Below are positions 1-64,000 of a stretch of DNA of 64,000 bases, piece by piece; positions within the stretch are counted from its first letter, which is position 1, and each line of letters opens with the position of its first letter. The position numbers and the translations under genes are program-made. The notes beneath the pieces are model-generated. The model saw only the letters and a list, made by a program, of their open reading frames with translations, ran no database searches and was not told the origin of the DNA. Location of the stretch: the NCBI GenBank assembly GCA_943349825.1, contig CALQZQ010000004.1, forward strand, positions 51,866-115,865, written 5' to 3'. Source of the DNA: Candidatus Peribacteria bacterium (GTDB taxonomy: Bacteria > Patescibacteriota > Gracilibacteria > UBA1369 > 2-02-FULL-48-14).

Positions 1-1
1 T

Positions 2-391
2 TATCCCGATGAAGAATTGACTCCAGAAATGAGGGAAGCACGGGATGCTTTTAGGGCTGATTTACAGGGAATTTTGGTGGGATCTGGCGATGTGGAGTTG
101 GGATTTAAGGATGCACAATCCTTTTCTGCTGATAAACGGCCGTATTCCCGTCTTCCCGAAGACAATATTCGTCAGTACTTCAACGCCCACCTCCCTTTGG
201 TGGAACAGTCAGACGATTCGGTTCTACTCATTGAAGGTTTACTCACCGACTTGTGGGAAGAAACGGCTTCTGTACTTCGAAAGTACAATCCATCTGCCTC
301 CATTGGTCCCATTGCTGGAACCAACTTTCGGACAGTCATCAATTGGGCGCATTGGGGGACGGTTTTTTTGCGTGATGGTGATGTACGTTGA
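2..391 (+). CDS. hypothetical protein, possibly 5'-truncated by the window edge
   Basis: The frame is open from nt 2 with no upstream stop. Possible internal starts are TTG17 and ATG29. Stop is TGA at 389-391. I recognised no motif. Confidence 0.45.
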   Translation, partial: YPDEELTPEMREARDAFRADLQGILVGSGDVELGFKDAQSFSADKRPYSRLPEDNIRQYFNAHLPLVEQSDDSVLLIEGLLTDLWEETASVLRKYNPSASIGPIAGTNFRTVINWAHWGTVFLRDGDVR

Positions 392-463
392 ACTGTACAT
401 TTCATTTTTCAATCAACCTGTAAAAATCTGTGCGCGCGCACAGATGTACAGTGAACTGTACGT
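381..463. repeat. intergenic composite repeat: a 16-bp perfect palindrome flanked by 20-bp direct repeats
   Basis: CTGTGCGCGCGCACAG lies at 428-443. ATGTACGTTGAACTGTACAT (381-400) and ATGTACAGTGAACTGTACGT (444-463) match at 17/20. An inverted second copy of the core lies at 42348-42405. Confidence 0.75.
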
Positions 464-464
464 T

Positions 465-1160
465 CTAAAAAAACGCTTCTCCATTCTCACACACTAGCAC
501 CGGCACTGTGTTTGCCAGCTTTTTGAGCCGCTCTTTTTCGTCGGGACTGAAGGGGACGCGGTTTATGGCGAGGAGGCTGGGACTGAGGAGCATCGCTTCG
601 TTTACGCCTTTTTCCAGGGTTTCAAAATCTGCTTTCCATTCGCGCTGTTTCACCAGGCCCACCACGGAGACGGTGGGGTATTTGATGGTGCGTTCGAGCG
701 AAATGGCGAGGCCGCTTTTGTTTTGGGTCCAACATTTGAGAATGGCGGCGTAGAGTTCTTCGGCGTCGACCTCCAGGAAGCCGCCTTCGGTGAACCAATC
801 GTGCACGGCTTTGGGCCAGCGGTCGGGTTCGGGGAGGGCTTTGAGGCGGTCGATGGCCAATAGTCCGCCGGTGTGGTCTTTCATGAAACGGAGGAGGAAG
901 CGTTGTCCGTTCACTTCGGTGAAGGCTTTGTGGCGAGTGTCGAGTTCGCTACTCACGACTTCTCCAAAACTGCCGCGGATGGCCGCGTGCAAAGTTTCGC
1001 TCGACAAAACGGGGTGCTCTTCCAGCACGCGCCAGCTGTTTTTGTAGCGGATGCGCACGGCGTGGCCGATGGGTACGAGAGCGAGATCCGTGCTGTACTC
1101 AATTAAAGTACGCAAGAGTTTCCCGAGCCGGGGTGTCTGGGATGCGATCGAGTAATCCAT
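465..1160 (-). CDS. PilT/GspE-family-like protein lacking Walker A (putative pseudo-ATPase)
   Basis: By eye it aligns with the PilT N-domain (TDLALV..VRIRYKN.., FTEVNGQRFLLRF) and with parts of the ATPase core (SLERTIKY vs TIEDPIEF, KQREW vs NQREV). No GxxGxGKS/T P-loop is present. I chose start ATG1160, which overlaps the 3' end of dus by 62 nt. Confidence 0.5.
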   Translation of the reverse strand: MDYSIASQTPRLGKLLRTLIEYSTDLALVPIGHAVRIRYKNSWRVLEEHPVLSSETLHAAIRGSFGEVVSSELDTRHKAFTEVNGQRFLLRFMKDHTGGLLAIDRLKALPEPDRWPKAVHDWFTEGGFLEVDAEELYAAILKCWTQNKSGLAISLERTIKYPTVSVVGLVKQREWKADFETLEKGVNEAMLLSPSLLAINRVPFSPDEKERLKKLANTVPVLVCENGEAFF

Positions 1161-2106
1161 AAAGAACGGTTTTAGCTTCTTCCAAAGTGGAGATTTGAAC
1201 GACCTGAGCCCGCGCTTCGCTGGCCCCATCAAATCCACGAATTAAATGTACAAAATGTTTTCGCATTTCTTTCATGCCATGCTCTTCGCCTTTGTACTGC
1301 ACCAGCAGTTCCGCATGACGAATGTAAGTGGGAAGTTTTTCTTTGTAGGTTTGCGGTGCCGTGTAGTCTTCACCGTTGAAGGCGGCAGCGATTTCGGCCA
1401 TCACCCAGGGGTTGCCCATGGTTCCGCGGCCCACCATCACGCCGTCTAAGTTGCCGAGTTTCTCTTGAGCGTCCTTCACATTTTTGATGTCTCCGTTGCC
1501 GATCACTGGAATGCTCACGTGCCGTTTGATTTCGTAAATCGCGTCCCAGTTCGCTTTGCCTAGGTACATTTGTTTGGCGGTGCGTCCGTGGATGGTGATG
1601 AGCTGCGCGCCGGCGCTTTCCAAATCTTTGCAGAATTGAATGAACCAAGGCAGATCGAGTTCGTTGGTGCCGATGCGGGTTTTTACAGAGACGGGGAGTT
1701 TGGTGGCTTTGACGGTGGCTTCCACAATCGCCATGGCTTTGCAGGGATCTTTGAGCAAGGCGCTGCCGTGGTCGCTGGACACAACTTTTTTTGCGGGGCA
1801 ACCCATGTTGATGTCCAGAGCGTCGATGCCCATGTCTTCAATCACTTTGGCGGCGGTGGCGAAATTTTCCGGGCGTTTGCCGAAAATCTGGGCTACGAGT
1901 GGGCGCTCTTCGTTCGGGTTGAAATCCAGCTGTTTGAGAGTCATTTTGCTGTTGTGCACGATTCCGTCTGCGCTGGTGAATTCGGTAAAACAAATCACTC
2001 GCGGTTCGATGCCTTTGATCAATTGGCGATACGCGGTATCGGTGTAGCCGGCCATGGGGGCCAAGGCCAGAATCGGTCGTTTTAAATCTTTCCAGGAGAA
2101 CGCCAT
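1099..2106 (-). CDS. dus: tRNA-dihydrouridine synthase
   Basis: Contains LAPMAGYTDTAYRQL, NMGCPAKKV and HGRT motifs. The 335-aa length is typical of the Dus family. Confidence 0.9.
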   Translation of the reverse strand: MAFSWKDLKRPILALAPMAGYTDTAYRQLIKGIEPRVICFTEFTSADGIVHNSKMTLKQLDFNPNEERPLVAQIFGKRPENFATAAKVIEDMGIDALDINMGCPAKKVVSSDHGSALLKDPCKAMAIVEATVKATKLPVSVKTRIGTNELDLPWFIQFCKDLESAGAQLITIHGRTAKQMYLGKANWDAIYEIKRHVSIPVIGNGDIKNVKDAQEKLGNLDGVMVGRGTMGNPWVMAEIAAAFNGEDYTAPQTYKEKLPTYIRHAELLVQYKGEEHGMKEMRKHFVHLIRGFDGASEARAQVVQISTLEEAKTVLYGLLDRIPDTPARETLAYFN

Positions 2107-2109
2107 AAA

Positions 2110-2952
2110 TTATTTTGTTGAATCTCCGAGAAACGTGGCGTGCGTTTCATCGACGGTGCGATAATCGGGGTAATTTTTGCTGGGAGCTCCGGAGGTCCAG
2201 GCGTAACCGAAGCCTTTGCTGTCTTCAAAAAGAGCGGAGAGCACGTAGGCTTGGTTGGCTTTGCCAAAACTGTCGTAGACGGCGTAAACGTAGCCGAATT
2301 TTTTACCGGCTTTGTCCACTTCACCTTGTCGGGCATCCACGGGGACTTTGGTGAAGGCGTCGCTTTCCACGAGTGCTGCTTCGATTTGGCTCACTGCTGG
2401 ATAGCTGCCGTGTTGGGCTTTGTAGATTTCGATGACTTGTTTGATTTTAGTCATGTCGTCCATGCGGTCATCGTTGTCTGCCAGATAACTGGTATCGGAA
2501 TCCGGAGTTTTGATCACGTCCGTTTGGCCGTTGTTTGCGAGTAAGTCGCCACGCTTTTGATCGGCAAAATACCAGATCATGCTGCCGCCGATCAGTACTA
2601 CGAGCACTGCGGGGATGAGCATGGCCAAAAAGAATTGACGTTTTTCGCCGGGAACTGTTTCGCGGCGCTCGGTGCCATGGTCAAAACGGCTGGGTCGATT
2701 TTCTACCTGGAGATCCGCGAGAGGGTCGGGAGTGGGGACGATTTTTCGAGGTTCGGGTTGGGGTGCGGCCGGAGTTTGAGCACTGTGGCGGCGTTCTTCG
2801 GCCACTTTCATGAGGGCCAGTGCGCGTTGGTTTCCAGGTTCGAGTTCGAGGATTTCCGCGCAACCTTGTACCACCTTTTCAAATTCACCAGCATTGAGCC
2901 AGGATTGAATGTGGTTGAGGGCTTGCGAAACGCTGATTGAGTTTTCGTCCAT
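2110..2952 (-). CDS. membrane protein with an N-terminal TPR-like segment, one TM helix and a C-terminal pseudopilin-like domain
   Basis: The TM segment is FFLAMLIPAVLVVLIGGSMIWYF. The C-terminal IKQVIEIYKAQHGSYPA pattern resembles GspG-type pilin domains. Confidence 0.5.
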   Translation of the reverse strand: MDENSISVSQALNHIQSWLNAGEFEKVVQGCAEILELEPGNQRALALMKVAEERRHSAQTPAAPQPEPRKIVPTPDPLADLQVENRPSRFDHGTERRETVPGEKRQFFLAMLIPAVLVVLIGGSMIWYFADQKRGDLLANNGQTDVIKTPDSDTSYLADNDDRMDDMTKIKQVIEIYKAQHGSYPAVSQIEAALVESDAFTKVPVDARQGEVDKAGKKFGYVYAVYDSFGKANQAYVLSALFEDSKGFGYAWTSGAPSKNYPDYRTVDETHATFLGDSTK

Positions 2953-2996
2953 ATGGCAACAGAGTAACGGAATTGCAGGTTTGGGTCAATTGAGCT

Positions 2997-3560
2997 CTAG
3001 AAGCTCTCTCCCTCTTTCACCTCGGCTCCGCCCACGGCGGGGATCACGGCTTCGATGGTGCCCCAGATGGCCTCGCGGTCTTTGGGGACGATGAGGGTGA
3101 TGTCGTCGCCAACGCAACCTTTGTAGTAAGTGACTGAAGCGAGGAGCACGCGGTAGCTTTTGCCGCCGGCCACCACTTTGAATTGGCCGTCTTCTTTCAG
3201 CAGGGCGCCGCGCACGAATTCACGGTCCACGGGGGCGATTTGTTTGTAGAGGAAAGTTCCGTTGGGGAGAATGGTGAGTTTGAGTCGGTCGCCTTCCACA
3301 AGCTTGGATTTGCTGGCGTAGTTGGCGGGCACAGGGAACATTTTGTCTTCGGGTCCAACCATGGCTTGGCCGTCGAAAGTGCCTTCCACAATTTGGCTTT
3401 CACCCGAATCGTAGGCTTTGGCATCGCCGGTGGGCAAAGAGCGCTCGGATTTGGTGGCGGCAGTGGGATCCAGCTCTTCGAGCAAAGCCCGGGCGGAACG
3501 CAAAGAAGCTTCCGCGGTTTCAATCATACGAAGGATTTTGTGAACTTGGTCCGCGCTCAT
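2997..3560 (-). CDS. hypothetical protein
   Basis: A 187-aa ORF in the same operon orientation as the ftsQ-like gene. I recognised no motif. Confidence 0.55.
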   Translation of the reverse strand: MSADQVHKILRMIETAEASLRSARALLEELDPTAATKSERSLPTGDAKAYDSGESQIVEGTFDGQAMVGPEDKMFPVPANYASKSKLVEGDRLKLTILPNGTFLYKQIAPVDREFVRGALLKEDGQFKVVAGGKSYRVLLASVTYYKGCVGDDITLIVPKDREAIWGTIEAVIPAVGGAEVKEGESF

Positions 3561-3576
3561 GGTTTTGGTGTTAGTT

Positions 3577-4569
3577 TTAAAGTGACTGTTCGTTTAAACG
3601 ATATATTACTTTTTCGCCGTTTTGTCCAGAAATTCGCAGGTCGATGTAGTTGAGATCCGCCTCGTAAATATTGAGGGAGGTCAGCGATTTTTTGAGCTTT
3701 GTGAATTGTAAATTGACGTCTTGAGTCAGGTCGAGCCAGACCGTGAAATGGCGCTCGGTGAGTAGGTGCAGTTCGCGGGCTTGTTTCAAATAATGGATTT
3801 CCAGCACTTGCATGTTGAATTTCCCGATGAAGTCTTTGGAGGCCTGAAGGAGGACATCCAAAGTTTCTTTATCGATCAGCTCTTGGTTGAGGGTGTAGCT
3901 GGGTTTGGCCACGGTTGTCTCTGTGGATTCGGCCATTTCTCCTGTGGCATCTGTTGCTGGCAGCGTTTCTTCGGTGCTGGGCAGCGTGGCGTCTGTGCTG
4001 GTCACGTCCATGACGATGGTGGCCAGGCTTTCGTCGCTGATGCCGGTGGCGGAAATGTAGCCTTCCTCATTGATCACGAAAAATTGTTGCGAGCCGTCGG
4101 TGTAGTCCACGCGCACGTTGGCCACGGCGGGGTAGGTGCCCAACACCACGGTGAGGGTGTGGAAAAAATCACGGCGTACGTCTAGAGTTTGCAGGTAGGG
4201 ATACTGTTCCAGCAAGGCGATTTCAATCTGGGGGACATTCACCGTGAGCAGATTTTTGCCTAGATACTCCTGAAGGCTGGTGTTGAGGGAGCTTTGCTCT
4301 TCGAGAGTATCGCTGCTGCCTTCCACATTGATTTGCTGGATTTCAAAGAGGTCGGTAAAGAAGAGCGCGTAGAAAAAACCCAGTATTGCGGCTAGGATCG
4401 CGGCGATTTTTAGGCCACGCAGCAGTCGTGCAAAAAAACCGGTTTTACGGATTCGGGGTTCTCCTTTAGGTTCAAAAGGTTTACGAGAAGAGAGCTTCGG
4501 GTTCCGGTAACTGGAGAAGTTCGCGGAATTAGTTCGACGCCTGCGTTTAAAGCGATCCAAAAATCCCAT
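3577..4569 (-). CDS. ftsQ: cell division protein FtsQ-like (POTRA domain)
   Basis: Has a basic N-terminus and a single TM helix (LKIAAILAAILGFFYALFF), followed by a POTRA-like FEIQQINVEG...LLTVNVPQIEIALLEQYPYLQTLDVRR. Confidence 0.6.
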   Translation of the reverse strand: MGFLDRFKRRRRTNSANFSSYRNPKLSSRKPFEPKGEPRIRKTGFFARLLRGLKIAAILAAILGFFYALFFTDLFEIQQINVEGSSDTLEEQSSLNTSLQEYLGKNLLTVNVPQIEIALLEQYPYLQTLDVRRDFFHTLTVVLGTYPAVANVRVDYTDGSQQFFVINEEGYISATGISDESLATIVMDVTSTDATLPSTEETLPATDATGEMAESTETTVAKPSYTLNQELIDKETLDVLLQASKDFIGKFNMQVLEIHYLKQARELHLLTERHFTVWLDLTQDVNLQFTKLKKSLTSLNIYEADLNYIDLRISGQNGEKVIYRLNEQSL

Positions 4570-4595
4570 GGCGCGGGAGAGGTGAAAAGGACTTA

Positions 4596-4751
4596 CTAGA
4601 TGTTTCCTTTAGCGAGCGCTTCTCGAAGTGCTCCGGTGCGCTTTTCAGCGCTGGCACGAGCGTTCGTCTTGTTGCGACGTCTCCATTGCTTGGATTTAGG
4701 TCTCCAAGCGTCGGCGTCTACCAGGTTGTGGGTTTTACTGTTGCAATTCAT
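4596..4751 (-). CDS. small basic protein (51 aa), apparently leaderless
   Basis: My own translation is MNCNSKTHNLVDADAWRPKSKQWRRRNKTNARASAEKRTGALREALAKGNI. It falls below the ORF-track cutoff. A sigma70-like promoter ends 10 nt upstream of the ATG. Confidence 0.4.
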   Translation of the reverse strand: MNCNSKTHNLVDADAWRPKSKQWRRRNKTNARASAEKRTGALREALAKGNI

Positions 4752-4761
4752 ATGTGCGCGG

Positions 4762-4791
4762 ATTTTACGGGGAAAGGGGCAGAGAAGTCAA
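4762..4791 (-). promoter_or_regulatory. sigma70-like promoter TTGACT-N18-TAAAAT
   Basis: The -35 lies at 4786-4791 and the -10 at 4762-4767 (minus strand), directly upstream of the small ORF/ftsQ-like operon. Confidence 0.55.
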
Positions 4792-4815
4792 GTTTAATCC
4801 GCTTCGCCACAAAAT

Positions 4816-4844
4816 TTGGCGTAAAAACGCTTTTATGTTATAAT
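4816..4844 (+). promoter_or_regulatory. sigma70-like promoter TTGGCG-N17-TATAAT
   Basis: The -35 lies at 4816-4821 and the -10 at 4839-4844, 21 nt upstream of ATG 4866. Confidence 0.6.
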
Positions 4845-4865
4845 TAATTTGATTTTAATTTTACT

Positions 4866-5654
4866 ATGACTGACCGCGTGCGTGGAGAGGAGGATTTGGA
4901 TCAGCTAGAACCTCTGGCCGTAGGGACTCGTATCTTGGCGCTAGGGTCTTCAACGGAACCACCGGGCTTTTATAAGAAAGAAATTATTAGGTTTATTGAT
5001 ACAGAATCCCCTCGTTTGGTGGTTCTGAGTTCTTTGGGCTCGGTGGCCGTCTTTCAAGAAGAATACCCTGTTATTCGCTCTTCTGGAGACTATCGCCTTA
5101 TGGAGCCCCCCGTTACTTTTGCCATTCGGGAGGACGTTTTGGAGGTATATTTAAGAAAGGGAAAGTGGGTGCGTTTGGGGAAAATAAGAAATTCTTCACT
5201 CGCCTTGCCTCCTCTTAGAGTTCAAACCCCGGTGAGTGCTGTTGTCCAGAGAGTTTTAACTGAGCCGGTTCCCGTTCCTCCAGAGTCTGCAACGTTTTGG
5301 GTGGGTATGGGCGATTTGGACCGCCCATTGGTGGGTTCCGGCAGGCCCCAACTGTCTGGCTCATTGGATGGGATTGAAGAAGAGTATGCAGCGGATGGTC
5401 GTGCGGTGGATGCAGCTATGCTTGCTTTGGAAAGTAGTTTGAATTTGCGGCCCGATCAAATCACAGCGGCGCTTCTGAGGCCACAATTGATCGTTTTGAG
5501 AGCCCATCAGCATTTGCTTACTGGACCACTTTTAGCACGTCTCAAAGGAATGAATAGGCGCTTAGCTGCAATTTATAATTCTAGTCAGGCTCCAAACCTT
5601 AGGGAAGCGATAACTGCGATCAACGATTTGTTGCGTTTCTTAGCCAAGTCCTAG
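4866..5654 (+). CDS. hypothetical protein
   Basis: A 262-aa ORF with a promoter upstream and a hairpin terminator downstream. I recognised no motif. Confidence 0.6.
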   Translation: MTDRVRGEEDLDQLEPLAVGTRILALGSSTEPPGFYKKEIIRFIDTESPRLVVLSSLGSVAVFQEEYPVIRSSGDYRLMEPPVTFAIREDVLEVYLRKGKWVRLGKIRNSSLALPPLRVQTPVSAVVQRVLTEPVPVPPESATFWVGMGDLDRPLVGSGRPQLSGSLDGIEEEYAADGRAVDAAMLALESSLNLRPDQITAALLRPQLIVLRAHQHLLTGPLLARLKGMNRRLAAIYNSSQAPNLREAITAINDLLRFLAKS

Positions 5655-5666
5655 GCTCTTGAATTT

Positions 5667-5701
5667 AAAAGAGAGCCCACGTGGAGGAGAGGCTCTCTTT
5701 T
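5667..5701. terminator. bidirectional intrinsic terminator hairpin
   Basis: AAAAGAGAGCC-loop-GGCTCTCTTTT lies between the convergent genes ending at 5654 (+) and 5750 (-). Confidence 0.7.
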
Positions 5702-5749
5702 CATGATTGATTTAGGACGCGGAGCGCGTCTTGCAATGAAACTGTGGGC

Positions 5750-8700
5750 TTAACTACAACCCATACTATTTCCACAGTTCAGACACTTGTAGCAGGTCGC
5801 GTTGCGCACGGTCACATGGCCACAGGTGGAGCAGAGGGGCGCGTCGCCCATGAGTCCGGAAAGTTGTTTGGTGAGGCCGTCTTCGCTGGCAGTGCGGATG
5901 GCGCTGTCTGCAGCAGCTCCGGCAGTTTCTTCGGCGACGCTGATAGCGGCTTCGGTCATCATGGCGCTGGTGAGGTTGTTGCGAGAATTGTTTTCGTCGA
6001 GTTGAGTGCTTTTGGGCTCCACGTGCACGAAGTCGGTGCGGCCGAGGTATTCCATGCCGAGGACACGGAAGATGAAGTCGACGATGGAGGTCGCAGTGCG
6101 CACGTTGGGATGCGTGGTGAATCCGGAGGGTTCAAAGCGCGTGAAGGTGAAGCTGTCCACGTATTTTTCCAGGGGCACTCCGTATTGCATACCGATGGAA
6201 ACGGCCACGGCGAAACAGTTGAGCAAGCTGCGGTAGGAAGCGCCTTCTTTGAATGTGTCGATGAAGATTTCGCCGAGTTTGCCGTCGTCGTATTCTCCGG
6301 TGCGGATGTACATTTTTTGGCCGGCGATGCTGGCTTCCACGGTGATTCCACGGCGCTTGGTCGGCATTTGCAGTTTGTTGCCACGCATGAGTCCCACGGG
6401 AGCTGCAAGACCTGCGGCTTCGATGCCGGCTTCTTCTTTTTTCTTGGCGTCGCTCTTGGAAGAGAGAGGCTGAGACTGTTTGCAACCGTCACGGTAGAGC
6501 GCGATGGCTTTGAGGCCCATTTTCCAAGATTCGATGTAGGTGTTTTTGATGTCTTCCACAGTGGCTTCTTTGGGCAAGTTCACCGTTTTGGAGATGGCTC
6601 CGGAAAGGAAAGGTTGCACGGCGGCCATCATTTTTACATGACCGAGGGGCGCGATGTAACGTTCTCCGGCTCCACATTTGTTGGCACAATCGAAGATGGC
6701 GAAGTGCTCGATTTTGAGGTGAGGTGCGCCTTCCATGGTTTGCGTGCCTTCAATATAGAAGCGCGCGGCTTGAATTTGATCTTGAGTCAGTCCCTTGGCG
6801 AGCAGCGCTTTGGGAGTGATGTGGGGAGCCCATTCGTCCAGAGTCTTGGCTTTTTCCACGTGCTTGGTGGCTTCGATGATTTGAGTTTCGGTGAAACCCA
6901 GGTCCTTGAGGGCGGTGGGGCTGATGTGAGGGGCGCCGTTGAGAGTGCCGTGACCCAGCACGAAGTCTGCCATTTCGGTGATGTCGCTTTCTTTGTAGCC
7001 GAGCTTGTTGAGAGCTGCGGGGATGGATTTGTTGATGATCTTGAAGTGTCCTCCTCCGGCGAGCTTCTTCCACTTTACAATGGAGAACTCAGGTTCCACA
7101 CCGGTGGTGTCGCAGTCCATGAGCAGACCGATGGTTCCCGTGGGCGCGAGCACGGTGGCTTGCGCGTTGCGGTAACCGAACTTTTCTCCGAGTTCCACGG
7201 CGAGGTCAGCGTCTTCACAAGCGGCTTTGTAGAGATCTTTGGGGCAGAGTTTGCTGTCGATTTGGTGCGCGGCTTCTTGGTGTTTGCGCATCACACGGAG
7301 CATGCCGTCGCGGTTCTTTTCAAAGCCGGCGAAGGTGCCGACCACTTTAGCGAGTTCTGCGGAAGTGGCGAAAGCGTGGCAGTGCATGATGGCGGTGAGG
7401 GCGGCAGCAATGGCGCGGCCTTCGTCACTGTCGTAAGGGATTCCGGACATCATGAGCAGGGTTCCGAGGTTGGCGTAACCGAGCCCGAGAGGACGGAAAT
7501 CGTGGCTGTTTTTGGCGATGTTCACGGTGGGGTAGGACGAAAGGTCCACGAGGATTTCTTGGGCGATGAAGAAGATTTCGGACGCGTGGCGGTAGCCGGC
7601 GATGTCGAAAGAGCCGTCTTCATTCAGGAATTTCATGAGGTTCAAAGACGCGAGGTTGCAAGCGGTGTCGTCGAGGAACATGTACTCGGAACAAGGGTTG
7701 GAACCATTGATGCGGCCGGTGACCGGAGAGGTGTGCCAATCGTTGATGGTGGTGTCGAATTGCAGGCCGGGATCGGCGCAGCTCCATGCGGCGCGGCAGA
7801 TGTCTTCAAACAAATCTTGAGCGTCGATTTCTTCATGAGGTTTGCCATCGGTGCGGCGCTTGGTCCAGAACTTGCCGCCCTTTTCGACGGCGTTCATGAA
7901 CTCGTCGTTCACACGCACGGAGTTGTTGGAGTTTTGTCCGGAAACCGTGTGGTAGGCTTCGCCACGCCAGTCGCTGTCGTAGCCGGCGGCGATGAGTGCG
8001 CGGGCTTTCTTTTCAGATTCCACTTTCCAGTTCACGAAGTCACGGATTTCAGGGTGATCCACATCCAGCACCACCATTTTGGCGGCACGACGGGTGGTTC
8101 CTCCGGATTTGATGGCACCGGCGCCGCGGTCGAGTACTTCCAGGAAAGACATGAGCCCGGAAGAGATGCCTCCGCCGGAAAGAATTTCGTATTTGGAGCG
8201 CAAATTGGAGAAATTGGATCCGGTTCCGGAGCCGTACTTGAAGAGCTTAGCTTCGTTCTTGGCGAGTTCAAAAATTCCCATCAAAGAGTCGTCTACTTTT
8301 TGAATGAAGCAGGCGCTGCATTGAGGGCGAGCGTAGGCGTTGTCGATTTCCACCACGGCTCCTTGGGCAAAATCCCAGGCGTAGTTGCCGGCGTCGCCGA
8401 CCACTCCGTATTCGTGGTAAAGACCGCAGTTGAACCACACGGGGGAGTTGAAGGCCCCGCGCTGGGTGATGAGCATGTATTTGAGTTCTTGTTCGAAAGA
8501 ATCCGCATCGTCCTTGGAGGCAAAGTAGCCTTTATCTTCTCCAAAAGTGCGGATGGTGTGAGCCACGCGGTGCACGGTTTGTTTGGCGCTGGATTCGCTG
8601 CCGGCCTTGCCGTCCACGCCGCGTTTGCGGAAATATTTTTGGGCCAAAATGTCCGTGGCCAGTTGAGACCAGCTGGTGGGGACTTCCACGTTTTTCATCT

Positions 8701-8911
8701 CGAAAACCACGGAACCGTTGGGCTCGGTGATTCGGGATTCACGCAGGTCATAATCCATCATATCGAAGGCTTCGAGACCCGCTTGGGTGAAGCGACGAGC
8801 GATGCGCAGACCATTTTTGGTGGCCTTAGCCTCTTGAGGCTGTTTGATTTCTTTCTTTGCGGCCCCGGTAGGGGTCACAACGGGGTCGGGGAGGGTAATA
8901 GATTGGGCCAT
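5750..8911 (-). CDS. nrdJ: adenosylcobalamin-dependent (class II) ribonucleotide reductase
   Basis: A protein of about 1050 aa with N-terminal LATDILAQKYFRK, NPCSEY and GLGYANL motifs and a C-terminal CSTCG...CYKCLNCG zinc ribbon. I chose start ATG8911 (MAQSITL) rather than 8992. Confidence 0.9.
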   Translation of the reverse strand: MAQSITLPDPVVTPTGAAKKEIKQPQEAKATKNGLRIARRFTQAGLEAFDMMDYDLRESRITEPNGSVVFEMKNVEVPTSWSQLATDILAQKYFRKRGVDGKAGSESSAKQTVHRVAHTIRTFGEDKGYFASKDDADSFEQELKYMLITQRGAFNSPVWFNCGLYHEYGVVGDAGNYAWDFAQGAVVEIDNAYARPQCSACFIQKVDDSLMGIFELAKNEAKLFKYGSGTGSNFSNLRSKYEILSGGGISSGLMSFLEVLDRGAGAIKSGGTTRRAAKMVVLDVDHPEIRDFVNWKVESEKKARALIAAGYDSDWRGEAYHTVSGQNSNNSVRVNDEFMNAVEKGGKFWTKRRTDGKPHEEIDAQDLFEDICRAAWSCADPGLQFDTTINDWHTSPVTGRINGSNPCSEYMFLDDTACNLASLNLMKFLNEDGSFDIAGYRHASEIFFIAQEILVDLSSYPTVNIAKNSHDFRPLGLGYANLGTLLMMSGIPYDSDEGRAIAAALTAIMHCHAFATSAELAKVVGTFAGFEKNRDGMLRVMRKHQEAAHQIDSKLCPKDLYKAACEDADLAVELGEKFGYRNAQATVLAPTGTIGLLMDCDTTGVEPEFSIVKWKKLAGGGHFKIINKSIPAALNKLGYKESDITEMADFVLGHGTLNGAPHISPTALKDLGFTETQIIEATKHVEKAKTLDEWAPHITPKALLAKGLTQDQIQAARFYIEGTQTMEGAPHLKIEHFAIFDCANKCGAGERYIAPLGHVKMMAAVQPFLSGAISKTVNLPKEATVEDIKNTYIESWKMGLKAIALYRDGCKQSQPLSSKSDAKKKEEAGIEAAGLAAPVGLMRGNKLQMPTKRRGITVEASIAGQKMYIRTGEYDDGKLGEIFIDTFKEGASYRSLLNCFAVAVSIGMQYGVPLEKYVDSFTFTRFEPSGFTTHPNVRTATSIVDFIFRVLGMEYLGRTDFVHVEPKSTQLDENNSRNNLTSAMMTEAAISVAEETAGAAADSAIRTASEDGLTKQLSGLMGDAPLCSTCGHVTVRNATCYKCLNCGNSMGCS

Positions 8912-8988
8912 ACAGCGTGGAAAATGAAAAAGAGGAAATAGGAAGAGGGTTGGAAGGACTACCGGTGGAGTGGGGGAATCGGGTGCAG

Positions 8989-9036
8989 ACACAAGATATT
9001 GTGTGCCGCTTCCTTGTAGTACACAAGATATCGAAG
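8989..9036 (-). promoter_or_regulatory. two NrdR-box-like palindromes upstream of nrdJ
   Basis: ACACAAGATATTGTGT (8989-9004) is a near-perfect 16-bp palindrome. ACACAAGATATCGAAG (9021-9036) is a half match. Their starts are 32 bp apart, which is the tandem spacing known for NrdR operators. Confidence 0.6.
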
Positions 9037-9146
9037 TTCTCCAGGATCGTCAAAGCAATGTTACACCGATTCCATTGACGCTTTTTGAATTGTTTTTGGA
9101 GTACAAAAAAGAGGCCAGATTGGGTGATCTGGAAGAAACTTGTGGG

Positions 9147-9524
9147 CTAATTTTTAGGCACGTAATTTACTCCTTCTATTCCCTCGAAATCACGGTCCAT
9201 GGTGTAAACAGTGGCTCCGGTGGCATAGGCAGTGGCGAGAATGATGCTGTCGGCCATAGGAAGCTGGAGGTCTTTGCTGAGTGTTGCGGCCCAAATAGAG
9301 AGGTACTCATTGAGTTCAACAACTCGCCCTTTCTTCATCTGATTGGTGGCTTCGATGGCTCGGGTTTCGTCGGCGACTACAAGGAACCTTTTGTAGACTT
9401 CAAAGAGGGTGATGCTTGGCACAATGAGGTCGTCAGTATTATGAATGAAAGGCCGGAAATGCGCCCGCTGAGGGCCTCCTATGAAATATTCGATCCAAGC
9501 TGAGCTGTCTACAATATTGTTCAT
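9147..9524 (-). CDS. vapC: PIN-domain toxin VapC
   Basis: Begins IVDSSAWIEYF and contains ILATA..GATVYTMDRDF. It is 125 aa and overlaps the upstream antitoxin gene by 4 nt. Confidence 0.85.
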   Translation of the reverse strand: MNNIVDSSAWIEYFIGGPQRAHFRPFIHNTDDLIVPSITLFEVYKRFLVVADETRAIEATNQMKKGRVVELNEYLSIWAATLSKDLQLPMADSIILATAYATGATVYTMDRDFEGIEGVNYVPKN

Positions 9525-9727
9525 ACTTCTCGGTCGGGTTCACGTTCAAACTGTAGGTTCAGACCTTTGTACCTTCCTTCAAAGTTCTCTATAGGTTCAT
9601 CGGGGACTAACTCGATACGGCCTTGATTGGCCCACACCTGAAATTTAGCACCTGCTTTTAGGTTCAACTGTTCACGGACCACTTTTGGGATCACAATTTG
9701 GAATTTTGGGGATAGAGTGATAGTCAT
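9521..9727 (-). CDS. vapB: AbrB/SpoVT-type antitoxin VapB
   Basis: Begins MTITLSPKFQIVIPKVVREQLNLKAGAKF. Start ATG9727 is placed downstream of a TTGCAT-N17-TATAAT promoter. Confidence 0.8.
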   Translation of the reverse strand: MTITLSPKFQIVIPKVVREQLNLKAGAKFQVWANQGRIELVPDEPIENFEGRYKGLNLQFEREPDREV

Positions 9728-9758
9728 ACGTTTTTGTGATCGATAAGGAAACGGTAAA

Positions 9759-9787
9759 ATTATACCTGTTCTGGTTTTTGAATGCAA
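9759..9787 (-). promoter_or_regulatory. vapBC promoter TTGCAT-N17-TATAAT
   Basis: The -35 lies at 9782-9787 and the -10 at 9759-9764 (minus strand). Confidence 0.6.
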
Positions 9788-9815
9788 GGGTTTTTGAGTA
9801 AGTCAGAACGCTTGC

Positions 9816-9844
9816 TTGACATTTTTTAGAAATGGCCTTATATT
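9816..9844 (+). promoter_or_regulatory. sigma70 consensus-like promoter TTGACA-N17-TATATT
   Basis: The -35 lies at 9816-9821 and the -10 at 9839-9844, 24 nt upstream of ATG 9869. Confidence 0.65.
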
Positions 9845-9868
9845 GCTGTAATACTAATCCTACGGTAT

Positions 9869-10762
9869 ATGACAGCTCACCCTACTTCTGCTCCTGCTCA
9901 TGACGATCACGCTCCTACGGCTGTTCCTGCTGCTCCTCAGGCAGCGCCTTCTTCTGCACCTACTGTAGTGGAAGCTTCACATGCTCCTCAGGGCGTGGAG
10001 GCCATGACGCCCGCAGTGAAGGCGGCTTGTCTCAGTACTTTACGAGGAAAAGTGGAAGCAGCTCAGGCTTTGGATGGAGCGGCTAATCTTACCGACCGTC
10101 ATCACGTTTCTACGGCGGCTAGTTTGCTGACTCCGGGAATTTTGGATGCGGGGGTTTCTGCGAGCATGGGGGCTTACGCTACCTGGAAGGCTTTGAGTTC
10201 CGGAGCTCGTTTGAGCACGGTGGCAAAAACCGCTTTGGCAGGTGCTGCTCATACGGTGGCTTCCTTTATTCCTGTGGGAAGTACGATTTATAAGGCGACT
10301 ATGAAGCCGATCAGCTCTAGTGCCCAGCGTTTGTGGACGGAAGCTGAAAATTATGGGACTGAGATTGTGGCCAATGGCGTGGATCACGCTGCCGTGCAAG
10401 GTGTTTTGACTGCCGGACGACAGGCTTCAGAAACGAAATCAACAAAAGTGAGTGGAGCGGTTACGAAGGCCGTTACTGGAGTGGTGGGGACGGAAATGGG
10501 TCGTGACTTCTTGGCAGCGGGGCTTGAACACGTGGCAGACCGTACTAACTTGCCTCGTCATCGCCATGTGCGCACGGGGGCCAGATTGGCCGCGGATGGT
10601 TTGAATGAAGTGAATCGCAGAACTCGCGCTGCGCATGCCGCGGCACATGCGCACGGTGGAGTCCATTTGCCTCCTCTCCCAGCAGGTTGGAACTACGTTC
10701 CTTATCCCGCAGGTGGAGCACCAGCACCTCATCCGGCCCCTGCACCAGCGCCGCACCCTTAG
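9869..10762 (+). CDS. Ala/His/Pro-rich hypothetical protein
   Basis: A 297-aa ORF that is the longest in any frame here. It has a low-complexity N-terminus (APAHDDHAPTAVPAAPQAAP) and C-terminus (PAPHPAPAPAPHP), with a strong promoter upstream. Confidence 0.5.
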   Translation: MTAHPTSAPAHDDHAPTAVPAAPQAAPSSAPTVVEASHAPQGVEAMTPAVKAACLSTLRGKVEAAQALDGAANLTDRHHVSTAASLLTPGILDAGVSASMGAYATWKALSSGARLSTVAKTALAGAAHTVASFIPVGSTIYKATMKPISSSAQRLWTEAENYGTEIVANGVDHAAVQGVLTAGRQASETKSTKVSGAVTKAVTGVVGTEMGRDFLAAGLEHVADRTNLPRHRHVRTGARLAADGLNEVNRRTRAAHAAAHAHGGVHLPPLPAGWNYVPYPAGGAPAPHPAPAPAPHP

Positions 10763-11388
10763 TGCGAACCGCACCCGCAGGCATCGCCGGATTTCTTTTC
10801 TCCAGTGGAGCAGCCACAGGAGCCTCCGCCGTTGCCCCCACAGCCACAGCCGCCGGCTTTCTTTACGAAGTTGGGATTGGTGATTTTGAAGCCGCTGCCG
10901 TAGGCCGTTTCCAGGAAGTCGACTTCGGCGCCGAGTAAGTTGGCGAAGGATTCTTTGTCCATGTAGATGGAGACCCCGTGGAATTCGGCGGTTTTATCCC
11001 CCTTGGCGGCTTTGTCCAAGAAGTCCATGCCGTACGTGGGTTCTTTGCCCCCATTGTCTTTCGCGGTGATTTTGAGGCCCCAGCCTTCTTTATCTTCGGC
11101 TTTGGCGAATTCGCGGATTTTTTCGGCGGCGGCGGAGGTCAGGTAAATGCCGTCGTCTGGAGCTTTGCGGCGGGTTAAGGCCAGGTCGTTGATGCGAGCG
11201 ATCATGTCGTCCACCACTTCTTCAGTGAGGCCGTGAGACATGGCACCCATCTTCAAAGGTTCAAACACATTCACGCTGCAAGAGGTGCAGTGCAGGCCGA
11301 AATCCTTCATGATTTCATCGGAACCCGGAACGAGTTGCATCACTTCGCCTACGAGCATGTCTCCGGTAACGAGGGGTTTCTTGGTCAT
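10759..11388 (-). CDS. DUF1858-like redox-disulfide domain fused to a HesB/IscA-like Fe-S carrier domain, with a Cys/Gly-rich tail
   Basis: The N-terminal GLHCTSCSVNVFEPLKMGAMSHGL is DUF1858-like. The middle GLKITAKD...FKITNPN is IscA-like. The C-terminal tail is GGCGCGGNGGGSCGCSTGEKKSGDACGCGSH. Confidence 0.65.
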   Translation of the reverse strand: MTKKPLVTGDMLVGEVMQLVPGSDEIMKDFGLHCTSCSVNVFEPLKMGAMSHGLTEEVVDDMIARINDLALTRRKAPDDGIYLTSAAAEKIREFAKAEDKEGWGLKITAKDNGGKEPTYGMDFLDKAAKGDKTAEFHGVSIYMDKESFANLLGAEVDFLETAYGSGFKITNPNFVKKAGGCGCGGNGGGSCGCSTGEKKSGDACGCGSH

Positions 11389-11390
11389 GA

Positions 11391-11762
11391 TTATTTTAAG
11401 AGTTGGGTATCAATGTACACCATTGCGAGGGCGAGCAGAAGCCCGAAGAAGCCGAACATGGGAAGGCGATCTTCTTTAGCCCAACGTACTTTCCACGCGA
11501 CGAGGGAAGGGGAAAGGTGGCTGAGGCCTTTGAGGGCGATGAGAGCTCCGAGCCAAGAGAGCACGCTGTCCCAGCTCCAAGCGAATTTTACTGTGCTGGT
11601 GCTGAAAATGAGTAAAGCCAGCATCATGGGGCCGACGGCACTCAGGAATTGCAAACCTGAGGAATTGCCCCACTCTTTTAAGGTTTTTGCCATGCTCGAG
11701 GGATTCAGGACCATTTTTAAACAGATCGGAAGAACGAAGAGAGCGAGTAGGGTGAGAGACAT
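11391..11762 (-). CDS. small membrane protein
   Basis: A 123-aa ORF with 3-4 hydrophobic segments. Its stop lies 2 nt from the start of the downstream gene. Confidence 0.55.
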   Translation of the reverse strand: MSLTLLALFVLPICLKMVLNPSSMAKTLKEWGNSSGLQFLSAVGPMMLALLIFSTSTVKFAWSWDSVLSWLGALIALKGLSHLSPSLVAWKVRWAKEDRLPMFGFFGLLLALAMVYIDTQLLK

Positions 11763-11820
11763 AGGCGTGGAGTTAAAAAGCGTAGCTTTGTTTTACTCCA
11801 AAACCGAGAAAATCACAATA

Positions 11821-12086
11821 ACGTGAATCTTGAAACCCTCATTCGCTCTAAGGGACCTACACACTTCTGAAGCGGGAGCGAAGGCACTCGGATGCATGAT
11901 CCTCGTACCTTCTTCCTTAAGGTTTGTGCTTCAAAAGTGTGTAGGTCCCAAACCGAAAGAGAGTTTGAAATCCCATAATAGAAAAAAGTTGGTGTATCTT
12001 TTGGGAAGCATCAATCATGAACTTTCTCAGAGCGCTCCATGCTGAGCGGAAGATACACCAACTTCTATTGGTTTCAAGATTCACGT
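11821..12086. other. 266-nt multi-hairpin element closed by a 17-bp perfect stem (candidate structured RNA or MITE-like element)
   Basis: ACGTGAATCTTGAAACC (11821-11837) pairs with GGTTTCAAGATTCACGT (12070-12086). Inner hairpin A pairs 11851-11873 with 11928-11949 (one mismatch). Inner hairpin B pairs 11987-12000 with 12050-12064. Confidence 0.6.
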
Positions 12087-12088
12087 TT

Positions 12089-12391
12089 CTAGTCTTCGTC
12101 GGCGCCTTCTTTAACGCTTTCTTCCATCTCATCGATGCTTTCGGTGAGTTCTTCCATTTGAGTTTCGATAGCGCCTTGCATTTCTTCCCAACTTTCGTCG
12201 TCGGCCTGTTCCATTTCGTCCAGGCTCATTTTGCAATCTTCCGCTTCGCGGCGAACATTGTTGAGATCTTCCGTGATGGCATCGTTCTCGTCGTTTTCCA
12301 TGCTGCTGATTTTTTCTTCGAGTTCATCGATGCGTTCATCCAAAGCTTCGAGTTCTTCGCGGAGCTTATCCATGATGTCAGAGCGGTCCAT
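12089..12391 (-). CDS. acidic coiled-coil protein
   Basis: A 100-aa ORF rich in Glu and Asp (EELEALDERIDELEEKISSMEND...). Confidence 0.5.
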   Translation of the reverse strand: MDRSDIMDKLREELEALDERIDELEEKISSMENDENDAITEDLNNVRREAEDCKMSLDEMEQADDESWEEMQGAIETQMEELTESIDEMEESVKEGADED

Positions 12392-12402
12392 GAGTGAAAG
12401 GG

Positions 12403-13629
12403 TTAACTTTTAAGCGGTTTCGAACGGAAATATATCACAAAGATTCCTGCTGCCAAGAGAATTAATCCGGCGGCGGTCCATGTGGGGAGATTTTGATCGA
12501 TGTTCACCAGGAAACCTGCGAGCAGTGGAGGCACGGCTTGCCCCAGAGCGCGGAGCGATTGCGTTATGCCCATGGCTTCGCCTTGTTCGTTGGGGCTGCA
12601 GAGATTAGAAAGCACCGCGGTTTCGTTGGGGAAGCAAAGCCCTTCGGCAATGGCCATGAAGGGTTGAATGAGGAAGAGCCCGGCTATGCCGCTGGGAAGG
12701 GTGATGGCAAAGAGTGTGAGGCTGAGGGCCACGAGGGCGTAGGGCAGGATTTTGGCAGGTGCGAAATGGCGAGAGACGATGCGAGTGACAAAGCCTTGAG
12801 CGAAGGCGATCCAGATTCCGATGTAAGCGAAAATAGTGCCGATTTGCGCTTCTGGGCTGTGGAATTTATCCACGAGAAAAACGGGAAAGAATTGAGTGAA
12901 GAAACAGAATCCAATCGAATGGAGAAAAATCACCAAGAAAATGGTGCGGAGTTTGTGGCGGCTCCAGGCTTTGCGCAGGTGCGTGAAGCCAATGAAAGGA
13001 TGTACGGCCCTAGTGGTTTTTTCTTGGAGCGTTTCATCAAACCAGAAAGAGATGAAGAACAGGTTGAAGAGGGAGAGTGCCGCGGCGAAGCAAAAAGGAA
13101 TGGTGGGGTTGAACCAAGAAACGAGAGAGGAATCGGAGAAGATTCCGCCTAAGAAGGGCCCAATGATGAAGCCAAAGCCAAAGGCCATGCCGATGAGGCC
13201 AAAGTTTTTGGCGCGGTTTTGAGGGGTGCTCGTGTCGGCGATGGCGGAACTGGCCACGGCGATGTTTCCGCCGGTGAATCCGTCTAGCGCGCGGCTGACA
13301 TAAAGCAGCCAGAGTTGCTGCGTGAGCAGACCGTAGGCAAAGAGTAGGTAGCCGAGCATGGTTCCGAAGAGGGAGGCCTGGAGTAGGGGTTTGCGTCCGT
13401 AGCGGTCGGAGAGGGTGCCGAGTACCGGGGCTCCAAAGAATTGAGCGATGGGGTAGGCGGCGATCAAGAGTCCGAGGGCGATGTTGCGTGTTTGTTCGCT
13501 CCAGGCGGCGGGTGCGATGAGGCTGGCCGGATCTTTCATCAGCGGGGCGAGTACGGGAATCAAAATGCCCACACCGATCAGGTCTAGGAGGATAATGAGG
13601 AAGAGAATGAGGAGCTTGTGTTTTTTCAT
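12403..13629 (-). CDS. MFS transporter (drug:H+ antiporter-like)
   Basis: Has about 12 hydrophobic segments and the MFS motif A GTLSDRYGRKPLL. Confidence 0.85.
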   Translation of the reverse strand: MKKHKLLILFLIILLDLIGVGILIPVLAPLMKDPASLIAPAAWSEQTRNIALGLLIAAYPIAQFFGAPVLGTLSDRYGRKPLLQASLFGTMLGYLLFAYGLLTQQLWLLYVSRALDGFTGGNIAVASSAIADTSTPQNRAKNFGLIGMAFGFGFIIGPFLGGIFSDSSLVSWFNPTIPFCFAAALSLFNLFFISFWFDETLQEKTTRAVHPFIGFTHLRKAWSRHKLRTIFLVIFLHSIGFCFFTQFFPVFLVDKFHSPEAQIGTIFAYIGIWIAFAQGFVTRIVSRHFAPAKILPYALVALSLTLFAITLPSGIAGLFLIQPFMAIAEGLCFPNETAVLSNLCSPNEQGEAMGITQSLRALGQAVPPLLAGFLVNIDQNLPTWTAAGLILLAAGIFVIYFRSKPLKS

Positions 13630-13650
13630 CTGGGGCAGTATACGGGCCTT

Positions 13651-13814
13651 AGAGGGTATTTAAAAAGTCATTTCCTATTACAATGTTAGAATTTTGGCTC
13701 CAACTGCGTCACTCCTCCTCGACGTATCTCTACCGATACGTTTTCGTCGTCGGTCCTTGTTTCGCTCAAAATGCTAAACCTTTCATTACGAAAATGACTT
13801 TTTAAATACCCTCT
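13651..13814. repeat. 23-bp perfect inverted repeat flanking 118 bp in a divergent promoter region
   Basis: AGAGGGTATTTAAAAAGTCATTT (13651-13673) pairs with AAATGACTTTTTAAATACCCTCT (13792-13814). The interior has further imperfect pairing (ACGTATC/GATACGT, CGACG/CGTCG). Confidence 0.7.
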
Positions 13815-13816
13815 TG

Positions 13817-14461
13817 ATGCCCAGACAAAAGCTGAAACATTTTGCGGAAATGAAGGAGTGGACTCACGTTTTTGAGCCCACGCTGAATCGCGCGGAGCGT
13901 TTGGAAACGGCCGGCACTTGGGGGCCGCGCGTGATTGTGGAATTGGCCTGCGGCGGTGGAAATTACACGGTGGCTCTTGCGGAACGCTTCCCGGACAGCA
14001 CGGTGATTGGAGTGGACATTAAGGGGTCGCGCATGTGGCACGGGGCGCGGCTGGCTTTGGAACGCGGATTTTCGAGCGTGCGCTTTTTGCGCATTTTGAT
14101 CGAGGACTTGGCTCAGTATTTTGCGCCTGCGGAAGTGGATGAAATTTGGATCACCTTTCCGGATCCGCATCCCACTTTGGGAAATGCCAAGAGGCGCCTC
14201 ACGTCCCCCCGTTTTTTGGAAATTTATAAAAAGATTTTGAAGCCCGGCGGCCGCGTTCATTTAAAAACCGACAATGAAGCCTTGTTCGATTATTCCGTGG
14301 AGAGTTTTCGCGAGGCGGGTTTTGAGGAGTTGCGCGTGCTGCGCGATGTGTACGCGGAGGGTTTTGTAGATCCACTGCTCCAAGAAGTACAGACTGCGTA
14401 TGAGCAGAAGTACCTCAAGGAGGGGAGGAAGATCAGGTATGGGGAATTTAGAGTCGCTTAG
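13817..14461 (+). CDS. trmB: tRNA (guanine46-N7)-methyltransferase
   Basis: Contains ELACGGGNYTVALAERFP, VIGVDIKG and WITFPDPHP motifs. Start is ATG13817; a TTG at 13814 is also possible. Confidence 0.9.
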   Translation: MPRQKLKHFAEMKEWTHVFEPTLNRAERLETAGTWGPRVIVELACGGGNYTVALAERFPDSTVIGVDIKGSRMWHGARLALERGFSSVRFLRILIEDLAQYFAPAEVDEIWITFPDPHPTLGNAKRRLTSPRFLEIYKKILKPGGRVHLKTDNEALFDYSVESFREAGFEELRVLRDVYAEGFVDPLLQEVQTAYEQKYLKEGRKIRYGEFRVA

Positions 14462-15381
14462 GCAGCGAGTTTTTCTTCTACTGCCCTTGCCACTAAAGTG
14501 GCCATGAATTCCACCCGGACTGGATCCACTTTTGCTGTGCGGGAATCGAAGGTACTGCCCACGGCGCTGCACAAAGAATCTTTGCGGAAGTCGGGAGCGA
14601 TTACTCTTCCAGGTTTGCCGCGCATGTCTCTGTAGTCAGGGTAGCCGTGTTCTGTGTCATAAGGATCGTTGAACGCCCAAGGCATTCCATTCGCATCGAA
14701 CAGTCTTCCTAAGATTGTGTACAAGTCCATGTCTGCCAGTCTCACTCCGTTTTCTTTTCCGGTGATGAAATCGTGCTGACGAGGATTTCTGCGATCTAAG
14801 CCCCAGCCTTGTGCTGCCACGTATTCTGGCAGACTTTCGCGACTCAATTTGGGTCTTAAGCCCTTTTTGGGTCCGGATATGTCCATGCTGTGCAGGTGGA
14901 GGATGGGGATCTTTCCCAGAGCTGCCACAATTTTGCGGTAGGCTAGCAATTGTTCACCGTGGATTTCACGCAGAGGTGCGTTTACAACTTCAAATGCTTC
15001 GGGAGTCCAAATAGCAGGAGTGACGCCTTCTTGCCCTTCGTTCAGGTTAAGGTTCAGGAGTCCACGATTGATTTGGCCGTTTATAAGTAGACCACCGGGT
15101 ACTTTGTCTAAAATGGATCGGCTGAGAGGGTCGATTCCTTTGTCGCGCTCGGATTCGAGGTATTCTCGTAACAAACTTTCATCTAAGCCCAGTTGGGCGA
15201 GGATTTCATCGGGAATTTCAGCGATTCCCATTGGATCGTTTCCCGTGTCGTGGTGATCGTGAAAACTGGTAAGGACGTAGCGGATGTCCGCCAAGGTCTT
15301 TTTTCCGACGTTTCCAAGAGAGTGAGCTACGCTCAGTTTTCGGTCGCGTACAGCCGGTAATTGATGGAGAGAATCGAGCAT
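14458..15381 (-). CDS. hypothetical protein
   Basis: A 307-aa ORF with no recognised motif. It contains an FHDHHDTGNDP His-rich patch and overlaps the trmB stop by 4 nt (convergent). Confidence 0.55.
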   Translation of the reverse strand: MLDSLHQLPAVRDRKLSVAHSLGNVGKKTLADIRYVLTSFHDHHDTGNDPMGIAEIPDEILAQLGLDESLLREYLESERDKGIDPLSRSILDKVPGGLLINGQINRGLLNLNLNEGQEGVTPAIWTPEAFEVVNAPLREIHGEQLLAYRKIVAALGKIPILHLHSMDISGPKKGLRPKLSRESLPEYVAAQGWGLDRRNPRQHDFITGKENGVRLADMDLYTILGRLFDANGMPWAFNDPYDTEHGYPDYRDMRGKPGRVIAPDFRKDSLCSAVGSTFDSRTAKVDPVRVEFMATLVARAVEEKLAA

Positions 15382-15476
15382 GGATCTGGTTAAAGAAGCT
15401 TATCTTGACATCAATCTGTAGTATTGTCAATATTTTTGGGTGAAGTTTTCCAAGGGTCTTTTGTTATACTCAGTTT

Positions 15477-16574
15477 ATGGAAGAAAAAAGCTTCAATCCT
15501 CCCCTGGAACTCGCTCGGCGTTTGATTGAATTTGAAACGACGGAGGCTCGTTTGGATGAGCGGGAGGCGATTATTGAATACTGTCGTGGTTTGATGAATC
15601 CCCGTGCACGGGTGGCGGTGAAGCGTTTTAAGAAAAATCCTTTGCTGCTCGCTTCCTTGAAGGGGACGGGTCCGCGGATTTGTTTTTATGCGCATTTGGA
15701 TGTGGTGGGAGGTGCGAAGAAAGAGTTTCGCCCCAAGGTGAAAAATGGGCGCTTGTATGGGCGTGGAAGTGGAGACATGAAGGGACCAGCCGCTGTGATG
15801 ATTGAACTTTTTAATGAAATGGCTGCTTGGGAACAGGTTCCTAATGTGGATTTGCTGCTCACTACGGACGAAGAGAACGGGGGAATGAATGGGGCGGGTG
15901 CGCTGCTGGCAAAAAAGTATCGCTGTGACGTGGTGGTGATTCCGGACAATGGCATGGGGCTCAAAGAAATTGTTTTGGCGCAAAAAGGGGTTTTGGAATT
16001 GCGCCTGTGGAGAAAAGGGAAACTGGCGCATGGATCCAGGCCAAAAGACGGAGTCAACGCGATAGAGCTTTTATGGAAAGATTATGAAAAAATAAGAAAA
16101 ATCTTCAAAGCGGATAGGAAGAAGGGATGGGCGACCACTTTCAATCTGGGTCAAATGCACGGGGGCTTTTATAACAATCAAGTGCCCAGCGAAGCCGAGA
16201 TGTATTTGGACATTCGTTACACCGAAGAGAGACAACGGAAAAGAATTTTGAAGCACATTTCAAGCATCACCAACAACGTGGATGTGCTCTTGGATTTTCC
16301 GCCTTTCACTCAAGACTCAGACAATGTTTTCGTGCAGCAGTTCAAAAAATCTTTGGAATTGCACGTGGGCGGGAAGCCGGAATTTTATCGAGAATCGGGG
16401 GCTTCGGATGCACGGTTCTTTTCTGAACATGGCATCCCCGCTATTGTCACCGGGGTTCACAAAAAGAACATTCATGCGGAGAACGAATGGGTGAGTGTGC
16501 ACGAGTTGGAAGTTTTCTATAAGGTCTTGAAGGATTTCGTGGGGAGCTTGCTTCAGCCTGGATTTGGTGTATAG
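15477..16574 (+). CDS. M20-family metallopeptidase (ArgE/DapE-like)
   Basis: Contains HLDVV, GRGSGDMKGPAA and TTDEENGG motifs. Confidence 0.8.
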   Translation: MEEKSFNPPLELARRLIEFETTEARLDEREAIIEYCRGLMNPRARVAVKRFKKNPLLLASLKGTGPRICFYAHLDVVGGAKKEFRPKVKNGRLYGRGSGDMKGPAAVMIELFNEMAAWEQVPNVDLLLTTDEENGGMNGAGALLAKKYRCDVVVIPDNGMGLKEIVLAQKGVLELRLWRKGKLAHGSRPKDGVNAIELLWKDYEKIRKIFKADRKKGWATTFNLGQMHGGFYNNQVPSEAEMYLDIRYTEERQRKRILKHISSITNNVDVLLDFPPFTQDSDNVFVQQFKKSLELHVGGKPEFYRESGASDARFFSEHGIPAIVTGVHKKNIHAENEWVSVHELEVFYKVLKDFVGSLLQPGFGV

Positions 16575-16588
16575 TTACGGGGACATTT

Positions 16589-25212: not shown

Positions 25213-25607
25213 AGGCGGTGTTTTTTAAGGATGTAAAAAATCAACGGCGGTATCAGAGTCATTTGAAGGATGGGTGTGAGGCCCACCTCGATTCCAGGGA
25301 TGAGTGGCATACCGGGAAAGTAGGACCAGCGGTCGAGGATTAGGGAGATTTTTTCCACGATGAGCGCGAGCACGAGACCGGCTCCGGCGGTGAGAATGAG
25401 TGAGGGAAAGCGGCGGTAGCACAGGTAGAGTGCGGCGGTCATGAGGATGTCACCGGGAATGGCTTTGAGGCAAAGCCAGAAGCAGCGATTCATGTCTATG
25501 CTGCAACTGTAGAGCGGGGATTGAAGGAGCTCCCAGGTGAGGTGGAATACGAAAGAAAGCGAGACGAAGATGAGAGCGAAGTGGAGCTTGGAGCGGAGGC
25601 GGTTCAT
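25209..25607 (-). CDS. membrane protein, hypothetical
   Basis: A 132-aa ORF with 4 hydrophobic segments. It overlaps the downstream gene by 4 nt. Confidence 0.55.
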   Translation of the reverse strand: MNRLRSKLHFALIFVSLSFVFHLTWELLQSPLYSCSIDMNRCFWLCLKAIPGDILMTAALYLCYRRFPSLILTAGAGLVLALIVEKISLILDRWSYFPGMPLIPGIEVGLTPILQMTLIPPLIFYILKKHRL

Positions 25608-25644
25608 GCCTTTATCTTAGCATGAGTTAAATGGTGGTGGTGAG

Positions 25645-25673
25645 TTGACGGTTTATTCGAGTCCACGTATAAT
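25645..25673 (+). promoter_or_regulatory. sigma70-like promoter TTGACG-N17-TATAAT
   Basis: The -35 lies at 25645-25650 and the -10 at 25668-25673, 19 nt upstream of ATG 25693. Confidence 0.65.
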
Positions 25674-25692
25674 CACACCTTAATAATCAAAT

Positions 25693-26634
25693 ATGTCTAG
25701 TAAGCAGGCTGACGGTCCACGATTTCTGGTGGGTGAAGATGGCATCGCAGAAGACTTGCATGTAAAGACTGGCAAATGTCCTTTTGATCATGGCAAGAAG
25801 CCGGAGGGTGAAAAACCTTTGAGTTCTTTAGAACTTAAGATAAAAGAGGCGAAAGCTTTTTTGGATGACGTTCATGATGTCTGCCCTTATGCTGGAAAGA
25901 TGTCTCGTGAAAATAAGATTCAGTGGGTGGGGCTTCCAACCGGTGCTGAGCTGGACCCTCTTCCTTTGCGGCCTGAGTTGGATTGTCAGCTTAGGGCTTT
26001 CTTCGCTGCCCGAGATACTAAACGCAATATGGTTTTTGTGTATGAGAAAGACATTAAGACAGCAGATGACACACACATGGCCGGGAAACGATTGCTCACG
26101 GAACTTGAAATTTTAGGGACCAAGATGATGTACCCCGACGCTCCTCTTACAGAGATCACTCTTTTTGTGGGGCAACACCGTCTGCCTGAGTTGCTGAATC
26201 CGCGAATGCATGTGGAGCAGCCTACCTTTCGCTGGCGCCAGCCGGATACTCAACAGGATATAGAAGGGACCATTTTTGTCTTTATGATGTCGCCTCTTTA
26301 CCATAAAGATCATCCGCGTTATGCGCCGCATACTTCTGTGGTTCTAACCTACGTTTCTGATGTGGATCGCGTTTTTTTAGAGGAAACGCCAACAGCGGCG
26401 CGCATTATTGTGAATGCGGCTGTGGGTGTGATTGCTCAAGGTTTGCCGCATATGCCTGTGCATGAGCTCCGACGTGAATCTTCGGCGGAAATATTTAGAG
26501 ATGAACAGGGTAGACCTGAAAATTTTGTACCTCACTATCATCCGGCTATTGATGTCAGGCTCCAGCTCCTTGGAGCTATGTTTGGAGGGAAAAAATTATT
26601 TGTGTACCCTCCGGATCCAAGTCTTTTTAGATAA
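25693..26634 (+). CDS. hypothetical protein, paralog A (possible YqcI/YcgG-family-like)
   Basis: Has an N-terminal GKCPFDHG and a central FVFMMSPLYHKDHPRYAPHTSVVL. Both motifs recur in the next gene. Confidence 0.6.
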   Translation: MSSKQADGPRFLVGEDGIAEDLHVKTGKCPFDHGKKPEGEKPLSSLELKIKEAKAFLDDVHDVCPYAGKMSRENKIQWVGLPTGAELDPLPLRPELDCQLRAFFAARDTKRNMVFVYEKDIKTADDTHMAGKRLLTELEILGTKMMYPDAPLTEITLFVGQHRLPELLNPRMHVEQPTFRWRQPDTQQDIEGTIFVFMMSPLYHKDHPRYAPHTSVVLTYVSDVDRVFLEETPTAARIIVNAAVGVIAQGLPHMPVHELRRESSAEIFRDEQGRPENFVPHYHPAIDVRLQLLGAMFGGKKLFVYPPDPSLFR

Positions 26635-26650
26635 AACCTATTTAGCAAGA

Positions 26651-27562
26651 ATGGCCGATATCCCTGATTCAGTTCGTAGCCATATCGCAGATGGTAAGTC
26701 CGTTTGCCCTTTTGCTGCTTCACCGTCGATTCGTAAGAGGTTAGCGTCTTTAAATGACGCTGGTGTGCAAAGGCAAGTTCAGGCAGCTTTGCTGGAGTTT
26801 GATGAGTCGGATAAAAGGGATTTGATCCTGGGTCCGAGTGACACTTTGCCGGATCATGGCACTGTGGATCTTTATTCTAAGCTGGTCTATAAACACCTCT
26901 TGCTGGCGGCTGCTATGGTTGGAGATTCTGCTCAGGCAAAATGGCTGATGGATTATGAGGACAACCTGGATCCTGTGGTGACGTTTCCGTCTGCAGCGCT
27001 TTATCTTTCAAGGAAGGGTCCGACTATGTTTACTTTTTTCAGCCCTCATTTTGATCCTCGACACCCACGCTACATGCCGGCTCCACTCGGAGTGGTGGTG
27101 CCTTTAGAAGAGTTCCAGAAAGTGGAGGCTGCTCGCCCTGGCATTTCCGAGGGGATTGGTCTTTTGGCTCTTGCTAGAGTGATCTGCTCCATGTTGGATC
27201 CCCGCTCTACCATTTCTGCAGCAGAGGTGGCTCAAGAAATGTCTTTATGGAAGCCTTTGCTGATAGAGATGGAAAGGGTGTTCGATGATAGGGAAGATCC
27301 TAGTTTTCCTCATACGGATCTCCAGCGTTTGCACGACTTGAGTGGTATGAGGGCTATGGTTCGAAATCGTAGCCAAGCAGTTTTTCAGCAGACTGAGGGG
27401 CTTTTTCGTCATCGTTTGGAACACGCTCGGGATGTGCCTCTACTCAAGCGAATGCTGAGAGAGCATCCGAATTTGAGTATGGTGGATATCTCTCATGCTT
27501 TGTTCACCAATCATGCAGCCTTGTATCCCAAACCCGAGCCGCAGTTTACGTGGAAACCTTAA
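26651..27562 (+). CDS. hypothetical protein, paralog B (possible YqcI/YcgG-family-like)
   Basis: Start is ATG26651 (MADIPDS). Has an N-terminal KSVCPFAAS and a central MFTFFSPHFDPRHPRYMPAPLGVVV. Confidence 0.6.
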   Translation: MADIPDSVRSHIADGKSVCPFAASPSIRKRLASLNDAGVQRQVQAALLEFDESDKRDLILGPSDTLPDHGTVDLYSKLVYKHLLLAAAMVGDSAQAKWLMDYEDNLDPVVTFPSAALYLSRKGPTMFTFFSPHFDPRHPRYMPAPLGVVVPLEEFQKVEAARPGISEGIGLLALARVICSMLDPRSTISAAEVAQEMSLWKPLLIEMERVFDDREDPSFPHTDLQRLHDLSGMRAMVRNRSQAVFQQTEGLFRHRLEHARDVPLLKRMLREHPNLSMVDISHALFTNHAALYPKPEPQFTWKP

Positions 27563-27651
27563 AACCGGGCGATGCTTTTTTAAGCTCTATGGAGGGAAGA
27601 CAGCCTTTACTTGACGTATTTTTGTGATATTGTATTCGCTTAAAATATTTT

Positions 27652-28572
27652 ATGGGAAGGATTCTTGGGGATCACAGCGCTACAGATTCCATAGCTTTGG
27701 GTTTGCGAGAAATTGCTCGCCAGCACTATTTGGGGGAAATGCCTCCGGAGCTTGCTAAACACCGCATCCAAACTCTAGCGAACCCCAATTTCCCGGTACG
27801 TTCCTTAAGTTTTGCTTTTAGGAGACTTTTGTATCAGACTTTCCCAGGTTTAGATCCAGCGGTACAAGCGGAATTGTTTCATTTGGGACAGGTTGATCCT
27901 AGGTGCAGGATACCTTCAGTGGTTCAAACTGGAGATTCTTTACTGAGACATATCCCTGGCACAACTTTACTGCCCACCCGCACCTCTTATCGCTTGGGTC
28001 AGTGTGCCCGTCCGCTACTCAATGGGGCTTTGTATGAAGGGCCTCGACCTAAAGTCTTTGAATTTGGGGTTGGATCTGGAATTGTTGCGGCCTCTCTTCT
28101 AAGAGACTGTGGTGAGGAAGCCGTTGAGTATTTTGGTGGTGAGCTCGATCCCTCTGCTGCTCGTGCTGCGAAGGAAAGCATGAGGTGGAATGGATTTAGA
28201 CCAGAGACCTGTAGTGTTAGTGTGGGCGATGGTTTCGCGGTTTTGCCTCGAGATGCAAAAATGGATTTGATTGTCTCCAATCCTCCTTACTGGATTTCTA
28301 GAGGGGCGAAGAGTCCAAAGGCTAGAACATTGGGCCCGGCTCTGGCACTGGATGGAGGTGAGGACGGGACCGTTTTTTATTCCAGAATTCTCAAGGAGGG
28401 TGCTGGCTATATTAAAGCGGGCGGCCATTTTTTGCTTCAGGTTCCTCTTCCACTGGTAGACCGCATAACGGAAATGGCTCAGGCTGAGTATCCGGCCTCA
28501 GTGGTCTCTAGGGCTGCGCTTGAGCCACAGCGTGAAGGTTCTGATGTGGCGTTGGTGGTACAGGCAGCATAA
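27652..28572 (+). CDS. HemK/PrmC-like N-methyltransferase (NPPY motif)
   Basis: Motif I is FEFGVGSGIVAASL and motif IV is IVSNPPYW. The N-terminal 120 aa or so are unrecognised. Confidence 0.7.
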   Translation: MGRILGDHSATDSIALGLREIARQHYLGEMPPELAKHRIQTLANPNFPVRSLSFAFRRLLYQTFPGLDPAVQAELFHLGQVDPRCRIPSVVQTGDSLLRHIPGTTLLPTRTSYRLGQCARPLLNGALYEGPRPKVFEFGVGSGIVAASLLRDCGEEAVEYFGGELDPSAARAAKESMRWNGFRPETCSVSVGDGFAVLPRDAKMDLIVSNPPYWISRGAKSPKARTLGPALALDGGEDGTVFYSRILKEGAGYIKAGGHFLLQVPLPLVDRITEMAQAEYPASVVSRAALEPQREGSDVALVVQAA

Positions 28573-28590
28573 AAACTGGTCGGAGTGGCG
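28572..28590. repeat. orphan duplicate of the tRNA-Pro 3' end plus flank
   Basis: AAAACTGGTCGGAGTGGCG at 28572-28590 is identical to 28627-28645, which covers the 3' 14 nt of tRNA-Pro(CGG) plus 5 nt of flank. Confidence 0.8.
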
Positions 28591-28631
28591 AATATTTTGT
28601 GACCAACTCCTCCCATTTTACTTCGTAAAAC

Positions 28632-28708
28632 TGGTCGGAGTGGCGGGATTCGAACCCACGACCTCGGCGTCCCGAACGCCGCGCGCTAGCCAACTGCGCT
28701 ACACCCCG
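28632..28708 (-). tRNA. tRNA-Pro (anticodon CGG), CCA encoded
   Basis: Hand-folded cloverleaf: acceptor CGGGGTG/CACTCCG, D arm GCGC-AGTTGGCTA-GCGC, anticodon arm CGGCG-TTCGGGA-CGCCG, T arm GTGGG-TTCGAAT-CCCGC. Length is 77 nt. Confidence 0.9.
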
Positions 28709-28767
28709 ATGGTGGGGAGTTTAGCGAAAAACTTTTCGCGGGGGAAGCGAAGGTGTAGATTTTATTC

Positions 28768-29715
28768 ATGAAAACTCAATGCACTCTACCCGCTTTTCAA
28801 ACGCAGTTCAAAGTTGCTGTTATTGGTGCGGGAAACGTGGGGGCGACGGCGGCCTACGCCATGCTGCTGGATGGTACGCCCAGCGAACTCGTGATTGTGG
28901 ATCGCAATAAAGAGAAGGCCGAAGGGTTGATGCTGGATATGGAGCATTCTATGGCGTTTCTGGACTACACCAAGGTGGTGGGCACGGACGACGTACGATT
29001 GTGCAAAAATTCGCAGCTGATTGTGGTGACGGCGGGTGCGCGCCAGCAAGAAGGGGAGACGCGCTTGGATTTGATCAAAAAAAACCGTGCTATTTTTAAG
29101 GAACTGATTCCGCAACTGGCGAAGGTGGCGCCCAAGGCCATTTTGCTCATCGTCAGCAACCCGGTGGATGTGCTCACGTATGAAGCGCACAAGCTTTCCG
29201 GTTTTCCGTGGGGCCGCGTGTTTGGATCGGGTACCATGTTGGATACGGCGCGCTTGCGCTTCCATCTTTCCCAGGAACTGTGTTTGAGTGCCAAGAGTGT
29301 GGAGGCTTTTATTTTGGGCGAACATGGCGATACGTCTTTCCCGGTGTGGAGCAGTGCGAATGTGGCGGGCATGCCACTGATGAAGGTGCCGGGCTTCTCC
29401 AAGAGCATGGCGAACGGCGCTTACAAAGACACGCGAGAGGCGGCTTACCGTATCATCCACGATATGGGCTACACGTGTTATTCCATAGGCACGGTGATTC
29501 GCGAACTGATGAAGCATATCTTTCAACATTCACGCGTGGTATTGCCACTCTCTGTCCCGCTGCAAGGGGAGTATGGAATTAAAGATGTGGCGCTGAGTGT
29601 GCCTTGTGTGCTGGACAGCAACGGAGTTTCCGGCATCGTGGAAGTGCCACTGAGTGCGCTTGAAAAAAAGCAGCTCAAAAAATCGGCGGCAACGTTGAAG
29701 GGGTATTTGCGCTGA
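28768..29715 (+). CDS. ldh: L-lactate dehydrogenase
   Basis: Contains KVAVIGAGNVGATAAYA, GARQQEGETRLDL (Gln at the LDH-discriminating position), IVSNPVDVLT and GEHGDTSFPVWS motifs. Confidence 0.85.
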   Translation: MKTQCTLPAFQTQFKVAVIGAGNVGATAAYAMLLDGTPSELVIVDRNKEKAEGLMLDMEHSMAFLDYTKVVGTDDVRLCKNSQLIVVTAGARQQEGETRLDLIKKNRAIFKELIPQLAKVAPKAILLIVSNPVDVLTYEAHKLSGFPWGRVFGSGTMLDTARLRFHLSQELCLSAKSVEAFILGEHGDTSFPVWSSANVAGMPLMKVPGFSKSMANGAYKDTREAAYRIIHDMGYTCYSIGTVIRELMKHIFQHSRVVLPLSVPLQGEYGIKDVALSVPCVLDSNGVSGIVEVPLSALEKKQLKKSAATLKGYLR

Positions 29716-29717
29716 GA

Positions 29718-30110
29718 TCAGTGTCTGCGGCTCAACCAGTCGTTGATATGGCCTCTTATACCCTCTCTTATGGCACTTACTGTTTTATGGTTCGGACCGT
29801 GAGCCAAACTCGCTTCATACTTTTTTCTTCGTAGTTCAGCCAGGCCCGCTTCATATCGCGTGTGGTCGAGATCTAGTGCCAGGGCGCGGCGCTCTGGATT
29901 GTGCCCAAATTTTGCGTCGCTTAAGTGTGGGATTTGGTTTTCAAGCATGCCTAGCGAGATTCGTAAGCCTTCCACCTGTCTCTCCAAGAAGCTTAAGGCT
30001 TCAGCAGCTTTTTTTGGACACCATTCCCTTGCTAAGGCGTCGTCTAAGTCCCAGAGTCGGCGGTACTCCTCTGCGGTCAGTTCTATTACACCTTGTCTTC
30101 CCCCATCCAT
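29718..30110 (-). CDS. hypothetical protein
   Basis: A 130-aa ORF with no recognised motif. Confidence 0.45.
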   Translation of the reverse strand: MDGGRQGVIELTAEEYRRLWDLDDALAREWCPKKAAEALSFLERQVEGLRISLGMLENQIPHLSDAKFGHNPERRALALDLDHTRYEAGLAELRRKKYEASLAHGPNHKTVSAIREGIRGHINDWLSRRH

Positions 30111-30174
30111 AGTCTGAGTTTTAAGATTGATCTATAAATATTAAAACCCATAGTTTGTGTTTTGTCAACAGCCT

Positions 30175-31380
30175 TTACTCCAAACAGGACACCGTCCATG
30201 AACTCATGCCCGTGCCGCCGTAAGCGTCTTTCAATTCTTTTCCAATCGGCCGATAGACAGGTGAATCGTTGGTGAAATCGATCAGGAAGAGGCGGGAAAA
30301 GGTGACCGTACCGCCGCTGTTGCAGGAGGTGCTCACGAGCAGATGCTCATCGTCGCCGCAGAAGTTGGGGTAGTTGAAGCTGATGCCTTGGCAGGAAGCG
30401 AAGTCGGGGTCGTAGGCAGAGAGCAGTTCTGCACTGGGATCTGGTAAGAAGAGGGAAGTGGAACCGAATTTGTTTCCGTCGAATATTTTTTTCAAAAGGC
30501 CACCGCCTGTAGAGTTGTCGCAGAGGGTGGTGAGGCTTTCCAAGCCAAAAGCACAGTGACCACTTTTTTCTCCCCAACTCGTGCTTGTTTGGGTTTGAGT
30601 GTCGTAGACTTGGGCTACGGCGCCGCTGCCGTTTCTGGTTTGATGGAAAACAATATAGCGGCCGTCGCCGGAGTACTGGGAATCTTCACCATCTGTTATG
30701 CTAGGCACGGGGCTCGCGTTGCTGATGGATAGGCCGTCTGCACTGAGCGAAGCCTGCATGAGTTGGCTGGTGTTCGTGTCTTCGTAAAGCAGGGTCTTCC
30801 CGTCGGGGCTGACTTCCGGCCAGCTGGCATTGCTGGTGAGGGTATTTGTTTCACCCGTGGTCAGATCCACTACGCCGAGGTCTTTGCTATGCACGTTTTT
30901 GAAAATGCTGAAGTAGGCCACGGTGCCATTGGGGTTCCAGGCAGGGTAGCTTTCGCTCACGGGTGTTTCCGTGGCGCGGGTCACGGTGCTCACGGTGCCA
31001 TCATCCAGATCCAAATCTGCGGTGTAGAGGTCACACTGGTTTTGTTCATTGCGGTCAGCGCAATCGCTGTTGGTGTCAAAATTTGCTCCAAAAATGATTT
31101 TGTGAGTTTCCGTGTCGGCGGGTTGAGGGCTCGTGATTGTGCCGGTTTCACTGCCGGTGTTGCTGGTGCTGCCCGAATAATAATAAAGATTGATGTCGCT
31201 TTGAGTGGCTACTTCTAGCACGGAAATGAGCAGAGGTTGAACTTGGTAGTCGTAAACCGGCGAGTCTTGCCCGGGCAAAGGGGGCTCCGCGCAGGTCGAA
31301 TTGGCTCGGCTGCCGCAGGTGGCTTTGTCGGGTAGAAGGGCAACCACGATCAGGGCAGTGGCGAGGAGGAATTTTTTCAT
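30175..31380 (-). CDS. secreted TolB-like beta-propeller (PD40 repeat) protein
   Basis: Has a signal peptide (MKKFLLATALIVVALLP). Repeats are YPAWNPNGTVAYFS, WPEVSPDGKTLLYE and YSGDGRYIVFH. Confidence 0.7.
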   Translation of the reverse strand: MKKFLLATALIVVALLPDKATCGSRANSTCAEPPLPGQDSPVYDYQVQPLLISVLEVATQSDINLYYYSGSTSNTGSETGTITSPQPADTETHKIIFGANFDTNSDCADRNEQNQCDLYTADLDLDDGTVSTVTRATETPVSESYPAWNPNGTVAYFSIFKNVHSKDLGVVDLTTGETNTLTSNASWPEVSPDGKTLLYEDTNTSQLMQASLSADGLSISNASPVPSITDGEDSQYSGDGRYIVFHQTRNGSGAVAQVYDTQTQTSTSWGEKSGHCAFGLESLTTLCDNSTGGGLLKKIFDGNKFGSTSLFLPDPSAELLSAYDPDFASCQGISFNYPNFCGDDEHLLVSTSCNSGGTVTFSRLFLIDFTNDSPVYRPIGKELKDAYGGTGMSSWTVSCLE

Positions 31381-31406
31381 CAGTTGGATTTTAATTGTTC
31401 TACCAG

Positions 31407-32324
31407 TCAGTCGCTCATAAGGTCTACGATCTCGAGGTTGGAAGGTGAGGTGGGACCTTTTTCTACGGCCCTAAAACTATGCCCGGCGTTTTCCACGGGA
31501 ATCAAAGTGGCTTCTACTCCTGCTGCCACTAAAGCATCGTAAAACATTTGGCTTTGCTCAAATGGGACTAAATCGTCTTCTTCCCCGTGAATGATCAAAA
31601 AGGGAGGGTCGTCGGAGCTCACATAGGTGATGGGACTTTGATCAGCGCCATCTTTGTAGGAACTGTCTCCGAAAGCACTTTTGAGCAATTCTGGCGGATT
31701 TCCTTCGAATTGGATGGTGAGGTCTGCAGGGCCGTACATATCCACTACGGCCTCTACTTCGCTGGAAAACTCAAGGTAGTCCCCGGTATCCCAAGCGCTC
31801 ATTTCCGCAGAAGTTCCGAGCAAGCTGACCAAATGCCCCCCGGCGCTGCCGCCGTAGGCCCCGATGTGATCGGGATCAATATTGTAGCTGCTTGCGTTAG
31901 CACGAAGGTAACGCACGGCACATTTTATGTCTTCAATGTTGGTGGGGAAAACACTGGCAGGCGCCAAACTGTAGTTGACTGCAGCCACTGCGATTCCTTT
32001 TTCATTGAGAGCTTCTCTATAAGTTGCTAGATCTGTTTTATCTCCTTTGCTCCAGCCTCCGCCGTGCACGTAGAGAACCACCGGGAAAGGATCCGTGGAA
32101 TCCAAAGACTCTGCGGTGGGGTAGTAAAAATCCAGAATCTCCATTTCGTTCATAGAACAATAGGAGACGTTTTCATCCACTGTGCCGAGTTTTTCTTCTG
32201 AAAATGTGCTTTGGGTTTCGCTGGGTATATCTGTAACGGGCTCTTCTTCTGTAGGCGATTCGGCCCTTTTTCCGCTGCAGCTCGTCAGCACGAGGAGTCC
32301 CAATAGGAAGAAAAAGGTTTTCAT
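31407..32324 (-). CDS. alpha/beta-hydrolase esterase/lipase, lipoprotein
   Basis: Start ATG32324 gives [18 protein letters not shown] (lipobox). Contains LYVHGGGW and GGSAGGHL (GxSxG). The longer ORF would run into the tRNA. Confidence 0.8.
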
Positions 32325-32348
32325 CAACAAGGTGTGAAAAAGCAAAAT

Positions 32349-32425
32349 TGGTCGGAGTGGCGGGACTTGAACCCACGGCCTCTTGCACCCCATGCAAGCG
32401 CGCTAGCCAACTGCGCTACACCCCG
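32349..32425 (-). tRNA. tRNA-Pro (anticodon GGG), CCA encoded
   Basis: The acceptor and D arms are identical, and the T arm near-identical, to tRNA-Pro(CGG). The anticodon arm is CTTGC-ATGGGGT-GCAAG. Length is 77 nt. Confidence 0.85.
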
Positions 32426-32499
32426 ACGTGCACCCTTTTTAGCAGATTTTGCTCTAAAACAAAACCTTTTTAGTGAAAGAGCATTTGTTTTCCGTCGTA

Positions 32500-32528
32500 T
32501 TGACAGATCTTAATAGATTTCATAGTAT
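32500..32528 (+). promoter_or_regulatory. sigma70-like promoter TTGACA-N17-TAGTAT
   Basis: The -35 lies at 32500-32505 and the -10 at 32523-32528, upstream of ATG 32560. Confidence 0.6.
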
Positions 32529-32559
32529 AAGCTTCTTTCAAATCATTAACACTCCTTTT

Positions 32560-35500
32560 ATGTTTAGCCTTCGCGGTTTGCGCAATACAATAGTGTTTGG
32601 TGCGGTTTTAGCTGTGGCTTACAGTTTTGCCCTTTTCTCGGCTCCTTCAACGGAAGCTGCGATTTGTCGCACGAATTTCGTTTACGTTGATTCTGGCGCC
32701 GGTACGGATCGCGCGGGATGTTGGGGAACCAACTCTGCGGATGCTTACGCCACGATTTCTGCAGCTTTGGCTGACCGAAATGCCAATTATTCCGGAACGG
32801 AGATCACCATTTACTTCAAGGGTGACGTCAATCAAACCTTGGACAACAGTGGATCTTCCAACAATGTGTATTTGAGACCGCAAACCTTGGGTGCTAGCAC
32901 TAAGGCGATTTTTACCGTGAAAGGAAGTAACTATATTCGAGTAGCCTATTTTAAATTCACTAGTTCAGGAGGAGTAAAGATGAATGGGACTGGAAACAAT
33001 ATTACGGTGGAAAACAACACGTTCAGTACGGCCACCACCTTTATTGATATTACAGGTTCCAATACGGCCATTATTGAGGATAATACTTTCCAATCTGGGT
33101 ACATTTACGACCACAACAATGCTGGACGCGTGACCATTTGGACCAATACCTTTACTGGAGCAGGTTCCAAAGGGGGATACCATGTTTCTGTTAACACTCA
33201 ATCTTCCGGGGGCATTGATTTTGTGGGAAACAAAATCACCAGCACGAGTGGCAACGGACTTTCCATGACTAGCGCTTCGGGAGCGATCATCATGAGCAAC
33301 ACCTTCACGGGGCCCGGTTCGGTGAGTTCTACCGCTGTGCAGCTTTCTGGTACTACAGGGAACATCCAAAACAACACCGTGACCGGTTATGGAAAAGGCT
33401 TTTTGGCACTTGGAACAGGAGCTACCAACCTCAACTATGTGGACAACAATAAGGTCACTTTGACCGATACGGCTACGGCTGAATCCATTGGATTTGGGTT
33501 CACAGGCATGAACATCACTCATTTTACCAACAACACGGTTTCTTCCGGGGATTATGGCCTTAAGGTGAACACCACTACGGTGAATGAAGTGCTGACGAAC
33601 ACTTTCACGAGCCTCAGTTATGCCGTGTTTGGAGATGCCCTCAGCCAACTTACCACTGTTTCCAATAATGGTTTTAGCTCTGTGGGTACGGGAATTTGGT
33701 TGGTGATGAGCACGTTCACGACCATCGATAGCAATCAACTGGCAGCGAGCTCTTATGGAATTTTATTGGAGACTACTAAGGGTAAATTCAGCAGCTGGAA
33801 TAGCGAAGGCACGCCTTCTGATCCTCCCGGAACCACCACTGCGGCTCAGTCTGTGATCAAGAACAATACGATCACGGGATCCAATGTGGGTATTGCGATG
33901 GCTGCTTACAATGTGGACGACATTCATAAAAATACTTTTGTGAATGTGGTGGATGGAACGGATATGTTCTTTTCTGCGGTCAACATTTTTAAGAACAATG
34001 TCTTGGGGCACAATGTGGCGATGGCCAATGGAAGAGGAGTTTATTTGAATGCTTCTTCTTTGGCTGATTTTTCTCGCAATGCTTTCAATGCCTTCCAATC
34101 TGGACTCAAGATGGAAGCGGCTTCTACGATTTCTACGCTTTTCGACAGCAATTCTTTCTCCGGTGGTACTTATGGAGTTTATTTGAACAGCTCTACTTTG
34201 GCGGTGCCTGTGACGAATGGTGTTTTTGCAGCGATGCCCAATGGGGTTTATCTTACGGCAGGGACTACGGGTTTCACGGTGCTTTATTCTACTTTCTATA
34301 GCAATACTACGGCGGTGCTTGTGGCAGCGAATTTGCCTGCCGGCAACGTGGTGAAGCTCGCCAACAACGTGTACTCCCAGTTCGGCCCTTACGCCGTGAG
34401 TGTTTTGGACAGTGCCGATTTGGGGCTGCTCGATTACAACGTTTATGAGCACGTGGCCGGGACCGCGATTCTGAATGTGCCTACCGGAGCTGTGACTTTG
34501 ACCGGGGCACGTGCGGGTGGTTTTGAAATCAATGCTTACGAAGAGAATGGCACCACGTTGGTTAACCCTGCCGCCGGGGACTATCACTTGCAAGCGGTGT
34601 CTCGTGCTGTGAACAGTGCAGATGTCACTTTTGTGGTAGCCAAAGATTTTGAGAACCGTGCGCGTCCAGTGTGTGTGACTTCTGACCGTGGAGCTTTTGA
34701 AGCTACTTCAGCTGCTTTTGCCGCTTTGTTTGATGGCGATGGAGATGGACTTTGTAACTTCCAGGAAACGGCGTGGGGAACGAGTGGAACTTCCACCGAT
34801 AGCGATGCCGATGGCGTGGCTGACTACAAGGAAATTTATCAAACGCTGACGGATCCCACCTTGGCCGACACCGACGGAGATGGCTACAGCGATGGGGAAG
34901 AAGTGCTGACTTACGGTACGGATCCTCTGGATGCTTTGGATCACGTGAACGACAGCGATCGTGACGGTATGGATGACACTTGGGAAACACTTTACGGCCT
35001 GGATCCTTTGGATGCCAGTGATGCCGCTACCGATTTAGATGGCGACGGTCTCACTAATCTTGAAGAGTACGAGGCGGATATGGATCCTTCTGATGCTGAC
35101 ATGGACAACGACGGATTGAACGATGGCGACGAAGTGAGTGCCGGTACCGACTGGATCAATCCCGATACGGATGCGGATGGCATGGAAGACGGCTTTGAAG
35201 TGACTTACGGCCTCGATCCCCTTTCTGATGACAGTGGTGACGATGCTGATTCCGATGGACTCACTAACTTGGAAGAGTACGACGCGGATACAGATCCCAC
35301 CGATAGCGATACCGATGGTGATGGAATGGACGATTACTGGGAACTCAACAATAGCCTCAATCCCACTCGCAACGATGGAGCTTCAGATTACGACCGTGAT
35401 GGACTCAGTAATCGTGAAGAGTACGTGCTGGGAACTTATCCCGATGACGACGACACGGATGGCGACGGTTATACGGATGGGGTGGAAGTGACGTATTCCA

Positions 35501-37854
35501 CGGATCCTTTGGATGCGGCAAGTTACCCCACTATCATCGACGATGATAGTGATGGAATGGACGATGCCTGGGAAGCTTTGTACAGCTGTATGAACGAAAC
35601 GGTGGACGACTCCACCGGCGATTCTGATGCCGATGGCCTCACGAACTACGAAGAATACACTTACTCTTCCAATCCTTGTGACGACGACACCGATGGTGAC
35701 ACGATGGACGACGGCTGGGAAGCGACTTACGGCCTCGACTTGAACACCAACGATGCGTCCAGTGATTTGGATGGAGATGGACTCAACAATTGGGAAGAAT
35801 ACCGTGAGGGCACGGACCCCAGCGACACGGATACTGACGGAGACTCCTTTGGAGACGGCGCAGAAGACACGGCCGGGACAGATCCTTTGGATGCCAGTGA
35901 CTTTCCACCGGATGGAGATTTGGATGGCCTGGCCGACCTCTGGGAAGACAGTTACAGCTGTATGGATTCCAGCGTGAACGATGCGGCCACCGACGACGAT
36001 GCGGACGGGCTCACGGCTTTGCAAGAGTATGGCTACGACACCAATCCTTGTGATGACGACACGGACAGCGACGGCATGGACGACGCTTGGGAAATCGATT
36101 ACGGCCTGGATGCTACGGTGAGCAGCGCTTCCACCGATACGGATTCTGACGGACTCACGGACTTGGAAGAGTACATTCTTGGCTCTGTGCCTACGGACAC
36201 CGATACGGATGGAGATGGCATGCCCGATGGTTGGGAAGAGAGTTATGGGCTCGATCTGCTTGTGAACGATGCGGCCAGTGATTTGGATGGAGACACTTTG
36301 ACCAACTTGGTGGAATACACTTTGGGAACTTCTCCTGCCAGCACGGACTCAGATGCAGATGGGATGCCCGACGCTTGGGAATACAGTTACGGTTTGGATG
36401 CGACGAGCAACGACGCCTCCAGCGACTTCGATAGCGATGGCCTCAACAATTTGGCCGAGTACACGGCTGGTACGGATCCCACGAACACGGATACAGACGG
36501 GGATGCCTACGGCGACGGAGTGGAGGTGAATGCGAGCACGGATCCTTTGGATGCTGCCGATCATCCTACCGATTCCGACGGAGACGGTATGGACGACATT
36601 TGGGAAGCCAGCTACACCTGTATGGATGCCGCCGTTTCCGATGCTACTACGGATGATGATGTCGATGGCCTGACGGCTACTGAGGAATACACGGCTGGTA
36701 CGGATCCTTGTACCGCCGACACCGATGGTGACGGATTCGACGATGGCGAAGAAATCTCTGGAGGCTACGACCCTTTGGATGCCACCGACTATCCCTTGGA
36801 TGCGGACGGCGATGGACTTCTGGATACCTGGGAAGTTTTATACAGCTGTATGGATGCCGCCGTTTCCGATGCTACTACCGATGATGATGTCGATGGCCTG
36901 ACGGCTACTGAGGAATACACGGCCGGTACGGATCCTTGTACAGCGGACAGCGATGGTGACGGATTCGACGATGGCGAAGAAATCTCTGGAGGCTACGATC
37001 CTTTGGATGCCACTGATTACCCCTTGGATGCGGATGGCGACGGACTCCTAGATACCTGGGAAGTTTTATACAGCTGTATGGATGCCGCCGTTTCCGATGC
37101 TACTACGGATGATGATGTCGATGGCCTGACGGCTACTGAGGAATACACGGCTGGTACGGATCCTTGTACCGCCGACACCGATGGTGACGGATTCGACGAT
37201 GGCGAAGAAGTGGATGCTGGGACCGATCCTTTGGATGCTCTGGATTTTCCTGCGGACTCTGATGGAGACGGTCTTACGGATGCTGAAGAAGCGCTTTTGG
37301 GGACGGATCCCTTTAGCAATGACTCTGATGGAGATTTGTTCACGGACGGTTACGAAGTGGAACAGGCCAGCGATCCTAGCAGTTCTGCCAGTACGCCCAG
37401 TTTGACGGTGAGCGTAGCGAACTACAGTGCGTTGGTGGGCTACGGTGAAAGTGGTAGTTGGACCTACTACGTGTATGGCTATGACGAAACACTGTTCCTC
37501 TCTATGACCACTTCGGATCAGTATTACGTTCAAAATGATTTCCGGACAACCCCTACAGGTGTGGTTGGTGCCGGCTTTGATGAGACCCAATACTTGGGGT
37601 CCGTTCTTGTTGAATTCTGTTCTCGAAGAACGGCCAGTGCCGATCCTACCTCGGACACGTGTTCTTCAGTCCCCGACTACAGTGCTGTGGGATCTCCTAC
37701 GACTCAAGCAACCCATTTAACGAGTTCAGCTCAAATGGAGGCGTGGACGGGACGTTTGTCTTTGTACTATACCTTCGATGACTTTTATTGGGTGCGGTCT
37801 GCGGATTCGACTCCCGAAGCCTTTGACTCTTTCCGTATTTCTCTAGGGTCTTAG
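32560..37854 (+). CDS. giant secreted protein: N-terminal parallel beta-helix repeats plus many thrombospondin-type-3-like Ca-binding repeats
   Basis: Start ATG32560 gives a signal peptide (MFSLRGLRNTIVFGAVLAVAYSFALFSAPSTEA). NNT/NNxF beta-helix-like repeats span aa 100-600. Dozens of DxDxDGxxDxxE units follow, ending in a unique tail of about 150 aa. Confidence 0.85.
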   Translation: MFSLRGLRNTIVFGAVLAVAYSFALFSAPSTEAAICRTNFVYVDSGAGTDRAGCWGTNSADAYATISAALADRNANYSGTEITIYFKGDVNQTLDNSGSSNNVYLRPQTLGASTKAIFTVKGSNYIRVAYFKFTSSGGVKMNGTGNNITVENNTFSTATTFIDITGSNTAIIEDNTFQSGYIYDHNNAGRVTIWTNTFTGAGSKGGYHVSVNTQSSGGIDFVGNKITSTSGNGLSMTSASGAIIMSNTFTGPGSVSSTAVQLSGTTGNIQNNTVTGYGKGFLALGTGATNLNYVDNNKVTLTDTATAESIGFGFTGMNITHFTNNTVSSGDYGLKVNTTTVNEVLTNTFTSLSYAVFGDALSQLTTVSNNGFSSVGTGIWLVMSTFTTIDSNQLAASSYGILLETTKGKFSSWNSEGTPSDPPGTTTAAQSVIKNNTITGSNVGIAMAAYNVDDIHKNTFVNVVDGTDMFFSAVNIFKNNVLGHNVAMANGRGVYLNASSLADFSRNAFNAFQSGLKMEAASTISTLFDSNSFSGGTYGVYLNSSTLAVPVTNGVFAAMPNGVYLTAGTTGFTVLYSTFYSNTTAVLVAANLPAGNVVKLANNVYSQFGPYAVSVLDSADLGLLDYNVYEHVAGTAILNVPTGAVTLTGARAGGFEINAYEENGTTLVNPAAGDYHLQAVSRAVNSADVTFVVAKDFENRARPVCVTSDRGAFEATSAAFAALFDGDGDGLCNFQETAWGTSGTSTDSDADGVADYKEIYQTLTDPTLADTDGDGYSDGEEVLTYGTDPLDALDHVNDSDRDGMDDTWETLYGLDPLDASDAATDLDGDGLTNLEEYEADMDPSDADMDNDGLNDGDEVSAGTDWINPDTDADGMEDGFEVTYGLDPLSDDSGDDADSDGLTNLEEYDADTDPTDSDTDGDGMDDYWELNNSLNPTRNDGASDYDRDGLSNREEYVLGTYPDDDDTDGDGYTDGVEVTYSTDPLDAASYPTIIDDDSDGMDDAWEALYSCMNETVDDSTGDSDADGLTNYEEYTYSSNPCDDDTDGDTMDDGWEATYGLDLNTNDASSDLDGDGLNNWEEYREGTDPSDTDTDGDSFGDGAEDTAGTDPLDASDFPPDGDLDGLADLWEDSYSCMDSSVNDAATDDDADGLTALQEYGYDTNPCDDDTDSDGMDDAWEIDYGLDATVSSASTDTDSDGLTDLEEYILGSVPTDTDTDGDGMPDGWEESYGLDLLVNDAASDLDGDTLTNLVEYTLGTSPASTDSDADGMPDAWEYSYGLDATSNDASSDFDSDGLNNLAEYTAGTDPTNTDTDGDAYGDGVEVNASTDPLDAADHPTDSDGDGMDDIWEASYTCMDAAVSDATTDDDVDGLTATEEYTAGTDPCTADTDGDGFDDGEEISGGYDPLDATDYPLDADGDGLLDTWEVLYSCMDAAVSDATTDDDVDGLTATEEYTAGTDPCTADSDGDGFDDGEEISGGYDPLDATDYPLDADGDGLLDTWEVLYSCMDAAVSDATTDDDVDGLTATEEYTAGTDPCTADTDGDGFDDGEEVDAGTDPLDALDFPADSDGDGLTDAEEALLGTDPFSNDSDGDLFTDGYEVEQASDPSSSASTPSLTVSVANYSALVGYGESGSWTYYVYGYDETLFLSMTTSDQYYVQNDFRTTPTGVVGAGFDETQYLGSVLVEFCSRRTASADPTSDTCSSVPDYSAVGSPTTQATHLTSSAQMEAWTGRLSLYYTFDDFYWVRSADSTPEAFDSFRISLGS
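36619..37225 (+). repeat. near-identical 228-bp (76-aa) tandem repeats inside the giant gene, about 2.7 copies
   Basis: TGTATGGATGCCGCCGTTTCCGATGCTACTAC... restarts at 36619, 36847 and 37075. Copies 1 and 3 are identical over about 150 nt, while copy 2 differs at a few mostly synonymous sites. Confidence 0.9.
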
Positions 37855-39105
37855 TACTGCTTTGACCTTTCTAAGGCCCACCCAGGCCATCGCCGCTTCG
37901 GCGGCGATGGCTGAGCTGATGATGATTACGATTTTGAGGTCTGAGGAAAAAGGCAAAAAGCTCAGTGCTCCTATGCCCAGCCCAATAGCCAGTGCCAGTA
38001 GTTCCCGTTTCAGCCACCAGCGCTCTTTGCCGAGTGCGAAAAGGGTGATGAAGCTGAGGTCGTAAAAATAGGAGACCGCTGCCAGAATGAGCAGCAAAGG
38101 TAAAATGAACCAGAGCCCTGGGGCTAAGAAATCGTGGCTGCTGACGAGGGAGAGAGCCCAAGGCCCGAGGGCACTGCCGAAGACCACGACGCTCAGTGCC
38201 AGCCACAGCAATCCTTTTCGAGCTTTTTTGTAGAGCTCTTGGGCGGTGTGCAGGTGACCTTCTTTTAAGGCGTGTTTAAGCGCGGGCAAAATGGAGAACA
38301 TCAGGAATGTGGAGAACAAACTCAGAGTGGCGCTGAGGTGCAGACTCAAAGAGTAAGTGGAATAGTCGCTGTTGCTCAGCACATTCACAATGAGGGCGCT
38401 CGGGAGAAAACGATAGTAGATGTTGTTCAGCACGTTGATGATGCCGAAGGGCAGGGAAGTCCAGAGCAGCTCTTTTTGAATGGCGCTGTTCCAGTGGCTC
38501 ACGATTTTCATGGAGCCTCGCACAAAACCTAAACTGATTCCTGCCGTGACAATGGAACCCAGCAGTGGACCGAGGAGATAGAGCGCAAGATTGTGTTGCT
38601 CTGTGTAAAAAAGTGCGGCGGTGGTGAGCAGGTTCACGGCGCGCCCCGCGAACAAGGCGAGGGTGGCTCTTCCCATTTTGTATTGCGCTTGCAGGGTTCC
38701 GTCGCAAACGGAAGTGATGTAATCCAGGAGCAAGCTGCTCATGAAGAGAAGCGTGCCCACGAAGAATAGAGGGTCCTCGATTTGCACCACGGCGTAGAAG
38801 AGGCCCATTCCAAAAAAGAAGAGAGCGGTCCAGAGCCGTAGCAGCAGCGCGTTCCAAAAAATGTGAGAGTCATTGGGTTTGTCGGCCATTTTGCGCACCA
38901 TGTTTCCGAAGATTCCCAGGTTGCCCGCGGTGGAAAAGAAGAGTGAGAACTCGGTGATTTTTCCGTAGACCCCGTAGTTCTCCGCCCCGAGTGCCTCGGT
39001 GAGCAACTTCACGGTAAAAAAGCCCAAGCCGATTTGGGCGACCTTGCCCAAAATTTGGACAAAAGTGGACCAAGCGATTTCCCGCCTTAGGAGTTTTGCG
39101 ATCAT
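37843..39105 (-). CDS. MOP-superfamily polysaccharide/lipid-linked oligosaccharide flippase (Wzx/MurJ-like)
   Basis: A 420-aa protein with about 12 TM segments. Its N-terminus (ILGKVAQIGLGFFTVKLLTEALGAENYGVY) is typical of polysaccharide biosynthesis flippases. Confidence 0.6.
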   Translation of the reverse strand: MIAKLLRREIAWSTFVQILGKVAQIGLGFFTVKLLTEALGAENYGVYGKITEFSLFFSTAGNLGIFGNMVRKMADKPNDSHIFWNALLLRLWTALFFFGMGLFYAVVQIEDPLFFVGTLLFMSSLLLDYITSVCDGTLQAQYKMGRATLALFAGRAVNLLTTAALFYTEQHNLALYLLGPLLGSIVTAGISLGFVRGSMKIVSHWNSAIQKELLWTSLPFGIINVLNNIYYRFLPSALIVNVLSNSDYSTYSLSLHLSATLSLFSTFLMFSILPALKHALKEGHLHTAQELYKKARKGLLWLALSVVVFGSALGPWALSLVSSHDFLAPGLWFILPLLLILAAVSYFYDLSFITLFALGKERWWLKRELLALAIGLGIGALSFLPFSSDLKIVIIISSAIAAEAAMAWVGLRKVKAVLRP

Positions 39106-39881
39106 GGCTCGATGGGAAGGACTTCAAGAATCAGTTTGGCTCCTGCATTGATGTCCGCTGGATCCCAGTCGTGCAGAGCGTTTTCTATCATGGCCCACGT
39201 GTATACGTAGTCGGCGCCATTGCGGGTGCCCACATCGTTGGTCACGATCTGTTGTTTGGCGGCATCATACCCTTTGATCACAAGCATATGGTAGGTGGGG
39301 CCGCCGTTGGTGAAGTTGGGGTTGTAGAGCTGCTTCCCGGCAAAACCTCCGATGATCAAGTGCCCTTGGGCGAGAATGTTTTGAATGTCTTCGAAGGTGG
39401 GGTTTTCGTGCACGATGCTTTCGAGACCGTAGTTGGCCTTCATGAACTCGGCGGTTTCGGCCACGGTGGTGTCGTGGTAGTCCATGTCGTTTTTGCCTTG
39501 CCAGTCTACGAGGGCGAGTAACTCTGCGTTGAATTCGTCACGGGTCCAGTTTTTGTTGAGGTAAACATTGGCCACCAGGGCCACACTGGCTTCTTCACAG
39601 GCGTCTTGCCAGGGGTAATCCCAGTTGCCGGTGGGGGCTTGGGTGTAAAAAGGAACCTCGATGTTGAGTTGCTCGGGCAGGGCTCCGCTGTCCGTGACAG
39701 GGGTAGGAATGGGGTCGTTTGCGTCTGCGACATCGGTGATGGGAGTGCTCACGGGCGCCTCGGGGCCTTCTAGCTTAGAACTCTGCCATTGGTCGTAGCT
39801 CAAAAAGCCCCCAAAACCGAGCGCTACTATGAGCAAAACTCCCCAGAATACTCTGCCAAAGGAAGCTCTTGCTTTATTCAT
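39102..39881 (-). CDS. membrane-anchored papain-fold (C39-like) cysteine peptidase domain protein
   Basis: Has an N-terminal TM helix and VPFYTQAPTGNWDYPWQDACEEASVAL (candidate Cys). YHMLVIKGY provides a candidate His and TNDVG a candidate Asp/Asn. Confidence 0.5.
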   Translation of the reverse strand: MNKARASFGRVFWGVLLIVALGFGGFLSYDQWQSSKLEGPEAPVSTPITDVADANDPIPTPVTDSGALPEQLNIEVPFYTQAPTGNWDYPWQDACEEASVALVANVYLNKNWTRDEFNAELLALVDWQGKNDMDYHDTTVAETAEFMKANYGLESIVHENPTFEDIQNILAQGHLIIGGFAGKQLYNPNFTNGGPTYHMLVIKGYDAAKQQIVTNDVGTRNGADYVYTWAMIENALHDWDPADINAGAKLILEVLPIEP

Positions 39882-39928
39882 AAAATATGTTATTATTTCT
39901 AGCGCTAATCTTATTCTACTCCTTTTTT

Positions 39929-40996
39929 ATGACAGAAGGTAGAAAACTTGAAGACCTCGCTCGAGACGATGAGTTTCTAAGAATGGTGGTGGACCGTTGT
40001 CTCACACTTCATGAACGTGATCGTCGTGGTGGGGAAGAAGTGGACCATTTCCGTAATGTACTGTCTTTAGCGGTTCATGAATCTCTGCGTCAACGGGGGG
40101 TGGAACCGCGTCCCTACGTCGGTTTGCTCCGCCAATTTGTGACCGACCTCTATGTCCCTACTCAAATTACTACTGCTGCAGGTGTGGATGAAGACAGTGA
40201 ACCGACTCGTCTTTTGAAATTCCTCGCTCCTACGCCTCATTCCCGGGAAGATATGATGTTGAATGTGTTCCCCTCTTTGAGGAGAAGTGTGGAGGTTCAA
40301 AGAATTCCGTACTTAGATCGTTTGATTATAGTATTTAATTTGAAGCTCTTGGCGGGTGGCTTGGATATGCGTGAACAAATACTGCTTGGTCAGAAAGACG
40401 CTTCGGTTGATCCGCTCACTCAATTGCTCAATCGACGTGGGATGGAAGCTTATCTTGCCGATCTATTGCGTGAAGATCCTAAGGCTTCGGGAGCCCTGCT
40501 TATGGTGGATGCAGATCACTTTAAGAGTGTGAATGATGAGCGAGGGCATGACGTTGGGGACCAGGCGCTCCGTTATTTAGCGAGTACGATTTCCGAGACG
40601 GTACGTATAGATCCTGATGCGGTGGTGAGAGTCCAGGAAGAGTTGAAGCCGGAAGCGCTTCCGACTGCGGTACGATGGGGTGGGGAAGAAATGGCGGTTT
40701 TTTTGCCTGCCATTGACACTTTAGAGGGGGCACATCGTATTGGAGAGCGTGCGAGACGTGCCGTTGAAAGTGGTGCGGAAGAACATTTAGGTTTTCCTCT
40801 CACGGTGACCATTGGAATCACTACAGGGCCTTTCTCAGAAGCTGAAAACATGATGAGAACTGCTGATGGGCTACTTTATGAAGGTAAAGCAGCGGGAAGA
40901 AACAGAGTTGTTTCAGGACCCTTTAACCCTCAGGGTGTTCCTGGTCGTGAGGTGAGAAGCCATCCGACGGTAGTACCGCGGTCGCGTAAAGAGTAG
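39929..40996 (+). CDS. GGDEF-domain protein (diguanylate cyclase-like, GGEEM variant)
   Basis: Contains DPLTQLLNRRG, DADHFKSVNDERGHDVGDQAL, RWGGEEMAVFL and YEGKAAGRNRV motifs. The start is uncertain (ATG39887 or ATG39929). Confidence 0.75.
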   Translation: MTEGRKLEDLARDDEFLRMVVDRCLTLHERDRRGGEEVDHFRNVLSLAVHESLRQRGVEPRPYVGLLRQFVTDLYVPTQITTAAGVDEDSEPTRLLKFLAPTPHSREDMMLNVFPSLRRSVEVQRIPYLDRLIIVFNLKLLAGGLDMREQILLGQKDASVDPLTQLLNRRGMEAYLADLLREDPKASGALLMVDADHFKSVNDERGHDVGDQALRYLASTISETVRIDPDAVVRVQEELKPEALPTAVRWGGEEMAVFLPAIDTLEGAHRIGERARRAVESGAEEHLGFPLTVTIGITTGPFSEAENMMRTADGLLYEGKAAGRNRVVSGPFNPQGVPGREVRSHPTVVPRSRKE

Positions 40997-41056
40997 GTGG
41001 CGTCTTTACAGGTTCGCTGCCTTTGCTTAGAATAGCCGAGATCAAGCTGTTTTCTT

Positions 41057-42112
41057 ATGCCTAAGCTCAAAAAACCACGACTTCGGAATGTGCTCAATAA
41101 AGTGACCTGTCTCCGTGCTTTGGCGGCCGAGCCGTTCAAACGGGTGACTTTGTCGTTTTACAGGTATGTGAAGATTGAAAATCCGGCAGATTTTAGAGAT
41201 CAGCTGTATGCAGAATGGGACAAACTTGGGGTTTTTGGCCGAGTTTACTTGGCTCGAGAGGGAATCAACGCGCAAATCAGCGTGCCAGAGCCCCAATTCG
41301 AGGCTTTTAAAGCCGCTTTGGAGGGCCATGCGGAGCTCGCCGCTATGTATTTGAACATTGCCTTGGAACAGGCAGAGTCTTTCTATAAGCTCACCATCAA
41401 GGTGCGAAAACAGATTGTGGGCGATGGTCTGCCGGAGGACAGCTACGATTTGTCCCAAGTAGGGAATCATCTGAACGCCGAAGAATTCAATACGGCTATG
41501 GAAAGTGAAGATGCCTTGGTGGTGGACATGCGCAATTTCTACGAAAGCCGCATCGGACATTTTGAAGGAGCGGTGTGTCCGGACAGCAACACTTTTAAAG
41601 AGGAACTTCAGATGGTGACCGAGCAGTTGAAGGATCAAAAAGACAAAAAAGTCTTGCTCTATTGTACGGGTGGGATTCGCTGTGAAAAGGCGAGCGCTTA
41701 TTTTAAACACGAAGGTTTTAAGGATGTGAATCAGCTGCAGGGAGGCATCATTTCTTATGTGCAGGAAGTGCGCCAGAAGCAGTTGGAGAGCAAATTCAAG
41801 GGCAGCAACTACGTTTTTGATGAGCGCATCAGCGAACGCGTAACAGAAGATGTGCTTTCTGAGTGCGACCAGTGTGGCGCCGCTTGGGACGGCTATACCA
41901 ACTGTGCGAATGCCACCTGCAATCTTTTGTTTTTGCAGTGCGCGGCTTGTGCGGAGAAATGGAATGGTGCTTGCACGCCGGAATGCCAAGCGGTGGTCTT
42001 GTTGCCGGAAGCAGAGCGCCGCGCGTATTACGCCAAGCAGCCACCCTGCACTCAGGAAATTTATCTATCTAGGATTAGGCCGAAGGCGAAGATAGGCAAA
42101 GAGCTCCGCTAA
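41057..42112 (+). CDS. trhO: rhodanese-domain tRNA uridine(34) hydroxylase TrhO (YceA/UPF0176)
   Basis: Contains FYRYVKIENP and LYCTGGIRCEKASAYF motifs plus a C-terminal Cys cluster. Confidence 0.85.
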   Translation: MPKLKKPRLRNVLNKVTCLRALAAEPFKRVTLSFYRYVKIENPADFRDQLYAEWDKLGVFGRVYLAREGINAQISVPEPQFEAFKAALEGHAELAAMYLNIALEQAESFYKLTIKVRKQIVGDGLPEDSYDLSQVGNHLNAEEFNTAMESEDALVVDMRNFYESRIGHFEGAVCPDSNTFKEELQMVTEQLKDQKDKKVLLYCTGGIRCEKASAYFKHEGFKDVNQLQGGIISYVQEVRQKQLESKFKGSNYVFDERISERVTEDVLSECDQCGAAWDGYTNCANATCNLLFLQCAACAEKWNGACTPECQAVVLLPEAERRAYYAKQPPCTQEIYLSRIRPKAKIGKELR

Positions 42113-42347
42113 ATTATTTGAGTGATCTCGCCCGTAATGTTAGTAAACATCCATCGGGTTGGCTTCGACCTAGAGTTGTTTTGGGGCGTTTTGTGCCTGG
42201 TGAAATTGGTGAGCTTCAAGGCCTTTTCTTCAATGAATTGCGTGTACAAGGATTCAAGCGAACTCCTTGGCAATTGGTTTTTCCTGGTCAGACGGCGGGT
42301 CTTATTAAACCGCTTTCACCACCTGCAGATGGTGTCAGTGAATATCA

Positions 42348-42405
42348 TGTGCGCGCGCACAGAATTTTACAGGCTCGTCCTAAGCTGAAATGTACAGTTG
42401 AATGT
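42348..42405. repeat. second (inverted) copy of the GC-palindrome element
   Basis: TGTGCGCGCGCACA (42348-42361) + GAATTTTACAGG + 16 nt + ATGTACAGTTGAATGTA. This matches the reverse complement of 388-443. Confidence 0.7.
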
Positions 42406-42504
42406 AGAGTTTGGTCTTAAGCATTGATGCAAATTACTTGCAATAGAAGCATCTAAGTCAGATTTTTGTCAGGACTTTTTTGTTATGATTGAGACGTTCA
42501 CTTT

Positions 42505-42573
42505 GGGCCCAGACTCGGTGTCCTCAACAGAGTTGTCATCTTGTTGGGTCGGGTTCAAATCCCGATGGGTCCA
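42505..42573 (+). ncRNA. candidate tRNA-like small RNA (acceptor stem + T-arm + one bulged hairpin, no canonical D/anticodon arms)
   Basis: GGGCCCA (42505-11) pairs with TGGGTCC (42566-72). The T-arm is TCGGG-TTCAAAT-CCCGA (42549-65) and the discriminator is A42573. The hairpin CAACAGA-GTTGTCA-TCTTGTTG lies at 42525-46. Confidence 0.4.
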
Positions 42574-42592
42574 CCGCTGAACAAGCGACAGC

Positions 42593-42626
42593 AAAAAGCC
42601 CTTTCCGTACGGAAGGGCTTTTTGAT
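42593..42626 (+). terminator. intrinsic terminator within repeat copy 2 (possibly bidirectional for the S-layer-like gene)
   Basis: AAAAAGCCCTTTCC-GTAC-GGAAGGGCTTTTTGAT with a perfect 10-bp stem. Confidence 0.75.
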
Positions 42627-42682
42627 CTCAACAGAGTTGTCTTTATTATTCTATTCCTAAGGCTACTCTTTTGCAATAATGC

Positions 42683-45325
42683 TTAGTTGAAGTACTGATC
42701 GTAAGCGAGGTCCAGAATCTTGGCGGCTTCACCACGAGTGATGGAGTTGTAAGGACCGAAGCTGCCGTCGCTGTAACCGTCCACGAGGTTGTCTTCGTCG
42801 GCGATCACCACTACTTCAGCGAACCAGTCGTTCACGTCTACATCCCAGAAGTCGATGTCGCTTTCATCGAAGCTGAAGTCGTCTTGTTCAGCCACGTTCA
42901 TCAGGATTTCTAGGAATTCTGCACGAGTGATGGCTTGGTCGGGTTTGAAGTTGCCACTGCTGTATCCGTCCACGTAACCCATGGCTGTAGCGTAGGTCAC
43001 ATAGGAGTAGTACCAGCTGCTGGAGGACACGTCGCCGTAGTGTACGGAAGACACGGAGTAGGGATCGAGTTCGGCATTGAGCAGAATCATCTTCAGGGCT
43101 TCAGCACGAGTGGTGGTGGAATCGGGATACATGCGCGTGTCGCTGCGTCCGTCCACTACTCCACGATCGTAGAGGTTACAGAAGTAAGGTTCGGACCATT
43201 CACCATCGAGGTCAGTGAAGTCTCCGCAAGAATCGCTGCCGCCGTTGGTGTCGATGCTATCTTCGTCCACGGTCATACAGTTGTTGCTTTCGCTGTCTTC
43301 ATCCACGTCGTCGTCGGTATCCACACAAACTTCTACTTCGTAAGTGCTGCCTTCATTTTCCAGAATGTCTCCGGCGCTGTAAGTGTCTTCTTCTCCTTCA
43401 TCCAAGAAGTTGGTGCTGGATGAACTTTGGGTCACGCTCTTGGTGTATTCCGCGTCGCCGTCCACGTAAACGGTGATGCTTACGGTTTCGCCGTTGTCCA
43501 CGTCGTCGTCTCCTACGTTGGCCACGGTGAAGTTGAGTTCATCGTCGCTGTCCAGGTAGATGTCGGTCACGTCGAGATCGGCATCACCGTTGGATGAAGA
43601 GCCATTGAATTCCAAGTCTTCTGTACGGCAATTGTTGCTTTCGCTGTCTTCATCAATGTCGTCGTAGTAATCGGAACAGATTTCGATTTCGTAGGTTTCA
43701 CCGTCGTCCCAAATGTTGTCGTTCTGGAAAGAGAAGGTGTTGGTTTCGTCTTCTTCAAAGTAACCCTCGGAGTAGCTGCTGAGGAATTCTCGGTCGCCAT
43801 CCACGTACACTGCAATGGCTACGGAATCGTCGGCGTCATCACCACCCTCGTTGCTCACTTCGGCGTAAAGATAATCTCCGCTGAAGTAAAGATCGTTCAC
43901 GGTGAGATCCGCATCGTCGGAAGAAGAACCGCCCATGGTGAGAGTTTCGGTGCGACAGTTGTCGCTCTCGTCGTCTTCATCCACGTTGTCAGTGGCATCG
44001 ATGCAGACTTCAATGGAGTGACTATCGTCCCCTGTGAGTTCATCGGCGAGGAAAGCGAAAGAGGTGCTTTCACCGGAGCCGAAGTAGTTGTAACCGATGG
44101 TTCCGGAGTATTCACGACTGCCGTCCACATAGACATACACGTAAACGGTGTCTGAGCTGGAGACGTCGTCGTCGCCTTCGTTGCTGATGTCAGCCCATAC
44201 GGCGTCGTTTTCGTAGTAGAGGTCGTCCACGGTGAGATCAGGGTCGTTGTTGCTGGAGCCTGTGCTGGTCATGCTCACGTAGGCTGTTTGTTGAGCGGTG
44301 CTGTCGGAAGTACGGTTGGCAATGGACACAGAATTGGTGCTGTAACCACTTGCAGAGACGGTAGCAGTGCTGCCGTCTTGAGAGGTAGGAACAGGGCAGT
44401 AAGCCACTCCACTAGAGATTGTACAGGTGGTGTTGCTGGTTCCTGCGTAGGCAGAACTGATGGTCACGTTGTTTCCTGTGCTGGAATCCTCCGCAAAAAT
44501 ACGGTGAGTGTAGTCCAGGTTTAAGTCTAGAATGTTTTGGGTGTGGTCCAGGGAGATACTGCTGGATTCTTGAACGTAACCTGTGACAGTAGCGGTGTAT
44601 TGGTAAACGGCTCCACCTGCAGGAGAGAAGAAACCGTAGTATTCGGTTCCGTTGCCTGCATTTTTGCTCACATAAACTTGAGCGTCAGCGCTACTGGAGG
44701 TGAAGCTATAGCTGGAGCTGTAGCTGCTGGGAGTATTTCCAAATTGATCTTCGATGGTCACCTTCATGTTGTAGTTGATGATACCGATTTGAGAAAACGT
44801 AGGGCTGCTGGAGTAGGTACTGCCAATAGAAAGTTTCACAAAGAAGTAAGAACCGCTGTATTGGTAGGCGTTTCCGTCTTCATCGGTGGTCATTAAAATA
44901 TTGGTTTTTTCCCAACCGGAAGGGCGAGTCCATTCCACTTGGAAGGTTCCATCGGTATTGTCGGAGATGCTGCCGGAGTTGTTGTTCACGAGCGTTGCCC
45001 AGGATCCACCGTCCCAGTATTCCACGGAGTAGCTTCCTCCAGTGGCTGAATTGTAGACATCTGCGGAAATTCCGTCGAACTTGTTGCTGTATCCAAGGTA
45101 AAGTTCGCTGCCGGCCCCTTTATAAAGGGTCACGTCGTTGGAAGAACCGTTGGATGCTGCTGTGGTTTTTTCGGTGAGTACTCCACCCGCATTTTGGATG
45201 ACGGAATCGACATAATCGTTGGAGTTGTCTGCGCCTGAATAAGTGACCGCTGCTGAGGCAAACTGGCCGGGGAGTAATCCTGAGAACAAGACTACGAGGC
45301 TGAGGAGGGTGAAAAATCTTTTCAT
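42683..45325 (-). CDS. secreted surface protein with CARDB-like repeats and three C-terminal SLH domains (S-layer-like)
   Basis: Has a signal peptide (MKRFFTLLSLVVLFSGLLPGQFASA). Units of the form DLTVDDLY...ISNEGDDD...VYVDG repeat 3-4 times. SLH motifs include VDGRSDTRMYPDSTTTRAEALKMIL, VDGYSSGNFKPDQAITRAEFLEIL and VDGYSDGSFGPYNSITRGEAAKIL. Confidence 0.8.
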   Translation of the reverse strand: MKRFFTLLSLVVLFSGLLPGQFASAAVTYSGADNSNDYVDSVIQNAGGVLTEKTTAASNGSSNDVTLYKGAGSELYLGYSNKFDGISADVYNSATGGSYSVEYWDGGSWATLVNNNSGSISDNTDGTFQVEWTRPSGWEKTNILMTTDEDGNAYQYSGSYFFVKLSIGSTYSSSPTFSQIGIINYNMKVTIEDQFGNTPSSYSSSYSFTSSSADAQVYVSKNAGNGTEYYGFFSPAGGAVYQYTATVTGYVQESSSISLDHTQNILDLNLDYTHRIFAEDSSTGNNVTISSAYAGTSNTTCTISSGVAYCPVPTSQDGSTATVSASGYSTNSVSIANRTSDSTAQQTAYVSMTSTGSSNNDPDLTVDDLYYENDAVWADISNEGDDDVSSSDTVYVYVYVDGSREYSGTIGYNYFGSGESTSFAFLADELTGDDSHSIEVCIDATDNVDEDDESDNCRTETLTMGGSSSDDADLTVNDLYFSGDYLYAEVSNEGGDDADDSVAIAVYVDGDREFLSSYSEGYFEEDETNTFSFQNDNIWDDGETYEIEICSDYYDDIDEDSESNNCRTEDLEFNGSSSNGDADLDVTDIYLDSDDELNFTVANVGDDDVDNGETVSITVYVDGDAEYTKSVTQSSSSTNFLDEGEEDTYSAGDILENEGSTYEVEVCVDTDDDVDEDSESNNCMTVDEDSIDTNGGSDSCGDFTDLDGEWSEPYFCNLYDRGVVDGRSDTRMYPDSTTTRAEALKMILLNAELDPYSVSSVHYGDVSSSSWYYSYVTYATAMGYVDGYSSGNFKPDQAITRAEFLEILMNVAEQDDFSFDESDIDFWDVDVNDWFAEVVVIADEDNLVDGYSDGSFGPYNSITRGEAAKILDLAYDQYFN

Positions 45326-45357
45326 CTTTTCAGGTTTAAAAGTGAAATAAGGGTGTA

Positions 45358-45385
45358 ATTATAATACAGTTCCAGAAAAAAGCAA
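45358..45385 (-). promoter_or_regulatory. sigma70-like promoter TTGCTT-N16-TATAAT for the S-layer-like gene
   Basis: The -35 lies at 45380-45385 and the -10 at 45358-45363 (minus strand). Confidence 0.5.
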
Positions 45386-45386
45386 G

Positions 45387-46517
45387 TTAATTCTTTTTAG
45401 AGCTGCTTTTGGTGGCGTGGCCCAGACTGGCTAGCAGGGTGGTAAGAGGTACGGCCAGAATCAGTCCGATGCTCCCTACTAGAGTTTGAACCACTTCTTC
45501 GGCCACGAACTCGTAGTTGATGACTTCACTAAAAGGGTGAGCATTGCTGATGAAGAGCATGAGCAGAGGGAGAGAGGCGCCGGCATAGATGAGGATGAGG
45601 GTGTTCACCATGGAGGCGATGTGATCTTTTCCGACAGCCATGGTTTTTGAGAAGAGTTCTGGGAATCGTATGTTCGGTTTGGTGGCTTTCAATTGGTCGG
45701 CGACAGAGGCTTGAGAAATGGTGATGTCGTCCAGGATACCGAGCATACTGATCATGATTCCGGCGAGCAGCAATCCTTGAAAGTGGAGAGTGGTTCCCGT
45801 GTCTGACTTTAAATAGAGAGCGGCATCGTCGGTGAGCCCGGAAAGGTGACTCCAGGTGAGAAAGATTTTTGCGAGTATGCCGGTGAGGACCAGAGTGAGG
45901 ATGGTTCCGCAGATGGCGAGATTGGTTTTTTTACTGATTCCGTGGGAGAGATAAAAGGTGATGGGGATGATGAAGAGCGCCCCGGAGATGGCAGTGAGTA
46001 CGGGGTCGTAGCCGGCCAAGAGCAAAGGAAGTATCCATTTAAAAATCACTAAGAATGAGAAGATCATTCCGACCAGCGATTCAAAGCCTTGTTGTTGACT
46101 CACGAGGATGACTACTAATAGAAAGAGCCCGAAGAGCCAGTACAGAACGGGGCGGCGTACGTAGTCGGACATGGAGTAGTTGCTTTCGCCGGTGCTGGGG
46201 TCTGTGCTTTTTTGAATAACCACTTCATCTCCTTCCTTATACAGTTGTGCGTCCAGCGTTTGTAAATCGCTGTTGTGGACCTCCAGGCTTTGTCCTGAGA
46301 TGGATCCTTTTTGAACTTCGACAGTGAGCGTTTGATTCACTTCTGTGGCGCCGGTTTCATCGGTACTGCTTTCATTTTGAGCCTGACTCACGGTGCCTTC
46401 GAGTACTTCTTCGTAAGCACTGCTGCCGATGAGTCCCGGCATGGGAATTTCCAAAAAATAAAAAAAGACCGAAAGCAGTAGTAATGCCAGTGTTAGAAAA
46501 ATTTTTGTAGATTTCAT
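45387..46517 (-). CDS. YibE/F-family membrane protein
   Basis: Start is ATG46517 (MKSTKIFLTLALLLL). It has multiple TM segments plus LGILDDITISQASV and VGKDHIASMVNTLILIYAGASLPLL motifs. Confidence 0.65.
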   Translation of the reverse strand: MKSTKIFLTLALLLLSVFFYFLEIPMPGLIGSSAYEEVLEGTVSQAQNESSTDETGATEVNQTLTVEVQKGSISGQSLEVHNSDLQTLDAQLYKEGDEVVIQKSTDPSTGESNYSMSDYVRRPVLYWLFGLFLLVVILVSQQQGFESLVGMIFSFLVIFKWILPLLLAGYDPVLTAISGALFIIPITFYLSHGISKKTNLAICGTILTLVLTGILAKIFLTWSHLSGLTDDAALYLKSDTGTTLHFQGLLLAGIMISMLGILDDITISQASVADQLKATKPNIRFPELFSKTMAVGKDHIASMVNTLILIYAGASLPLLMLFISNAHPFSEVINYEFVAEEVVQTLVGSIGLILAVPLTTLLASLGHATKSSSKKN

Positions 46518-46525
46518 GCGAAGGT

Positions 46526-47719
46526 TTATTTTCGAACGAGAGCAATGAAACTTTTGAGATAACGGGCTTCGGGGAAAGTGAGGGAGTCGGGATGGTCCGG
46601 ACTTTGGCGTACGGATTCGAGGATGTGGAGTTTGACTCCGGCTTGTACTGCGGCGCGGCGCAGAATGAAAACAAAATCGTCTTCTGGAAGAAAGTGCGAG
46701 CAACTCGACGTTACTAAAATACCCTTGTCTGGCAATGCACGCAAAGCCGCGCGGTTCAAAAAGTGATAGGCTTTTTTTCCGGATTCAGCGTCCTTGCTCG
46801 ATTTGATGAGTGCGGGAGGGTCGAGCAAGATCATGTCGAAGCGACCTTCTTCCATGCTTCCTACAAAATTGAAGGCATCTTCGTCGATGGTTTCGATGGA
46901 TTTTTTCTTTTTTGGAAAGTTGAGTGCGACGTGTGCTTCACACAGTGCGAGTGCGTCTGCGGAACTGTCTAGAAAGCTCACGGACTTCGCGCCACCGCGC
47001 AGCGCGTACACACCGGCGGCGCCGGAATAAGAAAATGTGTCGAGCACTTTTCTTCCGTCTGCAAATTTTTCCATCGCAGCGCGTAAGTTTTTTTGGTCGG
47101 TGAAGAATCCGGTTTTTTGTCCGTTCAAAACATCCGCTGTGAAGGTGAGTCCATTTTCTAAAAATTCAATCGGCTTAGAAATTTTTCCGTCGAGCACGTC
47201 TTTGAATTCCGGAAGATTTTCATCACGGCGCACATGAATGTCACTGCGCTCGACGATGGCTTTGGGTTTAAAAACTTTTTTGAGTGCGGCGAGAATGAGT
47301 GGTTTCATTTCTTCGATTCCTGCTGTGGAAATTTGTAGCACGAGAATATTTTCAAAGCGATCCACCACGAGCCCAGGCACACCGTCGGCTTCGCCAAAAA
47401 GCACTCTGTAACCTGTTGTTTGAGTTTTCGTTCCGTAGCCGAGCAAGGTGCGTTGTTCGTGCGCGGCTGTTATTTTGTTGAGCCACCATGTTTCATCAAT
47501 CACGGCATCACTGAAGTCCAACATGCGCACGGTGATAGTGGAAGATTTTGAAAAAGTTCCTAGGCCTAAAATTTTTCCATCACTGCTTTCTACTCCGACT
47601 AAACTTCCGTGAGGAATGTCGGTGGGCATGCGTTCAATTGCGCCCGAAAAAATCCATGGATGCTGCCAAAAAATGTTTGCGTCGCGATCTTTTTTAATTT
47701 TTATCGTAGAATATTGCAT
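46526..47719 (-). CDS. rlmI: 23S rRNA (cytosine1962-C5)-methyltransferase RlmI-like (PUA + SAM MTase)
   Basis: Contains FWQHPWIFSGAI, VLDTFSYSGAAGVYA and FDMILLDPPA motifs. Confidence 0.85.
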   Translation of the reverse strand: MQYSTIKIKKDRDANIFWQHPWIFSGAIERMPTDIPHGSLVGVESSDGKILGLGTFSKSSTITVRMLDFSDAVIDETWWLNKITAAHEQRTLLGYGTKTQTTGYRVLFGEADGVPGLVVDRFENILVLQISTAGIEEMKPLILAALKKVFKPKAIVERSDIHVRRDENLPEFKDVLDGKISKPIEFLENGLTFTADVLNGQKTGFFTDQKNLRAAMEKFADGRKVLDTFSYSGAAGVYALRGGAKSVSFLDSSADALALCEAHVALNFPKKKKSIETIDEDAFNFVGSMEEGRFDMILLDPPALIKSSKDAESGKKAYHFLNRAALRALPDKGILVTSSCSHFLPEDDFVFILRRAAVQAGVKLHILESVRQSPDHPDSLTFPEARYLKSFIALVRK

Positions 47720-47854
47720 GAGCGAATGTTAGATTTGCTGTATTCTATAGACAAAATTTCGACTTGAACAGTGGTGAAAAAATATCTCTTGTAATCATTT
47801 TGAAAGAGGAGGAAAATTTTTATAGTTTCTTTTTAATTCTTAACTCCACGCGCC

Positions 47855-47992
47855 ATGCCAGTTAAAAAGAAAAAAGCTGCGAAGCCAGCTAAAAAAGCTT
47901 CAAAGAAAGTTGTTAAGAAAGCAGTAAAGAAGGTTGCTAAGAAACCAGCCAAGAAGGCTGTGAAGAAAGCAGCTGGAAAGAAAAAGCGTTAA
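47855..47992 (+). CDS. 45-aa Lys/Ala-rich histone-H1-like basic protein
   Basis: My own translation is MPVKKKKAAKPAKKASKKVVKKAVKKVAKKPAKKAVKKAAGKKKR. A strong terminator hairpin follows. It falls below the ORF-track cutoff. Confidence 0.6.
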   Translation: MPVKKKKAAKPAKKASKKVVKKAVKKVAKKPAKKAVKKAAGKKKR

Positions 47993-48013
47993 GCGACATT
48001 ACGTCGACGTTTT

Positions 48014-48044
48014 AAAAAGCCCCGCGCAAGCGGGGCTTTTGTTT
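48014..48044 (+). terminator. intrinsic terminator
   Basis: AAAAAGCCCCGC-GCAA-GCGGGGCTTTTGTTT. Confidence 0.8.
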
Positions 48045-48056
48045 CGTGTCTATAAA

Positions 48057-48524
48057 TTATTCCACCGCGAGTGGGAAGTAGGTTTGTCCGTAACCGCCTT
48101 CTTCAAAATTTACTTTCACGGAGAAAATTAAATTGCCGGTGTGTTTGAAAGCATCGGAAACGAGGTAGGTGTTGTTGCCTTCATCCGTTTTGGGCAAATT
48201 GTTTTGAATCGTGTTGCCCGTGGTGCTGTCCTTCAAGGTGAGGGTCAGTTCTCTTATGGAGAGTGTGGTGGCAATGTGAACGGTGATGGGGGTCCCATTA
48301 GTGAATGGAGTGAAGGTCATGGCTGACCAATCGGGATCGCCGTTGTCTAAACACAAAACGTCACTGCAGAATCCACCACTCACACCGGGGGCTTCCTCTT
48401 GGCCTTCCCAAGACACTTGAATGTCTGGTTGTTTTGCCAGTTCAGCTTGCATGTCTACTTTAGGTGCGGTGTTGCAAGCGGTGAGTAGGGATAGCAGGGT
48501 AATGAGAGAGAGTGTGCGTTTCAT
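48057..48524 (-). CDS. lipoprotein, hypothetical
   Basis: Start ATG48524 gives MKRTLSLITLLSLLTAC (lipobox). It forms an ATGA overlap with the upstream gene. Confidence 0.6.
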   Translation of the reverse strand: MKRTLSLITLLSLLTACNTAPKVDMQAELAKQPDIQVSWEGQEEAPGVSGGFCSDVLCLDNGDPDWSAMTFTPFTNGTPITVHIATTLSIRELTLTLKDSTTGNTIQNNLPKTDEGNNTYLVSDAFKHTGNLIFSVKVNFEEGGYGQTYFPLAVE

Positions 48525-49489
48525 CCGAAAGTGAAGGTGAAGAGCTTGAAGCCTACACCCTTTGGGACGATTTTTAAAGTATGCGTGCCATAATCGCTGC
48601 CTTCCACTAGGGTGTAGAGCATGTTGGCCTGTACGGTTATGGTTTGTAGCAGTTTGCCGTCGAGCCACACTTCTACTTCTGTGGGGGCATCCGCACTGGC
48701 CACCATATAGATGTTTTTAGCATTGTATTCAAAGACGACGCTGCTTTCTGTGCTGGCGCTGACTAGGGCTTCGCTTTCTTGAGTCCAGTCGCCGATGGCA
48801 TAGGCTTGATTGGGCGCTATGCTGGAAGATTCTGTCGTGACGAAGCTCAAATTGCTGGAACGATCGCTGCCAAAATAAGTTTCCGGACTGTTGATTTTAT
48901 TGAAATCGACAGCGATGGTGTTTTCGGGAGTGCTAATGCCCATGTCGGTGAGGCCGAGCGCTTTTTGAATTTCGCTTTCGATTTCATCATCATCCCCTTC
49001 GCCGATGTGGTCGTAAACGATTTCTCCGTTGAGGCCGATGAGATAAACGTGAGGCCAGTAGCGATTTCCAAAAGTGTTCCATGTGCCATGATCGTTGTCC
49101 ATCACTACGGGATAATTCACCTTGAATTGTGCGACTGCGGCTTCTACATTTCTGCGTTCTTTTTCGAATTCAAATTCTGGAGTGTGCACGCCCACAATCA
49201 ACAAACCTTTGTCTTCGTATTTCTTCCACCACTCGTTTAAATAGGGAAGAGTGCGTTGGCAGTTGATGCAACTGTAGGTCCAAAAATCGATGAGGATGAC
49301 TTTTTCTCCGATCACGTCTGCTATTTGAAAGGGCTCCGTGTTGATGAAGCCGCTGGGATTTACGAATTCCAAACTGCTGCCGGCAACTACGGGTGTACTG
49401 GGGGCTTTCAAACTTTCCAAATATAAAATGGAACTGACGATTCCAAGAAGGGTGAGTGTGAGCAGTAGGTAACGAAGCCAGCGGTTCAT
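48521..49489 (-). CDS. membrane-anchored thioredoxin-fold (TlpA/DipZ C-terminal-like) protein
   Basis: Contains DFWTYSCINCQRTLPYL (CxxC) and GVHTPEFEFE motifs. It overlaps ccdA by 4 nt. Confidence 0.75.
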   Translation of the reverse strand: MNRWLRYLLLTLTLLGIVSSILYLESLKAPSTPVVAGSSLEFVNPSGFINTEPFQIADVIGEKVILIDFWTYSCINCQRTLPYLNEWWKKYEDKGLLIVGVHTPEFEFEKERRNVEAAVAQFKVNYPVVMDNDHGTWNTFGNRYWPHVYLIGLNGEIVYDHIGEGDDDEIESEIQKALGLTDMGISTPENTIAVDFNKINSPETYFGSDRSSNLSFVTTESSSIAPNQAYAIGDWTQESEALVSASTESSVVFEYNAKNIYMVASADAPTEVEVWLDGKLLQTITVQANMLYTLVEGSDYGTHTLKIVPKGVGFKLFTFTFG

Positions 49490-50193
49490 GGCAGCAAAAG
49501 TTTATTGAGTAGAGAAAAATTCGCGAGCAGCGGAAGATTTTCTGTGAAGACGAAGACTCCGAGCACAATCAGTAAGAAGCCAAAAACTACATTCACCCAG
49601 TGAATGACGGAAACCCAGCGGCGAATGAAGTTTGCCGCTTCGTTGGCAAAGAGTCCTACTATAAGGAAAGGAATGCCGAGTCCGAGTGAGTAGCACATCA
49701 ATAGTGTGAAGGAAGATCCTGGTTCTGTGGCAGCTAAGGTTAAAATGGTGCCGAGTACAGGGCCGACGCAGGGTGTCCATCCGGCGGCGAAAGCGGCACC
49801 AAACGTGAAAGCCGTGAGGCGGCGTGATGCGAATTGGAAACGTGGCGTGAATTTATATTCACGTTGGAGAAAGTTGAGACGAATGAGTCCGGTGAGCAAG
49901 AGCCCAAAAAAGATGATGAGACTTCCACCGATGCGAGAAACCCAGGTTTGAATGGCGGTGGCGCTTTCGGGGAGCACGGAATTTAAAATCACGCCCAAGG
50001 CGGCGAAGACTACAGAGAAGCCGAGTACAAAAAAAACACTGGTTCCAAAAATAGTGAAGCGGTGATTTTTAGCGTCTTTCAAAGTGCTACCGGCTAAAAA
50101 AGAAAGGTAGCCGGGAATGAGCGGAAGCACGCAGGGAGAAAGAAAAGAGACGAGTCCGGCCACAAAGGCGATCCAGAGGTTGAGTCCGCTCAT
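49486..50193 (-). CDS. ccdA: CcdA/DsbD-type thiol:disulfide electron-transfer membrane protein
   Basis: Contains LSPCVLPLIPGYL and GWTPCVGPVLG motifs and 6 TM segments. Confidence 0.85.
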   Translation of the reverse strand: MSGLNLWIAFVAGLVSFLSPCVLPLIPGYLSFLAGSTLKDAKNHRFTIFGTSVFFVLGFSVVFAALGVILNSVLPESATAIQTWVSRIGGSLIIFFGLLLTGLIRLNFLQREYKFTPRFQFASRRLTAFTFGAAFAAGWTPCVGPVLGTILTLAATEPGSSFTLLMCYSLGLGIPFLIVGLFANEAANFIRRWVSVIHWVNVVFGFLLIVLGVFVFTENLPLLANFSLLNKLLLP

Positions 50194-51095
50194 GTATTTT
50201 TGGTGAGCAGCTCTTGGATGCGAGGCAGCGCTAGTTCACCAGCCTCTGTGCCTTTGGCAAAAATTTCTAAATATTTTTCTGTGTCGAGCAGGCTGAAATT
50301 GGTGACATCTGGGTGCACCAGTAGATCGGGTTTGAACTCAGTGAGTATGCGATTGCGGAAAGCTTCTTCAGCAATACAAACGGACCGCAGCAAAATGGCA
50401 AAAGGAAAACTGATTTTGAGCATGGCTTCCTTCAACAGTTTTTTTGGGATTTCCAGTTTGTCCACTTTTTCTAAATCTTTTTGTATATAAAAATGATAAA
50501 CGAGACCCGCGATATTTTGTTCGGTATAAAAAGATTTAAGATCTACGGCCACGTGCACGTCTGCTCCCATAGTTCTGCAGAGGTCTATGGGGATGCTGTT
50601 GAGTACACCTCCGTCCACCAGCAATCGTCCTTCCAAAAAGATGGGGGGAAAGAGTCCTGGGATGCTCATGGAAGCTTTGACGGCTTCGAGTACATTTCCA
50701 CTTTTAAAAATCACCAATTCTCCTTTCTCGATGTCCACGGCGTTCACGATCAGAGGGATTTTTAGCTCTTCGAAAGTCAGGGAGGCGGGAATCATTTTTT
50801 CCACCATTTCGATTTCTTCACCGGCGCGCAGCAGAGATCCTTTTTCAAAACTGAAATTGCTGATTCGGAAAAAACTGTGTTCGGCTTCAACGAAAGAAGA
50901 CATGATCGCAAAAATTTCATCCGGCGTTTTTCCTTGGGCGATGCCGGCACCGACTAAAGCTCCGATGCTGCATCCTGCAATGGAATGGATGGGAATTTGA
51001 TTGTCGAAAAGCGTTTTATAAAAACCAATGTGAGCGAAACCTTTGGTTCCGCCACCGCTCAAAGTGAGTCCGAGAGTTTTGTAGGCGCTATTCAT
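50190..51095 (-). CDS. patatin-like phospholipase
   Basis: Contains LSGGGTKGFAHIG, GCSIGA (GxSxG) and VDGGVLN motifs. Confidence 0.8.
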   Translation of the reverse strand: MNSAYKTLGLTLSGGGTKGFAHIGFYKTLFDNQIPIHSIAGCSIGALVGAGIAQGKTPDEIFAIMSSFVEAEHSFFRISNFSFEKGSLLRAGEEIEMVEKMIPASLTFEELKIPLIVNAVDIEKGELVIFKSGNVLEAVKASMSIPGLFPPIFLEGRLLVDGGVLNSIPIDLCRTMGADVHVAVDLKSFYTEQNIAGLVYHFYIQKDLEKVDKLEIPKKLLKEAMLKISFPFAILLRSVCIAEEAFRNRILTEFKPDLLVHPDVTNFSLLDTEKYLEIFAKGTEAGELALPRIQELLTKNT

Positions 51096-51107
51096 GGCGT
51101 GTTCATT

Positions 51108-52133
51108 TTACAGGATGAGCATCGCGTCTCCAAAGGAATAAAATCGAAAATCGTGAGCGAGGGCGAGTTCGTAGAACTCTACCAAATGTTTTTTGGCTTG
51201 CTTGTGCTGTAGAAAAGCTTCCACCAACATCATGAGTGAAGAGCCCGGCACGTGGAAATTGGTCAAAAGGGCGTCTGGAATTTGGAAAGAGTAGGGAGGA
51301 AGGATGAAAAGATTCGTGCTTCCGATGAGCTCGCCGCTTCGAGCGAAGCTCTCGAGTGAGCGTGTGGCGGTGGTGCCCACGGCGACTAGGGGTTGGCCCG
51401 ATTTTTTCTGGCGCAGGATTCTTTCGGCGGTGTTTTTTGGAATTTCGTAGCCCTCTTTATATAGGGTCTTTGTGGCTAAGTGTTCCGGCAGCACCGGGGC
51501 AAAGGTTCCCAGACCTACGTGGAGAGTGAGGAAAGTTTTTTGAATGCCAGCGGCAGCGAGTTTTTTGAAAACTCGTGGAGTGAAGTGCAAGGAAGCGGTG
51601 GGAGCTGCCACGGATCCCGGTTTTTTTGCGAAGACGGTTTGGTACTTTTTCCGCTTCTCCGTTTCGGTGAGCGGACAGTGTTCAATATAACGAGGTACCG
51701 GCATCTCTCCGATGCGCGCCAGGACCTCGGGGAGTTTTTTTAAATCGAAATCGGGTTTGAAGCGGAAGATTTTTTCGTGCGATTCCAGCACAGTGAGAGT
51801 GTGGCCCTGGGGCAGGTGAATGTTTTCTCCCGGTTGCAGCTTTTTATTGCAGCTAGCGAGTAGCACTTTGTCCGTGGGCTGCCATTCGTTGCTCATCACC
51901 AGCAGTTCCACTGTGCCTTTTGCACTCATGGCGTGTACGCGACAGGGGAGTACTTTGGTTTCGTTCATCACCAGGAGGCTTTGGGGAGGAAGGTAGCGGT
52001 CCAGATTCAAAAAGGTGTCGAAAAAAAGCTCGTTCGTGGCGCTTTTATAAACGAGCAGCTTGCTGCTGTCGCGCGGGCTCGCTGGCTTTTGAGCGATGCT
52101 TTTCTCCGGTAAATGGTAGTGATAGAGGTTCAT
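51108..52133 (-). CDS. queA: S-adenosylmethionine:tRNA ribosyltransferase-isomerase
   Basis: Contains YHLPEKSIAQKPASPRDSSKLLV, TLHVGLGTFAPV and AVGTTATRSLES motifs. Confidence 0.9.
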   Translation of the reverse strand: MNLYHYHLPEKSIAQKPASPRDSSKLLVYKSATNELFFDTFLNLDRYLPPQSLLVMNETKVLPCRVHAMSAKGTVELLVMSNEWQPTDKVLLASCNKKLQPGENIHLPQGHTLTVLESHEKIFRFKPDFDLKKLPEVLARIGEMPVPRYIEHCPLTETEKRKKYQTVFAKKPGSVAAPTASLHFTPRVFKKLAAAGIQKTFLTLHVGLGTFAPVLPEHLATKTLYKEGYEIPKNTAERILRQKKSGQPLVAVGTTATRSLESFARSGELIGSTNLFILPPYSFQIPDALLTNFHVPGSSLMMLVEAFLQHKQAKKHLVEFYELALAHDFRFYSFGDAMLIL

Positions 52134-52257
52134 GGCATGTTTAGTGTCGTCACAAATTTAAAATTTGTCTAGCTTTTTTTTGAAAGTTCGTGTAGAGTAT
52201 CTCTCGGACCTTTTTATTTTAGGAACAGTCGACTCAAATACGTGCTCTGAAGAGCTC

Positions 52258-53520
52258 ATGTACAACAGGGTGGACCGTTATAACACCCTCTTGGGCTCTA
52301 ATATGTTCAGAAAGCAATTTACTCACCGTTCCAGCGATCGCCGACCCGCTCCTGGACGTCCTAGTTCTAGTCATGGTCGTGGTGGCCGCAGTGGCGGTGG
52401 TCGTGCGGGTACGCCCCACATCAACCCTGCTCTTTTGGTGAAAAAAGCCACCGGAGTTGTGGAGAAAGACAACTTTATCCCGTCTTTTGAGTATAAGGAC
52501 ATTCCTGTCCATCCTCAACTGCGCTCCAATATCTTAAAGAAAGGCTACCTTACGCCGACTCCTATTCAAGATGGAACTATTTTGCCCATCAGCGAAGGAC
52601 GCGACGTGCTTGGTATTGCTAACACCGGAACCGGGAAAACAGCCGCTTTCTTGATTCCCCTCATTCACCGCGCGCTGGGTGATGCCAAGGAACGCATCCT
52701 TATCCTCGTCCCTACTCGTGAAATCGCTACCCAAATTCAAGATGAATTCGTTGGTTTTGCACAGGCCACGCGACTCTGGTCCGTGGTTTGTACCGGAGGA
52801 CTTCCTTTGGGCAAGCAAATCCGTCACCTCAAAGTGGATCCTACTTGTGTGATTGCGACTCCGGGACGTTTGAAAGATTTGATCGAACGCAAAGCCATCA
52901 ACTTGGGACGTTTCAACCGTGTCATTATGGATGAAGCCGACCGCATGGTGGACATGGGATTCATCAAAGACATTCGCTATCTTTTGGGCCTTTTGCCTAA
53001 GGAACGTCAATCTTTGTTTTTCTCCGCTACACTTCCTCACGACGTGAAGGATTTGATTCATTCTTTCTTACGCGATCCAGTGACGGTTTCTGTGAAGAAA
53101 CAAGACACTTCCGCGAACGTGGACCAAGACATTGTGACCATTTTCCCCGGTCAGAATAAATATCAAATTTTGAAAGCGCTGCTTGAAAAAGAACATTTCC
53201 AAAAAGTTTTGGTTTTTACTCGCACTAAGCGTGGAGCGGATCGTCTCAGTACTTACTTGATTCAAGAACGTTTCACCGTGGCTTGTATTCACGGTGATAA
53301 GGAACAGCGTCAGCGTCAAAAAGCGCTCGATGCCTTCAAGGAAAATCGTATTCAAATTCTGGTGGCTACCGATGTGGCTGCTCGTGGACTCGACATCCCG
53401 AACGTGAGCCACGTGATCAACTTTGATATGCCTCAAACTTACGAAGACTATGTACACCGCATCGGTCGTACTGGCCGCGCGGACAAGAAAGGACATGCTT
53501 TAACGTTCATCGATAAATGA
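52258..53520 (+). CDS. DEAD-box ATP-dependent RNA helicase
   Basis: Contains PTPIQ, ANTGTGKT, MDEADRM, SAT, ARGLD and HRIGRTGR motifs. The start is uncertain (ATG52258 or ATG52303). Confidence 0.9.
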   Translation: MYNRVDRYNTLLGSNMFRKQFTHRSSDRRPAPGRPSSSHGRGGRSGGGRAGTPHINPALLVKKATGVVEKDNFIPSFEYKDIPVHPQLRSNILKKGYLTPTPIQDGTILPISEGRDVLGIANTGTGKTAAFLIPLIHRALGDAKERILILVPTREIATQIQDEFVGFAQATRLWSVVCTGGLPLGKQIRHLKVDPTCVIATPGRLKDLIERKAINLGRFNRVIMDEADRMVDMGFIKDIRYLLGLLPKERQSLFFSATLPHDVKDLIHSFLRDPVTVSVKKQDTSANVDQDIVTIFPGQNKYQILKALLEKEHFQKVLVFTRTKRGADRLSTYLIQERFTVACIHGDKEQRQRQKALDAFKENRIQILVATDVAARGLDIPNVSHVINFDMPQTYEDYVHRIGRTGRADKKGHALTFIDK

Positions 53521-54095
53521 AGCGTGGTTTGATTTTGTTACTACTCCTTAGTGGCTGCACATTTTCTTCGGAAGATGCTCAGCCACTTTTGGGTGATGTG
53601 CATGAACACGCCGATTTTAAAGTTTATCTGAATGGAGAGGCCTATGATTTTGCGGAGGACAAGTACATGTCTACCGAAGAAGCGCCGCTGAACCCTTTCA
53701 CTCATGTGCACGATGGCGAGGGAGAGGTGATTCACAAACACATGAGTGGCGTTACGCTGGGCAGTTTTTTTGAATCGCTGGGCATGGAATTCACGGCGGA
53801 CTGTTTTATGCTCGATTCCGGCGAATCCTACTGCACGGACTCTACGCACACGCTGCAATTTTTTGTGAATGGAGCAGAAAATGCTGAGTTTGCTGACTAT
53901 GAATTTCATGATGCTGATCGACTTTTAATCACGTACGGAGCGCCGACCCCTGAGCAGCTTCAAAGTGAACTCGACTCGGTTTCCGATCGTGCTTGTATTT
54001 TTTCCGAAACGTGTCCGGAACGCGGTTCACCGCCGGATGAATCCAGCTGTACCGGTTCTGGCACGGATTGCATCGCGCCCGTGCAGCACGATTAG
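53517..54095 (+). CDS. lipoprotein, hypothetical
   Basis: Begins MKRGLILLLLLSGC (lipobox) and is rich in His (HEHADFKVYLNGE, HVHDGEGEVIHKH). It forms an ATGA overlap with the helicase gene. Confidence 0.6.
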   Translation: MKRGLILLLLLSGCTFSSEDAQPLLGDVHEHADFKVYLNGEAYDFAEDKYMSTEEAPLNPFTHVHDGEGEVIHKHMSGVTLGSFFESLGMEFTADCFMLDSGESYCTDSTHTLQFFVNGAENAEFADYEFHDADRLLITYGAPTPEQLQSELDSVSDRACIFSETCPERGSPPDESSCTGSGTDCIAPVQHD

Positions 54096-54110
54096 CGTTA
54101 TACTGTTTGC

Positions 54111-54386
54111 ATGATCAATCCTATTAATACTGATTCGGAGGAAGGAGGAGCTTTTTGGGCCGGTTCGCTCTGGGGCTTTTTTTGGGCATTGCTTTTGGGT
54201 GGGGTTTTACTCATTTCAATCGGCTTTCTCCTTTTACTTCGGGGCCCTAATGCTTCGACTGTGGATGAAATCGATTCCACCACTGATTTAGCTCCTTTAA
54301 CCGAGATGACTCCGAATATGGAGGCGGTTCCGGATACTAGTACGGACACTACTCCCGATGAAGGAGCTGTTGAAGTGAACCCCTAG
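54111..54386 (+). CDS. small membrane protein, hypothetical
   Basis: A 91-aa ORF with one TM helix (FWALLLGGVLLISIGFLLLL) and an acidic tail. Confidence 0.45.
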   Translation: MINPINTDSEEGGAFWAGSLWGFFWALLLGGVLLISIGFLLLLRGPNASTVDEIDSTTDLAPLTEMTPNMEAVPDTSTDTTPDEGAVEVNP

Positions 54387-54436
54387 TGCTTGACGGTTTT
54401 GTGGACACGAGTTTCCTTTGCGATTAGAGTCTGTTC

Positions 54437-56110
54437 ATGAAAAAAATCATCGGAATTTTTGCCTCCCTGGGCCTCCTCCTGGGTTTTTTTGTGCCTGTGG
54501 CTCAGGCTGATTTTACAGATGTAGAGGATCATTGGGCGCGCTTGTATATTGAAGAGTTGGAGGATCAGGGCGTGGTGAGCGGTTATGACAATGGCGGCTT
54601 TGGTCCGGACGATGTGCTCACTCGTGGGCAGATGGCGAAGATCATCGTTTTGGCTTTTGATTTTAATGTGGATGGCACCACAATCACGGCTTATGTGGAT
54701 GCTGTTTTAGAGCAGGGCATTGCAGAAGGTTATAGGGATTCGAATGGTAATTTGATGGGCGCATTCGGCGAGAATGATTCACTGACGCGTGCCCAAGCGG
54801 TGAAGATGCTCACCCTCGCCGCTGATTTGAGTGGAACCGGCACCCTGTCTTTTCCAGATGTGCCTTCCAGCCAGTGGTACTACTCCTATGTGCGTGCGGC
54901 CTATGCGCATGGCCTGGTGACGGGTTATGACAATGGAAATTTTGGCCCCAACGATCCGGTGACTCGAGGCCAAATCGCCAAAATGACCGTGCTGGCGGAG
55001 GATACTTTTTACGATGATATGCCGGTGAGTGTGAGCTCGGTGGAGGAGCCGGACGAGGAGAGTGAACACAGCACGGCGTCTACGGCTTCTACGGGATCTT
55101 CGTCGGGATCTTCTTCGGGATCTAGTTCCACGGTGGCCTCTGAGCCCCTGACTTCCACTAGCACTTCGGCGTCAGCTCCCAGTTCTACGTCGGTAAGCAC
55201 CCCGGTGGTTTCTGACCCTACACCTTCCAGCACCAGCACTCCTGTTCCAGTTTCTAGCTCAGCTGGCTTTTTCATGGGAGCCTCCTTCTATGTGGACGCT
55301 TACTCCAACGCGATTCAACAAATTGCGTCGTGGAGCGCCAGTCGCCCTGCGGATGCAGCCGATTTGCAGGTCATTGCGGCCCAGCCTACCGCTAAGTGGT
55401 TTGGGGATTGGAATGACAACATTGAAGCTTCGGTGAACAGCTATGTGACAACCGTGAGCGCTGCGGGGGATTTGCCGGTGCTCGTGGCTTACAATATTCC
55501 TGGGCGAGACTGTGGCAGTTATTCGGCGGGAGGAAGTTCTGATGCGGACGATTATAGAGCGTGGATTCAAGATTTTACCGATGGAGTGGGGAGCCGGGAT
55601 GCGGTGGTGGTTTTGGAACCCGATGCGCTCTCTCTCGATTGTGTTTATGAGGATTCCGTCGATCTGCTTGCGGATGCGGTGGGTATTTTGAAATCCAATG
55701 CTCATGTGGCCGTTTATATTGATGCAGGTCACCCTAACTGGGTGCCTGTTTCGGACATGGCGGTTCGTCTGAAAGCGGCGAACGTGAGTGAAGCGGATGG
55801 CTTTGCCCTGAATGTGTCCAACTTCTACATCACTGCTGAAAATACTGCCTATGGGGAAGCAATTTCCGCCCTCGTGGGTGGCAAACATTTTATTATCGAT
55901 ACGAGTCGCAACGGGAATGGTTGGAATGGAGAGTGGTGCAATCCGTCTGGGATGGCACTGGGAGAAAATCCCACGACGAGTACGGGCAACTCTTTAATCG
56001 ACGCGCTGCTGTGGGTGAAACCTCCGGGAGAATCGGATGGAACTTGCAATGGAGGCCCTTCTGCAGGAGCCTGGTGGGCGGAGTATGCGCTCGGTTTAGT
56101 CCGAAACTGA
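54437..56110 (+). CDS. SLH-anchored glycoside hydrolase family 6 (cellulase)
   Basis: Has a signal peptide and SLH motifs (VSGYDNGGFGPDDVLTRGQMAKII, VTGYDNGNFGPNDPVTRGQIAKM), then a Ser/Thr linker. GH6 motifs are PGRDCGS, VLEPDALS, YIDAGHPNW and LWVKPPGESDGTC. Confidence 0.85.
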   Translation: MKKIIGIFASLGLLLGFFVPVAQADFTDVEDHWARLYIEELEDQGVVSGYDNGGFGPDDVLTRGQMAKIIVLAFDFNVDGTTITAYVDAVLEQGIAEGYRDSNGNLMGAFGENDSLTRAQAVKMLTLAADLSGTGTLSFPDVPSSQWYYSYVRAAYAHGLVTGYDNGNFGPNDPVTRGQIAKMTVLAEDTFYDDMPVSVSSVEEPDEESEHSTASTASTGSSSGSSSGSSSTVASEPLTSTSTSASAPSSTSVSTPVVSDPTPSSTSTPVPVSSSAGFFMGASFYVDAYSNAIQQIASWSASRPADAADLQVIAAQPTAKWFGDWNDNIEASVNSYVTTVSAAGDLPVLVAYNIPGRDCGSYSAGGSSDADDYRAWIQDFTDGVGSRDAVVVLEPDALSLDCVYEDSVDLLADAVGILKSNAHVAVYIDAGHPNWVPVSDMAVRLKAANVSEADGFALNVSNFYITAENTAYGEAISALVGGKHFIIDTSRNGNGWNGEWCNPSGMALGENPTTSTGNSLIDALLWVKPPGESDGTCNGGPSAGAWWAEYALGLVRN

Positions 56111-56177
56111 AGTGCTTGCTATTCCATAATTTTTAGTTTATTGTATATCGCTTGTTCTCTTAAAAACCCTTTTTCAC

Positions 56178-56909
56178 ATGTATCCCAAAAAGAAATTCGA
56201 CGGTGGCAGCAGATTCGGTGCTAAACGCGACTTCGGTCGTCCTCAGCTTTATTCAGCCACTTGTGTGGATTGTGGAAATACTTGTGAAGTTCCCTTCAAG
56301 CCGATGGGAAATCGCCCTGTGTTCTGCCGTGATTGTTTCAAAAATCAAGGAGAAGGTGCCGGTGCATCCATGGGTCCCAAAAAATGGGAGAACCGCAGCG
56401 AAGGCCGTGGTGGATTTGAAAATCGCGGCGAGAGCCGTGGTGCCGATGACCGTTTGATGTACCCTGCCGAATGCGACACCTGTCACAATGAATGCAAGGT
56501 GCCTTTCCGTCCTACTCAAGGACGCCCTGTGTACTGTCATCGTTGTATGGCTGCTCAGAATGGCGGCGGGGAAGAACGATCTTTTGGCAACGACCGTAAC
56601 GAACGCTCCTTTGCTCCTGCTAAATCTTTCGCGCCTGCGGCGGCTCCTTCAGCATCCAAGATGTCTGATGAGCAATTCAAAACTTTGAACGCTAAGATGG
56701 ATAAGATCTTGAAGGTTCTGGAATTGGCTACCGGTGAATTGGATGAGGACATGGACGACGAGGATGACTTTGAAGAAATGGAGGACCTTAAACCTGTGAA
56801 ACCGGTTAAAGCTCCGAAGGTTGTGAAAGCTGTTGAAGAAATCGTAGAAGCTCCTAAAAAGAAAACTCGCGGCCAAGTGAAACGGGCCAAGAGGACAGGG
56901 AAGGCTTAA
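56178..56909 (+). CDS. stand-alone protein with two CxxC-x17-CxxC zinc-ribbon modules and a charged C-terminal tail
   Basis: The modules are CVDC-GNTCEVPFKPMGNRPVF-CRDC and CDTC-HNECKVPFRPTQGRPVY-CHRC, both with exactly 17 residues of spacing. Confidence 0.7.
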   Translation: MYPKKKFDGGSRFGAKRDFGRPQLYSATCVDCGNTCEVPFKPMGNRPVFCRDCFKNQGEGAGASMGPKKWENRSEGRGGFENRGESRGADDRLMYPAECDTCHNECKVPFRPTQGRPVYCHRCMAAQNGGGEERSFGNDRNERSFAPAKSFAPAAAPSASKMSDEQFKTLNAKMDKILKVLELATGELDEDMDDEDDFEEMEDLKPVKPVKAPKVVKAVEEIVEAPKKKTRGQVKRAKRTGKA

Positions 56910-56927
56910 TCATTTCAAGACTGGTTT

Positions 56928-56955
56928 AAAAGGCAAGCGCAAGCTTGCCTTTTTT
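56928..56955 (+). terminator. intrinsic terminator
   Basis: AGGCAAGC-GCAA-GCTTGCCTTTTTT. Confidence 0.8.
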
Positions 56956-56979
56956 CGTTAATTGTGTTGTAATTTGTTC

Positions 56980-57774
56980 ATGAGCATGAACCTTTCCAGA
57001 GTGGCTGCACTCACGTCCACCTTGTTTATGACTGGGAACTTAAGAGGGGACACGCAGGAGGTTCTGCCTCAGGCTCGCGTTTCTGAGGGGGTTTCTTGTC
57101 AGCAAGAAGCTCTTTTGGCTCAGGTCCAGACGCGCCTTCCCAAGGGAACTGCTTCCGATCGAATTGAGTTTGTGGTTGCGGCCGGGCCCAATCGCATTCA
57201 GAATTTGCCCACGGCGATCCGCTTAGCGAATCAAGTGGCGGAGAGCACTTCGGAACAGGTTTCTTTGGTGCTTCGTGTGGATGAAGGGGAGCTTCCAGAA
57301 GGGTGGAGGGAGAAAGGGAGGATTGATCCTCAGGATCTTCGTTGGGATTTTGTGCTCGAACGGCTTATGTATGACAAATCGGGGATTACGGTTGCTCAAC
57401 TTTTAGCTACCGTGCGTTCCGAGGTAGGGCAAGCCCTTGTGGTTCAAGCGATGGGAACCTCTTATACGGAAGTGGTGGATAGTATTTTGGAAACGAAGGC
57501 GAATGCGCTCGTTTTTTTAGCACACAACTGGCCACTGCAAGAACGTCTCACCTTGGCTGCAGAAAATACAGTTTCTGTAGGACCCATGAGTGAACACTTA
57601 CGTGGGGTTCAAGTTTTGTGCCATGGCAATACTTTGGATGCCGACTTTGCCAAGGAGGCCGCTTCTTACGCGCTCGACGGATCTACGAGTTTAGTGGGAG
57701 GCCACGATGCTGTGGTGGATACCTCTCGAGGTGGGCATCGTTGGGCGAGGATCAAAAAATGGGCAGGCTTTTGA
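56980..57774 (+). CDS. hypothetical protein, possible signal peptide
   Basis: Start is ATG56980 (MSMNLSRVAALTSTLFMTG). I recognised no motif. Confidence 0.5.
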   Translation: MSMNLSRVAALTSTLFMTGNLRGDTQEVLPQARVSEGVSCQQEALLAQVQTRLPKGTASDRIEFVVAAGPNRIQNLPTAIRLANQVAESTSEQVSLVLRVDEGELPEGWREKGRIDPQDLRWDFVLERLMYDKSGITVAQLLATVRSEVGQALVVQAMGTSYTEVVDSILETKANALVFLAHNWPLQERLTLAAENTVSVGPMSEHLRGVQVLCHGNTLDADFAKEAASYALDGSTSLVGGHDAVVDTSRGGHRWARIKKWAGF

Positions 57775-57784
57775 AGATGGTACT

Positions 57785-57820
57785 AAAAAATCCCCGGGTT
57801 TTAGGCCGGGGACTCTTTGT
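57785..57820. terminator. bidirectional terminator hairpin
   Basis: AAAAAATCCCCGG-loop-CCGGGGACTCTTTGTTT lies between convergent genes. Confidence 0.7.
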
Positions 57821-57831
57821 TTGAGCTGAAA

Positions 57832-58092
57832 TTAAGCAGCTTGATCTTCGTCCGCAGGAGCTTCTTCAGCCATGTCGCTGTTTGCAGCTTCGCCACCCAT
57901 GTCGAGAACTACGTTCACGGCGCGAGGACCTTTGTCGGAATCAGCAGTTTCGAAAGAAACAGCCTGACCTTCTTGCATTTCCTTGAAGTTGCCATCGCTA
58001 CAATCGTTGGCGTGGAAGAAGATATCCTTCTGTCCTGCAAGGCTAATAAAACCGAAACCCTTTTCGTTCAACTTTTTGATGATACCTTTCAT
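57832..58092 (-). CDS. cold-shock domain protein with an acidic C-terminal extension
   Basis: Contains GIIKKLNEKGFGFI (RNP1-like) and IFFHAND (RNP2-like) motifs. Confidence 0.9.
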   Translation of the reverse strand: MKGIIKKLNEKGFGFISLAGQKDIFFHANDCSDGNFKEMQEGQAVSFETADSDKGPRAVNVVLDMGGEAANSDMAEEAPADEDQAA

Positions 58093-58183
58093 AGTGATAA
58101 GGTAAGAAAATAAATGTCCTCTAAGTGTCGATTTGAGGAATTTATTTCTAAAACCTTAAAACTAAACCTATTAGGTCTTAAGC

Positions 58184-58615
58184 CTACAGGGAATCCTGGG
58201 AATGTCCAGCCAAAGCCCAGCGATGGCTCTCGTGCAGGATTTTTTTCAGAGCGTCTTCCTTGCTGAGCCAGAGCAGTTCGTGGGTGTCTTCGCTGGTTTC
58301 ATTCACTTGCTCCAGCAGAGTGGCTTTATAAAAATGGCCTTCTTTGGAAATGTAAACTTCTGCTTCCGGAACGTAGATGTGTTGCAAGGCCACGCCGATT
58401 TTTTTATCGATGCGAATGCTCCAGCCAATTTCTTCCAGCACTTCGCGGTGAAGGGCTTCTTCGGGAGTTTCATCCTCTTCAATGCCACCGCCGATCAAAA
58501 AAGTGCTCTTGGGATTTTTCACCACGGCATAGAGCCCGTCTTTTTCGATCACGGCATAAGCGCCGGGCCGATCCACGTACTCTTTCCCCGGAATTTTTTC
58601 ACCGAATTCAAGCAT
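58184..58615 (-). CDS. NUDIX hydrolase
   Basis: The Nudix box is GGGIEEDETPEEALHREVLEEIG. Confidence 0.85.
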   Translation of the reverse strand: MLEFGEKIPGKEYVDRPGAYAVIEKDGLYAVVKNPKSTFLIGGGIEEDETPEEALHREVLEEIGWSIRIDKKIGVALQHIYVPEAEVYISKEGHFYKATLLEQVNETSEDTHELLWLSKEDALKKILHESHRWALAGHSQDSL

Positions 58616-58976
58616 GGAGCTTGTTGTAGGTCTGGCGAGAGACGGCGAGGATTCCCAAGAAGACGGCAGCCATCACGACCACGCCACTGAAGCCATCCAT
58701 AGCCCAGTTGGAAACGGCTGCAGAGATGAAGACGATTCCAAAGCCGGCGTAAGCCCATTCTTTAAAGGGATTTTTGACGGAGGGCAAAACGAGAGCGAGG
58801 GCGCCCAGGACTTTGAAAACCACTAGCATGAGGCCGAAGTACTGCGGGTAGCCGAGGTGGGCCATTCCATCCATGGACATTTGGCTGGTACCGAAGGCCA
58901 GAGTCATTACGCCTTCAAATAAAAAGATCAAAATGGTACTGGCCCAATAAAGGAGTTTGGTGGATTTGGTCTTCAT
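58608..58976 (-). CDS. DoxX-like membrane protein
   Basis: A 122-aa ORF with 4 TM segments and a DoxX-like layout. It overlaps the NUDIX gene by 8 nt. Confidence 0.5.
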   Translation of the reverse strand: MKTKSTKLLYWASTILIFLFEGVMTLAFGTSQMSMDGMAHLGYPQYFGLMLVVFKVLGALALVLPSVKNPFKEWAYAGFGIVFISAAVSNWAMDGFSGVVVMAAVFLGILAVSRQTYNKLHA

Positions 58977-59059
58977 GGCGGGAAGGTTAATGTTTTTTTA
59001 TAATTTAGCCGAATCTTTTTGAATTTGCACCTCCATTTAAAGAATGTTAGCGTTCACGT

Positions 59060-59422
59060 ATGATGCATTTTATTTGTAAAGGAACCTGCGGAGGCTCTTC
59101 TGAACTGGAGGGTGTTTGTGAAACGGAAGGTTGCCCCAAGCAGTGGGAGCTTTTGGAAGAGTGCGCGTGCGAGGATGGAAAACATTTTCGTGGAGGCGAC
59201 GACGCAGAGGAAGTGCTGGTGGTGAAAGACAGCAACGGCACTGTGCTGCACGATGGGGATGACGTGGTGCTTATTAAGGATCTCACACTTCGTGGTTCCT
59301 CACGGACTTTTAAAAGAGGTACGAAAGCCAGTATTAAGCTCACGGACAATCCGGAAGAAGTGGACTGCCGCTTGGAAGGCACTGCCATTGTGCTCCGCGT
59401 TGAGTTCTTGAAGAAGATCTAG
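59060..59422 (+). CDS. PhnA/YjdM C-terminal-domain protein with a different Cys-rich N-terminus
   Basis: The C-terminal VVKDSNGTVLHDGDDVVLIKDLTLRGSS...EFLKKI matches the E. coli YjdM C-domain pattern. The N-terminus is HFICKGTCGGSSELEGVCETEGCPKQWELLEECAC. Confidence 0.7.
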   Translation: MMHFICKGTCGGSSELEGVCETEGCPKQWELLEECACEDGKHFRGGDDAEEVLVVKDSNGTVLHDGDDVVLIKDLTLRGSSRTFKRGTKASIKLTDNPEEVDCRLEGTAIVLRVEFLKKI

Positions 59423-59521
59423 GCGTTTTCAATGTCTTACTTAAACTCGTCAAGGCTTTTTTTTGCGGGGGGATTTCTTGATACAATCGGGCCACGCCTT
59501 ATCAATCACCTCCTCCACGCT

Positions 59522-61903
59522 ATGTTTAAGTATTTGCAAAAGACTTTGGGTAGTTTCCTCATTGTCTTGAATATTTTCTTGAGTTTTGCAGTTTTCTTTA
59601 GCTTGCACATTCCTTTGGCGGCTGCGGTCATGCCTACAGGATCAATGACTGGAGCCAGTCAAACGATCAACGTTGGACTCATTACTGCTATCAATCAAAT
59701 TACGGTATTGGATAATAATACCCCACAAATCACGGCGGCGAATAATATTCGAATTCGAATTCCTGCTGGGGTCAATGCCACTTGGGACACGAACGATCTC
59801 ACCACTAATGCCTATGGAGGTATGGGTGCAAGCAAGGCTAGCACTACGGTGAGTTACCCGGATACCAAAACTCTCTTGATTGATGTGACCGAAGATTTCG
59901 GAGCTATGAATGCGCTTATTATTACTGGATTAAGCTTCATCGGTACGGCACAAAACAACGCAGTTGGGCTGACCTGGTCTATTGATGGAGGAACGGATTA
60001 TGCGACTGGAACCCCGATTCTTCAAGTGATTGCGCCCAATGCTCAAGCCAGCATGGCTTTGAGTACGAACTCTGTTGTAGGGGTGGCTGGAAACAGTACT
60101 TTGACTTTGACTCCTGCTGCTGCTCTAGCCAATAATGATTCGGTACAATTCACTGCGCCTCCCGTGCTGGATGTGTCTGCAGTGGCCTTTGTTTCGGAAA
60201 CCTTTGGAGGGGCAGGAACTTTCACAGGTTGTTCTGCTGCGGGTCAAACGGTGACTTGTACGTCCAACGGGGTAATTAATGGGAATAATCCTGGTAACAT
60301 TGTGATGTCGGGGATCAAAGCGCTTTATGTTGGCAATGGACCGGGTCACGAGTTGACCAATGTCACAGTACGAGATTTTGATGCCACATCAGGAGCGAAT
60401 GCCAGCACTACTTTCAGTAATATAGCACCGCTGACGAACACGACCGTGGGGAATCTCTCTCCTGTTTTTGATGTAGTGCCGACTGCATTAACGACTTCCA
60501 CGGTGACCACCATTACCGTTACGTTTACCACCAATGCTACCATTCCTAACTTAGGAGCTGTGGTCGTATCCCTACCCGATGGTTTCGTCACGCCCTCTAT
60601 TAACACTGTTGCTGGCAATTTATCAGGTTTGAATGGCACTTGGACTGTGGATGCAGCCGTGGGCCAAGCGTTTAGGGTTATTCAAACGGGGGGTACGGCG
60701 ACAGCCGCGGGGGCAAAAAGCTTTACGGTGGCGGGCATCACTACCGGTTGTGCCCCTGGTGCCACTGGGCCTTATCAAATTTTGACTAGAAATACGGATG
60801 CGGGCGGTGCGCAAGATATTGAACAGGCCTTCACTGGGGGAAATACTCTTACGGGTGCGAACCTGTGTCCGGTGGTGGGCGTTAGCCACTCTGCTACGTT
60901 CAATGATATTACCAACGTTGCCGTTACTGATTACGAGGGGGGCGGGGTTTTGCTCACATGGGAGGATCCTACTTCAGACAACACGAGCACTATTCAAATT
61001 TTGCGTGGAGTGGACCCCTTGCCTGTGGATGGAACTGTTTATGACAGAGTGGCAAAAGGAGTGGAACAATACATCGATGAGGATGTAGAAGAAGGAGATG
61101 TGGTCTCTTATATTCTTCGACCGGCGAACTCTAGCAGTACCGGGGATCAAACCACGGTGGTGACTTTCACGGTGGGATCCGGGCTTACTTCAGAAGCTGA
61201 GGACACGAGCAGCGCCACCACGACAACGGATACGACGAGTGATACGAGTGGAACCGAAAGTGCTGCGGGTGAAGAAGAAAGCACTATAGAGGAAACGGAG
61301 GTAGTCGTTGAAGAAACCGGTGCTGTTTTTTCAGACATCGCAGGACATTGGGGAGAAGCGGCTATAACATGGGGAGTGGAAAACGGAGTAATGGAAGGTT
61401 ATGAGGATGGAACCTGTCTTCCTGATGCTAACTTGAACCGCTCTGAAGCAGCTGCCTTGCTGTGGAGAGTTCTTGGATTGGGTGAGCCCACTGCGGTCAT
61501 CGAAGATCCTTTCATGGATGTGCCCTTCAGCGGATGGGATGCGCCTTACATCGGTGGCCTCAAGGGCCTTGGCCTTGTTGAAGGAAATCCTGATGGAAGC
61601 TATGAACCTTTTGAAGAAATCAATCGAGCAGAATTCACGCAACTTGCAGTGAATGTGTATTTGTACCTTTACCCGGATATGGATGCAGAAGCTGCGATTC
61701 TGATGGCCGGTACAGTGACCGATCGCTACGTGGATTTAGACACGGCTGCATGGTATGCCCCCGTGGTGACGGTAGCGACGGAATGGGAGTTTGTTCAAGG
61801 TAGCGCCTGTGAAGGAGGGGTCTGCTTCAACGCAGAAAACACCATCACTCGTGCTGAGGCAACGACTATTTTGTACAACATGCTTGCGGAGGAGGTGCTT
61901 TAA
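59522..61903 (+). CDS. secreted surface protein with three C-terminal SLH domains
   Basis: Start ATG59522 gives a signal/TM segment. The body is rich in Thr, Ala, Gly, Asn and Val. SLH motifs are MEGYEDGTCLPDANLNRSEAAALLWRVL, VEGNPDGSYEPFEEINRAEFTQLAV and FNAENTITRAEATTILYNML. Confidence 0.8.
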   Translation: MFKYLQKTLGSFLIVLNIFLSFAVFFSLHIPLAAAVMPTGSMTGASQTINVGLITAINQITVLDNNTPQITAANNIRIRIPAGVNATWDTNDLTTNAYGGMGASKASTTVSYPDTKTLLIDVTEDFGAMNALIITGLSFIGTAQNNAVGLTWSIDGGTDYATGTPILQVIAPNAQASMALSTNSVVGVAGNSTLTLTPAAALANNDSVQFTAPPVLDVSAVAFVSETFGGAGTFTGCSAAGQTVTCTSNGVINGNNPGNIVMSGIKALYVGNGPGHELTNVTVRDFDATSGANASTTFSNIAPLTNTTVGNLSPVFDVVPTALTTSTVTTITVTFTTNATIPNLGAVVVSLPDGFVTPSINTVAGNLSGLNGTWTVDAAVGQAFRVIQTGGTATAAGAKSFTVAGITTGCAPGATGPYQILTRNTDAGGAQDIEQAFTGGNTLTGANLCPVVGVSHSATFNDITNVAVTDYEGGGVLLTWEDPTSDNTSTIQILRGVDPLPVDGTVYDRVAKGVEQYIDEDVEEGDVVSYILRPANSSSTGDQTTVVTFTVGSGLTSEAEDTSSATTTTDTTSDTSGTESAAGEEESTIEETEVVVEETGAVFSDIAGHWGEAAITWGVENGVMEGYEDGTCLPDANLNRSEAAALLWRVLGLGEPTAVIEDPFMDVPFSGWDAPYIGGLKGLGLVEGNPDGSYEPFEEINRAEFTQLAVNVYLYLYPDMDAEAAILMAGTVTDRYVDLDTAAWYAPVVTVATEWEFVQGSACEGGVCFNAENTITRAEATTILYNMLAEEVL

Positions 61904-61926
61904 GTTTCGAGTTTACTGAAAAAACT

Positions 61927-61957
61927 AAAACCCTCGATCGAAAGGTCGGGGGTTTTT
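61927..61957 (+). terminator. intrinsic terminator
   Basis: AAAACCCTCGA-loop-TCGGGGGTTTTT. Confidence 0.7.
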
Positions 61958-61979
61958 GAATTCGTGCTAAAATCTATTC

Positions 61980-63353
61980 ATGATCAAAAGATTCTTATTT
62001 AGATCTACGGCGCTTCTTGTGGGAGTGAGTTTGTCTTTTGGACTGGTGGTCCAGGCCAGTTTTTCTGATGTGGAGGGGACTGAGTATCAAGAGAGCATTG
62101 AGCTTTTGCAGGAACAAGGAGTGCTGCAAGGTTACGAAGATGGCACGTTTCGGCCCACGGCCAGCATCAACCGGGCAGAGCTGATCAAAATTGTGTTTGC
62201 CGTTTTGGATGAGGACGCGGATGAGGGGGCTGGAGGGTGTTTCCCGGACGTGCAGAATGAGTGGTTTGCTCCGTATATTTGTAAGGCGAAAGACTTGGGA
62301 ATCGTGCAGGGCTACCCGGATGGATTTTATCATCCCGAGAGAGAAGTGAATATGGTGGAGTCCTTTAAGATTGTGGTGGAGGCTTTTGGCTTGCCGCATG
62401 AGGAAGCCGAGGAAGGCGAAGAATGGTATGAGCCTTATGTGGATTTTGTGCATGAAAACAATATTTTTTCCAAATACGCCTACTTTCCCAACGTGCCGGC
62501 TCAAAGGGGCGAGATGGCTTTTTTAGTGCAGCAAAATCTGCGCATTTTTAGCGGCGTTCAGGAAGTGTCTACCGAGCGCTACGTGGGGTCTGCGGGCTGT
62601 GGAAGCACTCCGCCCGATGAGGTGCCTGTGGTGTTTACGGTAGACGGTGTGGAACGGAATGCGATAGTGGTGCTTCCGGATGATTACGATAAAGATGAGC
62701 CGCTTCCCTTGCTGTTTGCTTTCCATGGACGCACCAGTCCGAACACGCAGGTGAGGAGTTACTATCGTTTGGAAAAAGCCGGTGAGGATGAGGCCATTTT
62801 CGTTTACCCCGAAGGGCTGAAATCCGGGTCTAGTTTTACGTGGTCCGATTCCGGCGATTCCGCGGACGATTTACGCGACTACGAATTTTTCGATGTGATG
62901 TTTGAGGAATTGACGAGCACTTACTGTGTGGATGTGGATGAGGTCTATGCGGCGGGGCATTCGTTGGGGGCATGGTTCACCAATAGTTTGGCCTGTGCGC
63001 GCGGCGATGTGCTGCGTGGAGTCACTACTTTGGGCGGTGCGCGCGCTACCGGTACTTGCACCGGTCCGGTCGCTGTGATGCAGTGGCACAATCCGCACGA
63101 CGAACACGCCGCTTTTTCCACGGGTGAGGCCGCTCGTGACGATTTCTTAGAACAAAACCAATGTTCCACCGAGAATGTTTCTGTGGAGCCGGCGTGGGGT
63201 TCTTGCGTGGAATATCAAAACTGCTTGGATAATGCGCCTACGCTTTGGTGCCCGCACACCGTCGATTACGATTCTTACACTGGAGAATATTATCCGCACA
63301 CCTGGCCCAAAGAAACCGGTGCCGAGATGTGGGCCTTTTTGGAGGGTCTTTAG
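61980..63353 (+). CDS. SLH-anchored esterase (PHB-depolymerase/feruloyl-esterase-like, alpha/beta hydrolase)
   Basis: The N-terminus has two SLH-like units (LQGYEDGTFRPTASINRAELIKIV, VQGYPDGFYHPEREVNMVESFKIV). The catalytic part has LLFAFHGRTS and AAGHSLGAWF (GxSxG) motifs. Confidence 0.75.
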   Translation: MIKRFLFRSTALLVGVSLSFGLVVQASFSDVEGTEYQESIELLQEQGVLQGYEDGTFRPTASINRAELIKIVFAVLDEDADEGAGGCFPDVQNEWFAPYICKAKDLGIVQGYPDGFYHPEREVNMVESFKIVVEAFGLPHEEAEEGEEWYEPYVDFVHENNIFSKYAYFPNVPAQRGEMAFLVQQNLRIFSGVQEVSTERYVGSAGCGSTPPDEVPVVFTVDGVERNAIVVLPDDYDKDEPLPLLFAFHGRTSPNTQVRSYYRLEKAGEDEAIFVYPEGLKSGSSFTWSDSGDSADDLRDYEFFDVMFEELTSTYCVDVDEVYAAGHSLGAWFTNSLACARGDVLRGVTTLGGARATGTCTGPVAVMQWHNPHDEHAAFSTGEAARDDFLEQNQCSTENVSVEPAWGSCVEYQNCLDNAPTLWCPHTVDYDSYTGEYYPHTWPKETGAEMWAFLEGL

Positions 63354-63356
63354 GTC

Positions 63357-63908
63357 CTAAAGACCTACGATTTGAGGAACTTGCCCCTTCGTGAGGATTT
63401 CTATCCTCTGTCTCAGGGGATTTACAATCAGGTCCGTTTGAGGTGCTTCGTATTCACTCGCCATAGGGATTTCTATTACTCTATTGATCTGAACACCCGC
63501 TGCGCGACAGCTTTCTTCAAATGCTCTTTTCCTCGTTTGATCGAAAGTACACATCACGATTATTCCTTCCATATTCCCCTGCAGGCCACTGGCTCGCAGG
63601 GCTTGAATGTATTGGTCTGGCGATTCACCGTTTATCACGTGAGCTAAACCTGTTCCTGAAGTGAAGCCTCCTTTCACCACTAAGGCTTGGCAAAAATAAT
63701 ATTCAGTTGAAACCAAAGGGGCGACCCGGTTCACACCGGTGCTTCCTATAGAAACGTGGGTGTACAAGGGGAGGGCCTCTAAACGGGCTTTTGTTTCCGG
63801 AAGTGCCCCAGATGGATGCAGGACTGTTTTATCAGTAAAAATATTCCGTCGTTTCGGATAAGAAATGGGTGGAATGTAGAGTTGTGGAGTTCGCGTGAGC
63901 ATACACAT
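63357..63908 (-). CDS. hypothetical protein
   Basis: A 183-aa ORF with no recognised motif. Confidence 0.5.
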   Translation of the reverse strand: MCMLTRTPQLYIPPISYPKRRNIFTDKTVLHPSGALPETKARLEALPLYTHVSIGSTGVNRVAPLVSTEYYFCQALVVKGGFTSGTGLAHVINGESPDQYIQALRASGLQGNMEGIIVMCTFDQTRKRAFEESCRAAGVQINRVIEIPMASEYEAPQTDLIVNPLRQRIEILTKGQVPQIVGL

Positions 63909-63960
63909 TTTATACCATAAAAAAGCTTGCCCGTCAAATATCTGGTGAGTGAGAGGGGAC

Positions 63961-63989
63961 TTGCAAGTTGGCTAATTTTATTGTATAAT
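63961..63989 (+). promoter_or_regulatory. sigma70-like promoter TTGCAA-N17-TATAAT pointing out of the window
   Basis: The -35 lies at 63961-63966 and the -10 at 63984-63989. Confidence 0.55.
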
Positions 63990-64000
63990 ATTAAGATTTA

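Follow-up and report, generated by a model that had tools for sequence, protein, structure and literature searches.

The window, the whole stretch of 64,000 nucleotides that was analysed, lies on contig C4 of the source genome (G000), an assembly of 1.25 Mb in 12 contigs with about 50% G+C that belongs to an uncultivated member of Candidatus Peribacteria in the Candidate Phyla Radiation. It contains an intergenic element of 266 nt flanked by two genes encoded on the minus strand. The upstream neighbour (12089–12391) encodes an acidic coiled-coil protein of 100 aa, with no Pfam match on record, and ends in a TAG stop codon. The downstream neighbour (11391–11762) encodes a membrane protein of 123 aa and is followed by a DUF1858-IscA gene. 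The distances given in an earlier note on this DNA hold: between the element and the acidic-protein stop codon there are 1–2 nt, and the membrane-protein gene starts 58 nt away on the other side.

The element is closed by a perfect helix between 11821–11837 and 12070–12086, as the earlier note had described, and an extra pair (11820 with 12087) extends this helix to 18 bp. Its two strands constitute the left ((A)ACGTGAATCTTGAAACC, 11820–11837) and right (GGTTTCAAGATTCACGT(T), 12070–12087) terminal inverted repeats (TIRs), which form a perfect 18-bp inverted repeat. Inside the closing helix, hairpin module A (11852–11949, plus strand) starts with a variable stem, P1, in which 11852–11873 pairs with 11928–11949 over 22 nt with a single C/A mismatch. 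This stem carries a conserved apex (11874–11927) comprising the segment GGGAGCG (11874–11880), the P3 helix (11880–11887 with 11905–11912, according to structure A2), the GGAT-GCATG-ATCC hairpin (11890–11902), the segment CTTCC (11912–11916) and a bulge on the 3' side (11917–11927). The two apical stems claimed for this arm, GAAGG(CAC)/(GTA)CCTTC and GGAT-GCATG-ATCC, are both found in the sequence. A central linker (11950–11985, read from alignments) contains an internal end-like copy, GAGAGTTTGAAATCCCA (11959–11975), and an alternative pairing of this end-like sequence (GAGAGTTTGAAATYCCA) with the right end is possible. The second arm, hairpin module B (11986–12064, minus strand), pairs 11986–12000 with 12050–12064, in agreement with the pairing first proposed. 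A promoter-like sequence (TTGAAA-16-TATCTT) can be seen on the minus strand at 12050–12077, in the right end and the arm-B stem and facing inward; its second hexamer falls within the variable stem, and the site is therefore not conserved in other copies.

Folding of the element gave minimum free energies of −129.3 kcal/mol for the minus strand (z = −13.1) and −122.3 kcal/mol for the plus strand (z = −11.0), and none of 200 shuffled sequences was as stable as the 266-nt element on either strand. The structure of the window element is not due to chance. Two internal open reading frames (ORFs), at 11830–12045 on the plus strand and 11917–12132 on the minus strand, are present as previously listed, and they are all that speaks for reading the locus as a chance cluster of hairpins, an ordinary intrinsic terminator or a small coding sequence. 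Such a reading is extremely improbable in view of the z scores of −11 to −13 and of 12 homologous copies in the same genome. No terminator-like site (a stem followed by a T run, or U tract in the transcript) was found in 11300–12500, and an intrinsic terminator was rejected. A coding role was likewise rejected, since other copies carry frameshifts or interruptions in these ORFs (for example ATG AAC TTT CTC TGA in C5:35828) and the length of the apical loop differs by 1 nt between genera.

Searches of the source genome with BLAST and with an nhmmer profile retrieved 12 copies of the element and one solo left end, spread across six contigs, all copies being intergenic and the family representing about 0.3% of the genome. 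Identity to the window copy ranges from 68 to 84%, and copies compared with one another reach up to 90%. Four of them are full-length (305–308 bp, about 307 bp), against 266 bp for the window copy. Two others are deletion derivatives, one with module A only between both ends (C2:44837–45007), its breakpoint placed at the end-like repeat of the linker, and one with module B only (C3:107343–107541); the remaining copies are truncated or degenerate. The TIRs are 16–18 bp long, with the ends taken as A[C/T]GTGAATC...GATTCAC[G/A]T, and their 16-nt core ACGTGAATCTTGAAAC and its complement are invariant among the full-length copies, in which the interior diverges. The flanks beyond the closing helix vary between copies. 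The earlier note had suggested that multiple copies in the genome would favour a MITE, and the 12 dispersed copies do so. Its further proposal, that many identical copies flanked by target-site duplications would make the element an ordinary MITE, is borne out by half: the copies are dispersed, and direct repeats flank several of the others (see below), but identity is 68–90%, with compensatory changes in the stems.

An exact look-up of the acidic protein gave, besides the source assembly, an independent assembly from the same population, Logan contig ERR3719144_188309 (L063, 1.66 kb), which stops 71 nt past the acidic-protein gene, within the element; the assembly breaks at this point because the element is a repeat, and the family as a whole breaks short-read assemblies. 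Another TIR-bounded element occurs in the window at 13651–13814, in the divergent MFS/trmB spacer, with a 23-bp perfect inverted repeat (AGAGGGTATTTAAAAAGTCATTT) whose arms are 118 bp apart. Its ends are unrelated to those of the 266-nt element, so that at least two MITE-like families are present in this small genome. On contig C1 (about 95640–95760) a solitary hairpin module (E = 2e-10 with the covariance model R1 described below) lies between divergent genes, with its own 18-bp stem GGTTCCTAAGAGAGGGTG and an apex variant, GGGAGCGGGAAAGGACGGATCATGATTCGTCC, and represents a second sub-family within the source genome.

The covariance model R1, built from arm A of 18 copies, matches module A of the window copy at 11866–11934 (91 bits, E = 4.5e-30). 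In full-length copies it also matches arm B on the opposite strand, which identifies this arm as an inverted version of arm A that has diverged. The complete element thus consists of a TIR, module A, a linker, the inverted module B and a second TIR, and reading either strand gives one forward module and then one reverse module. Because of this inverted build, either DNA strand, or a transcript entering from either side, folds into the closing helix with two long arms. The earlier note, in proposing a three-way junction, had missed this relationship, in which arm B of the window copy is an inverted version of arm A that has diverged and been partly deleted. The module-B apex of this copy is 25 nt short, the junction lying between 12014 and 12015 (in alignment A4, the 25 gap columns occur in no row other than that of the window copy), and R1 gives no match to module B of this copy. 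At the level of the alignment, this demonstrates that the window copy lost these nucleotides after its insertion. The inner CTCAG/CTGAG stem attributed to arm B does exist, but as a by-product of the 25-nt deletion, and the pairing conserved across the family is a different one.

A closer inspection of the modules revealed a near-perfectly paired stem of 20–28 bp, different in sequence in each copy, within a module length of 100–130 nt. The apex on top of this stem is asymmetric and reads GGGAG-C-GAAGGNAC-TC-GGAT(G)CATGATCC-TC-GTNCCTTC-TTCC, followed by a 3' bulge of about 10 nt. Over three families of the order this 45-nt apex is near-invariant, and the stems are unalignable yet paired. Among 58 distinct modules, 89% of cells are paired, against 67% in shuffles and 40–57% in slid controls; double-sided changes occur at 20 of the 23 pairs and the covariation score is 0.54 versus 0.16. 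Compensatory pairs are also found among six full-length composites (25 of 104). In helix P2, two G.U pairs are kept when the modules are read forward, one in 54 of the 58 modules and the other in 34 of 58 with A-U in a further 14.

Comparison with Rfam at permissive E-values, using the window element and six variants from other genomes, yielded only sub-threshold matches to microRNA hairpins, far below the gathering scores, so that the Infernal/Rfam check recommended in the earlier note identifies no known RNA family. No description of the hairpin module family was found in the literature, including the Peribacteria genome paper (PMC4736985), nor of MITE- or REP-like repeats in Candidate Phyla Radiation genomes. 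The hairpin module is an undescribed, structure-conserved family.

The R1 model matched 19 of 28 genomes of the source family, belonging to 10 of its 11 genera, with at least 15 matches in G009 and at least 23 in G042. Two further families of the order contain the module as well, and G074 gives at least 36 matches; these counts are lower bounds, as a subset of the first-look candidates was scored. Among 201 sampled genomes of the class, none that belongs to another order gave a module. Inside the order it is absent from most genomes and from four of the five sampled congeners of the source genome, the fifth (G001) having three matches. In other genera the same apex is carried on wholly different stems, and the modules are arranged as solitary hairpins (L025, L026, G074), as two adjacent hairpins (G009) or as a composite closed by TIRs (G000, G020, L029). 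The solitary modules of G074 have no obvious TIR beyond the stem; at four loci (L336, L337, L349 and L352) the stem is followed by a conserved unpaired 3' tail, (T/C)AAAATATCCTCAAAAA, which makes the unit there asymmetric beyond the hairpin.

One spacer, behind an 82%-identical gene of 411 aa, is occupied in both G009 (L071) and G043 (L038). Its hairpin 2 bears the complete apex in G009 and is 43 nt shorter in G043, in a version that equals other G009 copies, which suggests either that copies have undergone gene conversion or that the site was hit by more than one insertion. The spacer was therefore set aside as evidence for in-situ compensatory evolution, given that the two sites hold different hairpin 2 variants and that gene conversion or re-insertion is possible.

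The orthologous spacers, whose comparison the earlier note had proposed, revealed the same gene pair in four congeners (G005, G001, G002 and G004), separated by 45–90 nt and with no element in between. The G005 sequence aligns downstream of the insertion point. Judged by sequence comparison, these empty sites demonstrate that the element inserted 1–2 nt past the acidic-protein stop codon, and did so after the split from the sampled congeners. No composite copy was found in same-genus genomes. A genome of a different genus (G020) holds a copy 83% identical to C2:170165, as close as the source-genome copies are to each other. Vertical neutral descent cannot explain this distribution, given the 83%-identical copy in G020 and the same-genus genomes without composites.

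Of the seven copies that have both ends, five are flanked by direct repeats of 5–6 bp (a raw count). They lie exactly at the ends in C2:184857 (TAGCG) and in the G020 copy (GTTTG, L015), and with a 1-nt offset on the left side in C2:170165 (TAGTT), C1:71229 (TATTTT) and C2:44837 (CTAAA). No duplication is recognisable at the window copy, in line with what had been observed before, nor at C5:35828; comparison of the window insertion with the empty G005 site, whose flanks have diverged, allows a duplication of 0–3 nt. The family is small, non-coding, multi-copy and dispersed, has TIRs, and is present or absent at orthologous sites, as MITEs are.

The 266-nt element is therefore best explained, with good though not full confidence, as a worn copy of a non-autonomous, MITE-like composite of about 307 bp, bounded by TIRs and specific to Peribacterales, that was inserted behind a stop codon in this lineage. 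Among the options offered in the earlier note, the mobile one (MITE) is the one supported, by the dispersed copies, the TIRs, the putative duplications at other copies and the empty orthologous spacers. A regulator dedicated to this gene pair is not supported, since relatives with the same pair lack the element and the other copies follow unrelated genes. In the MITE-like scenario the composite would have been moved in trans by a transposase of the cut-and-paste type producing 5-bp target duplications, and the duplication of the window copy would have decayed. The stems may have been kept paired either because a folded single strand (RNA or ssDNA) was needed for spread or because insertions were tolerated only when stable. 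The window element would be co-transcribed with the acidic-protein gene. At most, it may supply a very stable RNA structure at the 3' end or between cistrons, as a barrier to exonucleases or read-through or as a hindrance to terminating ribosomes; any RNA role of this copy is putative.

The searches for a mobilising enzyme covered three protein families, DDE_Tnp_1, Y1_Tnp and rve, none of which was found in G000, G009 or G020; Y1_Tnp (PF01797) is also absent from G074. In the source genome no TIR pair is more than about 310 bp apart and no pair of copies encloses an ORF. Viral contigs yielded no apex motif and only single chance matches to a 14-mer of the TIR. A scan of metagenomes with the 16-nt TIR gave at least 120 single chance matches, and nhmmer found no element among the matches listed. 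As these searches retrieved no autonomous partner with the same ends, the transposase is hypothetical, and the copies in G000 are probably relics that can no longer move. The three families are abundant only in G004, a complete same-genus genome with about 18 DDE_Tnp_1, 18 Y1_Tnp and 22 rve matches and no hairpin modules.

Besides the failure to find an autonomous partner and the lack of a recognisable duplication at the window copy and at C5:35828, two observations stand against the MITE-like explanation. Classical MITEs have conserved ends, whereas across genera and families it is the internal apex of these modules that is conserved, and not the stems or ends. Conservation of the apex rather than of the ends points to selection on something besides the binding of a transposase at the ends. 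In addition, the solitary modules of G009 and G074 are biased towards the G-rich strand (see below), which a cut-and-paste DDE mechanism does not predict.

Selection on the apex would be accounted for if the module were a functional RNA signal of the 3' untranslated or intercistronic region, read by a protein or RNase specific to Peribacterales and kept by the host, with mobility explaining its spread only. The near-invariance of the apex in three families above stems that cannot be aligned and still pair argues for this possibility, as do the two conserved G.U pairs of P2. The gene context is also favourable. Ten of the 12 source-genome copies touch or nearly touch a flanking stop codon (offsets of −9 to +5 nt) and the G009 hairpins start directly at the TAG or TAA of the upstream gene. 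In relatives, 55 modules were examined, and for some 34 of them a co-oriented ORF ends at most 100 nt from the core, mostly at most 60 nt, a distance within the stem length. Modules in these relatives are enriched in spacers between convergent genes and rare in divergent, promoter-containing spacers, and the spacer shared by G009 and G043 is occupied in two species.

On the other side, a signal kept by the host is difficult to reconcile with its absence from most of the order and from four of five sampled congeners, and with the empty orthologous site. The genes upstream of the source-genome copies are unrelated to each other, and the two copies away from stop codons lie between divergent gene starts. 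In the window copy, the apex that is of the forward type on the transcribed strand is the very one that was deleted. The variable stems, read in the forward orientation, contain more A.C than G.U mismatches (32 versus 17), a comparison confounded by strong GC skew. The same skew confounds the relation between folding and transcription, in which the better-folding strand is the transcribed one in five of seven clear cases and the other two disagree. The fixed G.U pairs in P2 favour a folded forward strand, RNA or ssDNA, with GC skew again as a confounding factor. Taken together, an RNA signal of this kind appears unlikely.

A further possibility is that the module acts as DNA, as a folded single strand or a cruciform handled at replication and copied in a strand-specific manner, with no transposase of the TIR and target-duplication type. 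This would resemble REP/RAYT systems, palindromic elements derived from IS200/IS605 and integron attC sites. Consistent with it are the long, near-perfect stems, the palindromic CATG/TCATGA centres of the apices and the solitary G074 modules, which have an unpaired 3' tail and show no obvious TIR outside the stem. Orientation relative to the G-rich strand also points in this direction, the solitary modules being co-oriented with it in 10 of 11 cases in G009, 16 of 19 in G074:C1 and 6 of 8 in G074:C2, although these counts come from a search that scored a subset of candidates; in G000, gene orientation is independent of GC skew. Template switching within quasipalindromes could also preserve the complementarity of the arms with no selection on RNA. 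Such correction would nevertheless tend to erase the P2 G.T pairs, which persist. Furthermore, no Y1/HUH transposase was found in G000, G009, G020 or G074, and the composites of G000 and G020 carry TIRs and putative 5-bp duplications. A mechanism confined to DNA is thus quite improbable.

In G009, all 12 sampled 3-kb loci (L069–L080), which extend from 15 kb to 1.23 Mb of a single contig of 1.31 Mb, show zero or positive GC skew on the plus strand. This is not expected from two equal replichores and could reflect unusual replication, an assembly effect or a sampling bias introduced by choosing loci through their modules.

The broader proposal that the module is a functional signal, either an RNA element of 3' ends or a folded ssDNA, read by a Peribacterales-specific protein and spread in a strand-specific manner outside the known transposase families, is regarded as speculative and rather unlikely. 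If this were true, the Candidate Phyla Radiation would contain structured mobile modules of a new class. Genomes of this group are tiny and usually described as poor in mobile DNA. Positioned on stop codons, the repeats can change mRNA ends, read-through within operons and the C-termini of proteins. The inverse of the normal MITE conservation, together with the strand bias and the lack of a recognisable transposase, makes the family a tractable case for the spread of structured repeats, and for their readers, in organisms not yet cultivated. For annotation, the R1 covariance model flags these regions and averts spurious calls of small ORFs.

With respect to known systems, the element may work most like the Correia elements, ERIC and REP/BIME. 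Correia elements, known from Neisseria (CREE/NEMIS), are non-coding, TIR-bounded repeats of about 100–160 bp, dispersed and adjacent to genes, co-transcribed with them and folding into long hairpins. The Peribacteria element (about 300 bp) is similarly small, TIR-bounded, dispersed, non-coding, placed beside genes, with which it would be co-transcribed, and provided with long hairpins. Correia elements, however, generate a TA duplication, have 26-bp TIRs and lack a conserved internal apex, whereas the Peribacteria element shows putative 5–6-bp duplications, TIRs of 16–18 bp with an unrelated sequence, the build of an inverted dimer and an apex conserved across families.

In the REP/BIME systems of enterobacteria and pseudomonads, a REP sequence that closely follows a stop codon can influence both the stability of the mRNA and the termination of translation. 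The Peribacteria modules share with REP/BIME the character of extragenic palindromes conserved in structure, often in inverted pairs, located at gene 3' ends and biased in orientation. They differ in size, REP units being 20–40 nt long and the Peribacteria modules 100–130 nt with stems of 20–28 bp. REP/BIME are associated with a RAYT (Y1/HUH) gene, which none of G000, G009, G020 and G074 has, and the TIRs and putative target duplications of the Peribacteria composite are not found in REPs. Derivatives of IS200/IS605 are alike in their hairpin-rich ends, their strand-biased insertion and the frequent lack of the transposase in the same genome; unlike the Peribacteria element, which has TIRs and putative duplications in genomes where Y1 is absent, they have neither TIRs nor target duplications and need Y1.

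The comparison was extended to ERIC/IRU, the pneumococcal BOX/RUP/SPRITE repeats (PMC3049150), the QMITEs of Coxiella (PMC5896051), MITEAba12 (PMC6382973) and the Rickettsia palindromic elements. Like the Peribacteria element, these are non-autonomous, multi-copy and intergenic or at gene ends, in small or host-restricted genomes, and some of them supply RNA structures or extend ORFs. No sequence relation to any of them was found, and none was found reported from the Candidate Phyla Radiation. Their TIRs are conserved and match a known IS; no such IS was found for the Peribacteria element. The window copy alone is an ordinary, decayed member of its family. What sets the family apart from all these systems is the combination of a fixed apex with stems that are free to change yet paired, variable ends, the inverted-dimer build, the position at stop codons and the strand bias.

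Follow-up and report, generated by a model that had tools for sequence, protein, structure and literature searches.

Positions 42505 to 42573 (plus strand) of the window, by which we mean the whole 64,000-nucleotide stretch analyzed here, read as a small conserved non-coding RNA gene of an uncultured Peregrinibacteria (CPR) bacterium. Judged by its sequence and fold, the predicted product is a tRNA-Ala mimic that keeps the top half of an alanine tRNA above a lower half that appears to be non-decoding. We refer to this locus as copy B, to a paralogue in the same window as copy A, and to an orthologue in a related genome as L084. These are the three sequences homologous to the cassette described below, two of them from one genome (Table 1).

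Table 1. Features of the cassette at copy B and of its paralogue, copy A (window coordinates)
Feature	Position	Strand	Remarks
Left-end cassette remnant (TTGGGGCGTTTTG...GAGCTTCA)	42181-42218	+	at locus B; ~238 nt of unrelated insert before the rest
Direct repeat GTCAG-N6-GTCAGG	42457-42473	+	ends 10 nt upstream of the -10 box, at the -35 position
Extended -10 element TGtTATGAT	42481-42489	+	TATGAT 42484-42489; TG at -15/-14; predicted start G42496
5' leader GUUCACUUU, 9 nt	42496-42504	+	identical in B, A and L084; presumed RNase P leader
tRNA-like RNA	42505-42573	+	MFE = centroid; pair counts on three sequences; 22-mer match to tRNA-Ala(GGC)
Acceptor stem, 7 bp	GGGCCCA 42505-42511 / TGGGTCC 42566-42572	+	single wobble G42507·T42570 = G3·U70
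Mini D hairpin, 3 bp	42512-42522	+	GAC-UCGGU-GUC; GG in loop
Anticodon-like arm, 9 bp, bulged	42523-42548	+	loop GUUGUCA 42532-42538; bulge U42541
DR1 (CTCAACAGAGTTGTC)	42523-42537	+	5' strand and loop of anticodon-like arm; predicted antisense RNA target
T-arm, canonical	42549-42565	+	TCGGG-TTCAAAT-CCCGA
Discriminator A	A42573	+	follows acceptor 3' strand
Trailer	42574-42592	+	small hairpin CGCU-GAACA-AGCG inside CCGCTGAACAAGCGACAGC; one substitution in L084
Bidirectional intrinsic terminator	42593-42623		A5, G+C-rich hairpin, T5 (T-tract 42619-42623)
DR2	42627-42641	+	exact DR1 copy, 3 nt past terminator T-tract; co-varies with DR1 in A and L084
Predicted antisense RNA, ~50 nt	42590-42641	-	putative; 5' 15-nt seed complementary to DR1, then terminator hairpin
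Sigma-70-type promoter TTGCAA-17-TAGAAT	42648-42676	-	position +7 = 42641, last DR2 base
Copy A (paralogue)	23937-24220	+	ancestral rlmN-dedA site; promoter, leader, mini D hairpin, anticodon-like arm, trailer and terminator as in B
DR2 of copy A	24165-24180	+	direct repeat
Minus promoter of copy A	24215-24187	-	TTGCAA-17-TA(G/A)AAT type

In both the MFE and the centroid structure, the 37 nt between the acceptor strand and the T-arm fold into two hairpins. The first-pass annotation, made from the letters alone, had described a single bulged hairpin here and neither a D arm nor an anticodon arm. The bulged arm and its loop were seen correctly, but a 3-bp mini D hairpin accompanies them, and the RNA has both a minimal D arm and an anticodon-like arm. 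The acceptor stem, T-arm, discriminator A, short hairpin, terminator and TATGAT -10 box all lie where that annotation had placed them. The plus strand folds with an energy of -29.2 kcal/mol (z -2.45), whereas its reverse complement is far less stable (-19.0 kcal/mol, z 0.14). A scan for a perfect T-arm with a 7/7 acceptor stem, covering both strands of the window and of the Peregrinibacteria loci L001, L002, L011-L014 and L053-L061, returned only real tRNA-Pro genes, copy B and one further tRNA-like locus. The strand difference in folding energy and the selectivity of the scan indicate that the fold is beyond chance. The loop has C at position 37, so that it is predicted to be non-decoding, and the 8-9 linker and variable loop are absent, so that an L-shape is not assured. 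An Asp-type loop, obtained by a one-base shift (UUGUCAY, anticodon GUC, A37), was rejected because the first loop base of L084, a C, breaks the closing pair that it needs.

Relation to tRNA-Ala and tmRNA

The base pairs G1-C72, G2-C71 and G3·U70 and the discriminator A73 are identical in copy B and L084, and G3:U70 is the major identity element for AlaRS (PMC7609411). Together with A73 it makes up the AlaRS identity set. The 22-mer from T-loop to discriminator (42552-42573) is identical to that of a tRNA-Ala(GGC) in L081. With G42507·U42570, A42573, a 7-bp acceptor stem and a canonical T-arm, copy B has an acceptor/T domain of the tRNA-Ala type, as does L084. Copy B thus resembles tRNA-Ala and alanine minihelices in its acceptor stem, with these three pairs and A73, and in a T-arm identical over 22 nt. 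It differs from them in its 3-bp D stem with a 5-nt loop, in having no 8-9 linker or variable loop, in its 9-bp bulged arm with the loop N-UUGUCA and C37, in an encoded CCG end, and in receiving no ARAGORN or RF00005 call. The 3' end of the gene reads ACCG; the real tRNA genes of the same genome encode CCA.

ARAGORN called neither a tRNA nor a tmRNA at copy B, and Rfam returned nothing there at the gathering threshold, in agreement with the earlier view that this is neither a normal tRNA nor a tmRNA. With E values up to 10, Rfam gave no tRNA (RF00005) match to copy B and weak junk only, for instance 19 bits for mascRNA and 8.4 bits for the T-arm of tmRNA. A tRNA was defined by a cloverleaf whose D stem has 4 bp, its anticodon stem 5 bp and its loop 7 nt with a purine at position 37, by a variable loop and by a score above the model threshold, and copy B falls outside the class by RF00005 and ARAGORN. 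A tmRNA (RF00023 or the permuted RF04321) was defined by a tRNA-like domain, a tag reading frame, pseudoknots and a score above 47 bits; copy B, with its 8.4 bits from the T-arm only and its 37 nt between acceptor strand and T-arm, falls outside this family as well. Searches of viral, phage and plasmid sequences found no homologue, and one tRNA-Ala sharing the T-arm and acceptor strand.

Copy B is nevertheless like the tRNA-like domain of tmRNA, including the reduced jakobid mitochondrial tmRNA, in having an alanine-type acceptor and T-arm on a long helix, no variable loop, and a reduced D region with GG and no anticodon function (PMC3985003, PMC3590771). It might then be a minimal rescue RNA consisting of the tRNA-like domain only, charged with alanine and acting with SmpB. 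Reduced tmRNAs do exist (PMC3590771), G3·U70 and A73 are in place, the topology (acceptor, short GG-containing D analogue, long helix abutting the T-arm, no variable loop) is similar to that of the tmRNA tRNA-like domain, and the Rfam tmRNA model, through both of its ends, gives 34.3 bits for L053 12468-12545, a more distant tRNA-like locus of the same contig. We consider this reading highly unlikely, however, because copy B itself matches the T-arm of that model alone, gives no ARAGORN tmRNA and lacks the GGAUUCGAC-type D analogue; the mRNA-like domain and pseudoknots of tmRNA are both absent; and a rescue function would explain neither the fast-evolving helix nor the predicted cognate antisense RNA, which is a feature of copy B and not of tmRNA. 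Other non-decoding tRNA-like RNAs are mascRNA/menRNA, the c4 antisense RNA of phages P1/P7 and YrlA, where the fold is believed to bring in RNase P along with further tRNA enzymes (PMC4919922). Matches to the mascRNA model are weak (17-19 bits); copy B belongs to none of these RNAs by sequence or by model, and they have no convergent trans-complementary partner of its type.

Conservation among the copies

The orthologue L084, from a genome whose RlmN is 89% identical, lies at the rlmN-dedA site and comprises the whole cassette with an intact tRNA-like fold. Acceptor stem with G3·U70, mini D hairpin and T-arm are preserved in it, as are the -10 box, 5' leader and terminator, and copy B has the very same acceptor and T stems. 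The nine pairs of the anticodon-like arm are formed in all three sequences, through three double changes and four one-sided changes, with two pairs invariant, and the mini D stem shows one A-U to U-A flip. Overall, 96.7% of the cells form pairs, compared with 43-61% when partners are slid. A pairing shuffle control was modest, 21 of 500 shuffles attaining the observed score, with three sequences of which two come from one genome. Structural conservation in relatives, which the first-pass annotation had proposed to look for, is thus present in L084, and the compensatory changes in the anticodon-like arm support its suggestion of a dedicated tRNA-mimic gene. They argue against its alternative of a tRNA relic, though copy A has lost both the T-arm and the acceptor stem.

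In copy A, a hairpin of about 40 nt is inserted in the T-loop and about 10 nt are deleted, which accounts for the loss of the acceptor stem; its antisense features are retained. Either the tRNA-like top half is dispensable for part of the role of the cassette or copy A is decaying. Copy A had been taken as a recent insertion, given its absence from L011 and L012, and this idea was dropped in view of L084 and of L083, which has a remnant of the 3' part (nhmmer E 2e-9). As both carry the cassette or its remnant at the rlmN-dedA site, comparison of these genomes indicates that the element is ancestral there; the position of copy B is an ectopic insertion. Scans of metagenome and genome contigs with the 18-19-mer CGCTGAACAAGCGACAGC gave chance matches only (checked with nhmmer), with a pattern too strict to capture the L084 variant ...GCGACAAC.

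These insertions bear on the possibility that the locus is non-functional, a decayed tRNA-Ala gene spread by segmental duplication, with the repeat as a tandem-duplication leftover or integration scar. Compared with relatives, each of the two window copies is inserted: A is missing from L012 and L011, and L059 shows 12 nt in place of 570 nt of the window. Locus B has been pieced together from copied intergenic segments, copy A shows visible degeneration, and the genome does contain tRNA-end scars, such as a tRNA-Pro 3' end repeated 42 nt downstream. Yet L084 and copy B differ at many positions while keeping every stem, with the compensatory changes and identical acceptor and T stems noted above; DR2 tracks DR1 through at least six element-specific changes; and promoter-to-start spacing is conserved on both strands. 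Because neutral decay would not be expected to keep all of these, we regard a relic as quite unlikely. An att scar in a tRNA gene was rejected, since the repeat corresponds to the 5' strand and loop of the arm and not to a tRNA 3' part, lies 90 nt away and co-varies in three lineages. Integration through recombination of DR1 with a target was also rejected, as the permuted gene order that it predicts is not seen. No recombinase domain was found in the scanned neighboring genes, and none is listed beside either copy in the contig gene tables. A 4-bp duplication (ATTG) that may be present at locus A is too weak to carry weight.

Convergent promoter motifs and a predicted antisense RNA

On the plus strand, TATGAT lies 6 nt upstream of GTTCACTTTGGGCC, a sequence found twice in the window, and the distance from the end of the -10 box to the conserved GTTCAC is 6 nt in B, A (TAGAAT) and L084 (TGcTAATAT). 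The copy B plus-strand promoter has no TTGACA-like -35 box. The GTCAG-N6-GTCAGG repeat, which may be an activator site, is likewise spaced 10 nt from the -10 box in copy A (23961-23977) and in L084, and its exact matches in the window are confined to the two elements. The trailer is part of a 37-nt block identical between A and B. The strong terminator keeps its A-tract and T-tract in all three copies, and its reverse complement gives an equal hairpin followed by CUUUUUG.

The first-pass annotation had described neither the repeat DR2, nor the convergent minus-strand promoter, nor the tRNA-Ala type of the top half. It is the repeat beyond the terminator, together with the convergent promoter, that makes the locus a candidate sense/antisense cassette. 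TTGCAA-17-TA(G/A)AAT is present in B, A and L084, where 0.3-0.5 promoter-like sites are expected per region, and in 3/3 copies its position +7 is the last base of DR2, although the DR2 boundary differs between copies. Calculated duplex energies between seed and sense RNA are -28.0, -29.7 and -30.2 kcal/mol when the two are cognate and range from -15.4 to -24.2 kcal/mol when they are not; the longest stretch of complementarity measures 15, 15 and 17 nt in the cognate pairs and 6-13 nt in the others. The first loop base of L084 has changed from G to C in DR1 and DR2 alike; because this position is unpaired, intramolecular pairing does not explain the concordance. Four of the five DR1/DR2 mismatches are G/A or T/C, so that RNA:RNA pairing would be kept through G·U. 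The block holding the minus promoter also occurs at the rlmN-dedA site of the element-less relatives L011 and L012; the minus promoter may thus overlap that of dedA, and its conservation may have another cause. A minus-strand ORF (46-58 amino acids) was rejected, since between A and B the reading frame is not maintained through DR2 and the terminator; a protein-database search with the spurious minus-strand ORF that gene callers put over the element recovered only the window's own. DR1 and DR2 as sites of one DNA-binding protein were rejected as the main explanation because they change together and differently in each copy. Taken together, these observations favor, at a probability of roughly 55%, two convergent non-coding RNA genes forming one compact, self-contained cassette, with the mimic on the plus strand and the predicted antisense RNA on the minus strand.

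The element of A and L084 immediately precedes dedA and is oriented like it, with its intrinsic terminator 70-80 nt before the ATG, which raises the question of a cis-acting leader or attenuator in which the tRNA-like fold senses a factor and the terminator controls read-through. This we find improbable. Copy B has an intact fold and no plus-strand gene downstream, where a convergent SLH/CARDB gene turns its 3' end toward it; inspection by eye revealed no alternative antiterminator; a separate promoter-like TGcAATAAT lies 10-11 nt before the dedA ATG, also in element-less relatives; and attenuation would leave DR2 and the minus promoter unexplained.

The closest layout to the convergent cassette is that of par (Fst) of the Enterococcus plasmid pAD1 and its homologues, which share with it convergent promoters, a bidirectional intrinsic terminator, direct repeats in the DNA that are transcribed oppositely and so yield a second complementary region, an antisense RNA of about 40-50 nt, a U-turn-type UNR loop motif in the target and cognate-specific paralogues (PMC7472228). 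By sequence prediction, convergent promoters, shared terminator and complementary repeats are all found here. The cassette differs in having one repeat pair rather than two, a tRNA-Ala mimic with no credible ORF for an Fst/Ldr-type hydrophobic peptide, and a CPR host. Might the plus RNA still be an mRNA that encodes a small toxic peptide, with the antisense RNA masking the start region, as in type I toxin-antitoxin systems? All three copies have an ORF that shares frame and stop (CAC CGC TGA), of 20 amino acids in B (GTG 42518), 30 in A and 20 in L084; DR1 spans its codons 2-6, the 30-nt A/B indel is in frame, and the same intergenic site of L083 holds a RelB/ParE toxin-antitoxin pair. This is very unlikely all the same. 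In place of a hydrophobic Fst/Ldr toxin of about 30 amino acids with a masked Shine-Dalgarno sequence, this sole shared ORF is hydrophilic and has no Shine-Dalgarno sequence; its peptide MSSTELSSCWVGFKSRWVHR has no Fst PXXXG domain and no Pfam match; B and L084 differ by five non-synonymous changes and one synonymous change while RNA pairing is kept; and the ORF crosses the perfectly conserved T-arm and acceptor strand, where selection on the RNA explains its conservation.

For the cassette of two convergent RNA genes, we propose the following mechanism. The extended -10 promoter would drive a plus transcript of about 130 nt with a 69-nt core derived from tRNA-Ala, in which acceptor (G3·U70, A73), T-arm and a minimal GG-containing D loop are kept and the long N-UUGUCA hairpin substitutes for a real anticodon arm and variable loop. 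RNase P would remove the 9-nt leader, the 3' trailer would be trimmed and CCA completed, and AlaRS could then charge the mimic. The minus promoter would start transcription at the outer end of the 15-17-nt copy of the hairpin 5' strand and loop and end at the shared terminator, giving the ~50-nt RNA. Its single-stranded 5' end would pair with the loop and 5' strand of its own mimic, opening the hairpin and so controlling folding, stability or activity of the mimic. Hairpin and repeat evolve fast and jointly, so that each copy would have a cognate antisense to itself, much as multi-copy type I toxin-antitoxin loci do. A further step, which we offer as speculation and consider unlikely, would make this an RNA-only addiction or regulatory module, a cassette of about 280 nt spreading in CPR genomes, with the alanine-accepting non-decoding mimic as effector and the cognate antisense, unzipping the anticodon-like arm, as antidote. 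Charged by AlaRS and recognized by RNase P, the CCA enzyme and perhaps EF-Tu, such an effector could titrate the tRNA machinery, turn it to wrong use, or supply alanine for purposes other than translation; the pair would resemble a type I toxin-antitoxin system whose peptide toxin has been replaced by a tRNA mimic.

CPR/Patescibacteria have tiny genomes, and to our knowledge almost no regulatory RNAs have been described in them; the cassette would provide a clear, testable example. None of the RNA families searched in Rfam joins a tRNA-like RNA with an antisense RNA complementary to its anticodon-like hairpin, and so far as Rfam and literature searches show, tRNA mimicry with the AlaRS identity set combined with a par-type convergent antisense is undescribed. 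If charged, the mimic would amount to an alanyl "minihelix" that occurs naturally on its own and is controlled by an antisense RNA, and would bear on the origin of tmRNA-like and other non-decoding aminoacyl carriers from tRNA genes. The coordinated fast evolution of hairpin and repeat offers a small natural system for the divergence of RNA-RNA specificity between paralogues. The more distant locus L053 12468-12545, which shares the loop (AUUGUCA) and G3·U70, provides a second example in support of the cassette: a downstream minus promoter and terminator surround a copy of the locus's own 5' half. The three tRNA-like loci have tRNA-modification genes (rlmN, trhO and dus) in their neighborhood.

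Fold and tRNA-Ala character of the element

The first-pass annotation had described an acceptor stem, a T-arm, a discriminator A, a short hairpin, a terminator and a TATGAT box in 42457-42686, and all of these are present, the terminator being predicted as strong. Their positions and those of the other features discussed are listed in the table below. The 37-nt interval between the 5' acceptor strand and the T-arm had been read as a single bulged hairpin. Instead, the minimum free energy structure, which is identical to the centroid, contains two hairpins there: a 3-bp mini D hairpin (GAC-UCGGU-GUC, with GG in the loop) and a 9-bp bulged, anticodon-like arm with the loop GUUGUCA. Folding energies are -29.2 kcal/mol (z -2.45) for the plus strand and -19.0 kcal/mol (z 0.14) for its reverse complement. 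Neither ARAGORN nor Rfam made a call on element B, in keeping with the earlier view that this RNA is neither a normal tRNA nor a tmRNA; by model, it fits neither. We also ran a custom scan, requiring a perfect T-arm and a 7/7 acceptor stem, on both strands of the window and of the Peregrinibacteria loci L001, L002, L011-L014 and L053-L061, and it matched real tRNA-Pro genes, element B, one other tRNA-like locus and nothing else.

The acceptor stem carries the identity positions G1-C72, G2-C71, G3·U70 and A73. G3:U70 is the major determinant for AlaRS (PMC7609411) and is used by tmRNA as well (PMC3985003). IMG/VR contains a single exact occurrence of the 22-mer that spans T-loop to discriminator. 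It lies within a bona fide tRNA-Ala(GGC) with the acceptor GGGCUCA/UGGGUCC on the 118-kb phage-like contig IMGVR_UViG_3300014205_000185 (L081), whose T-arm and 3' acceptor strand thus share 22 identical nt with element B. This contig may derive from a phage that infects Peregrinibacteria or a related group. The encoded 3' end is CCG in the element versus CCA in the real tRNA genes of the genome.

Features of element B, its paralogue and the comparison loci (window positions unless a locus is named)
Feature	Position	Strand	Remark
Element B (copy B)	42505-42573	+	tRNA-like RNA gene
Acceptor stem	42505-11 with 42566-72	+	GGGCCCA with TGGGTCC; one G·U pair
T-arm	42549-65	+	TCGGG-TTCAAAT-CCCGA; read in sequence
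Discriminator	42573	+	A; read in sequence
Small hairpin		+	within CCGCTGAACAAGCGACAGC; read in sequence
Extended -10 box		+	TG + TATGAT, 6 nt upstream of GTTCACTTTGGGCC; read in sequence
DR1	42523-37		5' strand and loop of anticodon-like arm
DR2	42627-41		exact copy of DR1, 3 nt beyond terminator T-tract
trhO	41057-42112	+	neighbour of copy B
SLH/CARDB gene	42683-45325	-	convergent; 3' end adjoins copy B
100-aa ORF	42118-42420	+	83 aa per the assembly's gene caller; no Pfam match
72-nt repeat	42335-42406	+	79% identical to its partner
72-nt repeat	384-454	-	
Copy A	23937-24220	+	between rlmN and dedA
Very large gene	34700-37400		thrombospondin-type-3-like DxDxDG repeats
tRNA-Pro(CGG) 3' end	28577-28595 and 28632-28650	-	recurs 42 nt downstream of the gene
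tRNA-like gene	L053 12468-12545 (region 12366-12720)	window's minus strand	78 nt; ~360 nt beyond window position 1
tRNA-Ala(GGC)	L081 3874-3947		
rlmN-dedA site	L083 1351-2041		
rlmN-dedA site	L011 1119-1517		

Homologues and the rlmN-dedA site

A search for further copies and relatives, as the first-pass annotation had proposed, recovered the whole unit in the window as copy A and in the relative L084 (RlmN 89% identical). There the cassette also occupies the rlmN-dedA site, and its tRNA-like fold is intact and its structure conserved: GGGCCCA GAC-TTGGT-GTC CTTGGCAGA-CTTGTCA-TTTTGCTGGG TCGGG-TTCGAGT-CCCGA TGGGTCC A. Copies A and B have in common a GTCAG-N6-GTCAGG repeat, a -10 box at constant spacing, the leader GUUCACUUU, both internal hairpins (mini D and anticodon-like arm), an identical 37-nt trailer block, the terminator and a block TATTCC...TTTTGCAATAATG. 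Copy A differs by a hairpin insertion of ~40 nt within the T-loop and by the loss of ~10 nt, and it retains only 3/7 acceptor pairs.

Pairs were counted on an alignment of B, L084 and A. All nine pairs of the anticodon-like arm are kept in the three sequences, with double changes at three and one-sided changes at four, and the arm loop is N-UUGUCA in every copy. The mini D stem shows one A-U to U-A flip, and the acceptor and T stems of B and L084 are identical. Overall, 96.7% of cells are paired, versus 43-61% with slid partners. Since 21/500 shuffles reached the observed score, the alignment of three sequences gives the structure only moderate support.

The contents of the rlmN-dedA site differ among relatives: L083 (RlmN 90%) has a RelB/ParE (YafQ) type II toxin-antitoxin pair next to what remains of the 3' part of the element (nhmmer E 2e-9), an unrelated gene of 132 aa occupies the site in L011 (98%), and in L012 (85%) the site is empty. 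This intergenic site is an insertion hot spot. From these comparisons, the element is ancestral there in the clade, with several losses or replacements. Copy A is a degenerate orthologue, and copy B a paralogue retaining the ancestral form. Copy B is an ectopic insertion, since the syntenic relative L059 has 12 nt where the window has 570 nt. Homologues of RlmN and TrhO assign the source contig (ENA k141_1963190, 133.8 kb) to Candidatus Peregrinibacteria.

A predicted convergent antisense RNA

DR1 of element B is repeated as DR2, and copies A and L084 each have their own DR2 matching their own DR1. A minus-strand promoter, TTGCAA-17-TA(G/A)AAT, is predicted in all three (3/3), and its +7 position coincides with the last DR2 base in each, despite differing DR2 boundaries. 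As both an A-tract and a T-tract are present, the terminator should be bidirectional. In the predicted minus RNA, of ~50 nt, a single-stranded seed of 15-17 nt precedes the terminator hairpin. Against their cognate sense RNAs, the seeds form duplexes of -28.0, -29.7 and -30.2 kcal/mol with longest complementary runs of 15, 15 and 17 nt, versus -15.4 to -24.2 kcal/mol and 6-13 nt for non-cognate pairs. L084 has C as the first loop base of DR1 and DR2 alike, where the other copies have G; as this position is unpaired, intramolecular pairing does not explain the matching change.

The tRNA-like gene of L053, on the window's contig, is called tRNA-Thr(tgt) by ARAGORN, and its best Rfam score is for tmRNA (34.3 bits, via both model ends). 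It has G3·U70, A73 and CCA; its anticodon stem is poor, and its loop, AUUGUCA, is the same as in the element. A degenerate copy of the gene's own 5' half lies downstream, in a minus-strand unit that comprises a promoter (TTGCCA-18-TACTAT) and a terminator. The antisense RNA predicted from this unit has a duplex energy of -48.8 kcal/mol with the tRNA-like RNA. With a tRNA-like gene and a convergent antisense unit at this locus, the same design therefore occurs twice, here in diverged form. The L053 gene lies between 30-40-nt direct repeats (CTGTCGTCGGAsTTCCGACAGCGCGATTTT) and adjoins TraG/VirB4-like and T4SS-pilin genes.

In the par locus of pAD1, the promoters converge, the terminator works in both directions and direct repeats are read from opposite strands (PMC7472228), all of which the cassette shares as predicted from its sequence. 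In contrast to par, the cassette lacks a plausible toxin, because the sole shared ORF is hydrophilic, has no Shine-Dalgarno sequence or Pfam match, and differs between B and L084 by five non-synonymous changes versus one synonymous. The RNAs most similar in type are those with a tRNA-like fold on which tRNA enzymes act (PMC4919922) and the tRNA-like domain of tmRNA, reduced forms included (PMC3590771); our literature search turned up no publication describing RNAs of this sort from Peregrinibacteria or Patescibacteria. We conclude that the feature is genuine, that it is conserved and that, by the Rfam and literature searches, it falls into no described family. It is best read as a ~280-nt cassette, known from three homologous sequences and composed of a tRNA-Ala-derived mimic RNA gene and a cognate convergent antisense RNA gene, whose transcription, processing, charging and biological role we infer.

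Other features of the surrounding region

The 100-aa ORF inside the 570-nt insertion is probably not a gene. The insertion holding element B also contains one copy of the 72-nt repeat. This repeat is palindromic in its core, TGTGCGCGCGCACA, carries TGTACAGTT boxes and may act as an operator/promoter or represent a small mobile repeat. The very large gene contains many direct-repeat families, and SLH/CARDB surface-protein genes lie nearby. The repeated tRNA-Pro(CGG) 3' end, CGCCACTCCGACCAGTTTT, resembles the att-type scar that an element would leave on integration or excision.
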